A stretch of DNA of 64,000 nt, from positions 1-64,000 of the forward strand of contig JAPEUD010000063.1 of the NCBI GenBank assembly GCA_026026165.1. Direction: 5' to 3'. The first letter of the stretch is position 1, and every line of letters starts with the position of its first letter. Positions 1-64,000 of this stretch are shown here, piece after piece. The notes below the pieces were generated by a model. It ran no database searches, was not told the origin of the DNA, and saw nothing but the letters and a program-made list of their open reading frames with translations. The position numbers were made by a program, and so were the translations under genes. The DNA comes from Sarea resinae (lineage: Eukaryota).

Positions 1-11295: not shown

Positions 11296-13101
11296 TCAAT
11301 TGCAATCTTTTGTGCGCAGTGCGAGACGAAGTCTCGAGTAAGGCACATCCACTTTCGTCTGGGTAATCGTTCTGGAATCTTTTGCTAAGCCCTCTTCGAC
11401 CGTCCCAAAGGGCGTGAAATCATCGATAGTGATACCAAGTCCCTTCTCAGAAAACGCACCAAAGCAATCGAGCGATATGATATTTTCTTCGCCATCAGAA
11501 AGTGTTGGCGAGGCAGCGTCCGTTAATAGGAAATCGACGGTCGAAGGGATGGTACCGAATTCAAACAGCGTAGTGGGAGCCTCTTTCGACACGGCCGTTT
11601 CTCCTTCGGCTTGTCTGGGCTTGATCGAATCTCCAGGCGATATGAAGAACTGAACGTAATCGCCCGGTTTTGCCACCTCACCCAAGGCTTCCCGCTGCTC
11701 ATCCTCAACGCTTGCTCCGGAATCGAACGAGAGCCTCGGTTCCTGCGATGGCTTGTATGAAGAGTCAGGGTCTAAAGATAAAAGCCCCTGCTTCTGACCC
11801 CAACCGCCTCCTCCGCTCAGGACACGGTGCAGATGTGCACCTCTCTCCAGGAAGTCACTGATAAATCCATTCCACACGGGGGGCACTGGCACCCAATCAT
11901 TTTTGGCAGCCTTCTTCAGTGAATCGCCATAGTTGAAGCTTGACTCAGGGGAGACATCCACGACAGTCTGGGGTATTACCAGGGCCCAAACCGTCATGGA
12001 TTGTGGCGCGATGTCTCGGCAGTGAAAATAAGTCGAGAAAGCTTTCTCTAGCTCTTGTGAAGCAGGAACGCTCTGCAGATTCCCTTCTCCAAGTCTCAGA
12101 CGACGAACAATATTGCCAATTCCGGCAACAATCTGGCGCGGCTCAGTCAGACCAAACAATGGTAAATCATATGTAATGCTTTCCGAAAGCGATTGCTTGC
12201 AAGCAATTGCAATAGGCGGACAACCAATCTCTCGTCTAGTAAGACGTTCAGGTTGGGAACCACCTGATGCGAATTTCCACTGGGAAGTAAAAATGGTTGA
12301 TGTACGACCATTCTGGAAGATGGTATTTGCGAGCGGCACTTCCACCGTATGACTCTTTTCTGACACAATGTTTTCCCGTCTACTTGAGGTGGGCTGAAAT
12401 TGGAACGAGATAGAGCTGGGCAACTGCACGCGTCTGGAGCTCTGTGTAGCCCCACGTTCTTCTGGATACGGCAGACTCCTGGCTGAGTCCATAACAAGCA
12501 TGGCAATACCCTCAGCGCCCTCGTCTGAAAGTTTGCCCTCCTCGGGACAGGGAATGCGATCAACAACTGCAACCAATGCATCGCAAAGTCGGGAAGCCTT
12601 GGATTTGCTAGACCCTTCAAATAAATGCTGGAGGGCCTTGGAGAGGAATCTTGAATCATCACTGGCCCATCTCGAAAACGAAGGGGTTAGCAGAAAGACA
12701 ATGAGGGCATCCGTAAGGCTTGGTGACTCTAGCTTTGCTGGTAGCTGTGCTACCACTTCTTCCGGTGTCTTGACTCAAAAATCAGATATGGATTCTTTGG
12801 CAGCCATTTGGAATACAGAATTCAGTTTGTACTGATTTGAAGCCATCGAGAGCTGAAAGCTCGAGAGAAGACTTACTGTGTTCAACGGCGATCTCACGAG
12901 AAGTGAACGGACCAGAGGCAGATGTCTATCCTGCTCCGTTCCACCCATGGAAGTATCTCCATTGCCTGATCTAGTGAAAACCTGAGACTTGGAATAATGA
13001 CGACTCGATATCAAAACGCGCTCGGCTCGACAAAGACACGCACTGAACCGCCAGGCACTGTAGAGTCCGCAGCTGGCGGGTCGCAACGGATGGGGAAACA
13101 T
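11296..13101 (-). CDS. conserved hypothetical fungal protein, possible mitochondrial presequence
   Basis: 486-codon ORF joined in phase to an upstream exon by a probable intron at 12795-12876 (GTAAGT..AAG). Motifs VPLANTIFQNG, VPASQELE and LHRVLSGGGGWGQKQGLLSLDP look family-like. N-terminus is Arg/Ser/Leu-rich. Function unknown. Confidence 0.7.
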
Positions 13102-16100
13102 TTCTGTCGGTATTTGAGAGTCTCAAAGCACAATCTTCAGCGTTATCGAGCACCTCTTATTTTTGTTACTGTTAAACTATTTCGTTTACACTTTCTTCAG
13201 TACCTTAGTAAAACATTCGTACGGTTCGACTCCAAAGTCATCATGCCAGCTACCGGAGTAAATTTCTAAGCGAATCATCTCCCGCTTAGCTAAGCCTGTC
13301 GATATGCAATTTAAAATGCATGAGGTCGCAAGAATTCTTCAGCATTTTAGTCCTATTAATTGCTGGAATACATCGAACAGTAATATCATGAATAAAAGGC
13401 TGCTAGGCAGTGAAAACTTTTTGCGTAATAATAAGAAAAGGCGGAGAAGACTGATTATTATTTTCGGTCTCGAAATACCGCGGACTTGAGACCGGTGATC
13501 ACCTGGGGCACTCGGAAATTTGGTATGTCTGTGGAGACAACAAGCACAGGCGGCTACAGTGCTTCCGAGTACCGCTCGCTCGTCCAGGTTCACAAAGGCA
13601 GTCTGCTCTCGCAGAACGCTTTGACGGCGTCTTTGTCGCCACAGCCACGATCATCTTCGAGGCGACGAACACGCGGAGTCGGTCGCTGTTAAACCGCATT
13701 TGCGCTGGATGAATGAAAGGGAGGATCATCCGGTCTTCCGCAACGACAAGCAGCAAGCAACAAAGATGATTCGGAGGGGAAGGAGAGCCGACATCTAAAA
13801 CACCGGAGCGGCCGAGTGCGCTGCGAAAGAGCAGGGCATCCAAGGAACCGGGATCTTTGTCGCTTCGAGATTGAGGCAGAGCGGGCAATCTGACCATTTG
13901 ACTGCCCATGCGTCGGCACCGTCTCGTCCATCGGCTAGATACCGTACTCCGTACTTGGCCGTCATAGAGTACGGCGTAGGAGTAGGATCGGTAGGGTTGC
14001 ATTGACATCCAGTCCGAATCATCGCAGAAGCTTCAGACGTTCAACCTTAGACGTAGCGTTCATGAATGGTCGATGTACGAAGTATCAAGACTAGGTACAC
14101 CAATATCGAGTGCATTCATCATGGCTTCAAAGACCTGCCTTCAGTGCATCTCGAAGCATAGTGTACTGCTCGCGTCTGAACGCGTTCAAGCAAAGGGCCG
14201 CACCCGCAGCGGGCTATCGGCCAAGGGAATCACCTTAGCTAGCTGCCAACCTTGCAGGGAATCCGAAAGAGGTGATGATCCGAAGCGGGAGCGAGCGTGA
14301 AAGCCTGAGCCATCTCAGCTACACTATGAAAGTAGTGAGGTACAGTCTTCTTGCGGCCTATACAAGCTAGCTCCTCAAGCATCTGTGAGGAGCCTCAAAG
14401 CGGAGAAATCAAAGATTGAGTTCATGATATTGGCATGTCCATGCTCTACGGTCTTCGAATTGAAGATCCATGGGGCTCATTTATTCAGAGGAAGCGAGTA
14501 ATCAATCTGCTGGCTCAAGCGTCAACCCCAATTTCGGTTCCTTGGTTGGAGTGGTTACCTACGGAGTAGAACGGTGGTGACCGATCTCAGCTAGTCCCTG
14601 CATGGGACAACAGCAGCTCCGGTTCGGGAATCCTATGTAGTAGAAGCGGAAGCCAGGGCATCCTTGTCCGTGCGGGACGAAGATACTGTACAGACAGAGT
14701 TCATACTCGATCGTAGACGATAACAACTATCAATCTGGCTTAAAGGCTCTCATCTTTATCTGCGGGAGTACGAACACAGACCTTGCATATTGTATGTACT
14801 ATGTAGGTGCGTGATCTCAATGTGAAGCTTCCTGGAGTGGCTGCGGTAACTCTAGTGGTCTGTCAAGATTCTGACAGATGATTGCCTGCATGCATGAACA
14901 TCCATATGCCGTGTGCTCTCCGAGGCAGGTTCGAAGGTACAAAGTTGATACCTGTCGTGACGACCTTGTCTTGCTGCCCCGGTTTTCAGTCGAATCTAAT
15001 GCAGAACACCTATGCATCTCCAGCTACTCCGTACTCTACTCTGCTACTATGTATGTACTTCGTACAGGTCGCCCTGACATTGGCTGACCAATAGGTACTT
15101 CATTGGTACGAGAACGACTCATGGACTGAGGCCGATAACGATTTGAGAATCAGGATCGCCTGCGAACTGAATGTCCAAAGGCTCAGTGAACTCGCTAGAG
15201 GGAAGCGTAGCTAACGGTTCGATAGAGCCTAGGTAGTTCGCCCAAGAAAAGAAGCAAAATACTCCGCCGTAAGATACATCGAACCAGCAAGCTCGAAGCA
15301 AAATCAATCGCCCGGTGGATGCCATCTTAGTTGAAATGGATGGAACGGCATCCATTAGGGACCAGATCATGTACAGTCCTCGATGGTGACGTCGGTGATA
15401 TTCTGCCTTCTCATCCTAATATGGCTTTGCTTTTCGGTGATAGGTGCCTGAGACTTCATCCATCCATCATGTGCAGTGGACAGGACCCGTGATAGCCTAG
15501 GTGTCCGCACAACAGAGTCAAAGGGCGAATGCCAGAAGCCCACTGGATCATCTCAATGAGCTGGAGGGTCTTGACCTAAGCATGAAGTAGAGTATAGCCA
15601 AGGTGAAACCGAGGATGTCCCTTCTTGAGCATCTCCCCCCCTGTGCATCATGGCCTCCAATGAGGAGTGCTTCTTGATGTTTACCTCTTTACCTTCAGCC
15701 CCATAGAAACAGTTGTACGTACAGAATCACAATGGAAGGGCCACCGAGGGAAGTGTACTCCGTAGAGTAGAGAGTGAGTACGAGGAAGGGAGAGAGGTAC
15801 GGCTCCGGTACCTCCAGTCTTGGGGAGAACTCAGGCAACCGATCATCTCCTGGCCCCGTACCTTAGTCCCTCATTAGTCTCTCGTAGCCTCTGCTGGTCT
15901 CGCGTCAGCCTGTCAATCCCCCTCGCTCGACCGTCCCCATTGACCAATCGTGGGCACAAATCTCTCTCAATCTCTCTGGACGGCGTCCCCCTTAGTGGCC
16001 TCTGGATGTGTGCTCCATGCTCGTCACGGCTGCCACGCCTGCCCGCTCTCTCCGCCCCCATCAGCCATTTGCCCCAATGGGCAAAGTGTTGACGAGTCCT

Positions 16101-17019
16101 TGTCCACGGTAATCACATTCGATCAATTCCTGCGTACGTCTTCGTACGCCTAGTGCCCTTGGAGGTTCGTCACTACGGAGTATGTACATTAGTCGACTGG
16201 GCTGTTCGTATCTACTCATAGTAATAATAATGCTGCTGGACTGCATCGTACGAAGTAGAGTGGGTGACTTGCAGATAGGGGCAACATCAGTGCGGGCCCA
16301 AGTACTGCCACTGTACGAGGTACTCCAGGCCTGTATTATTTGCACGTTTCCCACCAACACCCGACCGTTCACTCCGTCGACCATCTTGAACCACACCTCC
16401 ACCACACACATCCTAACTACATCCCCATCTCCCTCTCTTCCTCACCTCCTCTCCCTCTCACCGACTTCCGCTCCTCTCCCCCCCTCCCTCCCCCCTCATC
16501 TCTTCCCTCGAGCGATCTTCGGATCATCCTGCAGGCCCAGTATCATCAGTTCTCCAGGACTGTGTGATATTCGTGGCCGTCCGTTCCTTTCTTACGCTCC
16601 TTTCATATGATCCATCCCGTCGACGCAAGTCTCTGCGGGCTCTGAGACTTGGGCCGTCCATACATTGACGTATGTCATCAATTCATGCCGCTGTCGCTCC
16701 TCTTCGATCGGGCTGACGACTGAGACTCACTCTTCAGATTTCATCTTCAGCACTTTCTTTCCGTATCTCGATTTAGCGACCATCTTGCATTTTCGTCGTC
16801 TCTCATCGTGACCGCCGACCATATATCGAGCTACATTTACGCAGCACATCTGGCACCGTCGGCCACTCGTAATCTATTCCAGACCAACTGTGCGGGACCT
16901 GTTTCAGCATACATCGACCATTGAATGATCTATTCACTTCCGATCATTCAACTCTTTTGGGCTCTTCGATCTATCGCTGGCGTCGCCGGCTGTCAGCTCG
17001 ATCCTGAAAGTCGTTTACA

Positions 17020-19818
17020 ATGGCCGAGGTGTCGCTGGCGAGCCCACAAAACACTCCAACCATGTATTCCGATCCTTCGCCTGGCTCAGAAATCTATTCG
17101 AGAACATCACCGATGATGGCGACCGCACCAGAACCAAATCCGCCCTTCGTCTTTCCAGCACGTCGCGCCCCTCAACCGAGACCAAACTCATTGACAGCAA
17201 CCTTGAATAGGCGACCGATGTCTTCTCATGATCTTCTGAACAGGCCGGCTGCAAGCGAAGTCAATGCCTTAAAACGCAATTCAGTTGGTGGACTTCCTGA
17301 TTTCTCGTTCCGTCCCTCTAGTACCGATCTGGAGCCTCCCACACCATCGCCTACATCGGGTCAGTTCATACCGACGAGACCTGTCGGGCATCGTCGCGGT
17401 GGAAGTGAGTTCGTTGGAAGTGATGGACAATCTGGGAGCGATGTGATGAGCACAAGCCCAACCAAGGGTGAAGAAGGTGTACCTTCGCCGCCTGTTCCAG
17501 CCGCTCGATCAGGACCAAGCCCAGGCAGACGTGGCCATGCTCATCGTCGCTCAGGTGCAATATCCTGTCATGACTTGAATATGATTCTGCAGCCTGCCAA
17601 CGCAAGCGTTTCGACGAGGGCAGGTAGTGCACCAGCAAGTCCTTTGGAGATGCACGGCAGCCAATCTTTTCCTAAAGAGAACGCGTCTACCCAGCCAATG
17701 CCAAAGACACCGACAAAAGCGTTGCCTGAATCGCCTGATTCTTCCAACATCACACCAAAAGAATCGCCAACGAAGAGCGAGTCTGAGCAGACTCGCGCTC
17801 GCGTAGAGTTCTCAGATACGCTGGAGTTTATCCCCCGCCCCTTGTCTATAATTTCATCGGAGACCTCGAGTACCATGTCAACCGTCCGTGGTCACTCTGC
17901 ATCTGGAAGTATTTCGTCTGTCATCAGTGGTGGCACTGCTAGCCCTCCATCTCTCAAAGCTGGCCGTCCATCTCTAAGCACCACGTTTGAGGAAGACTCA
18001 GAGGCTCATCCGCAGAGACCCAAGACAGCCGAGCCAGACTTGACTGGGTTGAAAACTAGACGGTCGCTAATGCTTGGGGAATTTCCAACATCTTCAAAGC
18101 GGCCAATGTCGGTTTCGGCTCCCTCCTCACCAACGACCTCAGCTGAAAATTCTCCCGTCACTTTGAACTTCCCGCCAAAGAAGAAGCACTTCTTCCGTAA
18201 TTCATCACCCAGATCTTCGCTTTCCAAGGAGATCCGAGAGCCGGTGCTGCTCGATTCGCCTCCACAGTCCCCGAAGCCTGAAGCATTACCACAAGCTGAA
18301 CGCATCGCTTCACAGTGCAGCATCGATGGCCACCGAGAGAGAAAAGCTTCGAGGAAACAGAAGAAAGTGAAATCATGGGCAGGTTCGATATTGTCTAGGA
18401 AATCCAAGCACCGGAATCAAAAACATAAGACCTTAGGACGCCGCACGCCGACGCCGCCTCTCCGCAACTACTCCCCATCACCGATCACCTCCGAAATCAT
18501 CCCATCAAGCAGAAGCTCGGACGATCTTCTGTCGGCCAAGACCGCTACCTTGTCTCCGAAACCTGAAGCTACTGACTTTGCCAACTGGAAACCGAGAGAG
18601 ACTTCCCCTCAGGATTTCGAGTCCATGAGCCCCGTGATCGACCTGGATGCCGCCCTAGGACCTTTTAATACACCTAGCCTAGGACCAGAATTTGGCAGCG
18701 CTCCAAATGGCGGTTTCGTAGCGGCTAAGCGTCGCATGCACAGCAGTGGTTCAACCGGAGGTTTCATGGGTCCCGGCATGCACTACCACCGACGAGCAGA
18801 AAGCGCGCCTGAAATGGCGGCGTTCGACCTGAGCCACTTCGGTCTGAACCGTTTGGCTAGTACTTCTACCATGGCGGATGTCTTCGAGGAAGATGAAGAG
18901 GACGATTTTGAAGAAGGCGAAACTCCGAAGGCACAAGATGACGCAGTAGAAGATGCGCAAGACACCGGACTGGGGATAGGTATCCAAGTAGTCGATGCTG
19001 ACAAGAACAGCCAGTGCATGGACTGGAGTTTGGATGAAGAGGGCGCGTTCCGAAGGGGCATCAAACGTAAAGGCAGCGGCCTTAGTGAAGGGGAGAGGCG
19101 CCACTCTGGAATGGCTTTGAAGACTGAGAGTTCGGCGGGCTCGTTGCTCGAGGAAGCAATTCCCGAGGAGTCGATCCGAAGTGAGGGCAAGGGTGGCGAG
19201 CAGGCTCTCTCTTCATCGCCGACCGAATCTTCTGACTCTACTGTTACATCAAGCCCACACCAAGGGACTTCGACGGATGACCCAGCGAAGCAGACCGTCA
19301 AGGCCGCAACATATCTGTTGCCCGAGACACCATCTTCTCTCTGGACCTCGCCTTTCCCTTCACCAGAATTTTCGACGAATTCCTGTGAGATCCCGCGAAT
19401 CGGCACCGCTACGTCTTCCATCACAGATGACCGCACATTGAACTCTCTCTTGCTTGGAGAACCTGGCCCAGAGCTGAGAATGTCAGTGGATGATGTTCCG
19501 TCCTTGACAAGCAGTGATTCTACCACGCCAAGCGCCAGTCATAGCCACTTCCCCAGCAACTTTCTCTTTCGCTCTTCAGGAGAGCGTTCTGCGTCGTTAT
19601 CTTCCGCACGAACCGCTCGCTCGGGACACTCGGGACACAAGAGATCCAGTCTCGCCAGCTTTTCAAGGCTCGTCTCGAGTTCACATGGCGAAAAGAGCAA
19701 ACTCTCTATCGAGGAGAAGGCCCAGCCTGAGAGCGTCGAGAAGCCAAAGGACAAGAAGGGGAAGCGTATCAGTCGAATGATGCAATTTTGGAAACCTAAA
19801 GACACATCTAGTTCATGA
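17020..19818 (+). CDS. Ser/Pro-rich conserved fungal protein (family often labelled 'cell wall proline-rich protein'; probably intracellular and disordered)
   Basis: 932-aa intronless ORF with short motifs HRRGGSEFVG, GRRGHAHRRSGAIS, VEFSDTLEFIPRPLS, IDLDAALGPFNTP, HYHRRAESAPEM. No signal peptide is visible. Confidence 0.75.
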   Translation: MAEVSLASPQNTPTMYSDPSPGSEIYSRTSPMMATAPEPNPPFVFPARRAPQPRPNSLTATLNRRPMSSHDLLNRPAASEVNALKRNSVGGLPDFSFRPSSTDLEPPTPSPTSGQFIPTRPVGHRRGGSEFVGSDGQSGSDVMSTSPTKGEEGVPSPPVPAARSGPSPGRRGHAHRRSGAISCHDLNMILQPANASVSTRAGSAPASPLEMHGSQSFPKENASTQPMPKTPTKALPESPDSSNITPKESPTKSESEQTRARVEFSDTLEFIPRPLSIISSETSSTMSTVRGHSASGSISSVISGGTASPPSLKAGRPSLSTTFEEDSEAHPQRPKTAEPDLTGLKTRRSLMLGEFPTSSKRPMSVSAPSSPTTSAENSPVTLNFPPKKKHFFRNSSPRSSLSKEIREPVLLDSPPQSPKPEALPQAERIASQCSIDGHRERKASRKQKKVKSWAGSILSRKSKHRNQKHKTLGRRTPTPPLRNYSPSPITSEIIPSSRSSDDLLSAKTATLSPKPEATDFANWKPRETSPQDFESMSPVIDLDAALGPFNTPSLGPEFGSAPNGGFVAAKRRMHSSGSTGGFMGPGMHYHRRAESAPEMAAFDLSHFGLNRLASTSTMADVFEEDEEDDFEEGETPKAQDDAVEDAQDTGLGIGIQVVDADKNSQCMDWSLDEEGAFRRGIKRKGSGLSEGERRHSGMALKTESSAGSLLEEAIPEESIRSEGKGGEQALSSSPTESSDSTVTSSPHQGTSTDDPAKQTVKAATYLLPETPSSLWTSPFPSPEFSTNSCEIPRIGTATSSITDDRTLNSLLLGEPGPELRMSVDDVPSLTSSDSTTPSASHSHFPSNFLFRSSGERSASLSSARTARSGHSGHKRSSLASFSRLVSSSHGEKSKLSIEEKAQPESVEKPKDKKGKRISRMMQFWKPKDTSSS

Positions 19819-20410
19819 GAGATGGTGTTCTATAGGTTCCCGGGCCATCGAGCGTGTCTACACACTCTTGCCCGCCTCTCGATTTATGTCATTCCTGTAC
19901 TTCTGGAATGTTGATGGCACTGGTATGAAGGATGGATTTCATTTGTGGATATGCCCCAGTTTTCGGACTTCTCTTCGCTTCCATTATGTCAGATCTCTGT
20001 CGAACGGCGTACGCCTAAGGGCCTCTGCGTCTTCCAGACTTTACGGCCAAGGTTCTTTTTTTACTGTCCTCTTTGTTCTCTGCATGGAGGGATGGGTCCT
20101 TGAGCGAGGCCTTTTCATGGCCTTTTCCTCTCATTTCGTATCTTCCGCTGTGCTGTGCTCTGCTGTGCTGTGCTTTTCGTGTTGAGTGCTACATCATCGT
20201 GCTGTCGAGTGCTATGTGCTCTGTGCTCTGTTGCATTGGCGGCTGGCTCTCTTTTCCGTTCTCTCTCTCTCTCGACTTTACCTAGTAGTCAGTCTGTCCG
20301 CCGGGAGGGGTTTTATTTGGAGTCAATTTAATCTTTCCCATCTCCGGGATCGGGATCTGGAGCATCTACCCAATCACAAGCACCAACCACCGACCACCAA
20401 CCTATCACGT

Positions 20411-21390
20411 ATCCATCCATCCATCCATCCATCCATCCATTTCTTCCTTCCTTTCTTCCTTGCTCCCGTCTTCCCGGGGTTCTTGGGAGCGTGTTTCTTT
20501 TTTCCCTCCCTTCTCTTAGCTAGCTAGGGCTACTTTTAGCTGGAAAGAAAAGTCGAAAGATTAGATAGATAAGTCTCAATCGATGCGAGTTTGGATGGAT
20601 CGACTTTTTCGTATCGGTTTCGTAGTGTGAGTTGAGAAAATGGCATCGTGTCGCCCGGGTCCGGGTCCGGGTCGTGGTCGTGGTCGTGGTCGTTCGTGGT
20701 CGTGGTCCTGGCCGCCCCCCTGAAGTGTATCGTTTGAACCTACTGCAGTACCTACCTATGCCATTGGCCATGGCCATCACCACCATGACCATCGGGACAC
20801 GTCACTCTCCCTACCTACGTCCATGACCATGACCATGACCATGACCATGATCGCAGCACAGTACATTGTAGTTTAGTGCAAAGGTGGGGCCTACGGAGAA
20901 GAGACGGAACGAACAAACAAACGAACGAACGAACGAAATCGAGATATTCGATTTTTGTACTTGGATCCCGTCCCGTCCCGTCCCATGCCGTCCCATGCCG
21001 GCCTTGACTAGCTATCTACCTCTTATTTACTCTAGCTACCTACTCTAGCTACCTACCCTTACCTAGGTAACTATTGAAACGACGCGACGCGACGCGTGGA
21101 AAAGAAGCCAGTCGCCCTCCTCCTTCCGACTCCCAAGCCCAAGCCCAAGAACAAGAACAAGAACAAGAACAAGAACAAGAAGAAGGAGAAGAGAGAAAAA
21201 GCAAATTCGGCCGAGGAAACAGGAATCGAGCCCAGATAGAAAAAAAGCAAACGCGAACGGAAACGGAAACGCGAACGCGAACCGTGGATCCCGCGGGGAA
21301 GTAAAGGAAGTAAAGGAAGAAAGACAAGGGGGAAAAAAAGGGGAGGAAGGAAGACCATCAAGCAAGACAATCCAATCCAATCAATCAATC
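20411..21390. repeat. microsatellite-dense spacer between convergent genes
   Basis: (CATC)n 20411-20440, (GGTCGT)n ~20670-20706, (CCATGA)n 20821-20850, (CAAGAA)n 21146-21181 and others. Confidence 0.88.
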
Positions 21391-22801
21391 AAAAGGCACG
21401 CGGCGCAGCGCCTGGGCGCCGCCGCCCATGCGCTTCTTCATCTCCTGCGCCGCGCCGAGGGAGCTGGGCACCTTGATGCCGCAGCAGTCGCCCCAGCTGC
21501 TGTGCTGGTGCACGTGGCGCATGCCGTCCTGCATGACGACGACGCCGGGGTTGCCGTCGGCGTTGGCGGAAGAAGAAGAGGGGGCGTCGGCGTCGGCGTC
21601 GACATCGGCAAAGTCGTCCTCGGTGCTCATGCCGTCGACGGCCGGCACCAGCGCGCCGAACAGGAAATGCTGCATGACGGGCAGCTTGCGCAGGACCTCG
21701 GCGACGAACATGCGGCGCATGCCCGCCTCGACCTTGGCCCAGTTCTTGGCCGCCGAGATGTCGTCCAGCATCGGGCTGTGCCAGCGCAGGCCCTCGACGT
21801 TCTTGACGCTCGACACGAACGCCACTTGGCTGATGTACAGGTACTCGGATGCGTAGTCGGTCAGCACCAGCGGGTTGTGGATTGACAGCGGCGTGATGAA
21901 GGCGTGGTGCAGGAGCTGCGAGGCCCCGAAGAGGAAGGGCAGGAATTGGTAGTCGTCGAGCCCCCAGACGCCGTGCGAGCCCGCGGGTTCGAGGTAGTAG
22001 GTCGATTGCACTTGGCGCATCAGGCCGAGGTAGCGCGTGAAGACGTGGAGCACGAGGGATGGGAAGGTGGTGGCGGGTAGAAGGGACAGTTGGTAGAGGG
22101 TGAGGCTGCGAGAGGAGTGAGTTAGTTTTCGGCGGGTTTGGTTTGCGTTGAGAGGGGGGGGGGTTTGCTTACAGCCAAACGATGAAGTTCAACTCATGGC
22201 CAGAGCCGTAGTCGATTCTTGTCCGGTTCCCGAAACTCTGCAGGAAGTACGTCGACACCTCCTCGATGGCCGCATTGTCGGTGAGCCCCAGTTTCTCCCG
22301 ATGCCACCCCTCGCTCTCCTTCTCCAGCTCGTCGAGGAAGCGACAGAAGCCCTTGTTCCCGAACCGCGAACCGCCTTGGTCGACGGGTGGGCATCGCTTC
22401 AGCACCTCCTCCGCTGAGTTCAAGATGTCGAGGATATTTCGGACCGTAGAGTGCGTGGGGGCGTCTTTGATGGCCGAGACGGGCGTGTCGCGGACCGAGT
22501 CGGAGAGGGAGAAGACAAAGGAGAGGACGAGCGTGTAGGTCTTTGATTGTAGGAAGAGCTGATGGTCTTCCGGAGAGAGGATGCGGCGGGTGGGTTTGGT
22601 AAAGGTGATGGTCTCCAGAGCGGGTGGGGGCGGCAGTGATGGCGTTTCCGGGACGGGGAGCGGGTTTGAAGGCGGGGCGCGTCGCCGCGGGGTGAGTTTG
22701 GGGAGTTTCGTAGTTTTCGAGAGGTCCGGTGGGTTGGAGGGAATCTGAGAGGGAGATAGGGGCTGAGGGTGGGCCACGGGGCGGTCTGTTGCTGATGGCA
22801 T
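21385..22801 (-). CDS. rrd2: PP2A phosphotyrosyl phosphatase activator (PTPA; Rrd2/Ypa2-like)
   Basis: [27 protein letters not shown], intron 22106-22172, [63 protein letters not shown]. The start could instead be the ATG at 22843. Confidence 0.9.
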
Positions 22802-23394
22802 CGTTGATATATCGGTGGTGTACGATGGGTTGTGTTGTGGCATTGATCGTCTGGGGATGATGAAGGTGATCTGAGTAGGTAGTGGTGGCATTACATATCT
22901 CACCTGTAGCCTCCCATGGATCCATACAGGTATGTACTTCAGTAGGTAACGGGGTGGAGGGGCGGACTATCCATAATCCGCCCCGGAGAACGAAGTACGA
23001 CGGTCGGGTCCGCAGGTTCACCCTCAAGTTTGGCCTGGCTACTTTCCTTGGATTACGCTTGAAAGAGAATTGTATGTCAAGCAGTCACAGGGGTGAGCCC
23101 ATGCAGAAAAGACTCAAAGTGATATATATCTCTATTTCTATCGATGCGGGGCTCATCGTGCACTAAAGGAAAGAAGAGCGCTGCCGTCTATTGCAGCCCC
23201 GAGGCGAACCCAGCCAAGCTGCTCGAACGCCATTCACGCAGCGTCAAGACTGCTGACAACCATACAAACACATGGACGCCAAACCCAAGCACAATCAGAA
23301 CATCACCAGTGTCGTCGGATGTCCAAACGTCCTTTCCAAATCCTTGGACTGAGCCAACGGACTGGTTGGACTGATGCACATCGACTGCACCGAA

Positions 23395-25348
23395 TCACAT
23401 ATTCAAGAGACTCATCTGCCGTCGGAGCGGACTGGCGCTGAGGCTGCTCTCTTCGCTTCCATAGACGCCCGAATCCACGGTATCGATATCCCAATGCTCG
23501 TCCTCTTTGCCCTCGCTCGGGTCCCCGCTATCCCAGCCCTTCTGTTGCGCCCCTCGTGTATTCCATCTCAAGGTGCGGCTGATGCTGTCAAACCACTCCG
23601 TTGGATGGGAAAGGACAGTTGGGAAAGGATATTGGCTGGCGGCGATGGTGACGTAGTCTCCCTGCTTCAGCTCGATGCGACCCTTGCCGTCAAAGGAGCA
23701 GTAGGCCGTGGCGCGAGAGTGGATAGGGACCGAGACACGCAGGAGCATGGTGTCGTTCAGCAGCATCGGGCGGAAGGAGAGCGTGTGGGGGCAGATGGGG
23801 GTGAGGAGGATTGCGGGAATGTCGGGATGGACGAGAGAGCCACCGGCAGAGAGCGAGTAGGCTGTGGATCCTGCCAAGGCATTAGCATGGTAGAGTCAAT
23901 AAACATGGGAATGTGTAGAACTAACCCGTCGGGGTGGAGAAGATGCAACCGTCGGCTTGGACGACGGTCAGGAGCTCGTTATCCCCAAAGAGTTCGAGAT
24001 TGGACACATATGGAGATGGACCTCGGTCGATGACCAACTCGTTAAGCACCTCAAACTGCTCGCCTTCAAGCATGTTGCCGCTAGGGTCCCGACGATAGAC
24101 GGTGCAAGTGAATCTCATCCGAAGATTGACTCTCATCCCGGCATCGCCCATCACCCGGTTGAGATGTTCCTTGTACTGTTCGAATTGGAAATTCGTCAGA
24201 AACCCCAGGCTACCCAGACTGAAGCTCAGGACTGGTGGAACGATGCGTTGAAAGAGCCAGCTGGTGAACAGAACAGTCCCGTCACCACCGAGAGTGAGCA
24301 CGAGATCGAACTTTTCGGGTGATTGCCAACAGAGATCCGGCGTCCAGAATTTGAGCATATGCTGGAATCGAGGATCCCTGTTCAACAGACCCTGGGCGTC
24401 GAAGCGCTTCGAATGCCGTAGCTTTGCATCGACATAGACATTAACGCCAACCTCAGACCCGTATCGAGGTGTATATAGTAGCCACTCGGCCAGCTCTCTA
24501 GTCAGTGTCACTAGCTGGTTGTCTCTCGCCTTTGTCACAATCATGACATTTCGAACCGCCCGCTTGATAGGCCGCCGCTGCAACTGTTTGGACACCTCGC
24601 GGACGCCGGTCGCAGTCTGCACCAGGCGGGAATGCGACATCCATTCATCATCCGAGATTTCCTCCAAGACTTTGTGCAGGTCGACAGCATCATCAAACCG
24701 CTTATGAAAAAAGCATGGAGAGTTCAGAGCCGCTAGCCGTCCGGTCGTGGTCGACTCCCCCTTCTCCGCGCCCATCCTGAGGCTCGAGATGACAGTCGAG
24801 AGGCACTTTGCCGCCGTTGCCTCTTTGCCTTGATCGCTCGAGGGCGCCGTGGGCTCGGGTCCCGTGGATTCGTTAGGTTTCGCAGAGGCCGGTGCACGCG
24901 AGCTCAAAGCTTTCATGATCGTCTGATGCGGTAGAGAATCGATAGAGTGGGCGCTTCTTCGTCGGGTGTTGAACGAGGGAGAAGCGTGCAGCGGGAAGTT
25001 CGAGAGAGGTTCTGCGCTGTCCGGATGGATGTGTATCGTCGGTGGTGAGGTGCTGCTTGAATCTCTTGAGGTGTGAGCGTGGCCTTCCTCCCCGTTCGTG
25101 TGCAGGAAATTCATGGGGTGGACATGTTCGCGAAGTCTGGAAACGTCAATGGGAGAGGATGCGGGCCGCGGTTTTACACGAGGAGTGTTCCCCGCAGTAG
25201 GAGGCTGATCGATGAGTCCATTATGCAGCTCGGGGCCGGTGCGGTCGGAGTGTTCGGATTGAGAGCAGGTGCAGAGGAGTAGGTCGTTGTAAGATTGCGG
25301 AGGATGTGAGCGAGGTGGTGAAGAAGGCAGCGCGGCTGACGTCGCCAT
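23395..25348 (-). CDS. ATP-NAD(H) kinase (Utr1/Yef1 family)
   Basis: LTLGGDGTVL, SFSLGSLGFLT, VLNELVIDRG, QADGCIFSTPT|GSTAYSLSAGGS (intron 23871-23925), TPICPHTLSFRP. Confidence 0.95.
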
Positions 25349-27649
25349 GTCTGCCCTGCCGGTGGCCGACTCTAAGATCCTTCGGGGTTTAGCGCCGGGT
25401 ACCCTGATCCGGTAGCAGGTCTGGAACTCTTCGGTCGCTCGTTGCCCTCGCGCCAGGAAATGTTATCTACGATGCTGGTGAAAATAGATGATGAAGCAGA
25501 CGTGATAGAGAACCGCGTTGGTATCGCCAGGACCGCGCCTGTTCTTAACGGTGGTCTCGATGGCGTACTCGGGGGGTTTTATTCTCGGAGATACCAGACA
25601 CAACGTGCCTGCAGTTGAACGGGAAAACGGAGAATCCGCCAATCTCCCAAGTGCCAGTCACCCCGGGAAGAGTGCCGTCGCTTGACTAATTGATCAACGG
25701 TATCCTGCACCGCTGCAGAATGCAACGGGGGAGGGGGCCGTAGGAGGGAAGGATCCCTCTTGCGATGCGAGACACGAATATCGAGACTGCTCTAGAAAGA
25801 GTCAGTGCCGTAAGCGTAACATGTAAGCGTCAGCGGCCGGGATCGCAGCAGCCCATCCCGTCTTCGATGAGGAGACGCGACGGAACTTTCATTGGTGGAC
25901 GTGAATATCGTTGAGAGAAGACGATGGAAGAAGATGTAATCAAATGCCCAATGGAAAATATCTGCTTCACTACTGTGCGGTAAAGGGGCATACTAACCGA
26001 CTAGCAGTCGGGGGGGGGTTCCGGAAGAGCCAGCGGTGGAGATCAGGAGAGTGATGAGAAAGATATATCAATCTAGATGTTGAGATTCGCCGGGAATCAC
26101 GATTCTCATATAGTGCAAGACGAAGAGGCCACCGAGGTCACAGCCGTCCGTAGCTGTAGGGCTGGGGGTTGCGCGATCTCTGCGGGGTTGCAACACAGCG
26201 CAGATGATGGCAAAGGCTGTGAGGATGCCGCTTTGATATAGTATATGGATGTGACTGCTGGTGCAGAAAGCTCATGTGCTTGAGAGGGTTCTGAATTGCT
26301 CGTTCAGAACGCTCGTTGGACGCCTTTGGGATGGTGTCGCCCGCGTAGCTGCGGGAGTATACCCATTCCAAGGCCTATAAATATGGCTACTGCAGTTACA
26401 CTTCTGGATTGGCTCCTATAGATCTGCTTTCTTTGACTAGTCAAATGTCTACGAAGCCGTCGGTCGAAGCTACAGGGCGCATCTCCGGGCGCGATTCAAG
26501 GACGCAAGCACTGGGCTGTCAGCCTTAGCTTACGGGTCAAGCACAGGCCCGGCGGGTTGCGCTCAGTGTCCGCACCGAGCGCACCGAACGGGGCACATTC
26601 CGGAGGCCGAAAGTCCAAGGCATTACAAAACCCGAGACAAGGCCATGAGTTTTGGACTGATCGAGTAAGGTAAGATAAAGGAGTAATGCTGCCGTCGTCG
26701 TGTTACATCTTGCGCTATCTTTAGCTGCAAAAGAAAACCAGTTCTGGACGAACAGGAGCTCGAGGGCGGCGGAATTGGTCCGAAGTAATGCCTCCAGGCT
26801 CGTGCGCACCAACGGCAGCGGAGAGATCGTGGGGTACGGGGTAGCGGGCATCAGGAGGCTGGCATTGACCCATGAGCGAGAGATGGTGCACGCGTATGAA
26901 TCTCACAGCATTACATAGTACTTCATATATGGCATTGCACAGCACCCAGTCACACAGCATTCAATCGCATAGTGGCTCACGACCGACCACAGGGGCTGCT
27001 CGCGATACCCGGCAGGCCCAGGGCCCAGCACTTCAGTTCTTCAACCCTCGTAGTTACATTCGATGATATCCCACGTGGGCGGTCCCAGCGTGCCATCGTT
27101 GGGTCTTCCGCTGCTGAGCACCTGCGTCGACTTCACGCCGTCATCTGGCATGCCGTGCTGCGTCTGATTGATCGTCAGGCAGCGCATCGTCTCGCCTCAC
27201 AGCTCCACCCCTTCCTTCGACCGGCGTTGGCAGACGATTGGAACGGGATCCCGATAACCAAGCCACACGAGGGTCGCAGTCAAAGAGGTCGCGGCTTACG
27301 TTCAGATTCCCCTGTCTCCCTCGGGTATCAGAGTGCGGTGACTCGCGGTCTAGGTGTGGGAGGAACCGCCAACGGGCAGGTAGAACGGCTCCACAGTTCA
27401 CGATTTGAAGGAGGTGGAAATGCGGAGTGCAGCATACAAGACCGCAGGATCGGAGAGCATGATGCTTCACCCCCGAGTACCGTCTCGTCTGTCCTCGGTC
27501 TTTTCTTGATTCGTTGTGTTCGCCCGGACCTTTACCGGGAGACCTTCATCCAGTCCTCGCATACCGAGACAGATACCATGAACAGCGTATAGAATAAAAG
27601 CCTCTTTTGTCCCATAAAACGCCAAATACGGTGCCCATAAACCACGCGC

Positions 27650-28574
27650 CTATCCCGACAATTCCTGTTTCCATCTCTGATCCCTCTCAACCTTATCCCT
27701 TACAGCGCCCCTCATGAACCCTTGTAAATCAGCCGCATCGTCCGTATCCATACGAGTGACATCCGCACCACCAGCTAAAGAATCCCCGCAACATATCGGT
27801 TTCGTATCTTCAAAGACGCGATCCCATAGCTGAAGACTAAACGTCCCCTCACTCTCAGCCACGAGGAGCTCGCCGTGCGACGAGAAGCCGAGGACGTGAA
27901 TCGATGACGCTTTTTCCAGCTGGCGTGGATCGGGATCGTGTATGACATCTCCCGACGGTGACACGGCGACCAGAGCAGATGTGAGGGTCATGGCGAGAGG
28001 TATCGAGGCAGACAGAAGCGCAAGCGTCGCTGCTTGCAATAAAGCCGGCAGCATCGACAGGCCCTAACACAGACATCAGTATGATATGGAAAACAAAAAG
28101 GTAGGGGCATGATCGAATGTACCGAAGAAGCCTGAAGTGCTTTGGTAGCAGCAGCGTCATACTCGGGCGCGCCGGTGATTTGCAGCGTGATCTGGATGAG
28201 CGTTCTCGGATGATTCTGCACGAGGATGAGGTGACGGAGCGTGGCGTACAGAATCGACTCGAGATGTCGTTCCCGCGTGCCTTTTTCAAGCAGATCTACG
28301 TCAGCCGTGCTCAATACTTTGGCCGGCCGAGAAGAGAGAGAGGGAGGGGAAGGGAGAAGGAGAGGAGAAGACGTCAGTCCATACCTCCTACACCGACAGC
28401 TGGCCGCACCGACACCTCCACAGCGGCTTCTTCGGGCAGCTCGTCCCGGCGCTGGACTTCCACCGGGCCATTCACGCCACAGATGACACTGTACCCGTTG
28501 CCGGAGTATGTAGCTGATCCATCGGCACGGTGCAGGGTAGATAGAGATGCGCTGGGCGCATGGGGGACCGTCAT
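27650..28574 (-). CDS. rrp46: exosome complex subunit Rrp46 (RNase PH family)
   Basis: Exons 28574-28385, 28280-28123, 28063-27650. LHRADGSATY..CGVNGPVEVQRRDELPEEAAVEVSVRP..GTRERHLE..HPRTLIQITLQ..LLQAATLALLSASIP. Confidence 0.92.
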
Positions 28575-28894
28575 CGTGCTTGTTTCTTCCTCGGCCAGAA
28601 AAAAAGTGTTGATCATGATGCGCCCGCGCGAACTGAATGTCTGCCGGGACGGATTATTGATATTCCGCGCGTACACTCCCACGTCCACATGCAGCTGGAG
28701 GATTACCTCAATAGTGCAACAGGTTCCTTACGTGCACATAAGACTAGCAGGATAACTCCTACAATTATCACAAATTATTCGAGGATAAAACCTAGGTACT
28801 AAAGACCTTTTAAGACTAAATCTAGATAAGTCTAGTTATTAAGATATATGAAGAGATCCCTATATATATATTTACTACAATCTACTAAATCTTT

Positions 28895-28945
28895 CCTACC
28901 TACCTACCTACCTACCTACCTTATCTATCTCTAAACCCTAAACCC
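28895..28945. repeat. (CTAC)n microsatellite followed by two CTAAACC units
   Basis: cctacctacctacc... then ctaaaccctaaaccc. Confidence 0.8.
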
Positions 28946-29975
28946 TTCTACTCACCCCCCTAAGAAATCCACCACCTTACCTTCTGTCCTATCCCCACTC
29001 CTCCGACAAGTACCACTCATACTTTTTTCAAACTCCCCTCCGAACCCGTTTTGCCCCTCCAAGATTTCAACAAAAAAGGGGGCATAGATAGAGGATCCGT
29101 CAATCTGTCTTTGTGTGCTTGGCTAAGGTATGCATTAGGTGCGTGCGTGCGTGCGTGCGTGTCTATCCATGCCTAATCCTAAACCCTAGCCCGAGTCCTA
29201 GTGCTAATCCCCAGTACCTACTACCACGATCCTTATTGCCAACAACTTCAACGACCTCTTCTTTTCCCTTGCTACGCTTCCTCCCCACCCCCCCCCGTCA
29301 TATTATATCCTATCTCATCATTTCCTTTCCTGAACTATCATCCTTGTAAGGCCCCTGCCGTGTCCTGTCCACTCTCTTCCCCGTCCTTGCTGTGCCGAAA
29401 CAGCTTAGCGAGGGTAGATAGTAAACCGTGATATACAGCACTGGTGATAGGACACAATCCAACGCACCACAACAGAACACATCACAACGCACCACGCAAA
29501 TAAGACTGTGACTGGGGCCAAGAGCAAGGCCTAATAACAACCCGGATTCGAGGAGAGGAAGAGAAAAAGCAAGGGAGTAGAGGCCAGAAAAGAAGGAGAA
29601 GGTGAAGGAGAAGGAGGAAAAGGAGGACGAAAGCGGGTGGGTGCATAGAACAGAACGGAGGATAGAACAGGGGCGGGAGGTCTTTGGGGGTTTGGGGGAG
29701 GGAGACCGCGGGGGTTCGGGGATGAGCTTGGATTGATTGATTGATTGCTTGCTTGATTATCTGAGCGACTGAGAGAAACGGAGAACAAAATGCATGAGCC
29801 GTATGATATAGGACGAGGGAAGTAGGAAGTAGAAAACTGTGGGCGGCGGAGAATTGGAGCAGCTCGGACTAGAAGACTAGACTAGGACCGCTGACACCGT
29901 GACGTCAGGAGACCGGCAGCAGCCTGACCCAAACGAACAAACAAACAAGACCAGACCAGATATAGAACGAAGGGT

Positions 29976-31174
29976 TCACTCGTTGAAATGATAGACCTAA
30001 AGTAAGACGATCGTCAGCACCTTTATCCTTTGTCGAAAAAGGGGAAAATGAAAGTAAGAAGACGAGATAAACGCACATAGTAATTTGGCAGCCCCCAGCT
30101 CTGATAGCCGAGCCGTTTGGCCATCTTAGCGAATCCCTCTGTCTCGATGAGGTGATAGAAGGAAAAGGGCGGGAACATGGCGCCGTCGCGATGCACCTCG
30201 GCCTTGACCATCAGCGCCGTGCCGCCCACGCCGTCGAGCGGGATCATCTTGCCCGCGTCGCCCGACCCATCCGCCAGCTTGGCCATTAGTGTCCGCCACG
30301 TCGCCATCTCCGCGTAGCCTTCGAGTAGAATGTCGTCTGGGCCCATCTTGGACGCCAGCTCCTGCGCCGCCGCGCTGTCGATCCAGTTGTTGTAGTCGTA
30401 CGGACGCACGTCCATGGCGTTTTTGTCCGCGTTGAAGAAGCGCTGGTAGCAGTTCGGCGTGATGATAGCCTGGTTGTGGGCGGCGAGGTCCTGGATCAGC
30501 GAGGGCGGTGACTCGACGATGTCGGCATCGAGCCAGAGGATCCACGCGGTTGACGGGCCAATAGTAGTAAAGAGGAGCGAGTTGCGCGCGCGCGCCATGG
30601 CCGCCCGCCGCACCTTCTGGTTTTCCATCTTGTGCCGCTCCGCCTCGTTCTGGTTCTGCAGGGGCGGGTCAAAGTCCTGGCGCAGGATCGTGATGCTGGA
30701 GAAACGCTTCTTCTCGGGCCCGGACTGCGTCTTGGCGATCTCCGCCTGCAGGGCCGCCGTGGCAGCGTTGCCCTCGCGCGTCTTAGGGATGATGAACCCG
30801 AGCGAGATCAGCTCGTGCGGGTAGCTGAGCTTGAGGAGGTTGTCCCAGTAGCCCTGGTAGAATCTCGCCAGGGGGGTCAGGATCAGCACGGTTTCTCTGC
30901 CTTCGACGGGGTCGGCCGAGGTGGTGAGGTTGTTGAGGTGGTAGTGCACCACCGGCGGCGGCGTGCGCTCTCCATTGGCTTTGGGCGACGGTTTTCGGAA
31001 GGGTTTAGCTGGGGGTGAGAGCGGGTGAGCAGCAGCAGATTGTTGTTTCGCTCTGCTGCTTGCGGTTGAGGCACTTGTAGGAGCACAGATGAAGAAGAGG
31101 AAGCCGAGGGTGAGAAGGCCGGCGAGAAGGATGGTGATGGGATTGGTCCGGCGAAATGCCCGCGCCGAGGGCAT
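29976..31174 (-). CDS. mnn9: Golgi mannan polymerase subunit Mnn9 (Anp1 family, GT62)
   Basis: N-terminal TM anchor, ETVLILTPLARF, MARARNSLLFTT, DxD motif WILWLDADIVE, RPYDYNNW, LDGVGGTALMVKA, HLIETEGFAKMAKRLG. Intron 29997-30076, last exon VYHFNE*. Confidence 0.92.
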
Positions 31175-32235
31175 GATGAGGAGGATGGTCGACGCAGAGT
31201 CGATCGATGTCTATATGCTATCAGCGCGAAAGTCCTATCCTGTCGTGACGAGACGTGGGGGGGCCAGGGGGGCTCCTACGCACGAGTAATCGACCAGAAT
31301 AAAACTCAAATTCACCTCATCAGAGACGCCTTCACATAGGAGATGATGATGCTCTGAAGACTGTGGGCACGCCGCTAGCGATATGAACCTCGAAGTGATG
31401 GATGGTGGAGATGCAAGTTGCACCCCTACGCTCAGCGTCCAGGTCCAGCACTACCGCAAGGTCAAGCAGTCCGTATTCACATTTCGCCGGCCTACTTGTC
31501 CTCAACCAGGGTAGCCGTGGAGACATGGTGAAGTCGCAGTACCTGACCTGCCAGTGTGTAGATGGGGCCTCATCGGTACTCGTTACATCAAGCTGTCGCG
31601 ACCACAGCACTAGAGTGACACTGTACCGAGAGCTACTTCGTACGAAACATGGCCGAAATAGACTCCAAGGCCAACCGATTGAGCTTGCTGCACGAGACTT
31701 TGATCACTTTCACCCATCAATCACAATCATCTTGACCGTGGACGCAGGAGACGTGAGGTGTCAATATCATTAGCAGCAAAGGGTATCTACAGTGAGCGAT
31801 TGAATGTGAACCGGATCAGCCGCCATTGGGTCCTATCCCACCCATCCATCCCATCCTATCCCATCCCACCCAACTCCGAAATAGCAGCACAAAGCAAACC
31901 CTCACCCAACCAGCCAAATCACCAACCTGTAGGCAAAGAGGACGCCAACTAACAACATGCGGGAAAACTCCATGACTTTCGAAAAGGGAGACACAAGTAC
32001 TAAAGATCGAGCGCTGATCACACGCAAGGCCAGAATAGACAATGCCTAAACACCCGGGTGGGACCAGACCGATGTAGTTGAACGTAATGACGAGGACGAG
32101 AAAACAACGGACACCTCCCTGCCCGTAGGCCTCGCAATGACTATAAAGACATGCTAGAACGCAGAGATCTGAGAAGGTAAAATAGAGAAGCCACGACGAG
32201 TGACAAGATAGAGACAACCAGTGCGAGAGTCAGGA

Positions 32236-33201
32236 TTAGACTTCGTAGATGGTCTCCAGATCGAGATCGCCTCTCCTCTCGCCGCCACAAACACTCCATC
32301 TCTTGCGCTCACGAGACCCATACCCCGAGCCGGACCGACCACTACTAGGGATATCCAAGTTATCTCTCAGGCCGTCGTTTTGTCCGCCGTCGGCTGCATC
32401 TGCGGCTGCTTTGAGCTTGGCGATTCTCTCTGCCTCGAGCGCTTCTTCTTCGGCATCCGGAGAGTCGGGAATAGTCTCCAGGCTTGAGATGCTGGGGCTT
32501 CGTGATCTAGGAGACGTCGGGGTGGATGAGACCGAGGAAGAAAATGAGGATGGGTAGTTTGTCGGATATGATTCATTGAATTTCGCGGGACCAATGAGCG
32601 GTGACGAGCTGGCGGAAGACGAAGTCGAAGAGAATGCTCCGCTGGCGGACACTTGTGCCACCTGCTGCAAAGGCGACGATGGGCGACGACGGCGTGGGAA
32701 GGCATTGCCGGCATTGAGATAGAGACCCGGCGGTGTTTGAAGTAGACCCGATTCTCCTTTGTAATTCGCCGCGTCGTCCGAGCCGGATGATCGCGAAGGT
32801 TTGAGATCTTCGTCATTTCTCCGAAATGCGGGACGATAGGCACTCGAGGACCCAAGCGGACTCGACGGTCTTCCTCGGCTAGTGGTGGTCGTGAGATGAC
32901 CGGCCGCATCGACCGAAGGCATTGAATGTGTCCTCAACATGGACGGAGCGAGATAGCTGCCAGATGATCGCGAGCGAAGGTGGCTGCGCGAGTACGGGGA
33001 GCGGCTGCGGGGTGGGGCCAGGGTCGGCGTGAGTTGCGATAAGGTCATGGTGGACGGATCGGTCGAGCTCCGTGTCGGAGCTGGTCGATCTCGATCGTCC
33101 CGAGTCATCGAGCCGGGCGTATCGAGATGAAGATTTTCAAAGGTGGTCAATTCAATGTCGACGGTGGGAGCACCGCGGGAGATCATTCTGGTGGCGTGCA
33201 T
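32236..33201 (-). CDS. Ser-rich conserved hypothetical fungal protein
   Basis: 321-aa ORF with RSRSPYSRSHLRSRS, RSRSPSISSLETIPDSPDAEEEA and C-terminal RKRWSVCGGERRGDLDLETIY. Start uncertain. Confidence 0.72.
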   Translation of the reverse strand: MHATRMISRGAPTVDIELTTFENLHLDTPGSMTRDDRDRPAPTRSSTDPSTMTLSQLTPTLAPPRSRSPYSRSHLRSRSSGSYLAPSMLRTHSMPSVDAAGHLTTTTSRGRPSSPLGSSSAYRPAFRRNDEDLKPSRSSGSDDAANYKGESGLLQTPPGLYLNAGNAFPRRRRPSSPLQQVAQVSASGAFSSTSSSASSSPLIGPAKFNESYPTNYPSSFSSSVSSTPTSPRSRSPSISSLETIPDSPDAEEEALEAERIAKLKAAADAADGGQNDGLRDNLDIPSSGRSGSGYGSRERKRWSVCGGERRGDLDLETIYEV

Positions 33202-34649
33202 GGTGGCTTCGCGCTGTGGATGGCAGAAGGAAGGACCGGGGCGAGATGATCGATGTGATGGGAATTGAGGACTGTCTGTTTGTTTGGAAGGGGCCGGCCG
33301 ATGTGAATGGGGCTATATTTGGGTGTTGTCGTGTCCTGTGAAGGCCCGACCGAACTTGGACTGACCCGGACGGATTGGAGATATTCGCTTTCGCTTTTAC
33401 GGGCGGCCACGTCTGATGGTTGCAAAGCAACGAATCACCCAGCGAGGCTTCTGATTTCGGGTCCAGACGTGCAAAAGCCGATGGTGCTCGAATGTGGCTG
33501 TCGCTGCTTCAGAGATACAAACAAATGCCTCTGAAGGGAAGGTAGAGTGGCGGATCAGGAAGGAAGGAAGGAAGGAAGGGCAGAAGAGCGGGTCAGGCCA
33601 ACAACGTCGCAGTGAGCAGTTGTGGTCGTGGTCGTGGGCGTGGTCGTGGGTACTGTACGGAGTACTTCACTTCTTCTGCTGCGGCAAGAAGGGAAGAAAC
33701 AGAGAAGTGTGATGGAGATAAGGAAGGATCGAAGTCGTGTCTCAGCAGCAGGAAGCGCAGCAGATGCTCTCTCCTTTAACAACAAAGACTCACTCCTCTT
33801 CCTCTTTCCGAATCCTCACTCTGGGGGGGAGGGGGGACGCGAAAGGAGGTGTTGAGGCGAGTCGTTAGGCGTTTGACAAAGCGATTCTCATCTCTCTTCA
33901 TGTCTTCACGAGTGAGGAGCGAGCACGGCGTCGTCAGTCAGTCGGTCAGTATGAAGTACTTCAGTAGTAGTCAGCGATCGCCGCTGAATCTGACGAGGAA
34001 GTATCTCATTCGAACGCCGCCCCGGACGAATCATGCAGCAAGCAGTAGCTGACGCAGGGGTGACATGCGACTGCGGTACGAGCAGAGTACTCCGGAGTAC
34101 TCGGAGCCCTCGTGCTTTGTCCGTGCCGGAGAGAGTAACGCTGCAGTACCAGAAGACGGCACCGTCGTCTGACCCGCGTACCTTATCCCGTCCACGACTT
34201 ACAGAGTACCTCCACCAGTAAGCAGACAGACATGCGATCTTACCGTGCGGGACCGCGTACGCGACCACAGCGCCCAAGTACTTCGTCCCTCACCCCTCGT
34301 CCCTCCTCCGTACCGCACTGGCTACGAGTACCCCCAGTCCCTCGGTCCTCGAGCAACTCGTACTCGTACTCGAACGCAAACCCCGACTAAGCTCCACACC
34401 CACGTTCCCGTCCCCCAACGCCCCCAAAACGCCCCAAACGCCCGTAACCGAGTCAAAGGAAAAGTCAAAGGAAAAGTTAAAAGGGAAAGAGAAGACACAA
34501 AGAAAGCATCTGCGATCAAAGAGCCGCCCGTGCTTCTTGCCTCGCGAGTCATGCACGTTCATACATACATCCATGCATACATTCGCTCTTCCTTCCCTTC
34601 CCTTTCACGGCATTACTGAGTCTGGCGAATCGTGATGGACCACTGGTGG

Positions 34650-34686
34650 TGGTGATGGTGATGGTGATGGTGATGGTGATGATGAT
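34650..34686. repeat. (GGTGAT)n microsatellite
   Basis: ggtgatggtgatggtgatggtgatggtgatgatgat. Confidence 0.9.
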
Positions 34687-35155
34687 CTACAAGCACCCAT
34701 TCATTGTGGCAGTAGATATGGTAGCTACCACCGTAGCTAAGGTATATAGCAAGCTACACCGGCCGACGACGAGGACGGTGATACATTGCGTTCGTTCCTT
34801 CGATCCTGTGGTAGACCGGTGGAAGTATATATATCAGAATACAAACAAATGGTTTTTTTATTGGGGGTAGATCAAGTGAGATTGGTCAATGGAGATCCAA
34901 AGAAGTCAATCATGACGCTCGATCCAACCACCCACCCAACCGCCCACCGGCCGACCGGCCTACCCACTCGTTCCTATTTCACAAACAAATAGCCCCCCGA
35001 GACGTTACCTCCCTATTCCACATACCAAACACCCAAAGACTGATCCTCCCTCCCCTAAAACCCATCGCCATCGATAAAGTTGCGCCGAGAAACCCCGCCC
35101 CGCCCCGCCCCAGCGAAGAACAAGAATATGAATATGAAGATGAGAAACACGATCC

Positions 35156-37895
35156 TCAAAGAACGAATTTGTTTTCCATTCCAAATGGCTCGTTGCTCAC
35201 GATATTCGGCATCATGATGCCGCGATACGGGTCGGGCTCGGCGCTTCCACCCGGCCCGAGATCGCATGTGCTCAACTCCTCGCCGCTCGTCAGACTCTCT
35301 TCGGAGAAGCTTAAGACGCTGTGTGCGGGGTGAGAAGGATGATAAGCTTCGTCCAGACCCCAGGTGTCGTGCGACCATTCAGGATGGCCATGCCCTTCTG
35401 CGCCGGATGGAGGCGTCACCTCCGTCAGCGCGTCGACAGGAAGACCACCATATATGTTGTCGTAAATGTTAGTCTGCCCATTGTCGATCGAACCCAATAG
35501 GCGTTCCCAATCGCTGGAAGACACGCCGCCTTTGTTGACCGAATGGAAGTGGTTGGGATGAGCTTCGCTGGTGAACGAGAGGTAGTCGAGGTTTGGAGAG
35601 TCATGCGGGATGGTCAACCCGGCAGGTTGCCCGTTGCCCGTACCGACGGGCTCGGTACAGGCTGAAGAAATGCTGACTGAACTATTGTTCCGACGAAGGT
35701 CGTCCGTAGATATAGTTGGCAGAGTAGCTCTTCTACCGTTCTCGTCCTGCTTCGGCTGTCCATGTTTGCTAAAAGCATATCGGGAGGCGATTGATTGAAG
35801 GCGCTTGTGGGTCGTTGTCGGGGAAGACTGAGGCGCGGGCATGGACCCATCGGAATTTCTCCGAGAGATGCTGCCGCTCTTTGAAGATCGAGAGACAGCA
35901 ATCATCGAACACGCGACCTTCTTGAACGCAGCAGCACCTGGGGAAGATCCCCGTTCGAGAAGGTCGATGACCGAGCAGACCAGTCGTTGACTATCCTTGA
36001 TAAGTTTCCCGTCCTGGTTGAGGTCCACTCCTTGATAGAGAAGGCCAAAGCCAGAAGAGACAAGCAGCGCGTTTCTGTTCAAGCAAATCGAGAAGTTGAA
36101 CTTTCGCTCATCTAGTAGTTGAAGGATTTGAATGATGTGCTTGCTAGATTGAGCGAGCGTCAGTACCGAAGCAGATGACTTCGAGCCAAGTGCCGAGATG
36201 ACAACAGGGCGATGAATCAACGACCGGATGTAGTAGTACGCCAGCGCCTGGAGGAATTAGCAATGTGCATACTCATGAAACCCGGTCAACTTACTAATAG
36301 AAGCGATCTGCTGCTGACGACATTTGTGCTTGGCTTATCTTGAACGAACTGAAGCTTCAAGTGCGGCGGCAGGGCTTCCGACCATTCATCTAACTCATCG
36401 CCGAGAGCGCTAATCTTTCGGAGTGATAACGAATAAGATCCTGAGCTAGGATAGTTCTCATCCAGCACTTTTGAAAGAACGCGCGAGAGCCTGAAAAGTG
36501 CAAGCGCGCCAGACATTTTGGTGAACTCGCCGGGTAAGGATTGCTGAAAGCCCTTTTCAGTGATGTACTCATCATCCGCATCCGCAGGATATTCCGTGTG
36601 AACATCTGTCTCGTTAAGCAGCTTCGGCAAGCCAAGAGTTGCAGAAGAGAAGCTAGAGAGGTCAGTGTCTGTCCCGGGAAATCAATCCGCGAAGTGTACA
36701 TACCAGTCTAATGTATACAACGTCCAGAAGACCTTTTTCCTGATCTCAGTACTCACGAGGCCAAGACCAAATCGTTCCTGACTCTGGTGTAGACCGAGTC
36801 GCTGCGATAAACCGACGGCTATGCCCTTGTAATGCACGATCTTTCCATGGTCCCCCTTGAGGATACAGTAGATCAGGGCAAGTATCAGACACTGGAGAGT
36901 AGCTACCGTGCTTTCTGTCAAACTGGCATCCAAGGAGGCCTGCCATTGCCTCTCGAAGGAATCGATATCGAAATGACTCTTCGACTGTTGGATGTTAGTC
37001 ACGCTCTACCAAGGTCGCGAGCACGGACGACGCATACCTCGCAAGAGAGAGCAGCGATGCCGAAAACCAGATTCAACTGCGCGATGCATTGCTTCTCTTT
37101 GATCGATTCCGGATTCGAAACATAGTCCTTGAACATGAGAAGAAAGCTGGGCCGATGCAAGACCGGGAAAAGAGGCGCCCATTCTTGGAAGAAGACATTT
37201 ATCAATTGATCTGAGACCAGCCGCGGAGGTGCTTCACACCCGAGAGGGTCTGACGTCGATTGGGAAGGCATTTTCGCTGTCTGGTCGGCTGTGAAAAAGG
37301 ACTCGCTGCTGAAATTCGGGCACGGCTTGCCGCTGCTGATGGCCTTGAGCTTGAACGAGTCTTGAATAGATTTAGCACATTGATAATCAAAGACAGCATC
37401 GATCCACTCACCAACGAAAGCTCGAACAGTAGACGCTCCCATGAATGTCGCACCAGCGCCACTTCCATTCTGTAGGGCTGGGACTTCGACTTGAAAAGTG
37501 TCATCGGGCTCCTCGTCTTGCCGAGGCGAAAGCGACTTTGAATCCGAGCGTTGCCGCGGTGAAGATTGCGACGTATAGGACGAATGGGGATGGATGCGGG
37601 ATAGCATGTCAATCTTCTCGTCTTTCTCGTCCAAGAGCTCCTTCAATTCACGGACTTCTCCCTCCAAGGTGCGGACCCTCTCCTCGAGCGATTCGGTGTA
37701 GCCGCGCGGAAAGGCACGTCGGCTGAGCTTGTCGCTGGTCTTGCACTCGAAGCCGACGTTGGCACATTGCGAACAGCAGGGCCGGATTCCATCGCAACGT
37801 ATCTTCTTGCTCCGACATCGATCGCACGCCTGGGCAATGCGAGCCTGAGAGCTGGTGCCGACCTTGATCACTTTCATTGGCAGGATTCCCGGCAT
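35156..37895 (-). CDS. facB: Zn(II)2Cys6 acetate-utilisation activator FacB/Acu-15 (Cat8/Sip4 family), multi-exon
   Basis: [70 protein letters not shown], then a fungal-specific TF middle region ([27 protein letters not shown]) across several introns. Confidence 0.92.
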
Positions 37896-38207
37896 TCCAG
37901 CGATCTATCGCGGTGCTCCGATATCGTCGGTGCGGATTATCTCGGTGGTCTCGGCTGTTCCACGTGTCGTCGTGGCAGATGTCAGAGCCCTCGACGGACA
38001 GTTCGTCGCACGTGTGTAACTGCGATGGCTCATGCACGCATCGAAACCCCAAGTTGAAGACGTCGCAATAACAAAATTCAAAGGGATGGATGGGTTTAGC
38101 GAAGAGATTCGAAAATCCGGGGGAGGGAGGGGGGACGCTTAGATATGACGGCAGAGACAGGCCCGCAGAGATTAGAGCGCGCGGATAGTCTCCAGGAGAG
38201 AGGGAGG

Positions 38208-38209
<2 letters not shown>

Positions 38210-38245
<36 letters not shown>
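38210..38245. repeat. (GT)n microsatellite upstream of facB
   Basis: About 18 GT units. Confidence 0.95.
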
Positions 38246-38246
<1 letters not shown>

Positions 38247-40556
38247 GCGTGTAGGAAGAGTGAGCGAGCGAGGGCAGTACTACGCAGTAGTGAGTGTGAG
38301 TGGACGAAGAAGGAACGGGTGGGCTCCGTCAGGGCGGCAGGGATAGGAGACGGCCGAAAAGGCGGCTAGATCTGTGACTGGTGGACTCGTACCGAGATAC
38401 ACCGACGACGTAAGCAGGAAGAGGAAGGGGGAAGAGAACGGGCGATGATTGAGTGCGTGAGAGAGTGAGGACTGAGGAAGAGGATCAGAGCTGGAGTATC
38501 GACTCGACCTACTCAGAGCACTACGTACTCGTCCCTCACTCTATAGGTAGGTAGGACTCCATCAGGTACGCCGTACAGAGAGTACTCATAGTAGTCGGTA
38601 AGGCAGGTGTGGACGTGGCCTTGGGGCTTGGGGCTTGGGGCATGGGCTTGGGCTTGGGCTTGCTTGGCTGGCTACCAAGGCTCGTCGTCGGCGGACGAGG
38701 AGCCTTGGGCAGTCGATCACATCGAGTATCATGGGACATGTAGCAGAGACTTTGGCCATCATCATTCTGCCGCACGGAGATCATGTACTCCGAGTACCCT
38801 AACGTCGTGTACTTCGTGCTCTAGTGCGTCCAGTCTCCCAGCATCACAAGCATCACACGGATCAGGAAGACCTGACTGGCCCAACGAGTATCTCGCTCCG
38901 CCGCCTGGCCCAGCCGAATCGGCACTATGATGCCTCGTACGCAGCTACTCCGGAGTACTTCCCTTAGTACGAGAAGGTAGGTAGCCCTGGAGGTGACTGA
39001 GTACCTACTCCGGAGTACGCTGTACTGTAGTAGTACTACGTATGCAAGGCAAGTTGCCGTGTGGAGATCAAGACACACCAAGGAACTCCCAGGCAAAGCA
39101 GCGGCAGGCCTTGCAGAAGCGAACTGAAAGCGTAATGCGGGGATCGCTCATCCGACCCTGCCCTACTACGTAGTAGTCCGACCAATCCGGCCAAGTCGCC
39201 CAGCACAAAGGCCAACCACGGCCAACTTACTACCTTATGTACTTCAGGGCTGCCAACCATGCCAACCATGCAGAAGACCTCAGGCGCAGCCGAGGGACCA
39301 GCCTTGAAATTGGACACTGGCGAGTACGAGTAAACACACTTACTCCGTAGTAAACGCTTACAGCGCTCTAAGCCGGGGTCGGCAGCATATGGTGTCTATC
39401 GGTTGCCTCGATGGCCTCGATGGCCTCGATGCTCCCCGCCCCTCCCCTCCCTGCCCCTCCGCACTATGTAAGACGAGGATGGATGCGGCCATGAGCTACC
39501 GTACCGTCGTGCCTGCAGACATGCTCTCCCCGGCTCGTCGGACATAGTGCACCATGCAAATTTTCGAATCCATCCACCATCAATCTGAATCTGAGTACTA
39601 GTGTACTCTGCTACTGCGCAGTATGAGCGCTCACATTCTCTTCTTTGCCGCGACGGAGCATATCTCATAACTCATAATCATCCTTCATATCCAGTCCAGC
39701 GAGCGTCAGATCCTGCAGCTGCCGCGAGGATCCACCTGCCCTCAGGGGTAAGCTGAGCCGTGCAGACCAAGACGGGCACTCCAGAGGGAGGATCAGAAGA
39801 AGATTATGTTGCGTCCCGTGTTGCATTAACGGCACGCGACCCTGCCGCCATCCAGACCATCGACAACAGTAGCGCATGAGGTGTTTACAGCGACAGACTT
39901 ACCAATCGAGGTGCCCCTATCGAGACACTCTACTGTCTGGTCATGCTCAGGCACGAGCTGCGACGTCTTGACACTGATGCGGGCCCGTACGCGAGTCAAG
40001 CATCCTGGGACGCCCAATGTTTGATAGGATATTTGAGATTTGGCGGAGACACCACCGCTAGGCGGGGGCTGCCGAACCACTTCGGTGGGAAATGATATCT
40101 GGGGCCACCAGCCGCAAGTGTCCTCTCGTTCAGGAAATCCTACTTTGTCTATTTCCCCGCACTTCGGACACCTGGGGTTGCCCATCTGCGGGCGTAAACG
40201 AAAGACGAAAATATCCGGCACTGAGACGCTAGTGATGACACGAGCACCCGATCTATGCACGGAATCGATGAGATACTACTACTGTAGAGCATCCATATGG
40301 AAAGCCATTATTGCCCTTGGTAGGGTCCCATGTTCGTATCAATCCTACATGATCCGACTATGTCGCATGTGGCGGCAGTTGAACCAATACACCAAATGAC
40401 AGGGTACTTATCGCGAGGGTCTGGAAAGGACCGGAAACAATCGGCTGTCTCGCATACAGAAGAAACAGAAGAATGCGGTCCAACAACCCGACCATTCGCT
40501 GCCGAAGTTGGTCCAGGTTCTGCTTACCGAATCGGGATTTCCAATTCACTTCGGCC

Positions 40557-42241
40557 TCACGAAAAGTCGGTGCTGTCGTCGTTGGTTGTTGATCCGAGGC
40601 CAAGGTACTCCTGCACGGCATCGCTCGAAGTCAACTTCAACTTCTGCTTCGTCATCACTAGTCAGCTTCCGGGTTCCACCAGGACAAGGACTCTAGAGCT
40701 TGGTAATGTCACGTTACCTCTTCTTCAAACTCCCGATAGGCCTGTTCCAGCAGTTCCGCCTCCAGCTCCCTCAATCGCATCAAGGTATCCCATGTTGCGC
40801 TATCCCCAAATCCACCGATAAGATCTCCCAACTCTTGAACATCTCTCTCGCTCTCGTAGAGCCGGCGCAACTGTGCTTGCACTCGCTCTTGGAGAGTGCA
40901 GACAGCTCGTAATTGAAATACATCCCAGAGAGGCTCCAATCGTAGCCATTTCTCCAGGTCCGAAGTGTCTCTGAAATCCTCATCTTTCCAGGAAACCCTG
41001 AGCTCTCTGCTACCATCAGTGGTCTGTTCTATCTTGAACTCCAAGCCATCCTCTTCGTTTACACAGATCAGCCAGACATATGGGCTTTCCCACTGTATTC
41101 GGCCTCCTAGTAGAGTCAAACGAACTCCGGGAGCAGCTGTGGATACCGTCTGCTTTGCTTTCCGAAGAGGGTCATCGTCAGGGATGTCAAGAGGGAGGAA
41201 AAGTGTCCCAGCCGATTTCATACTTTCTTCGATGAAACCGTACGAGAACACCATCTCGCATGCACCCTTTTCATCGCCATAACTGCTATGTGGTCAGTGT
41301 CTTGATGCACCAATCACTTGAACACGCACGTGATAGTGATCTCGTCCCCAGGATCGAGATGCTTTCCATCTCTAAGAAGTAGCAGGCCATTTCCATCAAC
41401 GTCCGTCTCGTAAGCTGCGACAGTCTGGTCACCAGACGAATGATTTGTCATATCAAGGCATGGCACCATCGCATCACCTGTCCCAGGAAGCTGTAGAGCA
41501 CGGGATCTGTACATAGCATCCACATGTTTCCAATCTTCTAGAGTCAAAAGTCCAGTCTCCGCGTCCCACCAGCACCTTTGACACCAAGGTATCGTTTCGG
41601 TCGAGGAACGTAGATGATCAAATTCCCGAGATAGACTCTTTAATTTTGCATTGAGCGCTGCCTCTAGAGATGTTCCAACCACGAGTGTGCGCTCCTCGTC
41701 AGACATAAACGTCGGCAAGGGCACTGTCTGGAGGAATTTTAAATATCTGAAAGATGATTAGAAAATAGAAATAATGTTCCACACTACACATACTCGGTCC
41801 ATGAATTCGACACTCCAATCTTTTCCTTCATGTCCGGGCAAAGATAAGTCACTTGCATGAGCAGAAATATCAATATTGCTCCCCTAGCCGTCTGGTAATT
41901 CTCAGCTATCAAATCGCAAATGAAGAGGACAAGCTTACCCTTCCGTATTCCCCAGTAGCATCGAGGACTTCCCGTAGATATTTGTCCGCTTTGGCGAACC
42001 TTTGCACTCCTTCTACAGACAAGACCATGTCTTGAGGAATGATCATCAACGGCGTATCACTATCGTCGGGGAGCTCTTGTTTGGCCACCACTGCCAGTCC
42101 CTTGTTTGGCAATGGCTCAACTTCAACCCCGTTGAAGCTGATACCATTGAGTGCTGCCCATAGCTTCAGGGTAGTAATCGGAAGACTGAGCCATCCTCTA
42201 CGTTGGCCATCATGACCGGTGGACTTGCCCTGTTCGATCAT
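40557..42241 (-). CDS. SET-domain protein lysine methyltransferase (Rkm/Rubisco-LSMT-like), multi-exon
   Basis: LPITTLKLWAALNGISFNGV, HVDAMYRSRAL, AMVPCLDMTNHS (SET NHS motif), EITIT|YGDEKGACEMVFSYGF. Final exon ends DDSTDFS* at 40557. Confidence 0.88.
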
Positions 42242-42591
42242 CTCTGCTGCATCTTTGACCTAGCGCCGAGGATCGATCAAGTCCAGACAACGGCCTTAGT
42301 TGTGTAGATCCGTTCAGTTTACCTAATTCGTAGATGTTTACAAGTGGTCTACTGCGCAGTATGTAGTAGCCACTGCAAAATGGAAGCTTGGACACATCTA
42401 TTCGCTTACGGCAGTTTGTCGCGAGATACTCTAGACATCTCGGCTGTAGTTTCGCGAATACTGATGTCATCCGGAGGTGAATCAACACCCTACTAGGAGG
42501 GTCAATGGCAAGCCCATCCATCTATAAGCAAGCCCTTCGAATCCGTCTTCATCTCTATAATTCATACCTCCTCCATCTACTTTCCCTCATC

Positions 42592-42972
42592 ATGCTACGA
42601 AATGCTCAAACGCTAGCCCGCTCCGTTGGTGGCCGCTGCACACCAGTGCGATCATTGACTTCCACCGCCTTTACTACCGCCCCGAACAACAAGTCATATC
42701 CTGACGATGAACACGTCACGGACAAGGATGGAGAGCTGGACGTACAATCCGCCGCATCGGGTTCCGCGAAAAGATCTCGGGCCGAGGGTTCTGAACAGAG
42801 CCAGGCCGTCTCCGAGAAGGACACGGGAAACCATAACGCGAGGGCAAAGAAAGACAATCCCAAGGCTCCAACACCGGTCATCGGAATGAACGACGAGAGA
42901 GGCGGCGTAAGTAATGCGGATCATCATCCAGTCATGGAATGCATACTAACGAACCCACAGAAGGGACATTGA
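42592..42972 (+). CDS. small hydrophilic hypothetical protein with probable mitochondrial presequence
   Basis: MLRNAQTLARSVGGR...AKKDNPKAPTPVIGMNDERGG, intron 42907-42960 (GTAAGT..CTAAC..CAG), then KGH*. Confidence 0.72.
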   Translation: MLRNAQTLARSVGGRCTPVRSLTSTAFTTAPNNKSYPDDEHVTDKDGELDVQSAASGSAKRSRAEGSEQSQAVSEKDTGNHNARAKKDNPKAPTPVIGMNDERGGVSNADHHPVMECILTNPQKGH

Positions 42973-43123
42973 CGTGGACGAATATTGAGTTATGATGCAG
43001 TTTATGGGTTTGACGGGCGAAGAGCGAGTGGCGATGATGCTGTCCGTGTCAAAATTCAGCACAAAGGTAGCAGTGGTCTCCATGAATGCCACTCAAATCT
43101 ATACAATGCCGTAAATGGCTTGT

Positions 43124-44879
43124 CTAATGGCCGACCTTGAATGAAAGCACCTGTAAAATACAACAATTAGTACGATCAGATCAATGGAAGATCAAAGGGA
43201 GATCAATTACTTACGTCGTGCTTTCCCACCGAGACGATATCATCCTCTGCTACTCTCACACCTCCTGCACCCTCTATGTATGCCAATGGGGCATCCCCCA
43301 TCACTTTTCGAGCCACTTCCGCCACGGTCGTATTCCTTCGACCTCATTAGTATCGTTTTTAAACTCATGGAAATGATCAACATACTTCTTTACTAAGACG
43401 CAATCACGGAAGACTGCATTTTGACCAGCGCTTCCGGAGGAGAATGTATGGACATTGCGGACCGGAAAGACGGGGACTAAGCCTAGAAGCTCCGATGCTC
43501 GGCTTAATACCTCAACTACGCCTGTAGAGCCGAACCGGTATAAAACCATATCCTTGAGGTTTTCGACTCGTCTGCGTTTGGTTAGTACCTTGTTAGAGAT
43601 GGGCTCACAGGTCTTAACTTACGCCTTCAATTTCTCGTCCATTTCTTTTAAACCCCCTCCATCCGGCTCACCCAACTCGATTAGGTCTTCTCTGGTGTCA
43701 ACAAATTCGCTCCCTTCCGTATATCTCACGAAGCCCTGCTTCGCCAACCTCCGTAGAAATATCTCTGATATCGCAGAACAGAGAACAAGCGTTTGAGGAT
43801 CTTGCATCTTAGAGATCTTACTTATGTTCTAGTGCATGGTGGTATGAGTATAGATAATAATAGTACATGGGAGGAAATAGGGTCTAATATATACCTTGTC
43901 GGAATCCGCATGATCAATCTTATTCAAAGCAATGACCGTGGGGAATTTTTCGTCTGTAAAGGCGTCGACAACCTTCCCAACTGTCTCGTCTGACCATAAT
44001 TCCAATGGCTCCTTCAGTCCCAGTTTGTCTAGACAACGAGCAACAACCTGACTCGTACTACCGTAACCCGAGAATTGATTTTGCAGCGTGTCGACTGCTG
44101 TAGCTTCTGTGAGAGTCGTCAGATATGATACAGTGCCGGAGTGCCTCTGCCCTCTTACTTATTGCAACATGGCGACGTCTGATAGAGCCCCTGAAATATA
44201 ATCAGCTGCCGGTCAATTGGAAATAGATAGTCCCCGTACCATTTCTCCATCAAATTTCCGCGGATCCATTGGACAATTTCTGATCGTAGCCATTCGATAT
44301 CCTGTGAGGGATCATACCCTCTTGTCACCTTCCCTATATGCGATAGTGTTCAGCTTCTGGTCTCCCACGTAGGAAGCCGAGCGCGTGCAGGTATATACCT
44401 TCAGCATCTGTCGTTCCGCTGACATCCACAACATGAATCAAGGCATCCGCATGCCTTAAATCGTCCAGAAACTTATTTCCCAATCCCTTACCCATATGCG
44501 CCCCCGGGACTAGTCCAGCAACATCCAATAGCTCAATGGGTACTGATCTTCTCCCATCCACGCACGCCCCATAATTCGGTTTGCATCGGTCCGAAACATT
44601 GAAGCGCGCGCATGCGCAGGATATTTGGAGGTAACCGACGGCTCGTTGGGGATCGATGGTGGTGAAGCTGCGCAAATGTAATCAGATCTGCAAACAGCTA
44701 AGAACCGTATGCCGAACGCTTACGGGAAGTTTCCTGATCAACATGAGCAGCTTTCCTTCAAGATAGCGTTGCGTGATTTACTTGCCGACTTTTGAGCTGG
44801 CATCCGTTAAGCTGTTTAGCATGGTGGACTTGCCGGCCGAAGGCTTGCCCACGAGCCCGATGAGGGGATCACGAGGCAT
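43124..44879 (-). CDS. OBG-family GTPase (YGR210c-like), multi-exon
   Basis: [19 protein letters not shown] (G1), KVGNFPFTTIDP (G2), [26 protein letters not shown] (G3), IHVVDVSG; C-terminal FRDCVLVKK...VLSFKVGH*. Confidence 0.92.
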
Positions 44880-46566
44880 GGCTGAGATCTGAACCGGGCC
44901 AAAGAAGATTGATGCGGAATATGAGGCGTTGTGATCCTTGATTGCTTTACAGATGATATTGTTCGTCCCACTTCAACGATAAGATCTGTGCGCTCTTGGC
45001 ATGCGAAAGCGCCTGTATGAACTCTTGGTGGCTCGAGAAGAGAGCTACGGGCTAGGAGAAATGACAGAATGGTAGTCCGTGTTCGGGCCGAGCGGAGCCG
45101 GAGGGATCTAGTCCTTGTACTCTGTACTTAGACACGTACATCTGATAGAGCTTCAAGGAATGTACGCTGTACCTGAGAGCATGATCGGTCTCAGTTTGGA
45201 GATATGTTTACTCCGTATTCTCCTCGTACTGTATATCGATCCTACCTATATATTGATATTATGTATCTCAGAAAGGAGATTCAACAAGCAGAGACACACG
45301 CCGCCTGGAACTGTAATCGAAAGAAAAACATCGCATGAGATGAGACTGTTCAGAGATCCAACAGACTATCAGACATAAGCCCTCTGCCGTGGCCGTGAAA
45401 GCCGTTTCTTAGGTTCTCGCGGATTCTCAGATTCTTTCTTAGGTCGTGGATACGGCTCTCCGAACAGTCCTGAAGAGCTGCCTAGTTGACTGCCTACCCG
45501 AGGTAAGTCTACCTCGTAGTATCCTCTTCTGTCTCCACGAGGCCATGGCCATCCTGAATGCATTCTTGATCTGCCTTCCATCCAGCTCCCGTCCCCTTGA
45601 CAATAATGCCTCAGTGCGGTTCAGAAGTAGTATGGAAGCTGGGTTATACGGATAGCTCCTCCAAATATCCTGTGACGGCCGTAAAGATTTACTACTGGCC
45701 CTCGCAGTTGTTCGGATGGGTCCTTGATCTTCGTGTCATCACCACTTCTGGATACAACGCCGCTCTCTCTGTAGGAGGAAACGAGACTTGATGGGACTCG
45801 GTCGGCAGGCCGAGTCCTGATCTCCACTTACCCTTGAACCCGAGTAGCACTTTACGGAAACTGTTGGTGAATCTCGGTCTGGTCATTCGCTTAGACACAG
45901 CCATGCTGGTCTATCGCGATCTTGCAGGTATCGATGGGCATGGCCACTTTGCCTGTTGGCATCATTTCCGCTACAGTCTAGGGAGAGAGGCTGACTGAAC
46001 AGTGCTGAAGTTCTACCATTTTCTTTTTTTGAGTTCGAGGATGGGAACACTGCGTCGGAGCTCAGACCTCCTCTGTTCATGATATTCGTTGGTAGCATGG
46101 GCCACTACCTTCAAAGGATAGCTCACAGCGGGTCAGTACTGGTTGAAGACTCTTGCACCTGGGAGGTGCTGTCAACGCGCGAGATTGTCCTTTCAAAACA
46201 GCGTTACGGGCAGCAGCTTGCAAAGGAAACGAAAGGATTATGAGACCCGAGAAATGACGCCAATCTAAGCATTTAAGGCCGCCAATACATCAAAGCAATC
46301 TCAGCCATAGCCTAGGTATTCAGGAGAATGGGAGGAGGAAACGATTTTATTCAACAAGCGCTTGAGATTGACCCTAACGTAAGCAATGACTTATGGGATG
46401 ACTCCCTGGCAACTTGCCGCACGAATAGGCCCGGAGGCGTCTTTTGACGATCTCAAGCCTGCGCGAGCGGATCTCCATGTTATGGTTCAGAGTGTTGCCA
46501 CTGTTCTATACTATGCAACGCTGAACAAGCTGTTCACAATTCTCACAAGCCAGGTTCAGTGCTGCC

Positions 46567-46614
46567 AATGGTCCAAATGGTCCACGGGTCTTGGACCAGA
46601 CCATTTGGACCATT
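46567..46614. repeat. perfect 16-bp inverted repeat built from 9-bp units
   Basis: AATGGTCCAAATGGTC (46567-46582) and GACCATTTGGACCATT (46599-46614), 16-nt spacer. Confidence 0.85.
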
Positions 46615-47368
46615 TAGACCATTGGACCACCAGATCATCGACAGCACTGGCCAGGTTGAGCTATTAAGCTCTTGCTCGACCGAACTGACTACCGTCAATC
46701 ATACTGATATGTACGGTGTTAGACCGCTCCACCCTACTGCAAAACACGGAACATATCAAGGGCCAGTTCGGCTCTCGAGCGTGTGGAGGTCAACATTATT
46801 GACGACTACAGAAAATCAGTTCTAGACTCGGTATCTACGAGCATGACAACTGATTCAGAAGCGATTATCAAGCTGGTTTCCCAGAACTTGCTCGATCTCT
46901 CTATCAAAATTGGCAATGACCTGAAGGCCTTTCACTACGCGCTCTACAATACCAGAATCGCGGCCATGAAAGTCGTGTAGGGATAGACGGTCTGATAACC
47001 TCTGGCTCGCTGGTGTGGTAGGAAGCCTTTGGTCATGCTTTCCTCGGGTCAGGGTGCTGACCCAGATCTGATCGATCAATATTATTGAAAGCCCGTGGAT
47101 CTGGCGCGACGACAGGATGTGCAGTAGCTGTTTGAGAAGTTCTGCTTAGGATCTGGTGGCTGCGCTTTATCCTTGGAGCCCGCGTTATGCTGTGAGACCT
47201 CTGCTAGGCGTTCTATTGCAATGACGCGCTGGCAAATGTTTCACAGCAAATCAACATCGTTACAAAAGCTTGAAAAACACATATTCGGCAATCGGGGACA
47301 TGGTTGTTAAAGACATCTTATTTGTACGGAATTTATGGATAAAAAGAGGCCTAGTCCTGAAGAAAAGC

Positions 47369-49030
47369 TCATATCAAAGATAAACGCTTGAGTATCTCTC
47401 GGACGGATCTAGTCATTCTTTTCACGCTTCTCTTTCCGATCGCAATCTCCTTGTTTACCATCTCTACTACTGAGTCCGATGATGCCGAAGCTATGACAGA
47501 TGCATTGTCTAGATGTTCTCTGTTGCAACCTCGGAATGAAGAGAATGAAGATGTCAAAGGGTGCATTGCTCTTTCAATATCTTCCAGGGACTGCTGGACT
47601 AGCTGCAACAAGATATTGATCTGCGAGGCCAAGGACAAGCTTGTCGAGAAGCAGCCGATCGAGATTCCTGGAAGTGTACCCAGTTCATTGACTGGATCAG
47701 GCGAGCTCAGTAGACAGCTTTCCAGATATGACACGAATGCTTTGAAGATAGGCAGTAGTCGAAGATAGCAAGCCATGACCGACAGAAGAGTGGCGCTGTC
47801 TGGCAGCTCGGCATTGGACTTGTAACAGGAGCATGTTGTTCCGGGACAGTCGGAAGATGAAGATGAGGGAGAGGAAGTTGTTAAACTTGACTCGGATGAG
47901 GCATTGAGGGGCAGTTGGAGTGAGTCGATGTCGTCTCGATGAGACTGTTCGTTTGGTGTGGGCACCGGAGGATTGAACAAGTTCGTTCGAGGTTGCTCGA
48001 GGTTGCAGCCGCCATCGATATGCTTCTTCCCGGCCGATAATTGCTTCGCGATCTCTACGAGTGTGCGCGCTGCTCGAAAAGCCTCATCAATCTTAAGCAT
48101 CTTGCAACGATCCTCACGAGAATATGAGGGAGCAGCCGGCGAATTGTTTGTGCAAGAATGACGCTGGGCAGCTTGCTGAGATGGCGCCAGGGAATCTAGT
48201 GGGTCGGAAGATTCTGCGCACTGAATTGCTCTGAGGTGCTTGTACAGATTCAAATCAAGATCAAAGAGCCGTTTGAGACAATCCTCCATTCTGTCTCCCG
48301 AAGATGCTGATCGCGGCGATTGGCCGGTATCCATTGGATCGGGCGTTGGATCGGACGTTGCTTCCCCGCCGGATGCTCGCACATTGTCCTGGATGGAGGG
48401 GCCTTCCCTTCCTCTGATGGGGGCATATGATACTGCTGGATCCACAGATTGCAGAGAGAACAGATTGCTAGGGTCCGTGGAGCCCTCCTCAGGTGTTATA
48501 CCCAAATGATTCTGCCACTCTGTGACGACGTTCATATATTGTGGGGCTGTTGCATTGCCTGGCCGATCCAACATTTCCGTTGAGAAGTCTAGTGGCATCT
48601 CGAGCTTTGAGTAAGGCTGCGAGAGATAGTCTGTCAATGCGGTATTATCGGTGACGAACGTCATTTCCGGACCGAATGGGCTAAGGACCGAACCTGCGGT
48701 CGAGTCTCTGGTTTCTGATGACATTGCCCTTTCTTGCCGTCGTCGACTTTCGCTGTTTCCCGACAAACTCTCTGCTGCGGGTGTTCGCCGTCTCGAACCT
48801 GATGGTGTCGATGCCGATGCCCTGGATTTCCGTCCCTGCCTTGAGCCCGATTTCTCACTGGGTCTACCTACGGGTCCTGACGGGCTGTAATTGCATTTCC
48901 TGTGAGCTTTGAAGCACCGAACGCAAGTATTGTCGTCAATAGCCTCCAGTCTTTGGTGACACTTGAGCTTCTGGGAGTGACATCGGTCACACGCCTGCCT
49001 GGTCCGTGGCCTCTCGATAGAGGCCTCCAT
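47369..49030 (-). CDS. Zn(II)2Cys6 transcription factor, likely cluster-specific regulator
   Basis: MEASIERPRTRQACDRCHSQKLKC..CVRCFKAHRKCNYS binuclear cluster, long Ser-rich linker, helical C-terminus (LLSVMACYLRLL) of the kind seen in secondary-metabolite regulators. Intronless. First ATG at 49030. Confidence 0.88.
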   Translation of the reverse strand: MEASIERPRTRQACDRCHSQKLKCHQRLEAIDDNTCVRCFKAHRKCNYSPSGPVGRPSEKSGSRQGRKSRASASTPSGSRRRTPAAESLSGNSESRRRQERAMSSETRDSTAGSVLSPFGPEMTFVTDNTALTDYLSQPYSKLEMPLDFSTEMLDRPGNATAPQYMNVVTEWQNHLGITPEEGSTDPSNLFSLQSVDPAVSYAPIRGREGPSIQDNVRASGGEATSDPTPDPMDTGQSPRSASSGDRMEDCLKRLFDLDLNLYKHLRAIQCAESSDPLDSLAPSQQAAQRHSCTNNSPAAPSYSREDRCKMLKIDEAFRAARTLVEIAKQLSAGKKHIDGGCNLEQPRTNLFNPPVPTPNEQSHRDDIDSLQLPLNASSESSLTTSSPSSSSSDCPGTTCSCYKSNAELPDSATLLSVMACYLRLLPIFKAFVSYLESCLLSSPDPVNELGTLPGISIGCFSTSLSLASQINILLQLVQQSLEDIERAMHPLTSSFSSFRGCNREHLDNASVIASASSDSVVEMVNKEIAIGKRSVKRMTRSVREILKRLSLI

Positions 49031-50175
49031 GAGTATGTGGATGTGCAGGAGATTGACAGGGAACTGATCACGGAAGCTCGAACAGTTGATTCTATCCTTC
49101 TGGGTCAAAATCTCCTGCCCTCTGTTTGCGTATCAATGAAGCATCGATAAGCAATGGAGATTTATCACCGGTTTTGACAGCTTCCAATCGAGGCAAAGAG
49201 AAAGCGACAATACATAGAAAGACAGTCATTGTTCACAACAGACGCTATTTCCCAAAGACTGCTAGTTAAGGTAACTGGACTTGCACGAAGTACTAACGCG
49301 CTTGGCAGTATGGCTCTGCCAACGTTCCAACATGATCATTCCAGGACAGGAGGAGAAAGTCCAACGCGGTGAGGTTCCGCCCGTAAGCTGGATGGGACAA
49401 TGTGGCTATGAAACGAGGTGGACATGCCAGGTGAAGAGAACCCACATGGAGAGTACATGCAACGGTGGCGGTGGCTGTCGGAAGTTGGATTTGTCGTAAG
49501 TTCTCGGGAGACCAGGGTTTGAGAAGGAACTGCCAAAAAGGGGCGAAGTATGTAAAAAGGTTGCCTATGACTACTAATGAGGGCCGTGTTCGCGAGTGTC
49601 AGGTACTTCGTAGTAGGTGATCGAGATGGCTCTTCGGATTAAGGTGTACTTTTCCCAGGCCGTATATCATTTGCCCTCTTGCCAGCCTTGTTGCGTGGGC
49701 CTAATGGCGACCAGGGGACTTTTGTGTTGTGTTGGATCCGACGCGAGACATGGCGGAGAGGGCGGAGATGCAGCGTACCATGCTCATTAGGGCATGGCGG
49801 AGGACACCATGGATGGTTCAGGGAGGGCCTGGGCAGGGTTCCGCCCGGGAAGGTCACTGCTGTCCAACTCTAAATTGATTTCAGCGGGAGCTAGTGCCTA
49901 GGTCCGGTCAGCACTAAGAGGTGCGAATCCTGCGGAGCATTACTCTAGAGTACGAATACTTGGTCAAATTACGGACTACTCGAGCACTCTACTCTGCTTA
50001 TGATTAGGTGATATCTCTTGGAGTGTTATGGTCGAGTGTTATCCGACAAACCTACCTAGGGGAGGTAACCAACGCGTCCAACGCCGCGGGATTATTCACA
50101 TCGTGTTGGGTGTCTTGGGTTGTTGTGATGATTCCATTATTCGGTTTCTATGACTCTTCTTGCCGCTGCGGCTGC

Positions 50176-51651
50176 CTACCTGACAGTACCTTCCTTTCGT
50201 TTCGAGAACCTATGGGCATTGATTCGCTCCATCAATGCTCTCACCTGAGCCAAACTCTCCCCGCCAAGGACGACGGATGCGATGCTGTACCTGACGTTCC
50301 CCTCGTTCCCCTCGTTCCCCTCGTTCCCCTCGGTCCCCCCGTGCCCCTCGTCTCCCTCTCGGCCGTGACACCAGCCGCAGATGACGATCCGGCCCGCCTG
50401 ATATTCCTGGTCGAACGCTCTCTCGAACTCCGCCCGCGAGCAGACGAGAGGCAGCGGGTAGAGCACGACGGCGATTGGCAAGCTTCGGCCGAGAGCGAAA
50501 TGACGCTTGAGGAAGCCGAGCGGGTAACTGGCGGGGACCCGCACGTTGAGATCGATGACCAGCTGCGTCTGGTCGGGACTCGTCACCACATCCACCCCCA
50601 CCGGCCCATAGTAGCCTTCCTGATGCAGGACTCGGGCCACTTTGCTCGCCGTGTCCTCGTAATGATCGCGAAGCTGATCTTGACGGCCGTAATCGACGAA
50701 GCTCCCACCCCACAATCCGTGCGCGTCGATGTACTGCTCGGCACACGCGATGAAAATGGGGCGCCCTGCCCTGGTGATGAAGAGGGATAGGCTCACGACC
50801 GGCCCCTGGATCAGCTCCTGCACCACGAGACTGGCGGGGCGCAAGTGTGCATTGGACTCGCCTAGCGCTTGGATCATCCTCTTCACCTCTGGCGTCAGCA
50901 CCTCGACGGCTTCCTGCCGCTCGCTATCCTTCTCAATCACGAATACGCCTTGCCCGCCATTGGACTGCGGCAGCTTGATGACGAACGGGGCCGCCCGATC
51001 GACGATCGGCCCCATCATATGCGCCACTGCCGCTTCCACGAGGCCGTCGTCGTGGACCTGATCCAACCCAATGTCGGGATCAATCACCTGCGATGGAGGG
51101 GACGGTAGTGTCGAGGCGACTAGCCCGACCTTTGATAGCAAGCGGTAATGCGATTCGGGAGCGAGCAAGAGAGGAAGCTGGGCAAGACAGTCCATGGGGA
51201 ACATGACGGCAACTGGGGTCTCGGGCGTCGTCACCTTGATGTCGCTCGGACTGACCACAAACGTGACATTCGGCTGTTGGGTTTTCTCCAGTTGGCCGAA
51301 GACTTGCAGAGCATCGACTTGATGGATCCTCCTCCTCCTTGGATCTCTGGCCTCCTCGACTTCAATCTCGTATTCGGCCCAATCAGGATCGAAGAGCACC
51401 ACCGACATCTTGCCGGCCATGAAGGCATGAGTCTGCGCGCCAGTGCCCAAGCAGATTCGAGCCATCAGGTCGCGCCCAACGGGGATGGATCGTGGAGCTT
51501 GAGAGACAAATTTGGTCGATAATGGCAGAGAAGACGTCAACTGTACTACGGCCGAAGGTATGGCCATCGCTAGGATTGGCTCTGGGCCATCCGGATTATC
51601 CACCGCATAGAGCTCTTGAAGGGTCGTGTCCAACTCCACCGTTGGCGCCAT
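50176..51651 (-). CDS. ATP-grasp ligase (FsqD-like fungal family)
   Basis: ATP-grasp motifs in the expected order: HYRLLSK, PFVIKLPQSNGGQGVFVI, LVVQELIQG, GYYGPVGVDV, VIDLNVR. Start MAPTVELDTTL at 51651. Confidence 0.82.
   Translation of the reverse strand: MAPTVELDTTLQELYAVDNPDGPEPILAMAIPSAVVQLTSSLPLSTKFVSQAPRSIPVGRDLMARICLGTGAQTHAFMAGKMSVVLFDPDWAEYEIEVEEARDPRRRRIHQVDALQVFGQLEKTQQPNVTFVVSPSDIKVTTPETPVAVMFPMDCLAQLPLLLAPESHYRLLSKVGLVASTLPSPPSQVIDPDIGLDQVHDDGLVEAAVAHMMGPIVDRAAPFVIKLPQSNGGQGVFVIEKDSERQEAVEVLTPEVKRMIQALGESNAHLRPASLVVQELIQGPVVSLSLFITRAGRPIFIACAEQYIDAHGLWGGSFVDYGRQDQLRDHYEDTASKVARVLHQEGYYGPVGVDVVTSPDQTQLVIDLNVRVPASYPLGFLKRHFALGRSLPIAVVLYPLPLVCSRAEFERAFDQEYQAGRIVICGWCHGREGDEGHGGTEGNEGNEGNEGNVRYSIASVVLGGESLAQVRALMERINAHRFSKRKEGTVR
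50295..50350. repeat. coding 9-bp tandem repeat (EGN)n in the ATP-grasp gene
   Basis: (cgttcccct)n on the + strand; the protein reads EGHGGTEGNEGNEGNEGN. Confidence 0.9.
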
Positions 51652-52253
51652 CCTTTCGACTGCGCGGGAGATGGACGGAGTCCAACTCGGATTTGACAAG
51701 AAGAGTGCAAAAGAAGTCGAAGTCTCTCCCAGTCGAATTGGCATCAATATCCTCAGGTGTAAAGGAAACATTTATATCTCTACAGCGCGATCAGGAGCGG
51801 CACGGCATTGAAAAGATGCCCAATTCCCGAATCTTCAGCTGGAGATTCACCGTAAATCATTGCTTCTTTGAATTGATGCTCTTGCAGTTTTCGGCTTCGG
51901 TGCATTCCTTCATAAATTCTGCTGATCACTTAGTACAAAATAGCGGATCCGTCCCTGCCCGACAACGGCAGTCGATAATGTTGCTATGTGCCAGATACTA
52001 GATGCTTGGCAGATAAAGAAAAAATCGCCGACGTGTCGGTATTAGAGTATGGTTTTGAAGATCCATTCCGGACAATTCGTCACAGTCGATGGCGGTTATC
52101 ACCAGGTCACCCCCAGGTCACCACCTGGCTCCTTCGAGACGTACTTCGTATTCTGTCAAATCTACCTTACAGTAGTTCTCTTTTCATCAACATCATCGTC
52201 ATCATTATCATAATTCTCGCGGCTGTTGTTGGCTGGTGCCTCAACAAACAGTC

Positions 52254-53537
52254 ATGGCGGCAGTAGCACATCAGACCAAGCAAGTGCAGGGAATGGATAG
52301 TCTAGATGACCATATCCAAGAACGGATGAACGATGTTTCCATGCGAGGCGCTGGCTTCTACAACTCCAATTCCGCTCTTCAAGCAGCAGCAGCTACGAGA
52401 TGCCTGCCGCTCCTCGACATCAACCCTGGTAGCGGTCTTGCTGAAGACAAGCAAAGCCACCAGCTGTTCACCGTCGTCGAGTATGGCTCAGCACAGGGGA
52501 GCAATTCGTACGTGTGAAACAACCTCACTGGAAAGAAATCATGGTGTTGGGCTAATTAATTAATACACACGAAAAGTGTTGCTCCTATGAAGCGCATCCT
52601 CGATAGTATGCCTCACCCATGCCCTGAAAACCATGGTCGCGGTCAAGATCGATTGCAAGTCCAACTAGTCTTCAGTGATCGACCACAGAATGACTTCGCA
52701 TCCCTTGCAAAGACTATATCCGAGATCCCATGGATGGAGCCTAAAGCCGGCGACACCGACATATCAGAGGCGACACCATCGGTGTTCCCCACGATGGTGG
52801 CCCGTAACTTCTACGAGCGTGTGATGCCGACTCAGTCGGTCGACGTGGGTTTCTCTTTCGCCTCGCTTCATCATCTCAACCAGCTGCCTCCACCGGCTCC
52901 CCCAGCCACTTCTCTAGAGGGTGAGCAAGAGAGAATGGTCGTTCGCAAAGCGCGATTCCGCGAACAAGCACGTCACGACCTCGAGCATTTTCTAAGTCTG
53001 CGTGCTGAAGAACTCAAACCCGGTGCTCAATTGGTACTGTCATTCTCGAGTGCGGCGAGCTCTGGAGCGCCCAATTTTGCGCCCTGGGCGTTGTCCCTGT
53101 GGATGTCGATCTTGGATATGGTGGGTGCTGGCCGGATTCCGGCACTTGTATCGCAAAAATTTGATGTACCAACGTACGATCGGTCATTGAACGATGTGAG
53201 GCAAACTCTCGATGCAGTTCGGCATTTTTGGAGTGTGGAGCAAATTTTTGAGGACGAGATCGAGCATCCTGCTGTTGAGATGCTGTTGGGGACGAAGGCG
53301 GATGACGACGCAATGCGAGCAGAGTACGCAGATGTCACTGTTCGATGGTTGATGGCTGTTGTTTCCGGTTACTTTATAAAAGCTTTGAGACAGGGCTTCG
53401 GTGAGCCACTCGACCCTGAACAGGAGGCGAATCTATTACGAGACTTGACGGACAGGGTCCGGGCCCGTATCCTGAGAGACCACTCCAACGAGAGATTGAC
53501 TTGCTGGTTTATATATATCAAGCTGATTAGGATCTAA
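52254..53537 (+). CDS. SAM-dependent carboxyl methyltransferase (SABATH/Methyltransf_7 family; FUS9-like)
   Basis: Exons 52254-52507 and 52577-53537. VSMRGAGFYNSNSALQ, VVEYGSAQGSNS, VFSDRPQNDF, NFYERVMP, GFSFASLHHL, DLEHFLSLRAEELKPGAQLVL. Confidence 0.88.
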
Positions 53538-53622
53538 ATATTGACAGTCTAAGTGGGGGACAATGATGGCTTTCATGAAGATCATTGAAAATCTAGAGCC
53601 AAATCTATGACTGACTGGGGCA

Positions 53623-55554
53623 TCATTTATACGAAATGACAGCCTTGGGCTGGCAAAACTGCAGAAGTCCAGGAAGACCATATTCCACCCCAATCCCACT
53701 CTGCTTATGTCCCGAAAAAGGAACCTCAGGATAAGGCCTCGAGGGTCCGTTGACATAAACGCTTCCAACATCCACCTTATCGGCGATCTCCTGGGCCACC
53801 TTTGTATCTGCTGACCATATACTGGCGCTCAGTCCTGTCTGGGTGCTATTCACAGCCTCTATTGCTTCCTCTATAGTCGAAAAAGGATTGCACGGAACCA
53901 TGGGGCCTATGTCGCACGGTGCGTTAGATTGAGAAAAAACAGAACAGCATCAAAGAGGGTGAACGTACCGAATTGCTCTTCCGCCACAATGCGAGACTCT
54001 GACGGCGGATTATCGAGGATCTGAGGCGGGATGAAAAATCCCTCTCGAAGAGCCTCGGTTGTTAAATCTCCCGATTCGGACCCACCGAGCGCGAAAGTGT
54101 ATCCATTCTCCTTGCAGTCTTTGATCAAATCTTGAAGCTTGTCGAACTGCATTGAATTCTGGATTGGGCCAATCATGGCAGGGCGAGGATCATTCGGCGC
54201 GGGTAAAGAGCCAACCCGAAGGGTCTTGGTAAACTCGACCAATGCACGGAGGAAGTCGCTGTAGATCGTGTGATGAATATATATTCTTTTGATAGCGATG
54301 CAGGTCTGACCAGCGTTGAACCAGACCCCCATGGCTACTTGCGGCGCGACTTTGTTGATATCGGCGTCTGAAAGGACGATGGCAGCGTCATTACCGCCCC
54401 TAGAATGACATATGTCAGCGACGACCAACACGAAAACCCAGCTGCTAGCCAGTAAGGCAATCTGGATCGCGGAACATACAATTCCAAGGTCAGCTTCTTC
54501 AGTGTCTTTGCTCCGCTTTGCATTATCTTCTTCCCAGTCTCGGTCGAGCCAGTGAAGGAGATCTTTTGGATCCCAGGATGTTCGACCAAGAGAGGCCCCA
54601 ATTTTTCATCACCACCTAATGCTTGAACAACACCAGGAGGGAAGATCTGCTGTGCCAACTCTATTAATTTGAGACCGGTATACGGTGTGAAAGGCCTGTT
54701 CAGGAACACTTGATTAATTCTTGCGCTCCCAGAATTATGCTGGTTGCTCACGATGGTTTCAAAATTGCACAGTTGCCAGCGGCTAAGGCGGGGGCAATCT
54801 TTCCGATTGCTGTTGACATGTTAGTAGCTCGCTGACCAATTCGACTACCATGGGAGGATCATATCACCGAGCATCAGCGGGACTGGAATTTTGACACGAT
54901 CAGCTCGGATTCTTTTGGGCTGGGGTCAATCAATTTCTCCTACAATTCCAAGGACATATCGCTGCGACGACCCCAAGGGGTTCGTAGCGTGTTGTAGCCA
55001 CTTTCTCATCGTCCTCGATTCTCTCGACTGGCCAGGTCACCGAAGCTGGCGTTGATCAGGGCCGGTGATCTATCTCAATTGCAAGAAGCTCTTACCGGGC
55101 TGTCGAATCCATTGCACGGCCCATTGGACCTCGATGGCAGCAAATTGTGTCTGGATCAAAGTCAACACATTGGAAGCCGCAAGTGGAGTCTTGCTCTCTG
55201 AATCGAGCTCTGAGAATTATAACTCTAGCTAAAGGGCCTACATACGGATCTACCAGTCTCGGCGACCAACAGTTCAGTAAGTTGTGACGAGTGCGCCAGA
55301 TACAGTTTTGCAAAGTCTTCCAATAGACCCGTGCGAGTGGCATATTCCGTTGCGGACCAGGCTGGGAAGGCCTCTTGAGCTGCTGCGACAGCATCGTCCA
55401 CGTCCTGGCTTGTTGCCACAGGCGCTTCCCAGAGAGTCTTCTTGTTCACAGGATTAGTACCGGAATATGTTCGTGGGGCTCCACGAAGCTGGCCGCCGAT
55501 AACGTTATGGAATGTATCAAAAGACAGCAAAGGCGATTCTGAAGTTGAGTCCAT
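53623..55554 (-). CDS. aldehyde dehydrogenase (FUS7-like), multi-exon
   Basis: FDTFHNVIGG, RYEPLGVVAAICPWN|FPLML (15-nt micro-exon), LKPS|PFTP, KISFTGSTETGKK, catalytic Glu LTLEL|GGND, catalytic Cys NAGQTC, EEQFG, PFSGHKQSGIG. Confidence 0.93.
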
Positions 55555-55911
55555 ATTTGATCGACGGTACAAGGGATCAGGTACATCAAAAGACGGACGG
55601 AAGATATAGCATCATTCTACAACCACATACTGATACGAAATGCAGCAAGAGAAATAGTGAAAAGACGGGGATTTGTCCCATGAAGCAGAAATCTCGGAGA
55701 ATTCCAAAATGGCCGAAACCCGCCGACTACATCGGAAGTAAGACCAATTGTCCGACTCACGAAAAGGAAATGATTGTCATCAAAAGAGATTTCTCGTAAA
55801 GGAAATTCCTTGAAAACTTTATCGGTGATCCGTGGTTCTGTCTACCCTGGACCAGGGAACGTTGACCGTCCCAAGCCCTACCATTGTCCTTCGAATACGA
55901 CAACGACGACG

Positions 55912-57285
55912 ATGATCCTCGAAACGCTGCTACTGTTGCTGCCCTTGGCATGCAAGGGCACGACTGCAGCTGCAGCGACAGATGATGCGCAATCTGGATC
56001 TGCAGCAGTCGTCGCGGTTCCCATGAAGCAATCTTCGTATGGGCCCGTATTCAATCTAACTGTCGGCACCCCTCCGCAACCTCTCACCGTGCTGAGCGAC
56101 TGGACATGGATGTCGTTCTTCACACGTTCGGCCTACTGCGACGGCAGCTACAATGTCAGCAATTGCATTCCGGCAGGGCAAGGCTGGTTCGACGATCACG
56201 CCTCGTCGACCTTCCAGAATTCGACGTCGTATGCGCCGACCGGGTGGGCGAACACGGCCTTCTTGCCGGGCGAAGACTTCAATGTCACCTATGCTAGCGA
56301 CGTTGTTTGTCTCGAAGCTTCCTCTGACGCGGCTGCCGGTGACAGCAGTCAGTCCTGCACGCCGGCCACGGTCTTCCAGCTCTCCGACTTCGACGTTGCC
56401 CTCACTTCAGCCTTGCCCTTCGCCGGCATCTTCGGCCTCTCGCCCGTCCTCCCCGGCTCCAATGCGTCTTTCTACCCGGCCTCCTACCAGGCCTACCTCA
56501 ACGACACCCTCGCCGGTGCCCTTGTGGGATACCACTCCTGTGCGAATCTCGCCTCCAGCTCGTCGTGTGCCGGCGGCGACATGCTCACCGTCTTCGGCGG
56601 GACGGCCAATAGCTCCGTCTTCGACCCCAGCTCGGTCGCCTATCTGGACGTCGAAACCGAGCCCTGCATCACCATCTCGGCGCCATTGGACTTTCGGCCC
56701 GCGCGGGACAATTTCTGGTCGCTGCGGTGGACGGGCTTCTGGATCGGCGACCAAGCCGTCGACTTGAACATCTCCTCTTCTTCCTCCTCTTCTTCCAAGT
56801 CAACATCCTCCTCATCGCCCGCCTGCACCGACTCGTCGCCCCTCGCCGTCCTAGACGAAGGCTCCGAGGGCGTCGGCGCGCCCGTGCCCAGCAGCGCCTA
56901 CGACGCACTCGTCGCCGCCGCCAACGCCACCGTCGCCGCCAACCAGTCCGTCGCTCTCAATACAGGCAACCAGACCTACTACACGGTGCCCTGCGCCGCC
57001 ATATCCACGCTACCCACGCTGACGTACGAGCTCGGCGCCGCGCAGAACTACACCATCGCGCCCGCCCAGTACGTCGTCTCTGTACCACCAACCACCACCA
57101 CCACCACCACCGACGGGACCGCCCCGACGAACACCTGCTATCTCAACGCCAAGACCTGGGCCCTGGGTCCCGACGCCCCCGCCGCCTTCTTCGGCTCCAC
57201 CTTCTTCGGCAACTTGTACGTGGTCTTTGATTTCGAGGGCCTCCGGGTCGGCCTCGCGCCTTTGAATCAGCAGCTCTTCTCGTAG
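55912..57285 (+). CDS. secreted pepsin-like (peptidase A1) protein with non-canonical active-site motifs (FUS4-like)
   Basis: Signal peptide MILETLLLLLPLACKG; NLTVGTPPQPLTVLSDWTW; GIFGLSP; AVLDEGSEG; YTVPC..LPTLTYEL; FFGSTFFGNLYVVFDFEGLRVGLA. Confidence 0.85.
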   Translation: MILETLLLLLPLACKGTTAAAATDDAQSGSAAVVAVPMKQSSYGPVFNLTVGTPPQPLTVLSDWTWMSFFTRSAYCDGSYNVSNCIPAGQGWFDDHASSTFQNSTSYAPTGWANTAFLPGEDFNVTYASDVVCLEASSDAAAGDSSQSCTPATVFQLSDFDVALTSALPFAGIFGLSPVLPGSNASFYPASYQAYLNDTLAGALVGYHSCANLASSSSCAGGDMLTVFGGTANSSVFDPSSVAYLDVETEPCITISAPLDFRPARDNFWSLRWTGFWIGDQAVDLNISSSSSSSSKSTSSSSPACTDSSPLAVLDEGSEGVGAPVPSSAYDALVAAANATVAANQSVALNTGNQTYYTVPCAAISTLPTLTYELGAAQNYTIAPAQYVVSVPPTTTTTTTDGTAPTNTCYLNAKTWALGPDAPAAFFGSTFFGNLYVVFDFEGLRVGLAPLNQQLFS

Positions 57286-57548
57286 TCCTGCTGCTTTTCC
57301 TTCTTTTAATCTCTCTTTCCTTTTCTCTTCTCTTCTTGTCTCGCACTGTTGCGCTGCGTTGGAAGACGCCTGATCGGACGGCATGGGCCACCTTGTACAT
57401 ACTCAAAAGCATGGGTAATATAGAAGTAATCTCTATTTTCTTTTGTTTTCATACGTTGTGAAATCCTTGTATCTATGGCAAGAGATATTTCATAATAAAG
57501 GCCACGGAAACAAGAGAGTTATAAACCCCCAATTGAAAGATCGGAACT

Positions 57549-57565
57549 AAAAAAAAAAAAAAAAA
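57549..57565. repeat. poly-A tract
   Basis: A17 run in the AT-rich spacer between convergent genes. Confidence 0.9.
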
Positions 57566-57875
57566 CTCCTTGGTGTATATGCAACAGAAACACGAGATTC
57601 ACCAAAGGGTACAAACTGTTGAAACAGGTGCGATAAGAAACGAACGTAAAGACTGATGAAATACTCAAACAAAGGATGCTAAAGGAAATCTGTAATACAC
57701 ATTCAACAGCTTATACATACAGAAATGTAGCCCCGCCCCCCCTCCCCTCACTGAAATAAAAAACACAGGAAAACGAAACCAGCGGAGACCTTGTTCCCAT
57801 ATCCCCATACCCATCTCTACACACCCACCCCCTCCCTCCTTCCCTTCCCCTTTCCCCCATTCCCCCACCCTAAAC

Positions 57876-60800
57876 CTATTCAACATCCGACAGCAAAGAA
57901 GGCAAAACGGCAGCCGGGCCTTGCGCCTCCAACGTCTCGCGCACCACGGCCTCCAACGCGCCCGCGAGCCCGCACTCCCGGGCCCGCGCCATCCAGTCGT
58001 CCACCGCGAGCGTCTGCAACGAAGAGCGGCGGCGGCCGTCTTGCTGCTGCTGGTGGCGGCTCTCGAGGTACGCCTTTAGTTGCTCGGCCGGGATCTTGGC
58101 GGATGCGGCGGCGCAGTGGTGGAGGAAGCGTAGGCGGGGGGGATGTTCTGCGGGAGTAGTAGTAGTAGAGTCGGAGGTATTATGAGAGCTACTAGAGGTG
58201 GCAGAGAGCAGCAGCTGGTCGCGAACGCGTCGCGCGACGTCCGAGACGCGCACGAAGTCGAACTTGCCCTTCCAATGGCGCGTGTCCGGCACGGCGCCCA
58301 TCTCGAGCGAGAGCGCGATGATGTTGGCCATGAGGTCGGTCTCGGGCACGGCGGCGTCGGCGCTACCGCTGGCGGCCACGACGCTCGACGGCCGATGGAT
58401 CGTGCACGGCAGGCGCAGCTGGCGGTCCTCGGCACAGCGCTGCAGGAAGCGCTCGCTGGCCCATTTGGCCGCCACGTAGCCGTCGGACCCGTCGCGCGGC
58501 GGTGGGTGGTCCATGACGGAGACCTCGGCCAGGCTGTCGGCCGAGCCGACCAGGCGCGCCACCCCGCCCGTCGAGATGAAATGGAACGGGATGCGCCGCG
58601 GCAGCGCGAGATGCACGAGCGTCTTGGTCGACTCGAAATTCGCTTTGCGCAGCGAGCCGTACGATTTCAGGAACGAGACGTCCGCGCCGTTGTGGACGAT
58701 CCTGTCGACGCGGCCGGAGAGGGCCTGAAAGTCGGCGGGAGAGAGGCCAAGAAGAGGAGCGCTTAGGTCGCCGGCATATGGCACGATCTTGTCGGACTTG
58801 ACTTTCAGCCGATCTGAGAGGTTCGAGGACTTGTCTGGCCGGATGGCGACGCAGTGGACCCGGGAGATGTTGGGGTCCGCGACCAGAGATTGGAGAAGCG
58901 CGGACCCGACGAAGCCCGTGGCCCCTGTGAGGAGCACCTCTATATTTTCGTTGGACACTGGCTTTTCGGTCGAGCCTCTCGCTGCGAGTAATCGCTCTTC
59001 CCGTCCAATCGCCGTCTCGTCCGTCCAATCAATTTCCTTGATTTCCTGAGTGCCGCCCGATCGTAACGCGATGCGAGATGCCATCGAACCCAGCGTGCTC
59101 GTCTGGAAGAGCTCGAGCAGTGGGATCTTAGCACCCAGATCCCTGCGGACCAGGGCTTGAAGTTTGACAAGAAGCAACGAGTTTCCCCCTACTTCAAAAA
59201 AATCGGTATTGCTGTCCAGACCCAATGACGAAGTGGCCGCTTCTGGAAGACAGTCTTTCCAAATCTTGGCCAGTTTGTGTTCCAGCTCTGATCCACCTGT
59301 GATGGAGTGGCCATCTTCAACCTTGGGGAGAGGGATCGCGTTCAACGCCCGCCTATCCATCTTCCCGTTGCTATTCCGAGGTAAGTGTTTGACGGGTATC
59401 ATCATCGCCGGGATCATGTAGAGGGGTAGAGGGAGATTGCATTGCAGATCTTTCAGATAGGGCCGAATGTCTTCGACCGACTGACCAGCAGCCGGGACTA
59501 CAAAAGCAACGAGGAAACGTCGATCGCCTTCATCGTCCAGCTGCCCTCGAAGGGAGATGGCCGCGTCGGCTAATTTCCTCTCGGAAGCAAGAAGAATATT
59601 GTTAGCAATATCATCAAGCTCGATTCGGAAGCCTCGCAGTTTGATTTGACTGTCACCATCCATACGACCAAGGTACGCGAAATCGCCGGTTGTGAGAAGC
59701 CTTCCTTTGTCTCCAGTGCGGTACATTCGATTCCAGCCCCTAGCACTCGCAATGTTGTCAGGTGTAACGAATGGGTCTGAAAGGAATTTAAGCTGGGTGA
59801 GCTCTGGGTTGTTAAGGTAACCTAAGGCCACCCCAGCACCAGCGATGACGATCTCTCCAGGGAAGCCAATTGGGAGTGGAGCCAGATCCTTGTCAACAAT
59901 ATAGGTTCTATAATTCGGCAACGTCGAACCGATGGTAGGGTTCTGGATGATCATGCATGCAGGATCGCTCGTGTTGATGTTTGAGATGGAACTTGATACC
60001 GAGATCTCCGTTGGCCCATAACGATTGAGAAGATGCAGATCGGGCATTCCAAGAAGGTGAAATTCGTGAATCAAATGCGAGGGCAGAGCTTCGCCACCGA
60101 CAAAGGCAAATCGCCATGCCGTGTAGTGTCGTAGGATATCAGATCCATATCGCAACAAAGCAACGTATTCCGATGGGGTGGCATAGGTGTAGGTCACCTT
60201 TTCTGACAGCATCAACTTTGCTAGCTCAATCGGATCGCCCCTGGTTTGACGCGATGCAACAACGAGTGTGCCCCCAGATGTGACAGCTTGGAGCATCTGA
60301 TCAAGGGAGACATCAAAGCCCAATGAGCTCTGTTGCATTATGACTTCCTTACCAATGCCATACCGCTTCTTGACTCCTTGGATCTGGTTGATCAGGTTGA
60401 TATGGGTCAGAACAATACCTTTCGGGGTTCCAGTCGAGCCACTGGTATAGATGGCACAGGCGGGAGATGTGGCAACAGCCATGTTGACCACAGGAGAATG
60501 CGGAAATTCTTGTTCGTTGAAATCGCCAAAGTTGAGGATCCGGCTTTTCGATATGTTGAGCCGTCTGGTGCTTTCCTCGGTGGCCTGATGGCAAATTATA
60601 GCAGCCGGCTGACAATCCTCGACTATCAACTGAAGTCGCTCGGTAGGATTTTGGAGATCAAGTGGGACATATATGGCCCCAATTCGCTGGATAGCCAGCA
60701 GATAGCAAACCGAGTTGATTGTGGGCTCGCAATGGACAGCAACGAATTCCGTGGGTTTGACATTAGCCTTCAGGAGAGCAGAGGCAATGATGTGAATACG

Positions 60801-63800
60801 CCTGATCAGTTGACTGAAGGTCAAAGAATGTCCGGACTCATCCTTCACCGCAATATCTCCAGCTGCATCTAATTCGACTATGTCAACTATGTCCGGAATT
60901 GTAATATACTTGTTGACATCTAATTCATCCCCTTTGCCTAATTGGAGAGCTTTCTGAATGTCTGATTGGTCGAAGTACGACAGCCTTTCGATAGGAAGTG
61001 TCTGCCCATCAGCTTGAGTGACCGAGCCTAGGAGGTGAACGTAAGTTTTGAGGAGAAGAGACAAGTCCTCGTCAGTATAAAGATAAGCCTGTGATTTCAA
61101 CGAGAGCGATGTGGAACCGTTGGCTAATTCCTCGACATCAAAGGCTAGATCGTAGGGATTTTGTGCATCTTCTGAGTGAATCAATGTCGCTGTAGTATCT
61201 CCTATTGCCGCTTTCTGAAAAGTGGCGACTCTGTAATTCATGGTGACCTGGAACAGGGGACTATGAGTTGTTGACCGAGGTACCATCAATTCATCAAGCA
61301 GCACATCGAATGGTAAACGGGAGTGGTCTAATGCGCTCAACGCTTGAACTCGTGCGGCTCTCACGATGTCTTGGTATGAGTCTCCAGCTTGCAATCGAAA
61401 CCGCAAAGGAAGTAAATTGACGAAGAACCCGACCGTATCCAAGAAATCGGAATCGGTTCTATTCGCATCTATGATTCCAATAGAAACGTCTTCGAGGTTC
61501 AAGAATTTGAACAAAAGTATCTGTAGGATTGCAAGATGTGCGTGAAACAGGGTGACTCCCTGGGCACGGCTGATTGCCCTCAAAGAAGAGACAAACTTTG
61601 GTTCAATGATGGTTCGGGCAGCTCGCATGTTGTAGGATGTTAACGGCTTCCGAGACTTCACTTGACAGAAGTCAAAGAGAGGCAGCGTCGGAGGGAGGTC
61701 GGGATATTGGGACTTCCAATATGAGAGATCTGACGCCATGCTGGCATCTTCGACCAACCACGCTCGCTGTTTTGTTGCAAATTCTGTATACGGATGTGAC
61801 AGATTCTCGAGGTGTTGACCGGAGTAAGCTCTTGCTAGATCCTTGACGAAGATCTGGGCGCTGAATCCATCGAAGGCGATATGATGGAATCCGAGAATTA
61901 ACGTGTGCTTTTCGGAAGATTGGGTGAACAAGGTAGCAATCATCGTATCTCCATGTTCCAAGTCATGTATGTGCCGACGGACTTCATGGAACTTTGCCAT
62001 AACTTCGTGACCGTGCTCACTGCGAAGATGTTTCTTTTCCAGCGTAAAGGGGGAACTCGACCGCACTCCTTGCATTGCAAGGGACGTTTTCGAGTCAAGA
62101 AAGAAACTAGACCTCAACAGTTGATGCCTATTGATTACAGCTTTGAAGGCAGCCTCGAAAGCGTCCACACGCAAAGGGCCATCGATCTGATAAGCCATGG
62201 TCACGTTGTATGCGGTGGGATCCTCCAGGTACACCCTCAGGAACCAAAGTCGTTCCTGAGCAAAAGACATCCTCTCGACGTGCTGATAGGATTTGGTCGA
62301 GAGTAAGGAGTCAAGCTCTACCAAACGAGCTTGACCGTTGGTTGGAAGCTCTTTGAGATTGGGCGTGCTATAATCTCCGCTCCTAGTGGAAATACTTCCT
62401 CTTTCCGAATTATTGTCGTCGAAGAGTGATCCTGTATGAGACATGACGGAGCTGTCAAGCTCGCTTGGAGGAGTATCTCGATTGTCGTTTTCGGATTGAT
62501 CAGCTTCCTCGACAGATATCTCTGGCACGGCAGACGGTTTGTCCGTCGTGATTTCAGCCTAAATGTTAATCAGCGTCAGCGCGGTGGGCGGAAGAATTCA
62601 TATATTGTTTCAGACCTTTGGGGCATTGGCAACCTCAGCTGCCAAAGCTTCCTGTTTCGTTCTTCTCGCCGCCGCCTCACGACATAATTCAGTGACAGAG
62701 GCCCCTCCGAGTATTTTGAGCACGGAGACGTCAACATCCGTCTCTTTCAGGAACCAAGAACGAATCTCAACCGCCATTAGAGAATCTACACCGAGATTGA
62801 GAAGCGGCTGTGCTCTCTCTATATTGGCCGCAGGAACTTGTAGGATGCGCTCGAGTTTACCTACGAACGCATCTTCAATATATTGAATGGTTTCTTCGAG
62901 TGTTTGTGCGTCCTTTAGTTGCTGCTTGAGCGACACCAATGCTGTGGAAGATAGATTTTGGCCGACTGACTCCTCGTGGAAAACGTAGTGCGAGAATCTG
63001 GGATTCTCATGCCAGAAGGCTTTATCACCGTCATCTTCAGTTTTCATGATTCGGTGCAGTCCAGTGATAACCTCTGGCTGCTGTCCGGAGTCAGGTCGAC
63101 CAGCCAGGATAGCATTTGCGAACATGCCATGGAAAAGCGATTCAGAGATGGGCATATAGTTGTATTTTCGCAGGGTCGACTCGTAAACCCCCGTCTGAGA
63201 TACGTAGCCAACACCAAGAACCATTCCAATATCGAGCACTGAAGCTGGTAGTCCATTCTGTCGGCGCCATGCGGCAAAGCTTGTCATAAACAAGTTGGCG
63301 GCTCCATAATTTGATTGCCCACGGTTACCGACGACGCTGGCCAGAGACGAGAACAGAATGAAGAAGTCAAGGTCTTTTTTAGGCAGACACTCGTGGAGAT
63401 TCTTGGTCCCGTCCACTTTAGGCTTCAAGACCTGAAGGAAATCTTGAATAGACAAGTCACCAAACAGCTTGTCTGATAGGACCATGGCCGCGTTAGCAAC
63501 CCCTGCGACTGGTGGTAGTGTACGAGAGATTTCGTCGCACACACGGATCAGCGCCGTTCTGTCGGAAACATCAAGTCCATAAACTTTGATGATTCCGCCC
63601 ATCTCGCGAAGTTCCTCAAGCCAAATTGAATCGACTGTACTGGCATTTCTGCTGGTGAGAACCAAGTACCTAGCGCCATTGCGAAGCATATATCTCGTTA
63701 GAGATTTTCCAAGGCCACCTGTGCAACCGGAGAGGAAATATGTCCTGTCATTCCTGAACAATTCGCTTGATATTATCGGTTTGACGATTGTTGGAACATT

Positions 63801-64000
63801 CCCAGCCTTTGTGAAATCAACCACGTAATGATACGGTTTCGGAGAAAGATCTGCAGCCAACTCCTGAAGTGTGATCTTGCTTGCCGTACACTTTTGTCGT
63901 CGGAGGAAGGCTGTTTCCGAGATAAGGTGAGCCTGAGATAGCTTGTCACGAAGCGAGAGTGTTTCCAAGGCCGAAGAAATCTTGGCTCCCTTATCGAATA
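57876..64000 (-). CDS. hybrid PKS-NRPS, 3' part (KR-ACP-C-A-T-R); 5' part lies beyond the window
   Basis: KR (FLSGCTGGLG, GQSNYGAAN), ACP (LGVDSL), in-phase intron 62559-62615, C (MSFAQERLWFL, HHIAFDG), A (IYTSGSTGTPKG, FDVS, YGPTE, YRTGD, QIKLRGFRIEL, NGKMDR), T (FFEVGGNSL), R (LLTGATGFVG, HNGA, GYVAAKW). The frame stays open to base 64000. Confidence 0.97.

Follow-up and report, generated by a model that had tools for sequence, protein, structure and literature searches.

The window, meaning the whole 64,000-nucleotide stretch of Sarea resinae contig JAPEUD010000063.1 that we analyzed, contains most of the genes listed in Table 1, which form a PKS-NRPS cluster extending past the window end. 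We found counterparts of FUS1, 2, 3, 4, 6, 7, 8, and 9 together with a Zn2Cys6 regulator. Between the regulator and the FUS9 counterpart, within the regulator-to-MFS span, lies a gene for an ATP-grasp ligase (P0001). The ligase and the SABATH-type methyltransferase had been described as head-to-head genes across about 600 bp, and this holds: their ATGs are at 51651 and 52254, 602 bp apart, and both genes are intact. The divergent layout is commonplace here, being found in four neighboring cluster pairs (ATP-grasp/methyltransferase, ALDH/protease-like, PKS-NRPS/hydrolase, and P450/MFS).

Table 1. Positions of the cluster features in the window and on the contig beyond it
Feature	Position	Strand	Remarks
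Zn2Cys6 transcription factor, probable cluster regulator	47369..49030	-	Pfam Zn_clus E 9e-4, slightly below cut-off
GTCCAA-NN-CGG word	49359..49369	+	~330 bp upstream of regulator ATG
ATP-grasp ligase gene (P0001)	50176..51651	-	single exon, 491 aa; Pfam ATP-grasp_3 E 4e-11
9-bp tandem repeat, 7.2 copies	50295..50361	.	within ATP-grasp gene
Divergent intergenic region ligase/methyltransferase, 602 bp	51652..52253	.	GTCCAA-NN-CGG at 51680-51690; TATA-like element at 51771
SABATH-type carboxyl methyltransferase, FUS9 counterpart, 404 aa	52254..53537	+	intron 52508-52576
Aldehyde dehydrogenase, FUS7-like in position and family	53623..55554	-	Pfam Aldedh, four exon frames; several introns, splicing partly checked
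Aspartic-protease-like protein, FUS4-like	55912..57285	+	Pfam Asp E 7e-13
NRPS half (C-A-T-R) of PKS-NRPS	57876..62558	-	domain search; A domain aligned to PsoA
PKS half end (KR-ACP)	62610..64000	-	PKS-NRPS gene start at contig 70124
Hydrolase, beyond window	70563-71879	+	Abhydrolase Pfam matches
GST/eEF1B-gamma-like gene, beyond window	from 72393	+	
P450, FUS8 orthologue, beyond window	73358-75030	-	
MFS gene, beyond window	from 75372	+	

The hybrid has the domain order KS-AT-DH-MT-KR-ACP-C-A-T-R (Pfam), and no trans-enoyl reductase was found among the ORFs of contig 47-80 kb (the cluster genes being judged by Pfam and the flank by inspection). A FUS2-type alpha/beta hydrolase adjoins it, with 55% identity to the hydrolase portion of the Trichoderma protein P0277, which is annotated as a fusion with a FUS8-like P450. 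The probable P450 of the preliminary description proved to be real, FUS8-type, and located outside the window. It shared 49-52% identity with proteins that carry the names FUS8, fus8, luc2, or fusarin C cluster P450, and it grouped with them in a tree with a support of 1.0. Four of its close relatives are 3-4 accession numbers away from PKS-NRPSs of clade II-A, as defined by Minami et al. 2020 (clade per Table file 4 of PMC7421883). Placed through these neighbors of its P450, the cluster is predicted to be of the fusarin clade (II-A). In the openly accessible literature, we found no described product for the subgroup of this P450 (Thermoascus, Aspergillus section Fumigati, Monascus, and P. digitatum) and no report on Sarea metabolites.

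With the fusarin C cluster, for which fus1-fus9 of Fusarium fujikuroi are the reference set (PMC10967133), and with the NG-391 and lucilactaene clusters, the locus shares a PKS-NRPS without a trans-enoyl reductase. Further genes in common with the fusarin C cluster encode the FUS2 hydrolase, the FUS3 GST/eEF1B-gamma-like and FUS4 protease-like proteins, the FUS6 MFS transporter, the FUS7 ALDH, the FUS8 P450, and the FUS9 carboxyl methyltransferase, whereas the ATP-grasp ligase and the Zn2Cys6 regulator are additional here and FUS5 is missing. A sister remnant on C56 carries a FUS5-like gene, and a paralogue of the regulator also sits there with FUS5-, FUS6-, and FUS9-like genes, so the regulator belongs to the fusarin cluster type. 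The ALDH had been proposed to act with the P450 in making the acid; however, it is probably unneeded, since fus7 has little part in making fusarin C (PMC10967133). In the same cluster, five of the nine fus genes are dispensable despite their co-regulation (PMC10967133).

The spliced methyltransferase had the same sequence as the database protein P0075 (404 aa; Sarea resinae), had a Pfam Methyltransf_7 match (E 1e-32), and matched the fusarin-cluster FUS9 over its full length. Its identity was 52% to the C56 paralogue, 49% to a Thermoascus counterpart located three accessions from its own FUS8-like P450, and 37% to the FUS9 part of P0263 (Fusarium), the last agreeing with its earlier description as the FUS9 counterpart. 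It is predicted to be the usual FUS9 enzyme of a cluster that is complete. That both enzyme classes, ATP-grasp and SABATH-type, act on carboxylates was also correctly noted before. One of the two routes proposed at the time has the ligase add an amino acid, the carboxyl of which the methyltransferase then methylates, and the promoter region common to both genes and the varied acids taken by SABATH enzymes would be consistent with it. On the other hand, it is the weaker branch, and a very improbable one, because the methyltransferase is a conserved FUS9 counterpart, for which the polyene acid would be the simplest substrate.

The word GTCCAA-NN-CGG occurred four times in contig 1-100000, always in cluster intergenic regions (four of the six tested, the other two being without it), and 193 times genome-wide. 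Some common word of this kind arose in 2/60 shuffles and 3/60 real-sequence draws (p ~0.03-0.05, post hoc). The copy between the ligase and methyltransferase genes is 29 bp from the ligase ATG and downstream of the TATA-like element, a position that is odd for an activator site and cannot tell the ligase from the methyltransferase. With one mismatch allowed, the narrower form GTCCAAYYCGG was about as frequent in the window by itself as chance predicts (5 against 4.5 expected), and the exact word was not found in C56 240-260 kb. From the shared word and promoter region, we infer that the ligase may be co-regulated with the core genes.

The ligase matched Pfam ATP-grasp_3 above the cut-off, with no second copy found in the genome, and its predicted model (pLDDT 90.3) has an ATP-grasp fold. 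The nearest solved structure among the matches listed was LdmS (Z 29.9, rmsd 3.4, 370 aligned), the L-aspartate-L-methionine ligase of Staphylococcus aureus (PDB 7r8p/7r8q; PMC9486568), followed by PGM1-type enzymes and BesA (Z 20-22). Residues K226, D354, D367, N369, and R371 align with LdmS K173, D288, D301, N303, and R305 and are kept in P0001 and in 123-126 of the 127 full-length homologues. The nucleotide Lys pair (K174 and K226), the metal ligands, and the carboxylate-binding Arg are all present, as are an equivalent of LdmS Gln244 and the D-x-N-x-R motif in which Asp replaces the usual Glu. R65, kept in 23/23 near relatives, is probably the equivalent of LdmS Arg47; it was mapped by eye because the profile alignment, very weak at the N terminus, ends two residues before Arg47. 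However, the ligase is only 16% identical to LdmS, has a longer N-loop, and is fungal and cluster-linked, and it scored 20.7 bits against a cut-off of 475 for NCBIfam NF047900 (LdmS). Likewise, the bacterial PGM1/BesA-type peptide ligases (PDB 3wvq, 8ynd, and 8yi6), which form amide bonds in secondary metabolism, share the fold and, for BesA, a weak sequence match, but the ligase falls far below their family cut-offs (BesA, 24.4 against 750), and P0001 had no match to the Pfam domains PreAtp-grasp or PGM1_C. Sequence and model together place it in a putative LdmS-like fungal family, widespread and uncharacterized, with 187 clusters at 50% identity.

LdmS, BesA, and the PGM1-type enzymes all ligate amino acids, so the ligase could instead supply a precursor, a dipeptide or modified amino acid for loading by the A domain, or it could act on a second carboxylate from an acidic amino-acid unit. 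The A-domain pocket, read from an alignment with PsoA, is D-V-D-Y-F-G-R-V-S-K, and its Arg and extra Asp could suit a charged side chain. However, with PsoA as the comparison, a pocket of this kind could well be usual among clade members. Moreover, the LdmS residues Y252, N255, and N307 that hold the L-Asp side chain are replaced by W314, S317, and P373, and no ligase was visible in close clusters in the data examined. We regard either role as quite improbable.

We rejected decay of the ligase gene; it departs at 10 of 102 conserved columns, compared with 3-27 in its peers, and keeps the catalytic residues. The 9-bp repeat is in frame, giving a Gly/Asn/Glu insertion (residues 436-450) in a low-confidence loop. 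No accelerated change after recruitment was seen, with a root-to-tip distance of 0.815 against 0.47-1.30 for the near clade, within which tree support is low (UFBoot 33-79).

A survey of homologue neighborhoods for PKS-NRPS and FUS9 genes, as the preliminary description had advised, found no co-occurrence: 0/26 metagenome homologue loci matched the 12 other cluster queries (E<1e-5), a test that is weak for the nearest relatives because only 12 of the loci are at least 9 kb, several are redundant, and their ligases are 27-45% identical. In Aspergillus tanneri (ATNIH1004_001272 and _002150) and A. fumigatiaffinis (CNMCM8980_004623 and _005143), the ligase homologue that was detected is unlinked to the FUS8-like gene, which lies hundreds of locus numbers away. 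Relatives of the methyltransferase adjoin FUS8 or MFS genes, and C56 also lacks the pairing. We therefore rejected the ligase and methyltransferase as a conserved unit; at the family level, ligase homologues occur independently of the cluster, the second of the two outcomes that the preliminary description had named as refuting its idea. Other homologues adjoin MFS transporters, an AMP-binding enzyme, PLP enzymes, a histidine-decarboxylase-like gene, or housekeeping genes, and a pattern scan of genome contigs found no prokaryotic relatives with neighbors.

These many unrelated settings, the 26 loci free of fusarin genes, and the unlinked genes in the two Aspergillus species fit the ligase being a passenger that a rearrangement placed next to FUS9 and that contributes nothing to the product, which would be an ordinary fusarin-like methyl ester. 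No ligase gene was found in the C56 remnant, and dispensable genes are frequent in fus clusters (PMC10967133), so that a passenger could be co-regulated or not, as with FUS3-FUS7 in Fusarium. The sole copy found in the genome, however, is intact and within the regulator-to-MFS span, and it has a promoter region and word in common with core genes. We consider passenger status a serious possibility, somewhat short of even.

Near relatives of the ligase adjoin a P450 in two lineages (P0038, P0045, and L012) and an ABC transporter in three (L011, L012, and P0139), which suggests a putative family habit of acting on P450-made acids. The P450 of this trio is presumably CYP52-like, judging from its motifs. 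The trio would also suit a ligase that conjugates amino acids to hydrophobic outside acids, such as oxidised fatty or resin acids, for export or detoxification. PMC7451776 describes the genus Sarea as fruiting only on resin, in line with this role, but the resin-acid link is one of lifestyle alone. Furthermore, no ABC/P450 pair was seen elsewhere in the genome among the top matches, the best being on other contigs or far apart. This role seems improbable to us.

In fungi, ATP-grasp amide formation on non-amino-acid carboxylates is known for Cp1B (E-64) in vitro and AnkG (NK13650) in vivo, Cp1B being the only fungal natural-product ATP-grasp ligase demonstrated in vitro (PMC12568646). FsqD of the fumisoquin pathway, previously cited as the established example, has a role that is only proposed and "has not been biochemically characterized" (PMC12568646), and the window ligase is LdmS-like. 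Cp1B and AnkG are glutathione-synthetase-like with no Pfam match, whereas P0001 is LdmS-like with Pfam ATP-grasp_3; no FsqD sequence appeared among the matches obtained. Cp1B was absent from the structure matches listed for P0001, although the two may be distantly akin. None of the three tailors a PKS-NRPS product, and our searches of the openly accessible literature turned up no ATP-grasp gene in any fusarin-type cluster, in agreement with the earlier statement that no characterized fungal PKS-NRPS pathway was known to be tailored in this way. Ochratoxin A biosynthesis follows the chemistry proposed here: a methyl group of the polyketide is oxidised to the acid by a P450, and another enzyme couples this acid to an amino acid as an amide. 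There, however, an NRPS makes the amide and no ATP-grasp ligase is involved.

At less than even confidence, we tentatively favor the other of the two routes proposed earlier, a branch point: alongside methylation, the ligase would form an amide from a carboxylate of the pathway, most probably the one that FUS8 makes. Judging from orthology, the hybrid would release a polyene-amino-acid aldehyde, the FUS2-type hydrolase would close the pyrrolidone, the FUS8-type P450 would oxidise a side methyl to the carboxylate, and the FUS9-type methyltransferase would cap it as the methyl ester. In this lineage, an intact LdmS-like ligase has been gained between the regulator and FUS9. This enzyme would phosphorylate the pathway carboxylate with ATP, with D354, D367, and N369 as putative metal ligands and R371 binding the carboxylate, and would couple it with an amino acid, so that an amide conjugate is formed alongside the methyl ester. 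As acyl donor, the acid from the FUS8 step is the likeliest candidate. On the other hand, LdmS accepts only small amino acids as acyl donors, as bulky ones cannot fit (PMC9486568), and a polyene acid that is both branched and conjugated would differ greatly from them as a substrate, which by analogy argues against a pathway role. A fuller version, in which the products are fusarin-type amino-acid amides and the near family members with P450s or ABC exporters are N-acyl-amino-acid synthetases, is rather unlikely.

If the ligase is a passenger, the locus is another fusarin-type cluster. The ligase here is intact, comes from a family other than that of Cp1B, one that is widespread and unstudied, and is found next to an obvious candidate substrate, so its function is directly testable. 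Capping of the fusarin acid is reported to matter for activity (PMC10608775). If the ligase amidates the bulky polyene acid, it would be of use as a biocatalyst for amide formation and would widen fusarin chemistry. If the proposed branch is true, a stand-alone ATP-grasp ligase would tailor a fungal PKS-NRPS product for the first time, as far as we could find in the openly accessible literature, and the large LdmS-like fungal family would have its first function.

The ATP-grasp and methyltransferase (MT) genes, which the preliminary description had set out as a divergent pair, were found where it placed them and with the domains it named, separated by 602 bp. The observation itself was confirmed; its interpretation, as two enzymes that act on a carboxylate, was partly supported. 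The spliced MT product was letter-for-letter identical to P0075, a database protein assigned to Sarea resinae by its source record, and the MT also matched solved SABATH enzymes. The gene order was Zn2Cys6 regulator (-), ATP-grasp (-), MT (+), ALDH (-), aspartic-protease-like (+), and PKS-NRPS (-), followed, on the contig read past the window end, by alpha/beta hydrolase (+), GST/eEF1B-gamma-like (+), P450 (-), and MFS (+). This contig is C104, and the window takes up its first 64 kb. A conserved GTPase gene flanks the cluster on the left, and an NmrA-like and a homeodomain gene (identified by eye) on the right. The roughly 2.3 kb that separate the regulator from the GTPase gene contain no long ORF; a short frame there resembles an AAA-type ATPase fragment by eye, with no Pfam match.

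Coordinates of the features discussed (window positions unless a contig or locus is named)
Feature	Position	Strand	Remarks
ATP-grasp gene (P0001)	50176-51651	-	single exon, 491 aa; Pfam ATP-grasp_3, E 4e-11
Methyltransferase (MT)	52254-53537	+	one 69-bp intron; Methyltransf_7 match
Tandem repeat in ligase gene	50295-50361		9-bp unit
Stretch without long ORF	45000-47300
AAA-type ATPase-like frame	45439-45735	-
PKS-NRPS	contig 57876-70124	-
Adenylation domain	59400-60860	-
Cluster remnant	C56 234.4-256.3 kb		L044, L039, L040
Ligase-homologue cassettes	L016:5764-13501; L018:1-6299; L010:5526-11371
ABC transporter/ligase/P450 group	L012:1-6007; L011:1-4655

Compared with the fusarin gene set in excerpts of PMC10967133, the same genes were present here except for FUS5, and the ATP-grasp ligase was the one foreign gene. 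The PKS-NRPS had the domain order KS-AT-DH-MT-KR-ACP-C-A-T-R. The P450 shared 49-52% identity with proteins named FUS8, fus8, luc2, or fusarin C cluster P450, and 62-72% with a subgroup from Thermoascus, Aspergillus, Monascus, and Penicillium; a tree of 41 selected sequences joined it with both at support 1.0. Four subgroup P450s sit 3-4 accession numbers from hybrids belonging to fusarin clade II-A (Minami et al., PMC7421883, supplement file 4). Because the MT matched the FUS9 portion of a record from Fusarium globosum (37% identity) and a Thermoascus MT (49%), itself three accessions from the Thermoascus FUS8-like P450, it is, by sequence, an ordinary member of the fusarin-type set. The cluster is a new member of an already known clade, set apart by its added ligase. 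The literature searched, including excerpts of PMC11057048, yielded no fusarin-type cluster that contains an ATP-grasp gene; the primary papers on fusarin, lucilactaene, and acurin may also bear on the point. The term ATP-grasp was likewise absent from PMC7421883, main text plus six supplementary files, a survey that targeted known tailoring enzymes and might omit one.

The adenylation-domain pocket was D-V-D-Y-F-G-R-V-S-K, read off an alignment with PsoA. In PheA numbering, carried over through PsoA, it has Arg at position 322 and Asp at position 239, which may indicate an amino acid other than homoserine. GC content climbs along the PKS-NRPS from ~0.48 mid-gene, reaching 0.66 at its terminal reductase domain; in the protease-like gene it is 0.63, and the cluster is a compositional mosaic.

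The ligase's position, between the regulator and the FUS9 counterpart, and a promoter word both point to its lying inside the cluster. The regulator can be assigned to the fusarin-type cluster because its paralogue sits in the remnant of a sister cluster on another contig, C56. This remnant also holds a FUS5-like FSH1 hydrolase gene, absent from the present cluster, a small membrane-protein gene, a FUS9-like MT, two short-chain dehydrogenases, an MFS gene (68% identity to the one here), and decayed FUS3- and FUS4-like pieces; neither a PKS-NRPS hybrid nor a ligase was found in C56 220-280 kb. The word GTCCAA-NN-CGG, picked post hoc, was the sole word of nine specified bases common to at least four of six cluster intergenic regions, and was absent from two divergent regions of the cluster. 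It had four sites only in contig 1-100000 (49359, 51680, 70344, and 72142) and 193 genome-wide, or one per 132 kb. The 51680 site is 29 bp away from the ligase ATG and downstream of a TATA-like element at 51771. In controls, some shared word of this kind turned up in 2 of 60 dinucleotide shuffles and, when real sequence was drawn from outside the cluster, in 3 of 60 draws. The support of GTCCAA-NN-CGG for ligase membership is modest.

The ligase, P0001, appears to be single copy, as no second one was found in the genome. The solved structure nearest to its predicted model (pLDDT 90.3) was LdmS, the L-aspartate-L-methionine ligase of Staphylococcus aureus (Z 29.9, rmsd 3.4, 370 residues, 16% identity), followed by PGM1-type ligases and BesA (Z 20-22) and a BacD-type L-amino-acid ligase (Z 16.1). 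In LdmS, K136, K173, D288, D301, N303, and R305 are the nucleotide, metal, and carboxylate residues (PMC9486568, in part). P0001 K226, D354, D367, N369, and R371 align with these residues, K174 being paired with K136 by position only, and all six are kept in P0001 and 123-126 of 127 full-length homologues. However, the residues holding L-Asp in LdmS are replaced by W314, S317, and P373, and P0001 scores 20.7 on the LdmS family profile against a cut-off of 475. Judged from model and alignment, P0001 is an enzyme predicted to work like LdmS but is not LdmS. Mapped by eye, its R65 is probably the equivalent of LdmS Arg47, a residue that holds the incoming amino acid by its carboxylate (same excerpts); all 23 near relatives and 21 of 104 others share R65. 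The tandem repeat adds ~15 residues (Gly/Asn/Glu) to a ligase loop, and none of 31 aligned relatives has this insertion. FsqD, put forward earlier as an established precedent, is a proposed case that lacks biochemical characterisation according to excerpts of PMC12568646, in which the AnkG evidence is in vivo and Cp1B is the validated fungal ATP-grasp case; these two belong to another, glutathione-synthetase-like group. In the literature searched, the ligase family was the subject of no functional study.

By orthology, the hybrid would produce a polyene-amino-acid aldehyde, the hydrolase would close the pyrrolidone, the P450 would form the side-chain acid, and the MT its methyl ester; by fold and residues, the ligase would first make an acyl phosphate and from it an amide, with an amino acid as partner. 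Putting route and chemistry together, we tentatively favor a ligase that uses a carboxylate of the pathway, most probably the acid produced by the P450, and so opens a branch alongside methylation. Conjugation of acids from outside the pathway seems unlikely, a part in precursor supply more unlikely still, and ligation followed by methylation very improbable.

On the other hand, the ligase does not travel with the cluster within the loci and genomes examined. None of 26 ligase-family metagenome loci matched the other cluster genes (12 queries, E<1e-5), a limited test in that 12 of them reach 9 kb, several come from one organism group, and identities are 27-45%. The ligase homologue found and the FUS8-like gene were ~880 locus numbers apart in A. 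tanneri and ~520 in A. fumigatiaffinis. The co-occurrence with fusarin genes for which the preliminary description had proposed a survey was not seen in these loci and genomes. Because of this missing co-occurrence, the presence of dispensable genes in fus clusters (in Fusarium, Fus1, Fus2, Fus8, and Fus9 are sufficient, with fus3-fus7, including the ALDH gene, largely uninvolved; PMC10967133, in part), and the fact that the donor pocket of LdmS is small, a passenger ligase with no part in the PKS-NRPS product is nearly as likely as a pathway role.

The settings of ligase homologues were mixed, with MFS or ABC transporters or housekeeping genes (Pfam, 13 loci; 59 of 132 flanking ORFs, chosen by length and non-redundancy). 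The L016 cassette combines a homologue with an AMP-binding enzyme, an MpaB-like gene, and an MFS gene, and that of L018 with aminotransferase-like, Cys/Met PLP enzyme, and DAP-epimerase-like genes. At L010, a homologue lies head to head with a histidine-decarboxylase-like PLP enzyme of 993 aa and has an MFS gene close by, possibly an amine-ligating cassette.

The near relatives of the ligase form a clade (support 0.93 in FastTree, 79 UFBoot) in which a P450 lies directly downstream of the ligase at locus L012 and in P0038 and P0045, proteins of two related lichen fungi that are fusions in the annotation. At L011, L012, and P0139, an ABC transporter lies upstream of the ligase. This P450 is presumably CYP52-like, judging by its motifs; CYP52 is a fatty-acid omega-oxidase group. 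The pattern fits a family that couples amino acids to acids which P450s have made on hydrophobic chains, the type of acid that FUS8 supplies. Within the short stretches of L011 and L012, no core synthase was seen beside this ABC transporter/ligase/P450 group, which occurs in lichen and other fungi. The group is a candidate N-acyl-amino-acid pathway and perhaps the better lead to the function of the ligase family.
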